Shown here in pieces: positions 1 to 64,000 of a stretch of DNA of 64,000 bases; positions within the stretch are counted from its first letter, which is position 1; each line of letters starts with the position of its first letter. The translations under genes and the position numbers were made by a program. The stretch lies in contig OZ281497.1 in NCBI GenBank assembly GCA_965637545.1, positions 27,032,001-27,096,000 of the forward strand, written 5' to 3'. The notes under the pieces were generated by a model. It was not told the origin of the DNA, searched no databases, and worked only from the letters and a program-made list of their open reading frames with translations. The DNA comes from Phallusia mammillata. Lineage: Eukaryota.

Positions 1-2280
1 CAACGGTAGTTATGACAAAGTTAAACTACAATAGCAGACAATATTAACGAAAACTTCTGTGTAATTTTTAATAGTTTTCCGTTGGTTTCTGCAAACGCAT
101 TTTCAAGCATAATAAATTCCTTAACACGAGGTCTTTCTAATCTCACACCAGATTTCTTATCTTGGTTTGTTTGGCAGCTGCCGAAATCGTTATTTCACTG
201 GCAACGTTTAATCGCAGACGTCAGTCGTTTTGCCCCCGGTTTATTTACTCCCAAACCCCTCCTAATCACGATTAAGCAACTACGGTTTGTGTTAACAAGG
301 CGAGATTAAAGTGGGTGGTCGGATTTTAGACGGACAGCTGTTGTATAATCATGTATTGTGATGTGGTTTCACACAAAACGTTTTGTTAACTACGTTCTAT
401 GTAGTGGTGAGATTCAAAATTGTTGTCAGCCGGTTCAATCACAAAAGTCATATTTTTCAGTCGGCTCTGTTACAAAAAGTCCATCGACAGTAACCAGCAA
501 TGCTAACCGGTTCGCTGATCTCATAAGATTTCGTAAGACGGTTCTATAGGACCGCTGCGAACTGACTGAATCCTATCACTTGTTCTATGTACAATAGATT
601 TTTATGTTTTCAAACCAAATAATATAGTTTTTGCCTTCTTGAGTCAAACGTCTGTTATATTTCGATTGCATCATCGCCAAACTTCAAAAACATCAAAAAC
701 AAACACTTGACACAAAACAAGACCCTAAAATAACGAAGACTAATGTGTTGAGGTTTATAGTAAAGGGGGTTGACAAGTGACCCTAAGGGGTGCGAACCCA
801 AAACATGATAGTAAGTGGAATCGGCAAAACAAAGTGTTTGTAACAAATGGACTTATATGTGAGCAGAATTACTGATCTTTATGCGTTGTGTGAGTTTAGA
901 AAGTAGATCCTCTGCCATGAGAACATAAGCAAAATCGTCAATTGCTTACAATACAGTTGACCTTGGGACTTACAGGTCACCGCGCATGCGTGGATGTCAT
1001 ATCTCCATGCACTGGGTGAGCTATTTTGCGACTGAAGGCTCTTGACAGCAAACAGGTGATGCTTTATTCCATCAGCTGCACGCATTTGCGCGAAAATCAG
1101 CTTGCCAGAAGAACTAACTTACGTGCAAGTGACCTTGTGTAGAAAACGCATGCTCACTTGGCAATGAATGTCCACAGGGTCTTTGTCACCAAAAGGAAAC
1201 CCTCGAAAAAGTTAGAAAGTCGTTTATGTTCTAATTGGGGTTTTAGGGCTTGTGTTTTGCTTTTGTGCTCGGGTTTTGAATTGTGTGAAAACTCACGGGA
1301 CGCAAATTTTCTCGACAATAACCACTCAAGGGCCAAAGGCGGTGCTCAACCTCACTTTGATGACGTAAGAGTCGTGGGAAAGTATGTGCTTGGGTACACA
1401 GGGGGGTTGTTGCAGCGAAGTTGCCGCCACCCTATTTGGGTCCCTTAGAAACCCCAATTTTTTATTTAAACTACGATTTTCGTACTCTTTTGAAATATGG
1501 TCCTTTGCAATTATTGTGATTAAAGCAAGTTTTTGAAAGTAATTTGGTCTGGTAAGAAATATTTTATAATTTATGTTTGCTGTATCTTTAAAATTCGATT
1601 TAAACCTCGATATTTCAATGTTTAATGCCATAAAGTTTTGATAATTGCAATATAGTTAAACATACTGCAGTTATGTTCATAAAGTTAACTACATAACACT
1701 TTATTTGCGCCGCATGTATGCGCACCTTGTAATCATAAATTCGCCAATTCGGAGACTTGCCGCCACAGTTTGCAAATAGGAAACCCATCGGCGGTCAAAC
1801 ACCGAACCGCAGGTGCCAATTAATTCAAAGCTAACCGACATTTGGCACATCTAATTGCCATTTCCGCGCAGTCTGTGTTTGCCTTGCTGCCCGGCCTGCT
1901 AACGTCAACTCCCTTGTTTAAGGAGCCAGGGTCGGCGTTTAATTTCCACTTACAACGCTAATCGTCTTTTGCGCTGCCGCCTTTTTATCCGTTTCCTCCC
2001 TCAGATGTGGGTCGGGATATCGCCTTTGTGCGGAATTGCGTCAAACACACAATACGCTACAATCACGGTCAACTTATGAGAATTGAGAACTGTTTTACAC
2101 CAGCAAAACTAATAATCATTTTTTATTCATAATTATCGACATGAAGATCTCTTTATCCGACGTATATGTACGCTTTTAATTCATTTTACTGATGTATTAG
2201 TGGTTATAATTGTTCAAATAAACCATCTGCTGGTCGAAATAGATCCCCCGTTTTAAGTTTGTGTAACTTTTTATTTGCAG

Positions 2281-5200
2281 GCAAAGTGTGCTGCAGGGAC
2301 AGTCAGTCGCTTTCGAATCCCTTCATTCATTTGCCTGGAATCCAGCTTGCAGCGTTGTCCACACAAAACAAGTAAGTAACATAACTGTCATGCACTTCTA
2401 CATTGACTGGCTACTTCAGTTTGCTGTCACAACAGTGCACCGTCATTAAGGCCTTATTTGCACCACTGACCATGTTTGGAACACATTTAAGTATTTTCCC
2501 ATCTCCATTGCGAGCTTGGATTCTCTCACGAATAACAAAGTGGCGCATCGCAAAATTGGAGTACCATGCGAGTGGGTGGCAAAATCTTCATGGTACGGAC
2601 AAACACACACCAAATATCGACACCAAGTGATTCAGCACAAAGCAGCAAAGCTAATTTTCGGTTTCACTGACTGTCCCGAATTTAATTCACGCATTTGACA
2701 TCAATTGGCGTGTTGATAATCGCCACAATCCCGCTCAAGCAATTGAGTTTTGCGTGCGAGCAAGCGGATGGTATAGGCACGGTAATTTGCAAACTTACCG
2801 GGCCGGCGGAGTGGGAATTATCGGGTCTTTAGCATTCCTGTCCGCTCCGTTCTGCGTCAAGTGAGTCGTAAATGCAGTAGTTATTAAGTGGGGCAGTTTC
2901 CTTTGCTGTCCGCTGCGGAAAATCCAATGACCCCAACGGTATACTTTCAAAGTCTTGATAAATTTTGCAAAAACTATTCCTGGAAAAACCTTGCGTTTTA
3001 AGGGTGAAAACAAACAAACAAATATTGATTAGGCCTTAAAAACTTTAATCTGCAACCGCTGTTTAAATTCTGGGAAGCTCTTGAGTGCGCAATCGAGTTG
3101 AACATTCTTTACACAACAAGTGCTAAGCGACTTACATAATCGATTGAAATTCTTGGAAACCAAACGAAGTGTTCAAATCACATTTACATTTACCACATCA
3201 GTGATACTTTACCAGCCTTCAAGTAACAAGACATTGCAAAATCAGCGTTTAATTACCCTTTCGTGTCAAAGTGTAAAGAACATCTGTAATAGACATGTAC
3301 TCGGAAACGCCTTCGTCACAAAATGATGAAATTCGGGGTGGTTGTTTTATCGACACCTTAATACGTAACGTTTAACGTTTGGATGTAAAACATGTATCCT
3401 GTTGTGTTAAATGCCATCACCAAGTGAATGTCGTTTGAAAATATATAATCTCTTGAATAACTTTAAAAAACTTTGAAAAAACACGCAAGTTGTACAGTAG
3501 GGTTTTTGATTGAGGTCATATATTGTCCACCTATTTTTGCTAAATCATTCAAGCAAATGTAAACCAAAGCAAGTTTGAATAAAATTAACGTGACATTACT
3601 TTCAATTTATGTCATGAATTTACTATCTCAAGTTAGCAGCGATTGGTAAACTATGTTAGTTATTAAAACTCTTTCGTGGTGGCAAAATGAAAATAAACAA
3701 TGAATATATTATTGTGACAAGCATATTTTATGAGAAAAAAAGATGAGGACCAATGTTGCAAAATACTTCCAACAAATTAAAATCGAATAAAAGCTAAAGC
3801 TGGAACTTGCATTCGGGGTATTTGCATCACGTGGTCATTAATCAAGGCTGCTTTGAGACCAAAACACTCGCGGGCTTTGTGTTCGTTCAACGAAGCGACG
3901 ATGCGTTTCAACTTGTTGTCTTTCACTGCGAAACACAACAGGACCTGCGCTTATTTTGATAGCCAGCACGCCATTTGTAAACAACCACATACTGAAAGGC
4001 CTGACCACAATAGAAGGGCATTGATTTGAACGCTTGTTATCATAGTTTCAACGCATGTGTTTTTGTTCTTGCAGACTTTCAAGCGACAGTAAGGGTGGTT
4101 CAAGATCGTCAGGTAAGAATCGTGTTTTGCTGATGGAATCTTGTTAATTTCCTGTTCGCTTTGCGCTCGCACGTGTTCCAATGTTGCTTTACAAGACCGT
4201 GCAAACATCCTGTACAGGTCAGGGAAATTGCTTTACTACACAGATGGATTATCAAACTCCAACTGGTCCACCAAACATACATGACAAATTCCAAGTTAGA
4301 ACATACGTACTTACATATGTCGCGAAAATTTACCACACAACACAACCGACAAGATACAAATAAGACTATAAATAAGTTGTTGGGTATTTTACATGTTGCA
4401 ACAACATTTATGATATGAAAAGTTGTTTTCATAAGCATTTCATTAGGATTATCATTACATGTGTTTTTATGGTACAAACGACTTTAATATCTCCTAAACA
4501 ATGTCAAACAAACAAGTTATTCCATAATCAACTCGCGATTATTGCGTCATAAGAGGCACTAATTATTAATCAGATAGGTTCCCAGGCAATTAAACCAGGC
4601 AGCGACATTGCGACATTCGCATACGTTGAAGCCAGCGCATACCAGAGTCCACATTAAACTATCAGCGTCAAAACAATCGCTATTTCACAAAATTAAAAGG
4701 TTCACAGCGAAATCGTGACAACGATTAAACATCACGTGACGATAAAACAACCAATTAGCGACGCAGGACAATTGGTTCCAGCGGTAACAGCTGACGCACT
4801 TTTAAACGCCACTCGACCACGCCGTGGTCTCGCGGACTCAAAGACGCCGACTTGAAACAGGAAGCCCCTGTTATGACTTTTTGAGCTTTCGAAATATCCA
4901 CTAGTTCTTTCAATGATGAGGGGAGGGAGGGAAGAGGCTTCTTGATGTTCGAGTGTTTTTCAGCAGATTTATGACGCACGGGGTCACCTACGGTTTAAAA
5001 CGTGATTTCCCGTTGGATTCTTGTGAAGTCAATAACATACACGTTTTAAACTTTACAGTTGCTGTGATCTCAATTTACAACACCAAATAACTTTGTGAAA
5101 AGTTTCGTGGGTTAAAAATTGAATCGCATAAACCACGCCAATATAGTAATTCACAATTCCTCCAACGCAAATAACTAAGTGACATCACGCTGGAATCAAA

Positions 5201-8200
5201 ACAAAGAGCAGTCCGATATCACCTGAAAAAACATCAAATCGCCAAATCATTCTGTTTTGAGAACCACCCAGAAGCCCAATATTAAAGTTAGAGAATTGAT
5301 GGATAAGTTATTATCACGTATCTTCAACACGCGACGACAGCTGTTTTATCCCCAGGAAGTGTAAAATACCTTCAGCTTATATTACAGCGCACTACCATGA
5401 AGAACAGTGTTTTTTCCACACGACTTGCGAAAGCTGCAATAGATTTATTTTCATTTATCAATATGCAAGTTTGCGCAATTTTCCCTAAGGTTTTCTTAAG
5501 AACAGTTGGTGGCGGGGCCTGTTGACTCCAACGTTCGCACGAACCCCTCTTCACCCATCACCCTTCACTGGAGGGGGTAAACTCAACGCGAAGGCGAAGA
5601 ATTTTAACATATTCTTTGCACGAGCAAACGGTCCAGTGCATTAATCTCTCGTGGAAACATATTAACCTTAATTTAATTTCCTTACTGTAGCGGCGGATTC
5701 TTTGCGTTGCTTGGTGATTCCATTTCGGCTTTGTATTGCTCGATTGTTTGACAACTGGTGGTTTTCTGGGCGACGCTTTTTTCCGCCTCTCTTCAGGATA
5801 TTAGCTCTCAACGAGATCATCCTTAAAATTCAATAGTCGTAAAAAAAACCTTGCTGCCTTGCTTATTGGATTTAAAGCAGATAAATAAAGTACGAGTTTA
5901 GAGCGTCAAAAAAGAAACCAACTCAATGAACTAAAAGTATACACTGCGTTCATTAAAGAATTGCGACAAAATTCTACATTTCTGGTGATTATGGGGTCGT
6001 GAAACGCATGAAACCATTCTAATAATATGTTGCCGCATTTTCATGCCCCTAAGACGACACGTAATTTTTTTAGGCTACGGAAACGTTACCATGGTAACCA
6101 CGACATATAAAACCCGTCAACAAGTTCTCAACATCGGCCACTGGCCCTCTGTCGTGTGGGGCCGCGCTATTGCCAGCCATTCACCCGCGGCGCCTCTATT
6201 TGCTTTCGTGGCGCGATGACAGGGGGATCAATGCGCCACACAAATTTCTCAACATGATTGTTGCTGCGTTGCTGTGGAGACACACATTGTGCTTTTGGAA
6301 CCGTTTTTGAGTCGGTTCTTTTTAGGGGACGAAATAACCCACGTTGGGACCCCACAGCGCATGTCTTGCTTGTATTCAATGTAGTGTGTATCCGGTTCGT
6401 TCTGGTTCCTTATCTGAGCAAATGTTAACGTCATAAAGTTGTCGTCCAGAAGGTTTAGGGGAATTGCGTGAGTGAAGAAGAGTCGTGGAACTTGTATTAA
6501 AAAGGGTGGGGCAATGTTATTTGGAATGCGCAGGAAAAATGATTCTCAATTTGCCGCATGTCAGTTTGTCAAGAAGAGCATTCATATTCCTGGTTCTTGG
6601 TCATGAAATTCAAAGGGGAAATGCTTTACATTTGGTATTTTTGACTCAACAACTAGAAAATCTATCTGAGGCATTGAACGTTTGCTGTTCTTATGGAAGG
6701 AATTTCAGGCAATGTATAGATCATATTCTGAAAATAGCTTTGAGGACACCATTTTCTACCGGTTGGAACCCAAACGAAAGCAAATTCAAATCCCAAACGG
6801 CCTCAGAAATGTAATTAACATTTAAACAACAGACAGAACCAATTGTTTCTGCATCAAAGCTAATCACTTAATCCTTACTTGGCACTGCAGTCATTTTGCA
6901 TTGTAGCGGGGAACAAAGAAGCTTGTTACCCCAAAGCAGCCCGCCCATGTTGATCCAATAAGCAATACGCAAACCAATGCCCCCGTGCAAACCAACAACA
7001 CAACACGTCAGATCAATTGCCACTGACGTCACGCACGACGTCACGCACGACGTCACGCACCTGTTTCTCACTCATCGACGTCACAATGGACCGACTTTGT
7101 ACCGGAAGATAGGAGTAATGTTTCATCAGCTTAAGACAATGGCGTTTGTATTACAAGGGAATTTACTGCGGGTGTGAATGACAAACACTGGCAGTGGAGA
7201 AAGGCAAATGTGTTTTGAAGATGTCTGTCTCAACTTTACGAGGTCATCGGTTCAAACCCCATCAAGTTTTTGAGGCACAAGTCTCCTATCGCGTTTTCGG
7301 GGTAAAATTAAGGATGACATCACTGCACAGTTTTGCGCGTGACCATCTTAACCTTCTAGCAACGATTTGCAAAGAACTGGCGACAAATGAACTTCAACCG
7401 TTTGCCTTTGATCTCGAAATTTCACGTCGGCATTGCACCTGTGTGGAAGACGTTAAAGTTCCAATGCCAGCAGCCGTTAGCTGTCATCACTTCAATGCTC
7501 ATGGTCTTGCAAGCTTAGCCGGTTGTGTTGCTTTAGCATTGATCCAGCGGCGCTTTTGCTTCCCCAAATCTCCTGATAAGGCACCACACTGTCAGTGGCC
7601 CGAAGCTTTCACCAGTTGAAAATTTAAACGTGGCATTCCTAAGATGGTTATGTCACAGAAAACCTCAGTTTATTTTTGAGGGTTTGCTAGTTTTCTTTGA
7701 ATCCACTTATCACAGCGCCAGTTCGAAATAACTCAGTGTCAAAACGCCTCATAAATCTGAAACTTGCACGGCTATTTATTTTACTTATTAGTCGGAATTA
7801 GTTATCAACAAGCCAGGGTATTTTCCTGGAATGAAAAGGGATTAGAAGAAAGAAAAACATTCATATATTCATCGTTGTCAGTCGCCATTCGTCACCAGGA
7901 AATGTTAGTCGACGTGTTGACCTGACGACTTTTGCTAAACCAACGGAATTCCAGGAATTGTCAGATAACCCACAGCGAGTTAAAATAACGATAAGTCAGG
8001 ATTCCTTCAAGTGCTTGAAAGTGGAAAATCGCCAAATCCACTTTAAACATTTGTGTTACCAACGCAACTTCGCAAGTGCTAACTTTTCTTGATTTGACTC
8101 TAATTGCCTTGGTCAGGTGTTATCAGTTTCTCTGGACAACAGTAGCCATAGAAATATCATTAATCTTTGTGAAAATACCTTTCGCTCACCCGCTTTCTGT

Positions 8201-11200
8201 GTACATAAGATAGCGCTCATTTTAAGTCGCATCAATCGTGGCGCCTGGCCCGCGACCAAACAAACCCTTATCAGTGGCGATGACGTGCCACTTGTGGCCA
8301 GATACCTTTGTGACGTAACACAGAAACCGTAATGACGTTGGCAAAATTTTACCGAAATAAAACAAATACAGATTTTTTTTTGCAAAATCCAAACAAAACA
8401 CAATTTTAAAACTTTATGATGGAAAAAGTGTAATTTTTAGGAACTTCTGTTGGTGTAATAACACATTTTGTTTTAATCTTTGCAGGCAAACAAGTCTACC
8501 TTCGATTAACCAGTGAGATGAAAAATCAGAGTGCAAACTCCGGGGAACGAGTTTCATTCAAGTGCAAAGTAGAAGGCAGTGAAAAACACAAGATCACATA
8601 CACATGGTAAGCAAGAAGTCCAAAATTGCCTGAAAAAATTAGCGCAAATAATCCCAATGCAGTCGTAAGATTATCCCGATTTTTCTCAGCCACATCCCAA
8701 TTTTTATCAGCCAAAAGCCGCTTAGCCTAATAATTCAGGTTGTAAGTCGTTGTGCGGCAAATTGTTTGATGTAAATTGCTTTTGCAAAGTCAGATTTAGG
8801 AATATTTTAAGCTCAAGCTGGTGGCTCGCCATATATTAAACAGAACATGGGGTCCTTGAACACATTTAGTATATTTAATTTAAGCTGTTATTGTTGGTGA
8901 TCTGGTCCAAGTTTGAAACTTTTTGTGTTTTGACAACACACCTTTTACACTTTTGACCCTAAAATTCGCAAAACCAATGATAAATATTTGCCAAACTGTA
9001 AATTTTAAACTTTTCCGTGGCTACTCCCAGTATTTGAGGGCAAACGGTCCGTGAATTTAAGCCGGATTAATATTTACGTTCGCGCGCGCCGTACGGTTGG
9101 CCTCCGCTGATCCGATTAAAGCATCGCAAACTCTTTCGGCTCAAAACCGGAGTTCAAAAGCTGGAAGCAAAATTCGATTAATCTTCTCGCAAGCGGAAGG
9201 ATTTGATTGAACCGGCGCTTGGCCTTCGTAACCTTCGGTTCTCGGAGAAAATTATTCGCTGTTTTTTGCTTCAGAAGTTATCACAAATTAACCCATCTGC
9301 ACTCCTTGTGTTATTGCTCTGGCACTTTGTGGCCCATTACCTTTGGACAACAATCCTTTGGTGGTCCCGGAATATTACGCAAATTTGTCAAAGTCAACGA
9401 CATTTTTTTCTGCCATTTGAGTTTAATGAAATCGTTTTTGAAATATTTTGGCCCAGTAGCTCTAGCAGTGTTGATTTACGCTGTGTGAACTGTGCGCTTT
9501 CTGAAAACAAACTATATTTTGTAATTTTTGTTTTATTTATTTTTGACTAAGATTCGTGTATATATCGTTCTGCACGAGTTACACCGAACAATTTATGCAA
9601 TTTGTAATGAGAATTTTATGTTGTGGGTTAATTTGACAAGTTGTAGTAAATTTTACAGCTGAATTACATAACTATATTAAATTCAATCCGCATGTTTGAC
9701 ATGTGATGGGCGAGTTTAATTAATCTTAATGTAATTCGCCGGTTTAATCCATCTTATTGTGGTCCAGAACACAAGCAAATCGCAATTATTTGTTGTTTTG
9801 TCTAAATTAAGCCGCTTTTATGCCGATTTGCGTTTGTTGCGAAATAAACTCACTATGAATTTCTCTGCACGTCAGCAGTGGATGAAATTACGCATAAGAA
9901 TTGACCTAAATCTGTTGCTGAAACACTTTTAGATGGTTTGAAAATTCGGCAAAATATCAAGTCGTTAACACTAATTTAACGAAACATCTCAAAACGTTGT
10001 ATGCCGTATTATCCATTTATTTGGGTTATTTTGTTTTTGCAAGAATCATAAAAAATTCGTGTACTGTACACTAATAATACTTGTGACATATAGGTAACAT
10101 TCAAAACTTCGTAAAACGTGTTTCTGAACAAGCGCAAGTGTCATTAGAAAACGAGGTTTTCCTGTTGCAAAGTACTTTGGTTAAAAACGTGAATTTCCTA
10201 AAGCACTTGTGGCCAAACACTTCGCCTTATCCCAAACCGTGACGTTGGCCCCAAACCGACAAAGCCTGTTGAAACGCTTCCCAAAATGCGGCGTGAGTCT
10301 TTGAAGATTCCGAATCCATCGGAAGCTCAAGACCCGGGTGCATTTATCTTCATCTTACGGGAACTTGAAAGAGCTTTTCTCGCAGTGAGGGATCATGGGC
10401 AGTCAGCAGCATCAGTGACCCTTGATATGATGGCTGGACCTTCGCAGGCTTCCTGCCTAATGCCCGGAACACATTTTTTAGCCTTAAATCCCAACCTGCG
10501 TTCTGTAATTTCGCTTGACAACCCTTCTCATTTGCCCTATGTGAATATTTTTACCACTTTACGTAAGGTTTTTGGTACAGTGGAATGTCAACCTATTAAT
10601 AGAAGCGACCTTGGTTAATGGGCATGAAAACATGAATATCTAGAAAAACACTTTTAGTATTCACCAAGTCGAAATTGTGTATAGATTCTTCTAATGCAAC
10701 AAAACAATCAATTGCCTAACACGGTCCATTGACACTTCTGAAAATAGAATTGCAACAAATATTATTTCACCCAAAACTTCAAATTAATGTGTTGTGTGTT
10801 TTAATTCAGGTACAAAGACAACCGAGTGATTAATTCTGAAGAGACAAGAATCAGCATCACAACCCGACCATGGGGATCTCGTCTGAAAATCTCTGGTGTT
10901 TTCACTGTAGATGCGGGAAAGTACCGATGTGAAGCGTCCAACTCATGGAGAAGAGTTCAGACACAGGCTTATCTCAACGTGCAGTTCGGTAAGTCGAATC
11001 TTCCTATTCATTCTATTTCCCATTCATTTATTGAGGTTGGGGGCATTGAAGTAGACTCTAAAACGTCAATCAAATACACATGGCGCCCCTACCAATTTGT
11101 GTATCGCCAAACAATTAAAATACCATCAAGGCCTTAGCGCCGCACCCCTAAACCGCAATAAGAAAACTAGGTGCGCAAATTATGGTATCAAGTTGTCGCT

Positions 11201-14200
11201 ACACGCTGCACGCGACAACTACACGCGATGCGCTTCAAGTTCAAGAGATCAGGTTGCATTTGAAAATAACGGCGGCGTTTCGTGGCAATGAAGTGCCGCT
11301 AACTTCGAAAGGAAATGCCGATCTCTAGATACTTGGAGATAGGATATTTTTGCAGTGCTCAGCACGCAATAAGCAACGCACTGGAGCGACCTGCAATCGA
11401 TGCCACGATTAACGTACGTTTGCGGTCAGAGCAGCGCCGCGTTTTCGAAGCTCAAGTGTTTGTGCTACATTATACCCCCTGGGTGATTTGTAGGGCAGAA
11501 CCACATGTTGAGAGGAATAACTCCCGTTTTGAACCCGATACCTCGCTAAACGTGGGTGGGTTGCTGAGGGGGTGAAATCGCTCTAACCACATTAAAACAA
11601 CACAAATTAGCAACAACAAGCGACACTTTGCGCTGGACGAATTTTCCCACAATGTTGGATTTTAGAACTTACTGATCGTGACGTCATATTTGTATGTAAA
11701 TCGTATCGCGCTTGGGTTTCTATTGCTGTAATTCCTTGCGAGTTAATACAGAGATATTTTCGCAGTAGGCAGCTGCTTATAGCCTAGAAGCCCTAATCTA
11801 CTTACTCCCCAACATTCGCGCGGGAAATATGCGCGCGGTCGGCGTTCTAAATAAACAAGAACAAACAATTAACTAGCGCGACAGCATTAAGTGCTTTGCA
11901 GAGCGTTTCTTTGTTGCGCAATAATCCCTCTTTTGTTTTTTCCTGCCACACGCGATTTGTTGGCGCCCGGATTGAGGGTGGGGCGTGACGTCAACTGCAT
12001 GACGTCATTAATCCTATTTGTTTTTTTTTGTGTGCAGCGCGACCCCCAAAGTTCGACATCGAAGATGGAAATCCACCATTGTAAGTTTTTTTAATGATAA
12101 ATCTTATCAAATTTCGATGAAATAAATGTTGGTTTCATCAATTTCCTGTGCGACCCAAAATCATAAAAAAAATTCCGAGAAATTTTATGATTTTATAGAT
12201 AAATGTTTAAATATTTAGATTATTTTAAAGTCAACCTCCGATTTCAGCAAAAATATAAATTTCATGTTACTATAGCACACAACAAATACGCTTTCATGTT
12301 TAGTTTTTCTTGGAACATGATGAACATAAGTCAATAATTATGTTGTTGTATTTCCTTGCAGATCGTCTTTCTTTCCATCTGGGAAATGTGAGAAGTACAA
12401 GGGATTTGTGTGCGACGATTTCCTGAAAGGAGTCGATGTTTACGTGCACGCATTCGGGACTCAAAAAGATATGAACAGGGAGATTACCTCAGCTCTCAGA
12501 AAATTGAGTAAGTTTAAAATCTGAAAGTGTTTGATAAAAACTAGGGCCTTGTATTAAAATTATCTAGCGATTTTGAGAAAGGTCTATTATTAATACAACT
12601 TATCACGTGATTGCAGCTCAACCAATGGTAAGCCAGCAATGCCGACGCTACTTGCTTCCCGCCTTCTGTCATTTCGCCTTTCCCACTTGTCAAAAGTCCG
12701 AGGAAGGAGTTTCTCGTAGTGGGGCTCGCCTGTGCCGCGAGGATTGTGAAATTCTAAAGAGTGACACCTGCCGGCGAGAGTTTGACCGAGATAACGAGTT
12801 TGTCAGGGTGAGTATTATAAACGGACTGTTTATATCTTCAAAGTATGAACCGTAAAAGACGGTCGACATGCACCTGGATATGTATGATGTACTTTCATTG
12901 ATCCTTGTTGGAAGACTGGTGGCTTTTTAAGTATGAGCAGCACAGGTGTGCTAACCGAAATTGTCAATAGCTTGTTGTAAATATTTAACTTGGGCAGGGT
13001 TTGGATTGATTACACGCTAAGATTAGCTTTTGTTGTGCAACAAACTTTGAGGGATTATACACAGGTGAGGATAACATTGCGGTGAGAAACAATGCGGAAA
13101 GACTCATAACAAGTCTAAGACCAAAAGAACACAGAATGACTAATATTAATCAATGGAAAATAACTAATATAGTTAACTACCTAGGATCTAGGAAAACACT
13201 CAATGTTCTAATTTTTAACCAGTTGTTTGTTTTCAAACTTATTTTATTCCTCTTTTTTTAAAGGAGCTCTTTGACACTGCGAACTGCTCTCTTCTATCCT
13301 CGTATAAGGATGATGAAACCTGCGTCAGGATCGGACTTACTTCCTCCGCAACATCCAAAGATCAGGATGAAGGTTGTGATAAAAACGGAGGAGCTGTCAG
13401 TGTTACTATATCAGGAAAAACTTGCAAATCCTGGCCACTTCAAATGGGAGCCAAGGTGGGTTGAACATTGTTACAAAACTTGTTCTGGTGGAAAGTAAAA
13501 AGCGATTTGCTAATACAAAAAAATGGTAAACAATCTGATATGCCTATTGGTCATTCCATTGATAGACTTTCTAGTGGCCAATAGCTTTGTTTCGCAGTGG
13601 TCTAAAATGCTTAAATAGGTAAGGACAATTGACGGTCAAATCACGACCATTTTCCTTTTAACCACGGGACATTTAGAATGAAACATATAACTATCTCACA
13701 CTGTACCAAATTTACCAACCATTGGCACGTTATACGATCAAAGCTAGGTGCTTCCAACGTCACTTGCACAAAGGATTTCTTTCAGCTCGTTTCCGGGCCA
13801 GCGAGTAACATTTCACCCGGAATTGAAGCCCATAATCCGGCAGAGTGCAATTTACCTCTCGGTCTTAAATCCCCTCGTTTTTCAACTTGTTATTTTCTTC
13901 CTTTAGCGTCCGGAATTGCTCGGAGGTCACAACTTTTGTCGATCATCGGAAACTAAAAATGACTTGCCCTGGTGTTTTGTGAACGAGGAGCGAACTGATA
14001 AGGAAAATTGCGTCGTGAAACCTTGTGGTATGTTGTGGATCAGTAAAACGATACACAGTGAAAACATAGCAAATACCGGCGTATTAAAAAACACCATAAA
14101 CAGGATTTCATCAGAAAATCAACGTTTGACTTTGCATTTTGAAGCAACAAAAAACATTTGGGCATAAAAAGCCTAAAAAATCGAATTTAAAGTTTTTGAT

Positions 14201-17200
14201 TTTGAATAGTTGATTGCGAACAAGTGCATGCTATAGTCTCGACTTGCAAATAATTCAAACAACAACTTATTTTTGTACTGTTTGAGGTTCAACAAATGTT
14301 CTTATCACAGTTTCTGATGACAATGACTCAACAAAGATTATTTTCATCGCCATTCCTAGCGCATGTGCAGTACTGCTTCTTGCTTTGTGCTGCGTCATCT
14401 ACTGCAAGTGTCGACGTCAGAAACACCCATCCAACATCACCGAAAAAACGATTCCCGCCAAAGCTCAAACCACTCTTATCAAACGCGAGGTTTGTAAAAG
14501 CAAGTTGTAGTGGCAACCTAAGAGTGCCTGTTAACTTTATAGAGCTCTGCTAGCTATTGTATTTTTGCACCGACATTTGCCCTGATGAAGACGACCTGAA
14601 AAACAAGTCGAAACGTCGGTAAAAAATTACAACAGCCAGAAGAGCTCTATAAGGGAGATATTATTTAAGTAGCAACAGCTTACATAAGATTACATATGTT
14701 TGTATTGTCAGTTAGGTACATGTGCGAACTAAACATTTGCATATAATTGTGATAATATGCCAACGTTTCGATGTCCCATACGAAACACCTTCATCAGGGT
14801 AATGACATACATTGCAAACACAAGTTATTATAAAGCGAAAAGGGCGGCGAAACACACACAAAAAAGGCGGTAGAAAAAACGCAGTGCGCACCAATGGTCG
14901 TGTGATAACACCTGAAACGTTGGCATATTACCATAAAAAAACTGCCGGAAGAGCTAAAAATTCTGTTGATACGTTATGCCTGGCAGCAACAGTGTATTCA
15001 TATAATTTTGATGTTTTCTGCAGGTTAAAGTACCCGAGGTTAGCTCTTCATGTATTCAACTGTTGATGGAAATTGGAAGTAGCGAGTTCGGCAAAGCATA
15101 CAAAGGACAAATTGTCAACGATTCGCGATTTCCTAATGGATTTCCGGTAAGTTCCACTATTAAATATTTTGATTGTCCAAATATTCCTCGAAAACAGTGA
15201 TAAGAACGACAACTTTGTCAAAAGGTCAGATACGTTCTTAGCATCTCCCAACTATTCCAACAGTATCGGTAATTTTGGAATCGACCATGGCTCCCACTCC
15301 CCCTATATCTGTAAAATGAGACTTGAATTCACCTTTTGCGATATTTCAAAGTTCTCAGTCGCCTACAACGAAAGTTTTTTCGGGAAATTCGTTTTTCCTG
15401 TGCGGATATACGAACGTGATCGGGAACTTGTATTTATTCGAACTAGTCGTTTTTGTTCGTGTGTGCGACCAACGATCCGGAAACCTATGTATAGAAGCAA
15501 AATCACAATTCATGTTACCTTCATTTATCATGGGAATTTTATTTGAATAAAAAGATCTGATGTAATCACGATTTCGGTGAAATAACAAAAGCCAGTTTTG
15601 TTTAACATTATCTCCATACATTTCAATGCGAACAAAACAAGCTATCAATCCACCGTTTGTGGTATTTTAACAATGGTTTTGTTAACTAGATAAAACCGCA
15701 GGAAATGAATTAGCGAAAGTAATGAGCAACGATTTTTGCTTGTAGTCTGCAATTAGAGAGGAAACCTTTCCCTGTAGTACGTTAACTGTTACAAATATTA
15801 ACTGTTAAATTGCATCACTTAAGTTCTCAACCCGAAAACCAATCGCTTATGTTTACCAAGAATTAAGTCAAGTGCTTTAAATTTTGTTACATAATATTTG
15901 TTTGATTTGCTGCAAAAGTGCGCAGCAGAAAATTTTTCGAACGCTCAACCTTGTTTGTCCTTATGACGTCACAATCGGTCAGGCGATAGCGCGCCAATTC
16001 CCCGCTAAATCGATTCGTTTCGACGAGAAAAATATGCCAAAATTCTTGCGGGTTTTGCCTCTCCGGTAGTGACTTCGCGTGTTTTGCGCTTTTTAAGGTC
16101 ACATATGTTTTCGAATTTTTCTGACTTTTACTACAAGGCAGCAACAAATACTCAAATGAACAGCACAATGAAATTTCTTTTTTTAAAGATTATTATTTCC
16201 ACAATTGTAAAAAAAACTTTTACACATATTTTTAAGCTAGCTTGAATTTTTAAAATTACACTGCCTATGAAACTAAAAGTACAAAATATACCAAGTGTAT
16301 TTAATTAAAAGTTAGTTAAAGTGACTTAGTAAAAAGTGGTTAACCATGCAAGTCCTAAAATAGCATCAGCTTGGAAAACCCAAACCGTATCAGAATGTCA
16401 ACGTGCGCATCGTTCTGCCCGTTAGCCTGTCGGTGATATCGGGACCTCTGCGCGAATTCCTCCACTGTTATTAAAACACAGGAATCGGCGCACGATCTCG
16501 AGTTATCGTTCAACAATCTCTGTTCGCTAGGCAAGATATCGATCAGCTGGCTGCCAGTAAATTAAGTCCCAGCATTTTAATGCACTGCTTAAACTACTCC
16601 GTATTGTGTTGCTCAAAGACAAGACGGCGGTTTTAATTGATTTCCGTGGTCCATTTGAATGCATTCCAATTCAGTGTGCTGTACTCGGTGGGACGGAGTC
16701 ATGGGACTGCCAGTCGCTGGATTAAATGGGTTTAAGATTTGAAGATAACTGCCGTAATAATTGCTATAAATATGAACTCCACTCAACTGGATAAACAAGC
16801 TGACTTTTAGTGAAACAAGGCACACACCTTCCACTGCACGTATTGTATTGGTTTATGGTGTTGCTTATACACAAAACAGTTGTATTCACTTGAATTCGAA
16901 ATTTATCGATGTGCTTTTCACAGGTCGTTGTGAAGACACTGGATGACGTCACCATGCTGGAGAACTTCATGAGTGAAATCGAGGTTTTGTCTGAGCTCCA
17001 TCATCCCAACATTATGTGCCTCAAGGTGAGAAACCACAAATCTCATTCTTTTTCGAATAGAAAAATAATTTCACGACAATAAAAGTCCTGGTGCCACAAC
17101 AGGAACTGTTGACGTCACAGTGACGTAGCGTCAGCAAACAGCTGTCGCGTTAAGTTTGTGTGGGCCTGTCAGCTTTTGATGGATTACAAAGCGCCCGCCG

Positions 17201-19903
17201 CATCGAATCTGCTTAATACGCACAGATTGCACAACGTGTGGCGTGCGGTCGACGCACGATAATCGCATCACATCGAGTCAATGACCTGTAAACCGCCAGA
17301 GTTTCGATCTTTAACCGCCGTCTAGAGCCGCTTGATTTTCCGGGGTTAAGCCCAGCCGGATATCGGCTGTGAATCAATCAGCTGAACTTTAATCCTTGAC
17401 TTAAATGTTTATGACCTTTTTAAACCTTGCTTTTGAATTATGAAATGCTATAAGGCTAAGCATTGCGGCCAATTTGTTTTTATGAAGTAAACGAAGCTTT
17501 TAAAACGAAACAAATCAATTTTAAAATTCCCAAATTGTTTAGGCGGTTTCCTTGCAATCCAACTTTCGGTGTCTGATATTCGAGAACCCTGAAGTCGTAG
17601 ACCTTCATCAACATCTCATGGCGCGTTCTCCTAATTGTGACATCACAAGCACAGCAACAATGGTAGTTGTTCCACAATTTGATTTGGCCGACATTGCTGC
17701 CCAGGTAGGAAAAATTGAAGATTGGCAATAACTACTTTCATAGCATTCATAAACTAAACACAGATTTAAATAACATGACGCCTAATAAGTGCATATTATG
17801 TACTAAAAGCTTTTATTAAACCAGTATAGTCTCATTCTCAACCTATATATAACATCAAGCGATTGTCTCTGCAGAGTACACACACAGAATGGTGTTCACT
17901 TGTTACAATTATAGAAAAATATCACATCAACAAGGCATAGGATTCTTGTATCAAGTCTCTTACTTGTTTACAGGTCGTTTCTGGTCTCGAGTATCTCTCC
18001 AGTCATGGATTCTGTCACCGGGATGTCGCAGCACGTAATGTGTCTCTGTGTTCTGATCACACAGTGAAGATTAACTTGCATGGAATCACACGGGACGCGT
18101 ATGCCTCAAATTACTACAAACCTGCCGCAAATGCAGTATGCTTCCCAATCAGGTGATAACCTAATGCAGTTAGTTAAAAAGCAGACAGTTTACTGTATGT
18201 TGAGTTAGGAATTTAAGACTTCATAAAAGTAACTTAATATTATTTCGTCAAACTTTTAGAATGTTTTTTAAGAATGAACATTCCTTTGTTGTTGCCTGAC
18301 AATATGATGATTTTTAGTTCGTCTATTTTTGTGTGTAATCGCACAGGCAGTATGAAACATGGATCGTTGCTTAACAAGTTTGCTGTTTTCAAGGTGGATG
18401 TCTCCTGAGTCTGTGCGCGCTTGGCAATTCCTCGACAAATGCGATGTGTATTCATTCGGTGTTCTGTTGTGGGAGATGTACAGCTATGCCTCACAGCCCT
18501 ACTGTGGATACAACAACAGAGAGGTAACTGAAATTTTCAAATTCAACAGCGCTAAGTTGTCACTCAAGTTTTTTTCCACTGTATAACTTTGAGCTTTATT
18601 GACTACATTTTGTCGAAGATTTAAACTACATCTTTTCAACCAGTGGATAACTTGCAAAGACTTTGAGTAAAAAGACTGGTGTTTTCAGGTTCTTGAGATA
18701 ATTTCTCGACGTCAACTTCTAACTTGTCCCGATCAATGTCCAGCAAAGGTTTACTCACTTATGCATGAATGCTGGCTCGCCCAACCTTCACAACGACCTT
18801 CATTCAAGGTGAGAACACGTTCAAGATCATTGACACAGAGGCCAAATTATTAGAAGAAATTAAAATTTTGTTGCTACGTCCCATGTAAACAATGCGGTTT
18901 GTTGTCATATTCAATAAACTAAGATGAATATATTCATACTGGGATCAGATCTTAAGCGTCGATGCAGACCAGCGATCACAGCATAGTTATCGATAAATCA
19001 TAGTACGCCAAACCTATTAAAGGAGTTATACAGAATCAAACCGGTCTACCAAGCAATAAACTAATACTATCGTGTATTGCAGGAAATCCTGGTGAAAATG
19101 AGCACATGGGCTAACTCAGACGACTCCGTGATCAACATGGATCAAATACACATGGCAAGGTTCGTATCTTCCTCTAAACCTTTATTAAAATTGATATTTT
19201 TCGAGCCCTTGACGTTTGAGTCCACACCTTCATACCTTATGATTATTACAGCAAGGGAGAGACATAATTGCTGGAATTTAGATGCGGTTTTGCGTTTTAT
19301 ATATCGCTTGTTGAACCGCAAATACGTGTTTTGTGGGAAGGGTTGACGTTAAATAGGATTCGCTACATTTCGAAATTGCCATGAAAACGTTTTCGACAAC
19401 TCGATTAAAACCACAAAGTCTGACTACAAGGTCACGAAATTTAATCATTAAAACTATTTACAGAATATGGGCAAAAAGCAAATCAGTCTGCACTACAAAG
19501 TTAATGTAACATCCTTTGAATATATTCAAATTATCATTGGTAGAATCATAGAAATAACAATTTGTTCTTGTGTTTCTTTAGTGATGTGAACAGCATCATT
19601 TCCTCAGTTCCTCCTCCCGATTATTCCTCCATCGCTCCTTGGAACGCATCCACAGCCGCATCCGAGCGATCCTTTGCATCCGCCCCAAGAAGAAACCCCG
19701 CATCTTCACGTGACGACCACTCCCGTTACTATGACAACCGCATTGCTTGCGCGTCCCAGGTGACGGAAGTGACGAGCCTCATCTCGGCGTCTCGCGACTC
19801 TGGACTTCCGGCCGACGATCTTCAGTCCAGATACGACCGGAACAGGGACTTTCCTCTTCTCCGCAAACCTTCAAACCACGATGACGGCAACATGACCACG
19901 TGA
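2281..19903 (+). CDS. ROR: ROR-family receptor tyrosine (pseudo)kinase, paralog A; first (signal-peptide) exon not securely located
   Basis: Phase-consistent exons: 2281-2371, 4075-4088, 8486-8606, 10810-10988 (Ig: SFKCKVEG..WYKD..DAGKYRCEASN), 12038-12080, 12362-12507, 12617-12807 (Frizzled CRD: FCHFAFPTC..LCREDCE), 13264-13455, 13907-14027 (kringle: GGHNFCR..PWCF), 14311-14489 (TM), 15024-15146, 16924-17025, 17543-17704, 17974-18152 (HRDVAARN, YASNYY), 18394-18523, 18689-18808, 19083-19159, 19582-19903 (stop). The first two exons are less certain. Confidence 0.92.
7025..7060. repeat. Tandem 12-mer GACGTCACGCAC x3
   Basis: Directly visible, in a ROR-A intron. Confidence 0.85.
14548..14652 (+). 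mobile_element. Penelope-like-element-type inverted repeat with degenerate minimal hammerhead
   Basis: TTTGCC-CTGATGAAGAC-GAC..GTC-GAAACGTC-GGTAAA inside imperfect inverted arms (TATAGAGCTCT..TTGTATTTTTGCACCGAC / GTCGGTAAAAAATTACAA..AGAGCTCTATA); arm shared with 46948-47017. Confidence 0.6.
14752..14803 (-). ncRNA. Minimal (Penelope-type) hammerhead ribozyme motif
   Basis: Minus strand TTACC-CTGATGA-A-GGTGTTTC..GGGACATC-GAA-ACGT-T-GGCAT, with palindromic ACGT stem III; 17-bp inverted copy at 14914-14930. Confidence 0.6.
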
Positions 19904-20779
19904 GCAAATTCATCACGTGACTTCCATTCATGACGCGGTCTGACGCGACAATCGTTCAATAGCGACGTGCAGTTCAAATGTTTTTGTGTAATGGTGGTGA
20001 GACGTTGAGAACAAAGGTCAAATACCAGAGGTCAAGGTCATGACCTGAAAACATGATTTCACTCTTATGTATTTGATTTTCGGAGGTCTCCTTTTTGTTG
20101 TTGTTGTCAATCAAAATGTTTTTATTATGTTGTGATACTGCCGTTCATATGACAGTTACCGAAATACTGGTACAGTTTGTTTGTTGTTTCTGTTGCGAAT
20201 TTGTATTTAATTTATCGCTGGTGTGTTTTGTGATATTATTTCATGTTATTATCGAGCAGACATTTTTCACTTTTCTTGTAGGTTTGACTTTACGTTTCTT
20301 CATATTATTGAGGTAATATGGCTTAAAGCCGACTGACTATTCTGAGTTCTTCTACCACCGTTTCATGTAAATAAGATTGAATGTTGTCCAAGTATCCCGA
20401 CAAATGACAAAATGCATCTGATATACAGATACACTATTTTCATGATAAACTTTTTAAAATCCTATTGTCGAAATTCAACTACAAAAAAAATCAAATTATT
20501 TCCCCTTAATGACGTCAACGTAGCTTTTTTACAACCTTTTTTGTATTTTTTACTTGTTCCAATCAGGGAGTTTCCCAGATTTGCAGTCGAGCGGGGAATT
20601 CCCATTTTTTATTCTGCACAGCATCAAATTTGTGAATGGATTTTGTAAAGGTCGTAAAGGCGTTTTTATGTGTGTACAACTTTTGTCTTTTTTGCGTTGT
20701 GTTTGGCTGCGATATACGAAAATACAAACTTTTAATTAACAACGTTTGATGTTGACTAGAACTTTTTGGTAGTTTAAAC

Positions 20780-21308
20780 CAGGGGTCCGCAAATACTTTT
20801 TGGTGCGACCCTAAAAAAATTGCTCTAAATTCTCGCGACCCAAGCACTTTGTTAGCATGTAGGTTTGTGAAAAATACTATTGTCAGTTGCTGTTTTCGCA
20901 TAAAACAGTTGGTAAACGAACGTATTTATTCCAGCAAATAAGAACTGTGGGCTCTGTGTTGAGAACACAGCAAATCAATTCGAGGTTTAATTTGAGAGAC
21001 GACAAGCCGAAGATCGTCCTCTACTTCTAGTCTTGATCTGTATTTGCTTTAAATATAAGATAGTGCAGAAAACGCATGTCTGTTTGCACAGGTGCGCTTA
21101 GCTTATTGCATTGTTACATAATACTGTGACAGTTACGTAGTCTTATGCAACAATGCAATAATAATCAAAAGTTTGAAAAAAAGCCCAAGTTGATTAATAC
21201 TGTAGATGCGATACTTATATTCATGAGAAATTTAAAATATTTCGCGACCCAGCCCGGAAGGTCTCGCGACCCAAATTTGGGTCGCGACCCACTATTTGCG
21301 GACCCCTG
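20780..21308. mobile_element. hAT (Charlie-like) MITE
   Basis: TIRs CAGGGGTCCGCAAATA / TATTTGCGGACCCCTG; perfect 8-bp TSD GTTTAAAC (20772-20779, 21309-21316); subterminal GCGACCC repeats. Confidence 0.9.
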
Positions 21309-21430
21309 GTTTAAACTACTACAGGAAAATCTTTAAGCTGTAAAACACAGTAACGCCCATGCGGGGTTAGAACTTTGGTATCAAGTTTGATAACTGTCTT
21401 GTCATGTCAGGCAAAACAAGACTTCAATTA

Positions 21431-21638
21431 TTTTTTTTCACGGTGTTCCAACCCAGGAGACTACCGGGGACGAATCCCGATGAGGTTTTTTATGTCTGTA
21501 TATCGGTCAGGCCCGCCGGACCATTCGGCCAAGTTCCTGCCCGCACTAACGAATTTACCCCCATTGATGGTTCGCAAGCGCCCCCTAACGACAGTCGTTT
21601 TTGACGTAGACGTATATTGGTTGTATTTTTTCACGGTG
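21431..21638 (-). mobile_element. tRNA-derived SINE-like element
   Basis: Minus strand box A-like TGGCCGAATGG, box B-like GGATTCGTCCC, 3' hairpin and A tail (..CCTGGGTTGGAACACCGTGAAAAAAAA). The 3' end is shared with the insert at 62667-62713. Confidence 0.55.
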
Positions 21639-24600
21639 CTGTGATCTTCATAAAAAAAAAACACACGCAAAAAATAATACAATCATATTGTGTCAGTTAT
21701 TTTCCATCAAACAAGTTTAAAAATTAGGATTTCATTTAGACTCTTTGGTGTAAGACAATTGATATTATGCCTGTGGAAAGTCCCCGATATTAATTGCAAT
21801 TGAAACAGGATTGCATGAGGAAAAAATCTGGTCATTTAGTTGCTATTTTTTTAACTTCACTGTGTTGAATAATCTTCGATTGTGTCAATGTTTTTTTTTT
21901 CTGGAAATTTATTCTATGTTATCAAGTTCAGAAGGAAATAGATGATAAAAAATTATCTCGGCATTTTCATGAAGGCGTCAAGGTCAATATCAACGACAAA
22001 CAGGAGATAAGGGTCATGCAACGTCTTATCGTAACCTAACGCCTTTTTATCTGGTGCAGTAAGCAAGGGGCTGTTCCCAAAATAAACAAGATCAACATGA
22101 TTGACAGTTTTATCTCGACAACATCGGCAGGTTGGGTTTCTGACTCCATAAGGTTACTGCTAGTTACTTGTGCATTGTCAGTGCAAATTGAAATATTAAA
22201 AAAGAGCCTAAACTTTGGGACAACCCGACATTTTTCTGTCAAAAAGCGAAATAAATACAAATTAAAATCGAAAATAACTTTACATATACAATGGTTTTTT
22301 ACCCAAATGCAAAACAAGCTTCCCTAGATTCCCGTCACGGGTTATGCACATGGCCACGCGTGGTTGATGGAGCGTGACGCAACCCTCTGTGCCGCACGGA
22401 ACAGCTAAGCCCTTAAGACCGCTGCGGGTTGCCGGTTGCATGATAAGTACAGGCTGCTTTAAACCATAGAGGAGCCAACTTTAGAGATTTGAGAGTTAAA
22501 TTCCAGCGTAAGAACACGGTTTATCGACTGGGTAACGTGCAATTGGTACCGAACGATTTTCGTGTCATCCATAGTGTATAGTTTTTACGCATATTTAGTC
22601 GGACTATACGAAATTATTTTGACTGGTCAGATACCAAAGTATTGTCACTACTGAGAAATTCCATTTTTGTGATCTAACTAAATATAAAAAAGTAAATTCT
22701 AGGTCTTGTTTAATGTTTTTACAATATGTAGATGCTGTGTTGTGCAGTTTGGTGCGTATAAAAGAAGATGTGCGCTTGCAACAATATTGTAAAATTCAGA
22801 ATTGCAAAAAAATAAAAATCCCAGCTTTGTGCTTTAAACCCAACTCAATATTGACAAGGATTTTCACAACGACACCTGTTATTTCCTTTGGCACTTGGCA
22901 GATTTACGAGTGCAGCTGCGTCGGCCTAAACACCAATTTACTGTAATTGCTTTGGAGTATTACAAGCTTTTGACACAGAAAAGCATGTTTTTGAATCCAC
23001 ACACCAACGTAAGCGCATATAATTGCCACGTGATCGTTTTTAATGTCAGTTCATGTTGTATGGGCCTCGGTATTGGATTTTTTGATTAAATACTCTGATT
23101 CCAAAGAGAAAGTCCCCTATTTTATTGTCTTTTCTCGAAAAATACTTGACTTTCACTACATTGTAGCATTTTTAACACGATTTTAAATGAATTTTGCTGT
23201 TGTAAATTTGAAAACGAATAGCATATAGGCCAAGCGTTGCCCAACATTTATATTATTGATTTTTCAGTTTGATGAACGTAATGTCGCAGTAGGTTACCTG
23301 CATAAGAAGGTGAGTTCGAGGCTTTTCCCCCAACATGACATGTAAGCAAAATAGGCTCCCGCATTTCATATATCAAGCATCGGCGTTCGCGGTAACCAAA
23401 TCTCATGCAAAGGTGTCACCTGCATGGAACGTGTAAATGAAATGCACAACAGGGCTGAGGTTTTCATTTGCTGACCTGGTGCATTTGTGAACAATGAATT
23501 GAGGTTGGTACTGCAACTTACAATTGTAAAGAACAATGTAGCTCCGACCTGCAACATATCATCTTTGTTGCAACCATGGTTCCGCAATTGTCAGAATTTC
23601 TGTATGTTCTGTGTACGACAAGTCCAAAGTGCTAAAATGTGTTTGTACTAAACGCTACGAAAGCTATTTGCTACCGACGTTAGCTGTCATAAAACTTAGT
23701 GGGTAAAACTAAAAACCATCTATGCCCACATAAGCCTGTTGTGCCTATAAGTGTCGAAAGTTTTGTTTAAACTATAGGCTTGCAGATTCTTTTCCTGCAT
23801 TTCTTTGATAACTTTAACGATACGAAAATGTCTAAGATTAATTACAATTAAACAGACCAAAAATGATGTTTAGTTTCAATTAACCTGCCGTATTTTTAGG
23901 TTTAAAATTTAATCAACTAACATGGCAATTTTTTGTGTTTCAATTACAATGTAGAAATATTGAGGAAGTTTGGTTAAATCCGCAAATAAATCACGGATGT
24001 GTTTTGCAGAAAGAGGGCAATATAATTGTACACAAGTATTTAATTCCTTTGACATTGCACAAACACCGATAAACGGCCCAAACAACCACAGCGATTTGTC
24101 CCAAACGCGTTTCTATAGCAACATCATCTGGTACGGAATCCAGGGCCACCTAATAAAACAAACGGACAGCGATTAGTTGTTTACCTTGGAGCCTACTAAT
24201 CGTACAGCTGACAACTGCAAACTCAAGATCCGCCCGAAACGAAGATAAACGCGCTAATTAGGCAAGACAAACCTGCTTAATGACGTCACAATCAGCGGCG
24301 TCGCAAAGTCAGCGATGCGCGAAAAAGTCCGTCGCTCCCTTTTTCTTCGTTTTTCGCTCGATCGCTATCAGAAACGTCGACTGTTAAAACCACGCACAGA
24401 AGGACAATTCCACATGCTACTGACTGATAAAGTCTGACTGCAGTGCATTGCAAGTAACATACCAGGCAAGCTGCTATAATAGGAATCGATGGTGCAGTCT
24501 GTAGTGTTGTTAAAACAAAACAGTTTAGTTGAGTTTTGGGAGGGCTAGGTTTAATTAGAAGCAATAAGGAGTGCGGATATAATTGAAGTGTGTTTTGTCT

Positions 24601-25169
24601 ATGAACGAGAAATACGGTTTCCGCGGTGAGACCCAACAGGAAGCAAATTTATGCTGAGTTTATGAAATTTACCTGTAAGACTAGTCGATGAGTTTCAAAC
24701 AAAGTAACTGTCTAGTAAACAGTGGTGTAAAAACAACAAGAGTAATTTCAATATGTTAACTTAATGTAGTAACATAAATCGTTAATTTTATTGTATGCAT
24801 AAATCAGTTTATTTCATATAAAAAAGTAGTTAGTTGTTGTTCTTTTTAAAACATTTGAAGTCAAGTCGTTGATGCAGAATATGGAACTTTTTGGTCGTGT
24901 GCCCGCCGGATTAAGACTATCGCAGGAAAGGCAGTAGATTTTCGCGCACACGGAACACAGCTTGACATCTTTGTATGACTGCTGCGTGATACAGAGATCC
25001 GATCAACATGCTGTGAATTTACCAATGTCATCTTTATTTCACAGATAATAAAGTAGGGCTATTCTAATAACTTTCGATCACCAAAGACGTTGTTTTTTGA
25101 CAAGAGAATACTGCAGTGCTGACTCTGCGGATATTTTATGCAAGCGCTGGTCCTGCTTTCGTGGACAAA

Positions 25170-28100
25170 ATGTCAGGACTGAAGATGCATGTTCTATTGG
25201 TGATGATGCTCACTATAGCAGGTTAGTGAAAACGTTTTGTTGTTCTTAATTACACATTGTTCATGTGGTGTAATATTCACAGTTGTGGCTAAATTGTAAA
25301 AGATACGTTTTTCCTGATATAAACGTGCAAGAAAATTGTTAAATTTTCGAACAGTACTAATGCAGTAAACGCAATTGCCAATTGGGATGTCACAATGACC
25401 AATAGGACACTGTGGTTGGACAGTGTGCCATTTTGAGTCCACAGTTTAGGCAACGCACCTGGTTTGTGATGGCCTCAACCTGACATCGGGACAAATACCT
25501 ACTAAACCTTGCGTAAACCTAAATTTTTCACCACAAAGAGGATTACTAAATCGCAGTTCTCTGCTTATCATGTGTTCACTGTAACTAGCGCGCATACGTC
25601 CGCTCGTGGTTGACATTTAGAGGATTGCGGCCTGATTTTTAAATGTGTTTTGTTTGGGACTGGTGGTGTACAGTGCAACCTATTGCCGATTGTGATAATG
25701 TCGTAGTGTCTTAACAAAACACTGCCACCTGGGTTCGACCGAACGACTACGTCCTTCTATTATCAAAATCCTAACCAAACAAAACTAGTATTTTTGTGGA
25801 CATGTTAGTAATAACAAAACCAATATGGCGTTCTATGTTGGCAATGGTATGTATGAAATTTCACTTTTGTTGTGCAAATTTCATTTCCATTTTATAACTT
25901 GTGCTTGGAGCAAAAGGTTACACGTAAAATTTGTTTTATTTTTCTTCTAAATACAATGTTTAAAAACCGCCAGTTTATTTCAAAATCCTAATCCCCATGC
26001 AAGCAAAGGCAGGGGGAATGTTGACCTTAATCCGGTGTTTGCCAATTCGCACCAAGCGCCGTAGAATCGGACTCTTTTGTAAATTCCTTTGTTTCCTTCC
26101 CTGGTCCTTTTCCATTGTTACACACTGTTGACGAATTTTCACGTCAGGTGCCCACTTATTGTTTGTGACCTCACAATTAACAGCGATTTGTAATGGATTA
26201 GTGACGTACTTGATTGCGAATCGATGGCGCAGTTGATTCACAGGTTATTCTAGAATTAAGTAGCGCACTATTCAAAACAGAAAAAAAAACATTTTCCTGC
26301 GTGTGAGTATGAGTTTCTATATGTTTCGCTTTATTTACCAACCGTCAGTTCTACGTAAGAATCAGGACAATTTAATTGTTCTTTTAATACAATAATGCAC
26401 TCCCCTTCAAATATATACCAATAAAAATAATATCTTTATGTACAGAAATGTCAAAAGCGACTCACAAAAATTTGGATTCCTTTAATGTAACTTTGCAACA
26501 TTCAGTACTTAACCTAAATGTAAAGCATGCGGCATAACCGCAAGGCAAAATCTTAAGCATTTTCCATCCATGCAAAAAGCGAGACATGCCTCAAGGTTTG
26601 GACGCGTCTCACCCAACATACCTTGCCGCCAGAAACGCGTAACCTACACTTCGGTTTCTGCCCTAAGCGGAAACGCACAAGCGCCAGTAATTAGTTGGCT
26701 ACCATTAGAGCTCATACTAACTTTCTTTCAACCTAAAACTTTTACCTACACCGTAACATTGAGTTCTGACGTGTTTTGGCGGCTACAAATTATGTCAACA
26801 TGTTATGGGTGTTGTCTTCTGTCTGTTGACTGATGTTTAGCTTGTGATGTGGTCCTTTGGCGTCAGCAATCTGCGTTTAATGGGAGGCAAATTTATTCAT
26901 TTTCTCTGTGCAAAGGAAGTTTTGCTAGCGGCTATGTTTGGTTGCTACGCTTAAAAGACATCTTTTCGCGCATAAAACTAAACGCATTAGCAATTTAATT
27001 GTCTCCCAACAATGGGTGTGTTAGTTTCGAACTCGTGCATTGTTAGTTAAAAATGATAATGGTGAAGCACTGTATCTGCGTAATTATGAAGCACCTCATG
27101 AAGGAAGACGCGTTTTCCAAATTAGATTCGGTCACTTTTCGGCTGCTTATAATTACTGGAGCGTGTCGCCTATTGGGGAAGGAAAGACTGTTAAAAGAGC
27201 AGATGGCATTCACTCTGTGTCTGGCGGCTGATGATCAAAATAACCTCAAAAAAAGTAAATATCCCTTTCCTGCGTGCCGAGCCGGATAGCAATGCGCGGT
27301 AGCTGAAAAGAAGCTAGCGATTGTTTACATAATCATGGCCAGCAGGCGACTGGATGTTTAAATAGCTGTGTTCTAAAAAATAGTCCAAAACAAATACGAT
27401 TTAGATTGTTGATGGCATAGCAATAAATGCGCGACCAAACGAAATTAAATAAACAACGCATGCTGCTGTTTTCAACCCTAACATACCCTGCTAAGCAATA
27501 AATGCAAACCAGTATAAAGATATTGATTGGATATAATTCCATACACCTCTCGTATGAGTAACACCATCTCGTGGTTTCAAATGTTTAGACTTGTGGTTTG
27601 CGGAATTTCTATTGAGAATGAGTCGAACCGAATTAGGAACCCTTTGGTTCTTGGTCGTATTTGTGTTTAAAATTAGGCGGTAGCAATTTTTACATTAGCG
27701 CTGTGTGCATGGACGGGGATGCCAAGTTTAAGTGAAAAAGCCATGATTCTAAGCTAATGTCTAATAGCAAAACACAACACGCCAACTTGAACAGTAGCTT
27801 GATTAAGAGCAACCTAACCTGTCAGAACAATCTAAACTAAATACGTGCTAGTGCATTGATGACATTATGTGTTCACTATTTATAAGACGCCTACTTTTCT
27901 ACATTTTTGGGGTTTCTAATCAACCTTTAACCAATTAGGACACCTATCCGACTTACAACTAGCGCATTTTGTATCCCCGAATGTCGCATTTAAAGTAAAT
28001 ATTGCACGCAATCAATGCAATAAGTTTTGCTGGTTGTGCAGTATGTCCGTTGTCGCCATTTAATGGAAATTGAGTTGGCCTGAAAAGTGGAAACCGAATG

Positions 28101-31100
28101 AGTAATTATCACCGGGCCTACATTCCTCAAGCACTTGTACACGAGGATGACTGCCATTATATTTTGGCAACATTAAGACCTCAAGATGAGAACGTCAAAC
28201 TTCTACGCCTCGGGGCCGCGTTTGCATCTAAGACTACGCTTCCTTGCAGCGTTTTAAGTTACGCGGATTTTTGAAATGTTGAAATTTACAATTTACACTT
28301 ACACTTTTACACTAAGTGTAAATTTACACTTCCCCAAAAACGTGATAAAAATTGCAAGCATTGATGTCATTTATCTGTTTCAACAACATTTCTAAAAACT
28401 GTATTTTTTGAAATATTCAATTAAGTGTATTTGTTGAAAGTAGTTTAACCCAGCCTGTCTGTGACAAAAAATATAAACTCATTATTTCACGTTCATAGTA
28501 TAGTGCAATAGCCGAAATGTCAAAGTGATTTGGAATTTTAATAGCGGTCACAAATCTGTACTGACCATTGTGAATGCCTCAAGGCATCGCATTGGGCCTC
28601 ATTTGTTTACATTCCAACGTCCCTTCGTTATCCACTTGTAACATGTACGGGTCAAGGTAAGCTTCGGTTGTTTGCAACATTGTATCGCAGTCGAAAGTTA
28701 AAACAAGCATTGTTTAAGCCGACATGCTGGACAATCTCATTCAACACAACGCCATTTTTGAGCTCAGACCCCACGCAAAGTTGGTAAAAGGCGTAAATTG
28801 TGGAAACTTATACGTCCTCTGGGGTATGGTGGCGTTGGCTGTATTGGTGTAATTACCTCTTTTTCTTTACTATTCAATTTTAAAGCCCTATGGTACATGT
28901 ATATTTACCAAACAATTATTGCCCATGTGTTGTTTTGCTTACTCCCGCAACGCAAGTTTAACCGACAACAACACTCATAAATATCTTAACAACCATATGT
29001 CGTTTGTTACGCAAGAAGCGTCGCGGCCACAACAAACACACGTCGCTATTTGATTCCGTTCTGCATAATGCATTTGCGTACAAAATTAATATCCCCCATA
29101 AGGAGTAATCCGTTCACATGCTCAAAACCACGTCAAGACGACAGAAGGTGGCTTGGCCGTGCCGCCAAAAAACCGCTTAATACCTGATTAAACCAGTTTT
29201 TGTGCCGCTGTATTGCGGGGTCGGGCATACTAATTAATGTAGTGCATCTGGAAATGGACTCTCTGTCTTTTTGCGGGAATCGCGACGCGCTAATCACAGA
29301 TTAACCTTGCAAACTGTTCCTTTGTTAAATGATTCGGTCCGCCGTTGGGTCGCCAGTGGCTGCGGTCTTCTAAATGTCAAGTGAAAGTGTTGAGATTCGT
29401 AATTTGAGAAGTGTTTTGTAAATTGGCTAGTGTGAGAAACTATCTTCTTGTGGTGTGTGGCTGTACACCCAGGGCTTAGCCCATGGTTTTAGAAATCGGT
29501 AATAGACAAAATTACTTTGGTTTTAGCTATTTAGACGTTCAGCTTTGTTAATTTTTGGGATAAAGGTCAACAACTTTTTAAGTGTTAAGGTTTTAATTGA
29601 ATTATTCTTGAGCAACGAAGTTAGCGGAATTTAAGCGGAAGCTAAAAAGACACAAACAGCAATATAACACCACTCACAAAATATAACCGCTCTATTTCAC
29701 GCTTACGTTGTTTTTTGCAAACCGTAGTTAAGCACAGAACCTATACAGGGGTAAAAACAGGGTTGATGATGTCGTGCCACCTCGCCCCACTGCCATCCTG
29801 GTATTTAGCGTCCCTTTCCCCCTCGGCTTCATGTTCTACTTGTTTTTTTGCGCCAGGACGCACTCCATTTTCTGGGTAAAAATCCTAACCCTCTGTTATG
29901 CAGCACAAGACTTACGTCATCGCTTGTCGAACACCGAGAACCCGTTTAAATGTTAACGAGTTGGTGTGCTTCCATTTGTGGTTTCGACTGATGGGAAACA
30001 CTGTTTGCAAAGTGCCGGGTTACATACCTACTGTTGGAAACCATTGCACTGCTACTTTAGAGCCAATATGTTCCCACGTGTATATGGTTTTTGTGTCACC
30101 TCAAAAGACTGGGCGTGGTTTGTGAGCTGTCAAATCCAACACTAGAAATGTTTCGTGGTTTTATGTCTGAACGCTTGTCAAAATTGTGGCTAGGTTCCAA
30201 TTGTGGCGAAACTAAACACGTTTTGCCCTATACTACTTTAAATCTAAACCTGTCATTACTACCAGCTTAAAACTAAAGGATAAAGTTTTAAAACAAGGAA
30301 TCTTCTGGTTACAACCGTTGTTTAATAACTGAGCCAGGCTTTGCGTTTTAACTATCAATTTAAAGAGTTAAACCGTTGTGAAATTTTCCCATCTGGATTA
30401 GGGTCATAAACATCGTTCTTTTGTGTCCTCCTTCAAACATCATCAATATTTCACGATGTCAAGAACAAGTGTTTGATCCGTTCATTGTGATGACGAGTTG
30501 TATAATTTAATGTAATGTTCGAGTTGTTGAAGACTGCTACCTTACATTACAGAACGCCTTACAGAAATATCTTCTCAGACAAAATATTCTTATGGTGATA
30601 TGATTGTTACGTTTTGATGAAAAATGTGCGCAATCCTTAAATCTGTACATTAGTGGTACTACCAATTCGAACTGGAACCACGGATTTTTGACAACGATAT
30701 AATTATCCTGTGTTTGTGTGTACGTTTGCACATCATTTAAACATCCTTAAATCTAAGCAAGAAATTGCCATGTCGGTTTTAAACCCGTATGACATAAGAG
30801 TATATCTTGTTTAACAACCAAGATAATACCAGGATCCAAGACATACACATGATAGGAGAAATATGTTATTGGAAAAGTTTGAAAACGTTGGTTCAGTAGC
30901 GTGTCATACTACTATTAATTGGCAATCTGTCGCCATGTTAGATGCTCTAACTTTCAAACAAACTTTCGCTCTGTGCTATGCTATGTGTGCTTATCCAGCT
31001 CGCGCCGACAGGTAGCTTCGATTAATGGTATTTGCATAACGGCCCCCTCCCTTTCAAGCCCGTTTGTTCCCAGCAAGGCGCGCTTCTGTGACGTAACAAA

Positions 31101-34100
31101 CGCCCGCAACGTAAAATATAGTGTTGGTAGATTCGTCGATTTGTCAGACGACTCGTGTTTGATCTGGGAGCGCCGAAAAAGGTGCCCTAATGACGTCATG
31201 TTAGTCTGGGGGCTGTGATAAACGAGAGGTGATGATCATGCCCCCATTTACCTAGTATCTCGACTCTTTTGTTGTTTTTGGATAAATTAGCATGCACGAG
31301 AAGACGAAATTATTCATACGTATGCTAAACTTTCCCGATTTTATGTACTGCAACGAAATGACCTTACACGACCTTTTCCCGAATATAATTGACCTTTAAT
31401 TACATTTCATTTGTTTTGCAGATATCACAATCGCCTTCTCAACTTCTTCCCCCACAACAAGGTACGTGTTTTCGGTGTCAGCATATCCAGTGTGACGTCA
31501 CAATACCCTGTTCGTCACCGCCCTCGCAGTGTTGTGGACGTAACAGTTCGAATTGCGGGGAATGTTTGCCCAAAGTCAAGACGATAATCGCTTAATCAGG
31601 TCGCGGTTTTTGCGGCTGACAAGACACTTGTTCATAATTGCTGGAATTTCGCTCTGGCCCTTAATCGCTTTTCCTGTCGTGTCCGCATGACGTAGGGTAG
31701 CCACGGTAATTGGTGGGATTCTGTGCATTAGGATTTGTCGCTAGGAAATGCCATCAAGCTTGTTTGGGTTGAAATTCTTGAGTACTTCGTGCTTAAAACT
31801 AGAATGTCGCGACTGCTTTTCCGTTTCACGGCTGATGCACTTCGTATGCGGTATTTGAAACCTGATAATTTGCCATGGTCTGGAAAATAAGGGTTTTTCG
31901 ACCATTCTTTGTTGTTGGGTTGTGTAAGGCTCTTGCGACAAGTTTAAGCTCTGTACAAGTTAATTTTCTCAAAAACGTGACCATATTATGATAACGCTGT
32001 AAGAATTGATGTAACGAATAAGTGAAAGTTAAATACTCGAGTAATTGTTAACATAAGTTTTTGTATACCAACGCAAATAAAAATGCTGTTACTGATGGAC
32101 AATACCAGTTTTGTCGTAAGGTTTTGCCATAAATAGATCAAGGCCCCCAAAACTGCCACCCAACAAGCCAAACTTACGCAACCGTGTTTATTTTCACAGC
32201 GACGAAGAGGTTGCCTCGTTGTTCGGCGATGCAGAACCGGAAGATACGGGTGAGTGAGCATGAAAGAGTCGGATTTATCTTCGCAATGCAACACTACTTT
32301 ACATTGTCCATCATTGGCCAAACAGAACCACTGTCCGCTGGCATAATAACACATTCATGCGTTTATGGATTGTTTGTTATTTTATCCTAATTTCATTTTA
32401 AACTGAATTATTATCGGGCATTGACCTGAAGTTATTTTTTCTCCCTTTTTTGCCTCTTTGTCATTACGGCCGTGACTTCGTTAAGCAAATATAGGTTTAA
32501 TTGTGCTTCTGTGTTTATTATACCGACAAAGTTTGTACTTCGCTAAAAGAGAAACTCTCTTTAATGTTGGTTCTACTCTGCCGGATTTAACAAGAGATAC
32601 GATCTACAACTATTTCTGTTTGACAATCGATAACAAGACGCGATAATATCATAACATTAGGTAATGATTTATGAATGAAATCGATAAGTTCGATGCAGAT
32701 GAGCGATATTTAATTATCGTGGTGCGATATTTGTTGCTCTCATGGGATTTATCATGTGTTTTGAAACCAAAAATAGTTGAAACAAATTTATTTCTCAAAA
32801 CAAGTGTTTACTTTTGAAAAAGAAACAAACAATTAAGTTCACATTTGTTCCCGAAGTCGTAAAAGTGTCTTTAAACAGCTAAACGCATTGAACAACTGGA
32901 AATGGTAGTTAACCGGTACAGTGGTAAAATAATGACTAATACCGGCCATCGAGGCATAGTGTATGTTGTGTACATTGGCATAAGCACGTCAAACGGTCTA
33001 GTTACGCACAATAAGTGGGTAGTTGACTCTGCCTTGGTGTCAATCCCGCCAACAACAAACCTGAATACGACTCTACGACTGAACGCTGACTTTCAATCCA
33101 ATAACTTAATTCAATGACGCGGTGCCAATATTTTGACAAACCCAACTGGTATGATTTAGCTATTGTTGATCGGATACGAGCTATGCCGATGCTCCATACG
33201 ATTTCTATGGCGTCGCAGCTTTCCTGAAGGGCCATCGAAGCGACGATATCAATAGAATTGTGTTGTTTTGTGCGCTGTGGGAAAGTTGTATTGTCGCCAG
33301 CAATGTTGACGCGATTTCGTCTCGGAGACCGGCCCGTTAGAAAATCTAGGGATTAGGATTTGTGGATTTTGCGCTGGCTTTTCGCTGTCTGAATCACACC
33401 AAACATCATAATCCCTGTCGGATAAATTTCCATTCTCTCTGAAAGATTATTACTTTTCAACGCTCAGATGCCTACCTTTAGCGTCTCATGGGGGCTTCAA
33501 AAGACCAGCAAGTAAATTGGGTCGAGTAAACTTTGTTAAAGTTTGATATTTATGTTTTTACTTCAGATGAACAAGAACCCTTTCTTCGTATTACGTCACC
33601 ACTACGTAACGTCAGCGTGACGTCAGGCGGAAAATTGGTGTTGAGATGCAAAGTTGAAGGCTATCCTAAGGACCCAATGAATTTTCAATGGTGAGACATA
33701 ATATCAAGTTTGTTATTGAGCATTTTCGACCACTTCTATATTACTGCAGTAGCACATGAAAGCCTAAAGTACATTACCAACGAAATTGTTTGCAAAGCTG
33801 TTTAAAAACTTGTTTAACATCTCACCGTGTATTAGTTTTGCGGCTTTCCAGCCAAATTGCTTTTTCCAAGGGCCAAAAACGATAAGTAAAGTGAAATGAG
33901 TATTTGTAATTGGCGGCACCCTTTGCTATTTCACCTTTCAAATATTAAACAGAAGTTAAACACCAGCGTCCCTCGAAACCACTTCAGTACAAACCATCAA
34001 CCCTATCCCTAATGTCCTTTTACGTCAAATGAAAAGGGATGTCAGTGTGAAATAAGGAAGGACAGGCGTTGATGGCGTAAAACACTAGAAGAGCCGATGT

Positions 34101-37100
34101 TTAATTGCGACTCTCTTCCACAAAATGTCGTCCGAGCGAAAGTAAATTATAACCTCGCGTTAACTTTGATGCGGTCTTCGCTTCAAGGCGAGCCAATCGC
34201 CACGTTCTCGTGTAACCAATTACGTCTGCGCACTGGCTCTTCTCTGTGTAATAACCAGGCGAGACCGGATGTAACGACAGTGCGGATTTTGAAAGAAAGG
34301 TTTTAGCGCCATCTAGCATATCTCGCACAAACTAAAGCCTACACGCAACAAAGTTTGAAACTGTAAACCTCTAAATCACTTTAGTTTTAATGAGCTACCC
34401 AAAATATAGAAATGCATAAAAGTTGTAGGTTTAACGTGTTTTTTTACAATTTTTACTTTGTTGTCGTTTTCACTTACATTTACCGTGGCTGTACAGGTAC
34501 AAGGACAACCGTCTGGTTACTAGTGACAACTATGCAATCATGGACAAACCCACATTTTCACGTCTGAAAATCGACTCGGTTTATTCTCTGGATTCTGGGT
34601 TGTACAGATGTGAGGCTTCCAACGGACAAAGAAGAGTTTCAAGTCAAGCATACGTAACAGTTTCTTTCGGTAAGTTCCGTGTTTTAGAGATGTTTAATTA
34701 GCTAAACAATCGCAAACTAGTCTTAAAACACAAAACCACAGCTTTTACCACTTAAACAACTTTAAAATCTTTGCCTACATGTTAAAACTCAGATGTAAAA
34801 TCCCAAGATATTCATTTTGACCTTTAAACTGTTTTTAACCTTCACGTTCAAAGTCCGATTGGAACTATAAGTGCTTGTCACTGCTTGCGACAAATGCGTT
34901 TGATAAATAGCAGATCTAGTCACGCTATAGTATTTGCTTGGGATGTATGGATGAGTTACTTGTGGTGAAGCGTTTCTGGGTTACTTGGGTCAAACGTACC
35001 TTGTTATTTAGAAGCCAAAGTTTAGTTAGGGGTACATGAAACATGAAGTTAGGGTACAATTTCTAAGCTTTTGATTTTTTTGTATTTGCAGGAAGGCCAC
35101 CTACAGTGAAACCAATTTTGTAAGTACTTTTACAATTTTTTTTGCCAAATCTGTCTTTAAATTCTCGTTTCAAATGTCATTGTTGACGCAATACGTGACT
35201 GTTTACTTGGACTTAAAGCATCCATTTCTCGCATTTTCAGGAATGAAAAATACCAAGGAAAGTGTGAGACTTATTCTGGTGAGGTTTGTCAATCGATTCT
35301 GGCCGGGAAGAGTATTTACGTCGATCCTTTTGTGGCTCAAGAAAACCTGGAAGAATCTCTGAAGACAGCTCTAAGTAAACTATGTAAGTCCACCAGCTGG
35401 TTCAACTTTGTCTCATGACGATTTCCGGCTAGCTCAAATACTCATGCTTTTGTACCAGTTTTACAGTATTTTATCTAGTACAAGATTTTTCCATTCTACT
35501 CGACAAAAAATAAATTAGCATGACTTTGAAATTACACATACGTTTGTGTAATAAATTTGATTCTGACTTACAATTTTTTTAATATTTGCAATGTAAGGTG
35601 AAACTACTATTTATAGGTATTTCAAATTTGTGGTACTCTTTTTAACATCGTTTTTGTTATTTAGCTGCTGAAGCGAGCGGAGTTTCGGAGGAATGTATGC
35701 TGTACGCTTACCCGACATTCTGCAACTTCGTCTTTTCATCTTGCGAATACACAACCGATCTTCTGACCGGTAAAAAGAAAGCCAAGGAAATCCGCCTCTG
35801 TCGTGAAGATTGTGAACTGATGAAATATGATGTGTGTCGAAATGACTTGAAGAAAAGCACATCCGACTCCTTTCTCATGGTAAGCGATATAACCATAAAC
35901 GAAATCTTCAAATAAGTCAAAATTAGACGCAAAATTTTGTACAATTTCGTTACGAACACTCTCGGCTTGTTTTTAGAACATTTCAAGAACACGTCCCTTC
36001 GATTTGAATTGAAGAAATATTGACTAAATTACCTTTAAAACTTTGCAATGTTAAATTTATGTTGATAAACATAAGTATTTTACACATTGGTTGCATCAAT
36101 ATGACCATAACGGTTGTCTAATTCAATCAGGATAAAGATTTGTAGAAAACAAGTTATAAACCCGCTTGCTATGCAGTTTTATAGCGTTTTAAACTTGTCG
36201 TGTAACGTTATAGACAATTTTCCACGGAGCGAATTGTACCAACCTTCCTGCCACCAACTCAAACGACGGAGAATGCATCAAGGTTGGACTGCCAAAAATC
36301 ATCAACAAGGAACACACGTGCTACAAAAAAGACGGTAGCGACTACAGGGGGACTGCAAACCGTGCCCAAGGAGGCAGAACCTGTCAAGAATGGCCACTAA
36401 AAGACGTCAAGAAGGTACAATTATTTTCCGCTATAACTATAAGTGATGTATTTCGACTTTTAACAGGCGCTAAAAAATCGCATATTTGTATAATACACAA
36501 TACTTGCTGTTAAGAATGATTCGATCAATAACTGTGATGTTTTTTTTTCAGTACCCAGAGTTGGCTGGGGGTCACAACTACTGTCGTAACCCTGACAACG
36601 AGAAGAGCGCCCCGTGGTGTTACGTGGATAGTCGTTATCGTCACAAAGTTGTGTGTGAACTGGAAAAATGCTGTACGTATATATATGTGCATACCTTTCA
36701 TTTTGTTCTATTTGAAACAATATTAAAACGATGTTATTTCTGTATATAGCTTCCAAATCGTCCAGCGGATCCGATATGATTGTCATCTTGATTCCGAGTG
36801 TTTCAATTCCATTTGTGCTTGCTTGTATAGCTGTTGCATTTTGTGTGTGTCGGAAACGAAGAGGTCGCAAAAATAACGCGCCGACGAAAGCTCGTAACAC
36901 ACAAAACGAAATTCCGCTACTCGTCAAGTCCAAGGTTAGTTGGAAGTTTTGCAAACAGCTCCCTGTTTAATATTTTTGTTTTCAATTTCGCCTAAACTCT
37001 TTCCAAAAGAAATTATACTGCTGTAGTAAAAGTGGTTGATGTAAATGGTAGAAATTTAGTTTCATGTTGAACAATAGTATGTATGGCGCAGTGGGTGTTT

Positions 37101-40100
37101 TTTAACACATTTTAAATTCCATCCATTCTGTACAGGCTAAAGTGCCCGACTTGCCTTCCAATTCAGTCCAACTTCTCAACGAAATTGGCGACGGACAATA
37201 CGGGAAAGTATACAAAGGCAAAGTTCTTCCCAACCCTCTCTTCAGCACGAATTTCGCGGTAAGAACTTTACTAAAGGCGAACTTGAACTAGTAAACACCT
37301 CAGCTAGTTGAACCAGCTATAAATCAGTTGTGTAAGGACTTGAACGGTCCAGGTGGCAGGGTTTAGGCCCTAAGCCCATAATCACGGGTCATTTGAGCTC
37401 TTTCAGCTATTATCCACTACAAGTGGCGTTCGTTTAGTAAATAGGGGACTGTTTTGGGACGAGTCTCACTCCCACGGGGTTTGCATTAAAACCGCTTCAG
37501 AAATTCAGGTTTTAAGTTGTGAAAAACTACTGGACGAATGGGTGAAAAAACTTGGTGTTTGATTTTGACATATATATGAACATTGTTTTGACTTTTTCAA
37601 AATTGGTGATTTAAAAAAGTGTATTTAATATTCCAAGGCCATATGTTGAAAAAATCGATTTGTTTATTTGTTTATTTTTTCTTCAGAGTTTTTTTTCAAA
37701 AATCGTAACTTGTATGCTAAATTTAAGTCAAAAATAACTTTAAAACAAGTCAGCACGATATAAACATCCAACTTTGTCGTCACAGGTTGCAGTGAAAACC
37801 TTACGCGAGGGATCTTTGCCTCAACAAGCCGAGGACTTTCAACGTGAAATTGATGTTTTTGCCGAACTCCAACACGAAAACGTCGCATCTCTGAAGGTAA
37901 CCAAAATGCCTACAACATACAAAACTATCAAATTTTCAAACATATAATAAAAGTGAATAGTTCATCTCCACTGTTTTAATAATATTACCCCCATCTCTTA
38001 TAACATTGCATAATACAACTCGCATATTAATTGCCCGGAAGGCTGTTTATCTTTGCTCTTTACGTTGTTTACATAGTTAGAAAGCAATGTTGGGTTTGCT
38101 GGTTTATCTACATTATGTATTTTAAACATAGTACCACAGCTTGAAATAACCCGATCTCGTTGTCACGTAGGCGATTGTGACGCAATCCAGTTTACGTTGT
38201 ATGATATTCGAATACACGAACGGTGTTGATTTGCACGAATATTTGGTGATGCATTCTCCACAAGCTGATTTTGCTAAACCACCCATAAGCAGCGCCAGCA
38301 GTCATGCTTCTTCTACTATTGACCACACCGATTTTGTGCGCATGGCAATACAGGTAATGTTGCATTATACAACAATAAACTTTTTCCTGCTAGACCTATG
38401 TTAAACAAGTCGGTCTGTTATTCAAGAACTGTTTGCTGCCTTTAATTTAGCAGTTCAGTATAAAGGCTTGGTACTCTTAAGGCAAAACGATTGGATAACT
38501 TGCCGATGGTCCACTTTAGAGCAAAATTATACCTTTATCTGTGTTTACATGTTGTTTTTTTTTTGTACAAGAGTCTTTACAATAGATTTTGAAACAAAAG
38601 ATTGTCATCTGAAGGAAAATTAGATGGTTTTCCACTACAAAGCGATAAAATGTCATAGTTTCTATCTTTGCGTGCCCTTTGATGAAAAAATAAAGCTGCA
38701 AAGATTACTGATCAACAAAGAAACTAATCTCCTTTACAACCTTTAGGTGGCATCCGGAATGGAATATCTTTCAAGCAACAATTTCGTGCATCGAGACGTG
38801 GCTTCCCGAAATATTCTCGTGTGTAGTTCCTTGGATTTGAAGATCAGTAATCTTGGTGTGGTTCGCGATTCATATTTGTCAAGTTATTATCGCTCCCCGC
38901 AAGGTGGTCAACTTCTCCCGATCAGGTGTGTATGATGTCTATGGTCGTAATATGATCTTTATGTGAAGTTAGATTTAAACATTTTTAACAACAAATTCCA
39001 AAAATCGGCGATTTCTTAATTTTGGCACAACACAAGCAAAATGCAACTATTCAAGTTTTTTTTGAAACTTTTTAACAACAATTCAATTTTATTTTCAAAG
39101 GTGGATGGCACCAGAGTCACTTCAGAACTGGCAATTCTCAAATAAAAGCTCAGTTTGGTCATTTGGTGTTCTGCTTTGGGAAATGTTTTCCTACGGAATG
39201 CAACCTTATTGTGGATACAACAACCATGAGGTAACAATATTATAACTTCACAAAGACATTTAAATATTCAATAACCAAACACTTAATAAAGTCTGTATAG
39301 TAAACATTTGTCTGATGTGTTTAAATTTTCCTCAAAGGTCCTTGAGATGATTTCTCGACGTCAACTTCTAACTTGCCCTGATCAATGTCCAGCCAAGGTT
39401 TACTCACTCATGCATGAATGCTGGTTCGCCCAACCCTCACAACGACCTTCATTCAAGGTGAGAACTCGGTTACAACATTAAACCATTTCTCACTTATTTA
39501 AAAACTTCATTATGTTACGGACCATTTGACGGCAAACTTCATTTTTTCAGGATTTGCGAGCCAAACTTCAGGGCTGGGAAGGCTCATCAACTGGACGTGT
39601 GACGTCACAATTGGCACAGGGAATTCACCGTCAGCTTGCGACTGTTATGAGGGACGGACCAAACCAATATCCACAATATACTTCACAAGGCAGCAGTCTG
39701 TAAGTAGAACTTCTTCCTAAACAATGTTAACCACAAATGCTTTGAAATAACATTTTATCATCTCATTTCTATTTGCAGTGGCGGAAGTAGCGGTATGACG
39801 TACAGCTCAAATCTCCAAGGCCCCACCCCGTCCCCGCCCCCAACCTACGTCAGTAACATTCCACTTCCCAATTCATCAGCTTCTACCTTTATGACATCAC
39901 AGCAGCCGTTGCCCCCCAACGTGAGCCCCTCCTCCCAGCAGTTTTTCTCCTCCCCCGGAACCAACGTGTCTTACCCCAACGCAGCCCCAGTAAACCCCTA
40001 CCAGGGTGGGTATCAGCCCCCTGTGTCGACCGGTGGGGTGTACGGCGAGGGTTACCAACCCCAGATGCAGCAATACTCGCAGTACAACCAGCGTAAACCG

Positions 40101-40631
40101 CAGAACTACAGGAAAGGTCCCCCGTCTCACAGCAGCCTGGGTAGCAGTAGTTCTTCATCTCGGGAATACACTCCAGTGAGACCTCAGTACATCCAGCAAG
40201 CCGGCTACAGTGACACGTCATCATACGAAGTGCCTCAACAGCATCACCATGCGTCGTACGGGCAGCACGTCAACCGCCCACTGAGTGGCGTTATGGAGAC
40301 TGAAAACGACGAAGAAGACGCCGCTGCCGAAGAGGAATACTACCACAAGCAACCACAAAACGCTGAAAACGAACCACTCACGGTTACCGCCGCGCGAGTG
40401 AACAATGGAAAGGAAGGAAAAGTCGTTTCACCGACTGGTCACTTTCCCGAGGTCGATTCCTCTGACATGTCGACGTCCAGTATGAAAGCCACGTCATGTG
40501 ACTCGGGACTTCCCCCAGAAGACGTTGAAAACCACATGGTAGACCCAAAGACCCCCTTGATGGGCAGGGGACAGCCCCGAAACTTGAGCCGCACCCCAGT
40601 TCGCGTCTCGACTCCTCGAAAGTTCGTGTAA
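25170..40631 (+). CDS. ROR: ROR-family receptor tyrosine (pseudo)kinase, paralog B, complete 19-coding-exon model
   Basis: Exons 25170-25221 (signal peptide [17 protein letters not shown]), 31422-31461, 32200-32249, 33567-33690, 34497-34669 (Ig), 35092-35119, 35241-35383, 35665-35879 (CRD), 36214-36414, 36552-36672 (kringle [17 protein letters not shown]), 36750-36934 (TM), 37136-37258 (GDGQYG), 37786-37896 (VAVK), 38171-38353, 38747-38925 ([14 protein letters not shown]), 39101-39230, 39338-39457, 39551-39699, 39779-40631 (Ser/Pro/Gln-rich tail). All introns are GT-AG and join in frame. Confidence 0.94.
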
Positions 40632-41731
40632 ACAGCGCCACCACGCGATCCTAAAATTTCAAACTTGGTCACGTGTCTTCGACGGAAGTTACATCATACG
40701 AGTGGATGAGTGCTGAGCCACGCGGGAAGAGACGTTACCGGGTCTAAAGGTCAAGCGCTCGAGTTATTGACAATTTCGTTGCCTTCGTAAAAGTCCATGC
40801 AATGACGTCATAATTACGTCGTCATATTATTCTGGATGTTGAAGCATGTTTTTTTGATAAAACAATTTTTTGGTTTGGTAAAATGAGCGGTTGAACGAAA
40901 TTACTGAACTTTCTATTTATGTCAAATTTTACCTAATTTTAGTTTTCACGGACTTATTTCCGTTTTGTTGCTTTACTTTTATTTGTAAGCAGGAGACACA
41001 AAAATGTTTTAATTCTTATCATCTCTCGGTTGACCCGATCGCCACACTGTGCAAATCGAACATTTTTTCTGCTTTTTGTGCAGCAACGTTTTAACCACCC
41101 TAACCACCGCGTGTACATTTGCCGAAACGAACATGCTCAGTTCATGGCGCAGTTTAAATAAACGGATGATACTAAACTATCTAACCATATTTCAAAGTTC
41201 GATTGCCTCAAGTTCTCCAAAGGTAGAATATTTTTGAATTTTTCTTTTTTCAAAACTTTTTTCAAAGTTTCAAAGTAGTCATGATTTGACTTTCCCTAAC
41301 AGCAAATCAAAACATTAATTTCCACAAGTAGCAGGAGGACGACCAACGCACAAATCTTTGAGAGTGATGTATTTATGACAAACAAAAGCAATTCACCTTA
41401 TCAAGTCGTTACAGCGAGTTTGCGTAACGGTAACGTCACAGTGTTGAAAGAATGTTCGAAAAAATAACGAGAAAGGTTGAAACAATGGAAACCGACAAAG
41501 CAATATCAGAGATTATGTGTGAAGTGAGGCCAAAGTAGAAACCGAAAGTTTGTCCATTTTTCATCAAAGCCAAATAAAAATCAATTTAAAATGATGAACG
41601 TATAAAGCTGCTCATTAGGTCACGTGATATCAACTATGAACTTTACGAGGAATTCGTTGCTAAGCAACAACCAGAAGTATTTGATCACAGTTTGGCAAAA
41701 TGTGGAAGGTCCGATAGTGGTTAGGTCGATG

Positions 41732-44700
41732 TCATCTTCTGTACGACACTGGCTGAGTCGGTTTCAGCCCAGTCGGCGGCTTCATTGGGTTCTTAGAACC
41801 CTCAAACATACGTGCACGGGCAGACACTGTGCTGTTAGGTTCATCAGTACTTGGTTTAGCGGTTTCGCTGCGTTGTTTCAACCCTTCAAACATCTGCCCT
41901 CGAGCGGAAACACTATTAACAGTGTTACCACTAGATGTCCCGTTTGAGCAAGGGGATGGTTTGCTTTGTGATCGCGGTTTCATGGCAGTTGGTGGTTTTT
42001 GAGCTGCTGGCTTTTGTGGTTTGTCTGGTTTTACCGCTGGTTTGGGAAGTGTCGGCTTGGCAGGTGTCGGTTTAGGTGATGCAGGTTTGATTGGAGTCAG
42101 GGGTTTTGCTGGAAGTTGAAAATTTCTGCCAGTTTCCCTTTTTTCCGCAACAGTCGGTGGTGAACCACTTGTCTGTAAAAACTCGGTCTGCGACCGCGGT
42201 TTGGTCGGCAGAGTAGGTGCAACTTTTGCCTCGCTCGTGGGTGTGGTTGGTGGGAGAGGTTTCTTCGCAATCCTGGAGGTAACTTGCTTCGTCGTGGCAG
42301 AAATTAAATTAAACCCTCCCGGAGTTCGAAGGGGGGACATAGTGGATTGCTGAACATGTTCCTCAGTGTCTTGGTACATTCCGCCCTCCAAATCCTCATA
42401 AACACTCGGTACTAGTCCACCTATGTCACGTGACAATACGGGAGGTGGTTTCCCCTGTCCCGGAGTGGGGGGAAGCATAGTCCGTGACGTCATCTCCCAG
42501 TCTATTGCGTCATTGAACGATGGAAGAGGCCGCTTGATCATGTTCGGTGACGTTGGCAGGTCTGGTTGCTCGTAGTTCGGTTGATCGTCAGAGACGATGC
42601 CATTAGAAAAACGCTGGTTTGTTTGACTAAAGTTATTCGTCTGTGATCGGCTGAAAAAGGGGGCGTGGTCCCGTTGGAAAAGGTTAAGCTTTGGCCTGTT
42701 TGGTAAATTGTTTGTCGGCTTGTTCGAAAATAGCGGATTATGAGTGAAACCTTTACTCTGCTGTAGGCTTTCGCTTTTGTTGGTGGGAGGCTGAGGGGCC
42801 TGTTCGGTCGGACAACTGGATTTCTTCTCTAGGCGTTGCTTTGTAAACCCTTGGAACGGAAAGTTATGCGAATGATTGTGTTTATCAGGAAATGGATGTT
42901 GAGTGGAAACTGGCTCATAGAAGTCACAGCTCAGGGTATCAGGCCTCGGTGGTGGCAGCGGTTGGGGATAAGGGTCTGCATCATCAAAAATAGTCTTAAC
43001 CAGTTGCACTGGACAGAATAAGTACAATGATATGACTTTCACGAAAAAAAATGTTTTATCACTAATGATGACATAAGTTTTTGTCTAAACATTTAAAACA
43101 AAAGCATGTTGCTGTAAACAACTATTTGGGCTAGGATATTTATCAAAAGATTGTAATCGCACCTTCCCTAATTGTTTTAAAAATATGTCACACTGTAACT
43201 CTATGCTGTAACGCGACAAGTAGAAAGCAGATTTTCATGTCAGTCAAAAATATCCAAATAAATATTTGCAACTTTTACACCGATCAATCAACAAAATTGG
43301 TTTCTGTTTCAACCTAACAAGCAGTTTCCCGGTGACCTTAAAAAGCGAATCGCTTATCCCGTAATTTAAGAGCTTGGTATGAAAGGACCAAAGACATTGG
43401 CGTTGTGCTTAGAGCTGCTTTGAGAATCCCTAAGGATAACATTACCGGTTTCAGCGTCCAAAGCATTTTTGTTGCTTAAAATGTCCAGCGATTTTAAGTG
43501 TAATCCCTATATCGGTAATATTTGATTGATTCCAAGCAATGGTGCTTTTAAATATCCGATGAGATAAAATTTTTGAGACATGTAAATCAAGCGACAATAT
43601 AATGGTGCTTTTTGAAATTCCACCAACTCTGTACCCGTACCTGGGGCTGTGTCGAATTTTTCATAGTAACCCTCGTCTTCAGCAGTGAACACGTGGTCAG
43701 GGGGTCGCGGCGACGCAACGTCATCAATAGGTAAAGATTGCATGCTGCCACTCGAACTTGTGCTCTGTGATGACGTCACTGAGTTGGAGGTCACCTTCCT
43801 GTTAAGGTCAGGGGTCGACAAAACCGTTTAGTTACATGTAAAGCATAGTTTCGTGGTTCAATCAATCATTTCAACACGACATTTTGAAACTATCTAAAAT
43901 CATTTCTTGAACTTTGCATGAAATATAGATCTAAGCATTTTTTACACATTTGGCGATTCTTAAACGCGGTAATATATTAATGAATGTTGCACATTTACAT
44001 CACAGAATTTTAGTGTTTAAATGAAACCAGCGTGAAATAGGGAACGGTATTGTTAGTTGTAATGCACGGACCAGGAAGTAACCGTAGATTGATGTGTCAC
44101 CGAATTGAAAACAAACAAACAACAGGCTGTGACATCACAGTAGGCTACTGTTGTTTTGAATAATTTATTTATAGATTTGCCACGTTACGCAATGCAAAGC
44201 AACTTTCGATGTACTTTCACTCTAAAGATTTGTTACGTCATTAGGTGCAATACGTTAAAAAAGACAAAGAAAAACAAGACAAAACAGAAAAAAAGGAAAA
44301 TTACTCGAAAATGTTTAAAAATTTACGAAAGTAATATTTACTTACCCGTGATGGAAGTTTGTTTTCGTTTTGTCAGAGAAACTATTTGGACGCTTGGTGT
44401 CGCCAAGGTGTCCCATCGGTGTGGGTCCGTTTGGGGAGCCTGGTGAATTCCCTGGACGTTTCTCTGGTAAGGATCGGCTCATTCTTAGGTTATTGGCTGT
44501 GAGAAGTCGGAAAGGCGCGTGAATGCATGACGCAACTTGTTACGCGGTTACTTAACGTCGTTAAGACCAAAACAGAGCTAAATCGTGAAATAAATTTGTT
44601 CTGCGCATGCGCACTGACAAACTGGAACGCCTTTGATTGGTAGCAAATTTTTTAAGTCATGCAGTGCCTAACTTGTATGTTTAAAGGCACCGAAGAAGGG

Positions 44701-47700
44701 ATTTTATACCGTTTAGTTCAGGGGTGGGCAACCTTTGTTACTGTAGGGCCAATTACAAACGTCAAAATTGGATCGAGGGCCGCACATGTGCATCACACAA
44801 AGTGATTTTGATTTGTTTCTTATCGAATATGCTTAATTACAAGTATAGTTCGTATTTGATTCTAGCCACGTTTTGCCAGATCGCAGAAAACTAGCATCAG
44901 GCGCATTAATCAACTCAAAAATATGTAATAATTGGGCTCGTTTGCCAGTACTTATGAAATCCAAGCGTCTCTGCGGGCCGCACAAGATTTAATGAAGGGC
45001 CGCAGGTTGCCCGCCCCTGGTTTAGTAGATTGCTTAAACAGATTGTTCAATAAGAAAATGCTTAAACAGATCAGCCAATTAGAAAATGAAATTACAATTT
45101 ACGCAATAAATTTGGTAATATGATTTATTTTTTATTTTATTTATTTTTTACGACAATCAGACGACAGTCCGGAAACTGAAAACTATCGTTTGTCGTGTCA
45201 CCATACGAGAAATAAACGTATTTTCAGATAAAGGATAGACGACAATAATATAAACAAAAGCGGAAAAGCGAACGAAAGAGGCTAAATGTCAATAGATCGG
45301 TAGCAGAAATCAAAATCTATTACATGCGCGCAAATATTTGTGAACAGCATGAAATAATGACAGTGTATGAGCGTCTGTTAAATCAGGATGACCAAATAGC
45401 ATGAAACGAATAATTGCACCAGGAGAAAGATTGGAAAGAAATGATGCGTTAAACTTTGCGCTTTCTGTCAGAATATTCGAAACAGTAGAGAACAAAATTG
45501 TGCGAGGACCAACCAATTGTGGACAATTGAGAAACAAATGTTGCGTGGTTTCTATGGCCTGACATGCACAAGGGCGAAAGTGGGATTGATATTGAGTGGG
45601 CTATGGTTAAGTCGAAGCATGCAATGAAGGGCAGTTGACTTAGGACAAGAGCCAGACAGATGTAAGGTTCTGACTGGATGCGTAAAGAAAAGTTTTTTAA
45701 CTTTATTTTTAAAAACCGAAACAGATTTTATCGATCGGATTTCTTTTGGGAGATTATTCCACAAGCGGATAGTTTTGGGACAAAATTAGTTGAATTTGGT
45801 ACTTCTGCGGCACGCAATGGGGTGGATTTTGAGGGGGTTACGCAAGTCATGTTAGAATGAATTTTTAATGTATTCAGGAATGCAGCTTTGTAAATATTAT
45901 GGTCCTATGCGATTTAGAACTTTGTGAAATTGAATGAGAGAGTGAACGTTGCCACGAACACGGAGGGGTGTCAAACCAAGGTCCTGTAATATTTTATCAT
46001 ACGAGGTGGTCTTCATACACCCTAAAATTAGTTTGGCTGATTGGTGTTGCACATTTTCTAGTACTTCACAGTCAGAGAGGTTACAGTTATCGAATACAAT
46101 GTCGCCATACTCAAGTGTAGGAAGAACGCATGACCTATAAAGGGTTAGGATGATATGCCGGGAGACTGTGTTAGATATTTTGCGCAATCGGTTAACTTTG
46201 ATTTGTGCTTTGTGGCATATGTAGCGAATGTGGTCGTGCCAAGAAAGTGTTGGTGTAAACATAAGGCCGAGATACATATGATTTATTGTTCTAATATTGT
46301 TCCAATTTTATTTTTGTAAATTAAAAACATCGTATCAAGAGTTGTAAAATGTCGATTTAAACATTGTCAATTTTGACTTTACATGCGTTTGTATCAATAT
46401 GAAAGCGCCATTTGAATTGCATTGCAAGCCATTTTCACAATAACATGCATTTTAATTTATACTTATACTTTTATTCACCTGTTATGTTGTATTTTTCAAT
46501 TTCCTGTTTAAAACACTCTTTCCATGATTTCATTTCTACTTCAGTTTCTAAACAAGAACATATTTGAATTGACTGAGTTATCCCAAAATAATAAATACGT
46601 TTTTAAAAAGAAAGTTGTACAAGTAAAAGTCATTCAGTCACATCAGATGTCAAACAGAACACACACGTTGTATTTAATCACTTAAATTTAAGCAAAATGT
46701 CGCTATCTAGACAGACACGCGTCAAATTAAAAAGACTACTTCCCAACAAAACGGTGTAGTTCCAACCGTTTTCCAGGGGATTTGTCTGTACGCACTTGTC
46801 TATCATTTAACTATACGCGGAAGCCATACGAAAAAACGTGTACGAGTCGAAAACACAAACTAAAGCTTCTGTTGAAATCTTAATACCAGTAGTTGTTTGA
46901 AAAGAATAAATTGTATATTTTTTAACACATATACACATTAATTTTAAAGAGCTCTTCTGGCAATTGTATTTTTGCAACGACGTTTCGACGTCCTATACAG
47001 ATCGTCTTCAGGGTAAATAACACTGAATGTGGAATTTGAAAACAATTTTGTACCTGGAGCGAAGTAGTAAGTTCGTCCGTCTGCGGATTTCGGATAAACC
47101 TTGAAAACGTATGGAATAGCTGTACATCGTTCTTCCTCTGCTGTTATCACCCTGGGTTTCAAAAAATATATTTTGTTAATACAAAGCATCCAAACTGGAA
47201 TCGTTCTAAAAGTTAACTGCTGTTTGGTAAAGTTATTTTGCTGATATTTTCTGTTTTGCATGGACGTATTTCTGGCTGGTATGACAACGTTTTTACGCCC
47301 ACGTATTTTGTTATTTAGTTCTCTGGACAAAATCGGCTACTTTGCTTCACATAACAATAATTGAGGCAAGAAATTGTTTTCATTTAATACATATTAATCA
47401 GTAAGCACAGTATTTTAAAAACATTTAGAACTCGAAATTACTTGCATTGACTACAAACTGATACCATCCAACAAGCGTTTAGGCGGTTCTCGAACCCCAG
47501 GTCAAAACAGTGGCTTAGAGTAATTAACAAAATCGATTGCTTGTTTACGCAACAACTGCTGAGCTACTGTACGAAAGTAAATCCGACATACTGATATCGG
47601 TTTAAAGATAACCTAGAGTGTTTGAACAGAAACCTCTAATGTGTGGACTTACATACCTATTGCTGTAACCCTGAAGTGAGAAAGCTCCTTGTGGAGACTT

Positions 47701-50183
47701 GGAGCTCAAGTCTTTGTAATAATAAACCCATCCTTTTAATAAGATGAAAAATCGTTTGTCGTCTGAAACCGAAAACAACGTTTGTTAATTATTACACAAT
47801 TGTAAGCTTAGGAAGAGGGGATTGATTTGATATCATGCCTTTTATAGGCTTTGTGTATTGTGATTTATACAAATAAATAAGCGTGTTTTCTGGTCCGCAT
47901 AGAACGCTTCCGGACTGTTTCCAGTAATATATAAAGGTTCATCTATAGCAGGGACGGGCAACTTCTCCAGTCGGCGGGCCTGATATGGGAAAATGAAGTA
48001 CTTGGCGGGCCGGATTCTTGAATCAATACATTAATCGCGCATTTATCCAGTGATTTAAAACGCATTTTGGACCTAATAAACCAAATACAATCAAGAACGT
48101 CACAATCACAATACAGTCCAAACAATCTAACTGATATTATAAAATTATTCACCACAGCAAATTTAATGCATACACAACAGACTTAGATACTGCTGAAACA
48201 CTAACTAGGCTACAAGTGTGGAAACAAAGGAAACCGTGAAAGCAGGCCACACACAAGGTTGGCAGTTATGTCGTAACAATGGATTTATGGTGCAATGGTA
48301 CGGCGGGGAAGTTTTTTGCTATTGGGGAGCGTTACTGTCCGTTACAACTATAATTTGACATAGTAAGCAAGTAGTGGGGATTGCGGCAGACTGTGGCTGC
48401 GGGCCACATTATCATGTAAGACCAGAAACTGTCTGTGGGCCGCTCAAAATCCCGTCGCGGGCCGGATCCGGCCCGCGGGCCGTATGTTGCCCGCCCCTGA
48501 TCTATAGGCTAAATATTATGCAAATTTATTTTTAGTTTACCAAGTCGAACAGAACTGATTTTTTTTATTGAATGTAAACATAAACAAACTCTCGTCACCA
48601 GCTGCACTGATGAGACCTTATAGGTCGAAACAGTGTGCACTGTCTGCAGCTTATCATTTATTGGCTCATATGCTTTTACATTGATACTGTGACACTGAGC
48701 CGACTTCACTGTGGTTCCCAAGCAGTTGCTTGGCCACTGTGAGCCAGTTTCATTTGTGCTGTATGCCCAGTTGTGGCATCGCACAGACTGGGTGATGTAT
48801 GGGGTTGTACCCTGTTGCTCACCACAAACTGGAGTGCCGTTTGATGGCTACACTAGCCAATGCGGCCGATCTCTCGTCACCAGCTGCACTGATGAGACCT
48901 TATAGGTCGAAACAGTGTGCACTGTCTGCAGCTTATCATTTATTGGCTCATATGCTTTTACATAAACAAACTACAAACATGAAAAGTTTAAAAAAGTTAA
49001 TTAATAGTTATACCAAAAATTGTAACTACAGGCAGTCAGAAACAGTAATAGTCAAAAATTGAAAAAAATATGTGCCACATTTCGATCATCATCAGTGCAG
49101 GTGACAACAGTCATTTTTGAAACGTCTGCATACTGATTCTATATACGCAAGTTCTTTGACAGTTATGTTTATGAATAAATTACTCTTTATGCCCTTGTAT
49201 AGTGTATGAATAAATTACCTAAATGTGCCATATGTTCTAAAAAAGATATCGTACATATTGTCAGACACTCTTTGCTAACCCCGTTAAAAGCATGGCAATG
49301 AACGCATGAGTGCCATATGCAGCCTGTGTTCTAAAGTTTATGCTGCTGTTAGTACTTGATTAAGTGGTAAAAACCGTTCGCCGGAAGCTATTTTATTTCC
49401 TTATACCCATAATTATGCACAGCAGGGAATAAACAAGCGAAAATCGATTCTCAACAATGTTTTCCAGGAAAACAGATGATAAACGTTGACGATCTGCAGT
49501 CAATCAATTTCAGGCGATAAGGGTTTGTGCACTGATTTTGCAAATTGAGATTGTTGTTATTAGTAAAAAAAATGCTCTCCAGCCTAAAACGTTTATTAAC
49601 GCGCATAACTTTCATTTTTATGACGTCAAGTACGTCACGCACTAAACGTGGGAGGCAAAAGTTCAAACTGGTGAGCCGTCATTAATCTACCTCAGCCAAT
49701 TTACACACGCAAAGCATGTGTCACACAGAATGTTTACTAACGAGTTCGCAAAACATTTTCTGCATTACGAATTTACAATTAGGTAACTGATGTGTATTTA
49801 GATGGTAGGTCTAACATTTTCCCTCTAGAAAGTTGTGGTAACGCTTTTAAACGCCAAAACTGGAACAACACACTGGCCTGCCAAATTGGGGGAAAATATC
49901 GTAAACATTTATTCCTCAACCAAAAAGTGGGCATTGTACGGCAACTCATGGGACAAGACCTCAAGACCCCCCCTGATTACTCCATATAGTGATCGAAATG
50001 TTACCCTTAACGTTTTCTCGAGAGAAGTAAACACAAAAACTTACAGTTGCTTAGCGGAGTGAATGGGATTTTGTTTCGACCCGACTTTTTCAGCATCCAT
50101 CCCCGCTTTGTCACTCCTCGTTCCAAATTCAGTTGTTCTGCTGGCAGGTTCTGGTAAGCCTCGGGATATTGAAATTCTGACAT
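41732..50183 (-). CDS. SH3BP2: SH3BP2 (3BP2)-like adaptor: N-terminal PH domain plus long Pro/Tyr-rich region; no SH2 domain seen
   Basis: Minus-strand exons 50183-50045, 47762-47657, 47151-47054, 46547-46479, 44496-44346, 43798-43641, 43008-41732 join in frame. The PH domain (GVTKRGWMLKKSG..RFFILLKGWVYYYKDLSSKSPQGAFSLQGY..RVITAEE..FKV..RTYYF..KSW) closely resembles, from recall, the vertebrate SH3BP2 PH domain including the SPQGAFSL motif. Confidence 0.82.
44719..45019. mobile_element. hAT (Charlie-like) MITE
   Basis: TIRs CAGGGGTGGGCAACCT / AGGTTGCCCGCCCCTG; 8-bp TSD GTTTAGTT / GTTTAGTA; internal GGGCCGCA motifs. Confidence 0.88.
45130..46275 (-). mobile_element. 5'-truncated, frameshifted LINE (CR1/L2-group-like) 3' end
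   Basis: ORF pieces YLGLMFTPTLSWHDHI..LYRSCVLPTLEYG, WNNLPKEIRSIKSVSVFK, and a C-terminal zinc-knuckle-like E..QHLFLNCP; A-rich tail; 12-bp TSD ATATGATTTATT at 45118-45129 and 46276-46287. Confidence 0.88.
46948..47017 (-). ncRNA. Minimal (Penelope-type) hammerhead ribozyme motif, stem I mutated
   Basis: Minus strand TTTACC-CTGAAGA-C-GAT..GTC-GAA-ACGT-C-GTTGCAAAAATACAATTGCCAGAAGAGCTCT; same family as 14548-14652. Confidence 0.6.
47949..48499. mobile_element. hAT (Charlie-like) MITE
   Basis: TIRs CAGGGACGGGCAAC / GTTGCCCGCCCCTG; perfect 8-bp TSD ATCTATAG (47941-47948, 48500-48507); GCGGGCC subterminal repeats. Confidence 0.9.
48600..48651 (+). ncRNA. Type I hammerhead ribozyme, copy 1
   Basis: AGCTGCA-CTGATGA-GACC/TTATA/GGTC-GAA-ACAGTG/TG/CACTGT-C-TGCAGCT: full conserved core, three paired stems, GUC cleavage predicted after 48644. 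Confidence 0.95.
48882..48933 (+). ncRNA. Type I hammerhead ribozyme, copy 2 (identical to copy 1)
   Basis: Same sequence 282 nt downstream; predicted cleavage after 48926. Confidence 0.95.
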
Positions 50184-53100
50184 ACTTTTCAAATATACTT
50201 TTTCAATTTTAACACATCTGTTTCTGTATTAGACGTTACATAGTTCTGCAAAAGTATGATGTGGTTTAAAATGTTTTTAGTATTTCAATTGGTTATTTGG
50301 CATTGGTGTCACAATCTACTTCTCGCAATAGGTAACCTGCGGCAAAACTGTTGGTTCGCCACATGAGGATTTCAACTCAATTATCGTACAGTATAAAGAT
50401 ATCCGAATATTGTACAGTTTAAGAAAACTTGCAATACAAAACAGTATATTGACACAACTATCGCTTAATGGTTTATAACTGTAACCCTAACACGTTGCTT
50501 GTACTTAGCTGTACCCAGTCTACGGTACTATATACTGAACTAAAGCAGCATAGCGGTCTGCAACCAGGAGATGATCAGGACCCGTTGTTTACAAACTGAT
50601 AACCTACGTTGACTTATACGTCACTGTGTACACTACTGAGGTTTCCTACAGGTTCAATCGCAAAGCGATAATTGGCTCAGCATGTCAAGAAAAATCTCTC
50701 ACCGTTTAGCGAATTAAAGCCTATCACATAACCGATTATAACGCCGCGTCTACCGAGCTACTGCATCTGCATTAAAGTGCGTTCACAAGCAGTTCCTCCT
50801 ACGGGTTGCGTAGTATATAATGACTAATAAATTGCGTAAGCCAGCTGAAACGCTATGTCATTGAGTCATCCATAACATTCAACAATGCAACTAGCAAAAA
50901 ATTGCTATTTGTTACATAGGAATGAACACAGGAAATACAATATACACCTGCAGTGTTACATATCCATGCAATGTTATTGTCAGATTTGTTCAAGTAATAA
51001 AATACGAGGAAATCTGTAAATAATTAACTGTCCTGGTGGAATCATATGGAATTGACATCATGGAGAAAGTTTGTTTAGCGACACATAATAAAGCGATGTT
51101 TTATTTGAACAAGAACTTCCACAAACAAAACTCTGGCATTAGTGGTATTTGAACTTTAACACCAACGCGAATTAGGTCCCAAACTTTTACAGTCTTATTG
51201 AATAAAGCACAACAAATTGGTCAAAAACAAATGTGAGCTGTATCTGCGTTCTGGCAACTTGGATGAATAATATTCTTACAGCGTAAAATTTTTGATAATT
51301 TTCTCTGGAAAATCCGTGCGGTTTTTCCGGCTAAATTTAAACTTTGGTAAATTTAAATTCCCTAAATTAGCTTCAAACCTCTTTCTCTTTATTTTTGACT
51401 CAAAATTTTCCAGCACCGCACTGACCACTAATCTATCCAATATTTATCATATATCCTTAACGTCACCTTTACCCTGAAGATTCTGTTTAAAATGAAATCC
51501 CTTCTTTGCGCAGCGTACTAAGGCTTGATGCATTATACGTGACATGACGACCCAAGCAAGCGCTCTCGTTGCGTACGATGTTCGACTGATACGTTGGTTT
51601 CGCCGGAACGTCTTTTGCCCATAATTGCTGTAGCAACTGATGTTAGCACGTACATCTTATCATCGCGCTCTATGACGATGCAACATGGGTTATGACGTCA
51701 TACTGCGGTAAAACCCGATATGATACGTGGTGTAAGGCCCAACGTACGGTAGCTGCTTCCTGGGTAGGTTTCGGTGGCAATCAAAAGTTCAAACGTTCAA
51801 GAATGAGGGGTCCGACTCGTTGGTAAGGTGCGCATGAGTTATAAAGAGCAAGATGGAAATGTTTTGCAACTGTTTTAATGAAACAGTTATGTATATTTAG
51901 AGACAACATATACGGTCTTTGTATCTTTAAAGTTGTTGCCAACATTTAGCAACACGTATAGCATGTAGATTAAAAGCACATTACCACCTCTAGTGACTAT
52001 ATGTTTTACCAATTGTATCAAACAATATAAATGTGTCAAAACTACACACCGAAATGACGCTTCTTTTTTGAAATAACTTCTTCACACTATTTTATTCATA
52101 TTTATAGCTTTTTTGCCTTTTTAATGTTTTCTTTTGCAAATCTACACATCAACTCGCATTTTAGTTTAACTCATTACCACAATTTGCACAAATTTAACTC
52201 AAACAATGCCAACCTAAATGTTTCCTACTTCTCACACCCTAATAACTCTCTGTTCATTAAGTGGCATTCTATTCTGAAATCAATAGATACTCTGCAGACT
52301 GACCAACACAACTTCAACCTTTTTTGCCTCAATGTTTATTCCAGCTATGAACTTTAGAATTTTAACGCCTGACGCAGATCACTCCTCCTTCTATTCCTGG
52401 CCCCGTGCATGGCTTGCGCTACTATTTCCGTCTATGTAAGGCAGCCAAACACGGGCTGTTGCTTCCTTGAGCTGTGAAAACCGGAGAGTAGCTGATGTTC
52501 AACGCCCAACTAATATGACCTTATGGTGGACTAAACATGTAAAAGTCGTGTCACAAAAAAAACAGACGTGCAGATTTGGTTTTACAAAGACAAGTGAAAA
52601 ACTTGGTGACAGAACAAAAACAAGAATGACTGATCGGCTATAGCGCTTCTTTTACGTATTATCCAAATTACTCCTTGCTCACAGTTCATCTTATAAGGAA
52701 TTGCTCACGTCTATCATTTTTGGAGGCGTTTCCGCAGACGAAGTACTGCTCACTCTCACTTCTTGGTAATATACGTGTCACTGCAAGAAAACAAACAGCA
52801 AATATAAAGTCACACACTTCCATCTTTCCTTGCTATTACTAAGAGGATGTATATAAATAATTTTATATGCAAGGAAATTACGATAAATATCAACTTTTGA
52901 ACCAAACCGGGGTTAGGCCGAGAAGCAGTTATTGCTGCGGAGTGAGCTATCACCTTCTAGACATGGGAAAGGTTGACTTAAAGTTTAAAATCACGTCGAA
53001 GAAAAAAGCAAAAATTGGAAAGAGTTTCAGGAACCAGACTGACGTCAGCGCATCTGCATGTGACTTTTGAATAGTTGGATGTCGTGAACTTCTCTCTACC

Positions 53101-54481
53101 CCAACGCCTGGCAGTTATACGTGCTTTATGGCATAGAGGTGCATTTATGATGCGAAAACGGTAGTTAATTTGACGCGACTAGGGATATACTACTATAATG
53201 TATATCGGGGCTTCAATAATCAGTTCTGTATTATGTTTCATTTGTTCTGTGAGTAAAATGGTTACAAAATGTAAAAGAGTGAAACAGTTTGTCTCAGAAT
53301 TGACACTTTCAACTCTTAATCGTATGGATTCTACAATTCTCCCCTTGACATATTTGCAACTTATTACACAAGATATAGAATGAACTTATCTACCAGATGT
53401 GACAGTACAAGCTCCCTACGTACAAAACAAGACTAAACGTCTGCTCTAAATACCTTCGGTCAACGCCAGGTCTTCAAAAACAACCATAAGTTCTTTGACC
53501 AACTGGCGTTTAATTATACAAAATACTCGTCTTTACTAAATATGCCACCGGTTGGATAAATACTTAACGATTTACTTGACAAACGCACTTTTAACTTCAA
53601 GGTATCATACATTTGTCGAAAACATCTGTACAGCAGATGTAACACACATACACCACTAGTTAAGACTTAACACCTACACATCTTCCAGCAATGTTATGAA
53701 CGGAAAAAGGAAACACGTCATTTTGAACACATTACGTTGATCGAAATAATCTCTACCTGAAATCCAATGATAAACTAACAATGTAAATTCGTCATCAACT
53801 GCCAACATGAATCGAAAACAGTGACGTCACCTGTTACGTCATATCCGTGCTCAATTGTAAGGTCCGTATATGGGTTACATAATCATTGTCAAAACAATAA
53901 TACTGTTTTATAACGAGGGACAAGTTTATATAATTTGCATGCTGAAAATAGGCATGTGCCAATTTAAACAACATTTCTCGTGTAAAGATTTTCACATTCA
54001 AATAATGCCAATCGTAAAACTACTACAATCCAAGACACGGTAAAGTGAAAGCCTCTCCATGATATTAAAAGAAACATTCCCATAAAAACACTAAATGTCC
54101 AAAATCGCACAACCAAAATAGTTATGCTTATTTCTTCTCTAGGTTAAAATTCTTAAAGTTATGTTTCCATACATTATAACGTGCTTTGAACTTGTTTGCG
54201 AAAACCTGTGTACAAACGTTGCTTCCAGTATACACAAAACCCTACCGTAACAAACTGCCGCACAGCAAACACGCCATCTAAAAGCGACACACCACGTGCA
54301 AGTTGTAGTTATTCGATGCTTCAGAACGAAATGTCTTCGGCACTTTTTGAAAGAAACGCAAAAGGATAGATTGATGTGCATTTGTGCAGTAAATTGTGTT
54401 CCTAACCTCGTATAAAGTAAAAAAAAGTTACAGTCTCAAAATATAATCTTATCGTTGGTAGCAGTTTTAAACTGCTATAAG

Positions 54482-57400
54482 ATGCTGCAAGCAATCGTTT
54501 ATTTGATTATGGTTACAAGGTTTGTGACTGTTTGTACCGCAGTGTATCACAAGCAACCAGCAGTCGACAATGGCAAGTTTCGTCCCTGTTTAATCTTCAA
54601 AGGTGAGTGGTTTATGCAAAGGTTCAAGGCAAAGTTATTTCTTCTGTAATTACTCCAGTTACGCAGTTCGCTATTGTCAAATCATTGCGTTTCAACCTGC
54701 TTTTTTACTTCTGATTCTCCGTTGTAGATTTAGAATTAAAAACTAAGAAAGAACTTATTTGAATATATTCTAAACCGGATATAATTTTAAACACTTTTCT
54801 GTTTAGAATCTCAAATTTTTTCTTCGACATGATACTGTCTTAATAGGAAAGTAGTTAAATTCGTGTCTCCCAAAATAAACACTTAATCTTACAGTTTGGA
54901 CGATTGATAAAGTTTGTCTATTTTTTAATCGTCGCCATTTACGTCGGTTACTAAACTTAAACACACGCGTTATATAACTTTGGTCACGATCTACGAAAGC
55001 CTGCTTTGACTAAAAACGGCAATAAACTTTATGAAGACTGACAATCTAAAGACGTTTTGGCACTATATTGTTCGGTATTGACATGGCTAGATGTATATTT
55101 ATGCAACAAAACGACTAAATCCATTCACTTCTTATTTCGTCACGCGGGTTGTTTAACAACTTTACAAGTAATGGCCTAATTGCCACTATATGCGCCTCAT
55201 AACGTGAGCAATGGCTATTCGCCGTGAAGTTTAACTTGCTACAACCCTTGTCGCATTTTGATTTATTCCTTCCGCTTCCTATAAAATGCATAACTGGTAG
55301 CCTTTCGCGCTAAACCATTGAAAACTAAACTAACTGTTCTATAGCAGCCGTATAATCGGTTGAAAGGTAAACTAATGCTTACAGTGATGCTTACCACGAC
55401 TTACAAGGCCGAAATTGCTTTTATTCGCACACTGTGTTCGTACATGTAACACAATACTCCAAAATTATTGTCAATAGCTCACGCGTTCAGCCGTACAAGG
55501 GTTGGTCACGCTTGACTGACGACAATGAAAATGGCGGATGTTGCACCCTGTGTTAAAATTAACTGCCGCGATTTAGGTGCGTCGTGAATGGAATTCTCTA
55601 TCAGTCAATATTGACTGCATGACGTAAAATCTGATGCTACAATTAGCTGGCCCATCTGTCGCAAACTGAAAGATGCAAATTACCAACAGTTTGCCTTTTG
55701 CGTGATTTGAACTGAAACAGGGACATGGAAAGACTATTTTAGGTAACCTTTACCAAATTCACCAAATACATGAGCTTAAATTAATGCTATTCGTGTTCTT
55801 GCACTCTTTGTTTTACACTTGACAATCTAAACTTAACCTTAAAGATTAATCAGTTTGTTCAAACTAGACCCGATAACAATGTCACCTTAGCTCAGTGAAA
55901 CAAATATTTCTACAATTATCAATGAATGCAAAAAACAAACTTATACATGCATTCAGTTTTATTTGTCTTATAGTCACGTAAAACGATCTAACCTCATGAG
56001 ATAGTAAAAGAAGCCATGCGAAATAAAATACGGACGAAACCAACCACCGAAGTTCAAAATATTTTAAAGCAAAAAGGAACAAGTTTTGTCATCTTTACTG
56101 TAACACTGTAACAGGTGTGACATTAGTTATTTTATATTCACAGTCACTGACTCACAATTTCGTCACACCCTACTGCTTATTAACGGTTTCGTGTTGCCTT
56201 TTTACAGTTGGTCAACCGTGACTCATGTAACCCGTGACTTCATGCACGAATAATCACGCACAGGTCGTAAACACTAAAACAGGTGAAAAATGCAAACAAT
56301 TGGCAAACTTACTTGCGTTTTCATCATTAGTACAGTAATACTAATGCAAAATACCAATAGACATGGACAAACAAATACGTTGATTGGTGCATTTAACAAA
56401 TATGAGCTGTCTGGTGGATTGAATACAAGTGGTAGTTCTTCAACACAACAAATTGAACCTGAATTAGTAAGCAATACGCCCGCGAAAAAAGTTTTGTACT
56501 ACTATTACCTCACCAGATTGTCACAACTGTAAAAATGGCCGATCTAGTTATGCAAGCTTTCGTTATTTCGTCATTTCGTTTAGCGTCCTAGCCTGAGCAT
56601 AAACGGAAACTCGCAAAAGCTAGTAGCGTTCACAGCTGTGACGAATGACCTATTAAACTGGAATGCACGCCTAAAGCAATCTTGCAACTCGAAGCACCTC
56701 ATAGGGTTGTGTGGACTGTTTACCAAGGTGTCAAATTTCTTGCAAGTGCCCAGAAAGGAAAAAGGCCTTTGAATATCACTCTATTATATCATTTATGTAC
56801 GTTTACCCGCTTCATAAACTTTCACACAGGGTAGCTATGTAAAAATAACCTAAAACACGCGAGTTCAAGTTTTAAATGCTCTAGGCTCGTCGAACAGACA
56901 CCAATCACACTTTTTCTAAAAGCAGAAGCCTTTTTCTAAAAGAAAGCCTACAAAAAGCAAACTTTACATCAAACCTTTAATCCGATTCGTCACCCCAAAA
57001 GCGCTGCAGTGTTATCGTTTAAGGGTCTTCTGTGCAAGAATGCAAAACTGTACAGAAAATCAAGTTTATTGCTTTGCACTCTCTGTGTCTTTTAACAACC
57101 ATTTGAAACTTATTTTTAGGCAGAGGTCATTTCAAAGTCAACGTGCAAGAATCAAGTCGCGGTTGCTGTGTCTTTGTTCCCTTCTTTCCCCGCGAACTAG
57201 GTTGCTGCGCGAACCGACTTTACCACAGGTCAACGCACAAGTGTTGCGATGACTGGCAGATTGTGCCGAATAAAATCGACGCATGCGCATCCATGAGCAG
57301 GTTTTGGCATGAAGATTTTCTCGAGGTAAGTGCAAAAACACGGATACACAACTATCATTAAAAAACATATCAAATATTAATAAACTGGCAACTAAAGTGG

Positions 57401-60400
57401 CTGCCAGTTTACAAGAAAAACGCATTTTCACCTGCATTTCTTACATTTTCAAGTCTAGTAGCTTAGCAACATACCTCATTTTTTAAATTACGTAAAGTCG
57501 ACAATCGTTGACAAGCGACTTATGTTTCCAAACCCTTGTATGTTTATGTTTTCATTTTAGATGCAACAACAAAAACAACACAAAGTACCAATAAACCTTG
57601 ATAGCTTGCAACGGTGAGTGATTAAAAGTCGCATGAATAAAAAATCCAAATACGCGTTTCCCAGTGTTGAATTGAAGTGTTTTTCTTTTTCACTAGGTCT
57701 TCTCGCAGTGGATTTCATTGCAGTTTTGACAAAGATACCTGTGGTTGGAAAACCTACACTAATAGCCCTTTGCAAGGCTGGAAAATACAAGGCCATCAAA
57801 ACAATGCAATGCGACAAGCAACAGAAAACTCCTACTTACATGTTCAGTTTCTACCAACACCAAGATCGACCGTTGTTTACTTAATTAGGTAAAATAGTTA
57901 CATCATATTCTGTACATGCGTTTTTATCTAAATCGGTCTGTCTCGAGCGACACTAAAACACTCAATCACAAAAAAAATGATAAAGGTTCATTTACACTCT
58001 AAAAAAAACTTCGCTCATTTCTTCTCCCCGGCGGGAGGCGGCGAGCGAAATTCCCGTCTTTCGTCTGGAGAGAAGTGAAATTTTCGCTCAAACCTTTTTT
58101 CGCGGCGAAACGAGAGAACCTTTCTCTCTTTTCGAAATTGCGCGTTCCGCAGTCGACAACGAAATTGAATTACGTCACAGTCACATCTATTGCGCAAAAC
58201 TGCGGGATAGGGTTTGGATGGCGCGAATTACCAAACGAGGCCAAGTTGGGCTTAGATATTACCATCGGCTAGCGTTGGCTGCGTTGCATGCAAAGTGTCC
58301 AAAGCAGGTATTTCACAGTTTGGCATTGAAGAGCCGCTTCTGTTTCTAAAGGATAAACAGTTAATTGACGATAGTATTGAGGAGAAAATGAGAAGTAAGT
58401 CATTTTATTATCTTGTACTTATATATTGTGTATGTTTTTAGGATTTATTTTGTGGTCTTGTTTTCATTCAAAACTTTCTTGCATAAATGTACAATATTCA
58501 TAAAAAAAACAATAAAGTTAATGAACATTGACAGTTCTAATTGTCCTTTCAAATGTGGATTATCTTGCAAAGACTAAGTGGTAAAGATTAGCCCGTGATG
58601 CAAGTATAGGCCTAATTGTTTTTTTAGCAAAACCAAATCTTGTTCAAAGTTTATTTTTCAGTAAGTTCCCAAACCCTGATATTTTCTGGATTATCATTTG
58701 CTTTGGTTAAAATATAGATGTACAGTATAAAACATCCACACTAGCTCTGATGTTTTTACAGGCCGGCAACAACATTGCTGAATATGCCCTGAACAAGTCA
58801 AAAGTCAAACTCAGTCAGCAATTTTTGGTCGCCGTTGGACGAATATATGATCCAGACCAGTTTCAATTCTCTTAGTGCTGTGATGTAACAACTGTGTTGG
58901 TGTGTTCATTTGTGCCCAGAAAAATAAACCAGTGAACATATTGTGATGTTTTTAATGTGAATTTTGCTTGAAAGGTGAGCAAAACAAGAACCAAACACAC
59001 AGCACCTGCTTCTTTCAATAGCTCAAACCAATGAGTGAAATAAAGACCAAAAACCCTGTAAATTTAGTCTTTTATTCACTCAAATCAGTGAGTGAAGTTG
59101 TTCGCTCGTTTAAAGTGAGCTTTTGTTTCACTCGCAGAATTTTTCGCTCAAATTTCGCTCATTTTTTTAGAGTGTAGATTGGGTAACGTTTGGGCATTTA
59201 GAGTGGGTGTGGTTTTACAACAATATAACATTTAAACCTAAAGCAATACAAAATGGGAATGCTTGGTGGCAGGCCGCTTCGGAATAACGCCTTTGCTTGA
59301 GGTATTACAAAACATCACTCCAACCAAGTAGCACTAACCATGAGAACTTTTACCGGTTTTCGGCCATTTTCTCCACCAGCAGTAAAAAGTTTCCCGCTTT
59401 AGCGATCAAAATATGTAAATGTTTCCCGCGATGACTTGCTTACGGTACGTGTGTACACATTCCCACCCTTGGCCGTCCCTCGATTTAGCGTTTCAGTATC
59501 GACCGTCTCAACTGTTATGCATGTAACAACAGTTACATCGAATGTTAATGAAATAAAACAGCTTTTACATGAAACTTAATCTGTTTATATCTGACTCCTG
59601 TACAAACTGCAAATACTATTTGACATCCACAGTCCACTACTGCACCTTCAAAGTAAACAATGCCTCGTATTCTGGTATTATCTTTATGACGTCACAATCC
59701 CTTCAACAATAACAATGGATGTGATCGTGCAGCAGGCAGCATATGGAGGTAAATGCTATTTTAAATGGGTTTAAAATAGCAGCAGTAACCATACGGAAGA
59801 ATAAATCTTTTCACAATAGGACGCTTTTCATCTCGTTCGCGCTTCGTAACATCTTCCATTAGGTGGCGTCATGCTACGATCGATCTTAATCCAGGGCAGC
59901 AGGGAATTGCTTTCGTCGCGAGGTCGGGTTCGTTAGGAAGCGGCAGTTTGTCAATTGATGACGTTACCATGACGTCACAGCAGTGTCCAGGTAATTACCA
60001 GTAACATTAAATACAGCGGAGTGCATCAAAAATTTACTGGATGCATTATTATCACCCCTTGGTGCATCTTAAAATTGCTTGGTGCACTTTTGTATCACTT
60101 GGTGCACTTTTATATCACTTAGTACACATTTCAGTCACATGGCGCGCCTTTAATTGCTAGGTAAAGGTGTAACAAGCAATATAAAGTTGCTTTGAGCGAT
60201 ATAAACATGCACTGAGCGATATTAAAGTGAAATTAAGGTGCACCAAGCGATCGAAGTGATCCTGAACATTTTAAATGCACTGAAAACGGCAAATTATTTT
60301 TAGTTTCTGTTATACTCTACAAAGCACAAAAATATAGGGATTGTCTGTTTTGCAGAACAAATCATAAACTGCTCTTTTGACTCGGATTTGTGCGGTTGGA

Positions 60401-63400
60401 TTCAGGAATATGCAGACAAAGTGCCATGGCAACGGGGAAAGAAGTTTGGTCATGGTATAACCCATCATATCTCATGCGACGTTTTGCAGGAGATTAAATT
60501 AAAAAAAATTTGTGCAGATTGCATTTTTGTCACTGCACCTAATGAAAGCAGAACAAACACAATTTCAACCGTTCGAAGCTCTTCAGTTAATCAAGTACCT
60601 CTCTGCATAAGATTTAAGTTTTATCTTAAAGGATTTCTGAGGTACGGCAGTTTAAGAGGCTACGTTTTACTCCTTACCTAAATTTTTAATTTAACTTGAA
60701 ATTTGTCTTCAATCAAAATTAATTTTAGGTCAAAGTTGCGCCTAAACAGTGCTTTTGTTTTCTCTTAATTAACTTAAGTACACAGAGTCTGTCAGACCAA
60801 TCCGAGTTTTTTAGTAATGGTTAATCGCAATTTCATTTTCCTTTAATTGCATGGGGACTGTGTATTTAAAGCCAGACATTTGTGAACTCATATCTTGATA
60901 AAATATATGAAGTAGTTTGGCAACTTAGATGTACAATTAGCCGGATTCGTGTTTTGCAGTTTGCAGTTGAGCGGTCTTTCCAAGCATCTGCTCTCGAGTG
61001 ACACTTTGTGGTCAGCAAAAGGCTCTACTGGCAACCGCTGGATGACAAAGATGATTACAGTACACGACACCAACATTCAGTAAGTTATTCAACATACAGC
61101 ACCCTAACAATAACCACTTTTCTAACTATATTTTGTATCATTGGATTAATGTTGAAAGTTTTTTTCAATTCAATCAAAAACTTTAAATTGTTAAATACAT
61201 AGATGACACTGTCGCTGTTCAAGTGAATATGCTAAAAAATCGTGGCACTGAAATCAACACACGGGCCTGAACAACATTATTATTGCTGTATTTTTTGCTC
61301 TGTGATTTATTATAGTTTTCTTGTGTTTTTTTTTTAATTTACTGTAGTTGCTTATTATGAAACTTTCTTATTTTGCTTAAGCCTTTGGATTTTCAATGCT
61401 CATCTGTTAACAGAAATTCGTGGCTGCAATTTCAATCCAATCTTACGGAGAACGGTCACGCTGCGGTCGATGACGTTGCAGTGACGTCAGGCGTATGTGA
61501 CGTCACTTCGTTTGGTTGTGACTTTGATGACCGGTCGCTTTGCGGTTGGTCAGTGAAGAATGACGTCACAGGCAACTCGTTCAGTTTCCGCAGACGTTGG
61601 TCTCATCCGACAAAAGAAGATACTTTTAATGAATTTAATAATGAAGTTTCAAACGATTTGGCACAAACTGGGTGTGTATTTTTGTCTCATAAAGTTTAAA
61701 ATTATGGCAAACTAAAACGCATTAATGCAAAAATATCTCAAAGATATACATTACAATAAAGCCCAGATAAATTTCCGCATTGATGCTCAGATTGAAATGA
61801 ACAGTCTGGCAATCAGCTTTTACTGTTTATAACTTCTATTGTGACGCTTCTGATGCTTGTTTTTTCGCATGGTTTGCTTATAATAGGATTACAAAATATC
61901 TGACACATAGCGCTTTTGGGTTGTAAATACTTTTTCAATCCGCACAAAAACTATTTAAACGAGTTTTGCCATGCAAATATCAAAGAAAAACAGTTTTATA
62001 ATGTCACGGCCGCCCGTACTGATGCATTTAAGTTGACATGTCCGCGCCGCATAAATTCGTCTCCTCGGCCGCAGGTTGTGCACCCCTGCACTAAAGCAAC
62101 GTGATTTTGCAGCCAAAACGATTGGGTTGATTAGGATTACCACACTCAGATGTTTGTTTCATATCGTTTTTCATGATATGTAGTTTCTACATTTATTTTC
62201 GTCGCCATGTCAATCACATTCATCCGATGCAAGTGATTGTAATGTCCAGTCCTCAGTTCGAAATCTCCACAACTTCAAAGTGTTTCAGATTTTCACATAA
62301 AATCACTCAAAGAGGAAGGAGTGGAACTTTGGAAGTATACTTAAAGAGGCAAGCATCGTTATGAAAATATATTTCCTTTAGCAGGCCGTTTCCCAGTAAA
62401 AGCAAAACTCTTAGCATACATATTATTTTAGTTCAACTTTAAGACAAAACTATCATTATGAAAGCATAGAGCCAATAAGCTGCAGACAGTGCACACTGTT
62501 TCGACCTATAAAAGGTCTCATCACTGGTGACGAGAGATCGGCCGCAGACTATAGGTTAGACTTGGGTTTTTACCCTGTTACTCCCAACAAACTGGAGTGC
62601 GTTAGATTGCTACACTAGCAAATACGGCCGATCTCTCGTCACCAGCTGCACTGATGAGACCTTATAGGTTCGTTCCCGGGAGAGTCCTGGGTTCGAACCC
62701 CGTGAAAAAAAAAGTGTGCACTGTCTGCAGCTTAAAACTATTATTGGTTTAACAAAAAAACGTTGACAATTTATTACTGTTTTTAGTTGCTGTTCTTGAT
62801 AATAGTTGCAGTAAAGTAAAGATAAGTTGTACATTTAATATATTCTCCACTTTTTATTGCAGGAACGCCTTGCCTATTGTTGGGAGTTCAATATATGCAG
62901 GTCTGGATTTTGAAACCCTGCAACCAAAATCGTCTGATTTTCCAATTCTAACACTCAATGGAAATGAGGAAAGTTTATGGAACACATCAAGGTAACTCAA
63001 ATACCAACTGCTTCTTTCTTTCAGGTTTTGAACATACTTCAGTGTGTCAAATTAGACGTTGCTTTTACAACTGAATCATCTGCTCCATGCAAACTTGTAG
63101 GCAGTGTGATTGCTCTTTGGTGAATATAGTTGGTGTTAGAAAAAAGTAAACTTACTCTTATAAGAAAGTTTTCTTAGTTTAAAGGCATTTGATATTTAAT
63201 TGAAAAAAATGTTAAAAATTGTATTTTTTTCCATATTTCCCTTTGTTTTTACCTAGAGGTCAGTGTCAATTATGCTCTAGCACAGTTCGGAAACATGCTT
63301 GATTTAACGATTTAACTCAGCATGCGTAAAAATATAATTACTGACAATGTTGCAACTTTTGTAGTGTGCCAATCAAAGATGTTGGCGTATACAACATAGA

Positions 63401-63739
63401 AATCAAAATAACCGCAAAAATCGGTTACCATGGCGAAATCGCAGTCGATGACGTCATGCTGGTGGACGGCGACTGTTTTGACCATCAAAGCAACAAGGAC
63501 GGTAAGTGACGTCATCATACCCATGATGTCACATACTTTTCCTCAATATTTAAATTCTATTACAGAAAACAATGAGGAACGTGGTGAGATCAAATGCAAC
63601 TTCGACTTGCAGTCTTTCTGTGGGTGGAAGCAAGATCAGGTGACCGACGATTTTGACTGGCAACTTAACAGCGCCACCACGCGACAACGTCAAGTAGCGT
63701 TTCTCCTCACCGGACCAGAAGGCGACCACACCACCAACA
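54482..63739 (+). CDS. Secreted/extracellular protein with N-terminal di-cysteine (galaxin-like) repeats and at least 4 MAM domains; 3' end beyond window
   Basis: Exons 54482-54602 (signal peptide MLQAIVYLIMVTRFVTVCTA), 57120-57325 (CC repeats), 57561-57613, 57697-57888, 59633-59748, 59820-59990 (MAM1 CSFDKDTCGW..CLVFWY..IDDV), 60356-60454, 60518-60641, 60960-61079, 61414-61671 (MAM2 end, MAM3 start CDFDDRSLCGW), 62184-62348, 62863-62991, 63365-63501, 63566-63739 (MAM4 start CNFDLQSFCGW..DDFDW..GPEGDHT). Confidence 0.85.
57995..59174. mobile_element. Non-autonomous DNA transposon with CACT termini (EnSpm/CMC-like), TA flanks
   Basis: TA|CACTCTAAAAAAA ... TTTTTTTAGAGTG|TA; TTCGCTC repeats near both ends; no transposase ORF; lies in a MAM-gene intron. 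Confidence 0.75.
60020..60281. repeat. Imperfect inverted-repeat/MITE-like element with TTGGTGCAC subrepeats
   Basis: AGTGCAT.. / ..ATGCACT ends, tandem CTTGGTGCA motifs on the left and inverted GTGCACCAAG on the right; intronic. Confidence 0.4.
62461..62748. mobile_element. Inverted pair of truncated copies of the same retrozyme family, both hammerheads damaged
   Basis: Minus copy 62461-62546 lacks CTGCAC (5' strand of stem I and the first core C). Plus copy about 62564-62748 matches the 48.8-48.95 kb part of the intact element but has an insertion at about 62670-62712 in place of CGAAAC. Confidence 0.85.
62667..62713 (+). mobile_element. 3' fragment of SINE-like element inserted in hammerhead core
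   Basis: GGTTCGTTCCCGGGAGAGTCCTGGGTTCGAACCCCGTGAAAAAAAAA: hairpin plus A tail, similar to the reverse complement of 21431-21480. Confidence 0.6.
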
Positions 63740-64000
63740 GTTGAGTTTGGTGTCTGTTTGTTTTAATTTTAAAACACATTATCATCTCAAATGAATCCTG
63801 CCAAAACTTACATTCGGCGTTTGTGCCTTTTTGCCTACAGTGCGTAAGCTTTTGTGATCTTTCTCGAGGCACACGTGTTGATTGAGATACGCTCCGTTTC
63901 GCAAGTTGATTGCTTTTAGGGCTGCACTGTGGTGTTAGTCGTGTCAATATGTTCTGGAAGTGCTATTGAATGCACGTTTGGTGCAGTTTGTGTTTACCAC

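Follow-up and report, generated by a model that had tools for sequence, protein, structure and literature searches.

Schistosome Sm-alpha and newt satellite 2 are short dispersed or tandem animal repeats that carry a type I hammerhead, and their sequences are not known to be related to the 282-nt family described here. Metazoan non-LTR retrozymes have been published from coral, mussel and axolotl (Cervera & de la Pena 2020, PMC7229834). They are defined by a unit of about 170-400 nt carrying one type I hammerhead, present at least twice in tandem and low in GC (<45-50%), with a self-paired monomer, a TSD of more than 4 bp, no LTR, PBS or PPT, and both linear and circular monomer RNAs (PMC7229834). 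Mobilisation of animal retrozymes by Penelope-like elements (PLEs) was proposed in 2020 (PMC7229834), and a 2026 preprint independently proposes a PLE origin for them. PLE insertions display 5' truncation, partial tandems (pseudo-LTRs, pLTRs), a neighbouring inverted copy that is itself 5'-truncated (Craig et al. 2021, PMC8557442) and a tail of 30-40 bp that is often confined to one end (PMC8557442). On AT-rich DNA, a purified PLE protein both nicks and extends the two strands (Frangieh et al. 2024, PMC11167929); reverse transcription begins at two adjacent internal sites, which define the tail, priming proceeds without homology, RNA in unprocessed form serves as the main substrate and ribozyme mutants have no effect on insertion (PMC11167929). 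Plant LTR retrozymes (Cervera et al. 2016, PMC4918200) resemble the element described below in being non-autonomous, in carrying hammerheads in terminal direct repeats and in having a monomer between two cleavage sites, which circularises in plants and is predicted in the present case, whereas type III hammerheads, true LTRs with PBS/PPT, 4-bp TSDs, circles of 600-1000 nt and Gypsy-type helpers belong to the plant elements only. Our literature search found no description of retrozymes in tunicates.

In the window, a stretch of 64,000 nt from Phallusia mammillata (contig OZ281497.1, positions 27,032,001 to 27,096,000), an earlier note had described two identical type I hammerheads lying in perfect 93-bp direct repeats at a spacing of 282 nt and bracketed by a 13-bp duplication, and all of these features proved exact. 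The direct repeats (48589-48681 and 48871-48963) are 93 nt long, 100% identical and spaced by 282 nt, and the TSD ACATAAACAAACT is found without mismatch at 48578-48590 and 48960-48972. Since the repeats overlap the TSD by 2 nt at the left and 4 nt at the right, the insert proper extends over 48591-48959 on the + strand. These 369 nt correspond to positions u1-u282 of the unit followed by u1-u87, a 1.3-mer organised as terminal repeat, body and terminal repeat. The first terminal repeat (pseudo-LTR, u1-u87; 48591-48677, +) carries hammerhead 1 and the tail, and the second (u1-u87; 48873-48959, +) repeats it with 0 differences over 87 nt. The window copy is a simple pLTR-body-pLTR insertion that starts 5' at u1 and runs to u87, the distal (L) start site, with a tail of 26 nt (u62-u87; 48934-48959, +), while the proximal (S) site u61 would fall at 48933. 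The left TSD copy starts with ACAT, as in the family target consensus, and has an A-rich left flank; the first 4 nt of the right copy, again ACAT, equal u88-91 and constitute a microhomology between target primer and template.

The terminal repeat is a mere restart of the unit, and LTR, PBS and PPT are absent from the element. The unit is non-coding, the AUG within CUGAUGA opening merely 24 codons; a PLE ORF remnant starting at this AUG was considered and rejected, as the frame closes at u92-94 without continuation. Its GC content (0.50, versus 0.39 for the window and ~39% for the genome) stands at the upper edge of what has been called low GC in published metazoan retrozymes. We conclude that the insert is a genuine, recent copy of a small non-coding hammerhead-bearing mobile element. 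That the locus might instead be a local tandem duplication, a satellite fragment or an assembly artefact seems to us extremely improbable: tandem repeats are prone to mis-assembly and two of the sampled loci (L021 and L023) adjoin runs of N, but the perfect 13-bp TSD encloses exactly one element-sized insert, the 1.3-unit architecture recurs with its own TSDs at many other loci, and contigs from an independent-looking whole-genome run bridge both insert junctions.

Hammerhead 1 (48600-48651, +) was assigned to type I from its sequence core and its MFE three-way junction. The core was scored as C3-U4-G5-A6-N7-G8-A9, G12-A13-A14, an A15.1-U16.1 pair and H17, and is complete in both copies, with CUGAUGA at 48607-48613, GAA at 48627-48629 (within the GAAA of 48627-48630), A 48630 paired with U 48643, and C 48644 as the predicted cleavage-site nucleotide C17. 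Helix I (7 bp) pairs 48600-48606 with 48645-48651, helix II (48614-48626) consists of GACC/GGUC and its loop, and helix III (48630-48643) reads ACAGU-GUGC-ACUGU. The MFE fold of 48596-48655 contains this junction with 7 bp in helix I, 4-5 bp in helix II and 5 bp in helix III, the latter closed by the GUGC loop; helices II and III are loop-closed and helix I is open, which is the type I layout, and the energy of the fold is unexceptional (z -1.55). Hammerhead 2 (48882-48933, +) is identical to hammerhead 1 at +282. The Rfam search that had been suggested as a check failed: hammerhead models matched the motif weakly, and all scores remained under the curated thresholds. No family reached its gathering score in the window, where the sensitive mode gave 24.8 bits for Hammerhead_3 (versus 48.5) and 21.4 for RAGATH-1-hammerhead (versus 56.3), and a whole-genome search with Hammerhead_1 reached at best 29.3 against a threshold of 34, on loop-II variants of the same 282-nt family. 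We treated these failed thresholds as a limit of the models, whose length is short and whose training used other lineages. The sensitive mode also gave noise from snoRNA and RAGATH-4 models.

A + strand transcript of the locus, if made, would be cut by the two canonical hammerheads after 48644 and 48926, and the circularisable 282-nt RNA proposed in the earlier note is a prediction derived from these two sites (48645-48926, +). The predicted monomer folds at -104.2 kcal/mol, versus -87.7 +/- 4.8 in shuffles (z -3.4), with both ends sharing one stem and a hairpin at u256-268 in its structured part. Element sequence was present in 20 sequencing runs, all of one organism, with contigs whose kind was guessed and none recorded as RNA; in four of these runs the contigs displayed neither molecule ends nor informative joints.

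The 38-nt hammerhead core, allowing up to 2 mismatches, occurs 765 times in the 240-Mb genome and the reversed pattern 0 times, so that its abundance is beyond chance, and these counts support the existence of a high-copy non-coding hammerhead retroelement family with a 282-nt unit. Near-identical copies are found at many loci, several copies at other loci, of 369 bp or partial, match the window copy at 100% identity, and one such 369-nt stretch lies at C6:20176508. The recent activity that had been deduced from the undiverged repeats is upheld by this identity between loci, but not by the repeats themselves, whose identity is weak as a date because both were copied from one template at insertion. 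The sampled loci were picked by similarity to the window copy or by an intact hammerhead core, and older and broken copies are under-represented among them. Tandem length in this sample reaches at most about 4.3 units, the majority of copies being twins or lone truncated ends; published metazoan retrozymes form long tandems, and the 282-nt family also departs from them in a sequence specific to this genome. The likenesses are a non-coding unit of a few hundred nt with one canonical type I hammerhead, tandem or partial-tandem copies, a strongly self-paired monomer, no LTR, PBS or PPT, and a TSD exceeding 4 bp (13 here, 12-14 in the family). Mismatches amount to 1.2% in the hammerhead-plus-tail segment versus 4.3% in the body, a difference that is partly circular as many loci were chosen by an intact core, and all ten subfamily-diagnostic sites fall in u147-253. 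Units within one array differ by 0-1%, which fits both rolling-circle copying and transcripts of homogeneous arrays.

The junctions of some 60 sampled loci were informative about the mode of insertion. Their TSDs measure 12-14 bp (mode 13), are all different and contain 77% AT, so that dozens of sampled copies stand in target duplications of their own; the earlier note would have taken a lack of such copies as a refutation. The oriented target consensus is symmetric about the TSD: its left flank is A-rich, its right flank T-rich, and each nick has a T run on its 3' side. With the TSD subtracted, the 3' ends of the copies cluster at u57-65 and u86-94, sharply at u60-62 and u87; these two sites are 26 nt apart and follow the hammerhead cleavage site by 7 nt (u61) and 33 nt (u87); poly(A) or microsatellite tails were found at no 3' end of the sampled copies. 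Head-to-head twins under a single TSD account for 35 of 65 insertions and tail-to-tail twins for 0, and in 25/25 TSD-flanked twins the tail is carried by exactly one arm (0.5^25 if arms were independent). Arm lengths group at about 90-125 nt and 372-397 nt, 5' truncation and partial tandems are present among the sampled copies, and microhomology between primer and template, with a mean of 3-4 nt, is common.

TSDs of 12-14 bp and 5' truncation are also seen in LINE-mediated insertion and would fit a SINE-like element moved by a LINE of L1/RTE type, with the hammerhead as a passenger and the inverted copies arising by LINE-style twin priming. We nevertheless consider this origin very unlikely, given that the 3' ends of the family carry no poly(A) or microsatellite, that these ends lie at two fixed internal sites 26 nt apart, that both arms of a twin end in the 3' region of the element whereas LINE twin priming leaves one 3' end only, and that the strict one-tail rule matches PLEs (PMC8557442). 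One-tailed twins, two-site 3' ends and AT-rich TSDs agree with the PLE literature, and the involvement of PLEs, which the earlier note had named for metazoan retrozymes, is strengthened by these scars. With canonical EN+ PLEs (Penelope/Poseidon, Neptune) the family shares pseudo-LTR partial tandems, the adjacent inverted 5'-truncated copy, the optional one-end tail, two internal RT start sites downstream of the hammerhead and AT-rich targets nicked on both strands. It differs from them in the absence of an ORF, in a tail of 26 nt against 30-40, in start sites that follow the cleavage site by only 7 and 33 nt, a much shorter distance than in the anole PLE, in frequent microhomology as opposed to the homology-free initiation of the in vitro study, and in a canonical hammerhead with a stable 5-bp helix III in place of the minimal PLE variant.

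Potential helpers are present in the genome, in which 90 GIY-YIG matches exceed the cut-off and open frames reach 973 aa, the 973-aa frame occurring in three copies. Open PLE ORFs contain RVT_1 followed by a C-terminal GIY-YIG, an order also found in the L079 ORF. As in other metazoans with non-LTR retrozymes, the PLE families seen all bear minimal hammerheads, whose sequences are unrelated to the hammerhead of the 282-nt family. BLAST comparison of the unit with 12 GIY-YIG loci gave no similarity apart from a retrozyme copy lying nearby by chance, and none of the PLE loci compared, in a search far from exhaustive, revealed an autonomous PLE with the family's hammerhead or tail sequence. A pattern made of the L-site 12-mer plus a non-T gave 176 matches versus about 41 for the reversed control pattern. 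A recurrent sequence downstream of this 12-mer was examined as a candidate partner and rejected, as it belongs to the 3' UTR of an unrelated minimal-hammerhead PLE family with a chance 12-mer.

The window insert is in our judgement very probably a young, non-autonomous animal non-LTR retrozyme that was copied into DNA by a PLE reverse transcriptase/GIY-YIG endonuclease. The family inserts at AT-rich sites, where the nicks of the two strands are separated by 12-14 bp and each immediately precedes a T run, and cDNA synthesis starts inside the RNA at u61 or u87, primed through the 3-4 nt of mean microhomology. Copies then end 5'-truncated or continue through one to four further units, and about half of the events involve priming by both nicked strands, which gives head-to-head twins with arms starting at u87 and about u61. 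For the window copy, a bottom strand ending in ...ATGT-3', complementary to ACAU at u88-91, primed synthesis at u87, which proceeded through 1.3 units to u1. Such a template must presumably have been intact across two hammerhead sites, either as a religated 282-nt circle copied 1.3 times or as an uncleaved multimeric transcript.

The second of these templates leads to a different account of the same element and the same PLE machinery, which we regard as possible but less likely than not. The templates would be unprocessed linear transcripts that begin within u243-282 of a master copy, itself a tandem or partial tandem, the 282-nt circle would not be the transposition intermediate, and the hammerhead fold would serve mainly as part of the protein-binding and initiation module, with cleavage as a side reaction or one acting after or against mobilisation. 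The 5' ends of the copies cluster at u243-282 (41/100, p 5e-11), whichever start site was used, in u61- and u87-start arms alike and even after a further full unit, and they show no accumulation at the cleavage site (6/100 within u50-60 versus 3.9 expected). Circles account for this distribution no better than linear transcripts that have a defined start. In addition, every 3' end is downstream of an uncut hammerhead site, and the only PLE studied in vitro was unaffected by ribozyme mutants and used unprocessed RNA as its dominant substrate (PMC11167929). However, the u243-282 hot spot could equally reflect reverse transcriptase stopping near the structured u256-268 hairpin on a circular template. 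Canonical invertebrate retrozyme hammerheads, moreover, cleave fast and their RNAs accumulate as circles (PMC7229834), so that uncleaved multimers should be rare. Two further observations concern the 5' ends: the class of copies that seemed to begin precisely at u1 arose mostly through the splitting of BLAST hits at the query boundary, and the junctions listed contained no spliced-leader sequence at family 5' ends.

A more specific reading of PLE-driven insertion, which we put forward tentatively and consider rather doubtful, is that the two PLE start sites are coupled and asymmetric, one strand always priming at the distal u87 and its partner at the proximal site near u61, guided by microhomology and on templates with intact hammerhead sites. 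With its many young copies, the family may thus register PLE integration to the single base, in a manner new to the literature. Both strands would in that case be served by a single RNA initiation module held in a dimeric PLE complex, and the canonical-hammerhead retrozyme would become a natural reporter of the PLE mechanism, including the choice between circular and linear templates.

The 282-nt family adds a further member to a kind of element already known and is no new element class. The link between retrozymes and PLEs had so far drawn on their co-occurrence and, for vertebrates, on the phylogeny of pLTRs (2026 preprint), to which this family adds another type of evidence, from an element with an invertebrate-type canonical hammerhead: dozens of fresh scars in which the tail specific to PLEs, twin insertions with one tail and staggered nicks at AT-rich sites are seen. 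Hammerhead sites were either uncut or religated in the RNAs that returned to DNA, a finding relevant to the question of whether circles are true intermediates. The empty-site form was absent from the contigs of the four runs examined, three of which had no unique-flank coverage. It is to be noted for annotation that many of the short inverted "hammerhead pairs" in the assembly are insertion scars, not separate devices.

By direct reading of the sequence at 48400-49150 and with a repeat finder, a direct repeat of 93 nt was located at 48589-48681 and 48871-48963 of the window, with an offset of 282 nt and no change between the copies, together with a 13-mer target-site duplication (TSD), ACATAAACAAACT, at 48578-48590 and 48960-48972. 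The repeats, hammerheads and TSD that the earlier note had placed at 48578-48972 proved correct to the base. The 93-nt repeat overlaps the 13-mer by 2 bases on the left and 4 bases on the right and, because these bases belong to the 13-mer, the insert proper covers 48591-48959. Its 369 nt consist of one 282-nt unit (position u1 being 48591) followed by u1-u87. Each of the two repeats contains a complete hammerhead composed of helix I (AGCUGCA / UGCAGCU), the core strand CUGAUGA after it, helix II (GACC / GGUC), the core strand GAAA between helices II and III, and helix III (ACAGU-GUGC-ACUGU), with GUC as cleavage site and predicted scissile bonds after 48644 and 48926. Both hammerheads are type I since helix I is the open helix, and the predicted fold of the 60-nt hammerhead segment is exactly this three-helix junction. 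An Rfam search of the window returned no family at gathering score, the best sub-threshold matches being Hammerhead_3 (24.8 bits) and RAGATH-1-hammerhead (21 bits); the top score of a whole-genome scan with Hammerhead_1, whose cut-off is 34 bits, was 29.3 and came from members of the retrozyme family with a variant loop II. With all core positions in place in the sequence, this shortfall should be read as a failed test of the models and not as evidence against the motif.

The insert is a young member of a multi-copy family. The 240-Mb assembly contains 765 matches to the 38-nt hammerhead core with at most 2 mismatches, and 0 to the reversed pattern. Using the 369-nt insert as query, we found one other full-length match and partial copies at several loci, all at 100% identity, while older family copies are 92-97% identical to it. 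Ten subfamily-diagnostic positions all lie within u147-253 and none in the hammerhead or the surrounding 90 nt; as the sampled loci were partly selected for an intact hammerhead core, the difference in mismatch rate between the hammerhead region and the body is given no weight. At one sampled locus (L001, 1220-1305; G000:C6:20176227-20176312), helix III of the hammerhead carries a 15-nt insertion, AATAAAAAACCTTAC, predicted to make it a natural ribozyme-dead copy inside an otherwise young array.

The unit was mapped onto about 60 non-redundant loci and the flanks were then searched for duplications. Exact TSDs of 8-17 bp were identified at 28 insertions, all different, with an A+T content of 77% and a length of 12-14 bp in 22 of the 28 (mode 13). 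Once the TSDs were removed, the 3' ends were sharp and fell into two clusters, u57-65 (mostly u60-62) and u86-94 (mostly u87). Measured from the cleavage site, they lie 7 and 33 nt downstream, with 26 nt between them. Head-to-head twins that share one TSD, their 3' ends facing outward, account for 35 of 65 insertions, and the opposite arrangement with 3' ends inward for 0 of the 65. All 25 twins with flanking TSDs pair a single arm that reaches the distal site with an arm that stops at the proximal site (22 twins) or slightly before it (3 twins), and two long or two short arms never occur together among the 25. Microhomology between target and template, located just 3' of each start site, averages 3-4 nt and is ACAT for the window copy. 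With the tailed arm (ending at the distal site) on the right, the target consensus is A-rich, then 13 bp, then T-rich, indicating a nick on each strand immediately 5' to a run of T.

These features are the published hallmarks of insertion by Penelope-like elements (PLEs) (Craig et al., PMC8557442; Frangieh et al. 2024, PMC11167929). For PLE insertions, Craig et al. describe 5' truncation, partial tandems that form pseudo-LTRs, a neighbouring inverted copy that is itself 5'-truncated, and a tail of 30-40 bp, often present at a single end (PMC8557442). In vitro, one purified PLE protein was shown to nick AT-rich DNA on both strands and to extend them; it initiated reverse transcription at two neighbouring positions inside the RNA, the distance between which equals the tail, and its substrate was unprocessed RNA (Frangieh et al. 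2024, PMC11167929). Mobilisation of the LINE type is unlikely, given that the family copies lack an A-tail, that they have two fixed internal 3' ends and that the element's 3' region terminates both twin arms. The sequence is present in 20 of the 21 runs listed, from a single organism, none recorded as RNA and all stored as contigs. In the contigs of four runs compared with the locus neither ends nor strand are visible, and the unique flanks of the insert are uncovered in three of them; in the fourth, apparently whole-genome DNA, contigs bridge both insert junctions and no empty site was seen. A local duplication or an assembly artefact at the locus is improbable in view of these bridged junctions, of the TSD bracketing the insert and of the identical architecture at many loci. 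The retrozyme interpretation of the earlier note is supported by family copies, their own TSDs and PLE-type insertion scars, and the data support a young, complete hammerhead retrozyme copy inserted by Penelope-type target-primed reverse transcription. Some twins share identical TSDs (loci L032, L033 and L034, at about 4.27, 4.43 and 4.45 Mb of G000:C1; L046 and L047, at about 15.38 and 15.40 Mb), having spread by segmental duplications later than insertion, and one of these copies adjoins a GIY-YIG ORF. N runs abut family copies at L021 (G000:C3:20702010-20705379) and L023 (G000:C4:25420394-25423739), and assembly gaps therefore fall at these tandem or inverted structures.

The family is a further example of an already known kind of element. 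Like the insert, metazoan non-LTR retrozymes have a few-hundred-nt unit and a type I hammerhead, and they share tandem copies, the absence of LTR features and a longer TSD with its family (Cervera and de la Pena 2020, PMC7229834). The 282-nt monomer of the insert is predicted to fold into a heavily self-paired structure (-104.2 kcal/mol, z -3.4) in which both ends lie in one stem. A 2026 preprint derives animal retrozymes from PLEs, arguing from vertebrate distribution and the phylogeny of pseudo-LTRs, and calls the retrozyme life cycle and the invertebrate cases open; our literature search turned up no account of retrozymes from tunicates. A GIY-YIG profile gave 90 matches over cut-off in the genome, with open frames of up to 973 aa, one of which encodes RVT_1, then GIY-YIG; judging from sequence, PLE helpers exist in the same genome. 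The hammerheads of all PLE families seen there are of the minimal kind and show no sequence relationship to that of the retrozyme, the same pattern of coexistence as in other invertebrates (PMC7229834), and none of the PLE loci compared shares the retrozyme's hammerhead-tail module. Members of one PLE family (L093-L100, e.g. G000:C3:13357107-13360140) look autonomous, with an ORF for RVT_1. They share a fixed 3' end, ..TTAATTAATC, and a minimal hammerhead, CTGACGATGCC..GGTGAAAT, some 60 nt inside the 3' region, and inverted pairs of them, spaced by a few hundred bp, are common.

All sampled copies end downstream of an uncut hammerhead site and those longer than one unit, including the window copy, run through further sites, so that the template was either an uncleaved multimer or a circle closed by religation. 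At the cleavage site there is no accumulation of 5' ends (6 of 100 in u50-60 vs 3.9 expected); they concentrate in u243-282 (41 of 100, p 5e-11), with either start site and also in copies that run through one more complete unit. This cluster may mark a transcription start, a somewhat doubtful reading in which the templates are linear, or could reflect stops of the reverse transcriptase at the structured segment there, on circular templates. Release of a circular 282-nt RNA from the element is predicted and plausible.

The window holds a second locus of the family at 62451-62734, a head-to-head twin whose - arm is about 80% identical and whose + arm has its hammerhead interrupted between helices II and III by about 40 nt, apparently the 3' half of a SINE of tRNA origin (GGTTCGAACCC) plus an A run. 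At 49020-49150 (- strand) lies an old, decayed repeat of 50-65 nt with at least 23 other loci at 78-91% identity; its CTGATGA..GAAA motif, together with GAAACGTCTG in reverse complement, suggests a relic of a twin insertion of the minimal-hammerhead (PLE) type, lying some 60-190 bp from the retrozyme. Directly upstream of the insert, a GC-rich palindromic repeat (GCGGGCCGGATCCGGCCCGCGGGCCG...) occupies 48400-48503. In the run that resembles whole-genome DNA, the summed contig depth of this repeat is some 2000-fold that of the unique flanks, making the repeat a very high-copy short element, and the palindromic motif also flanks the retrozyme copy at locus L012.
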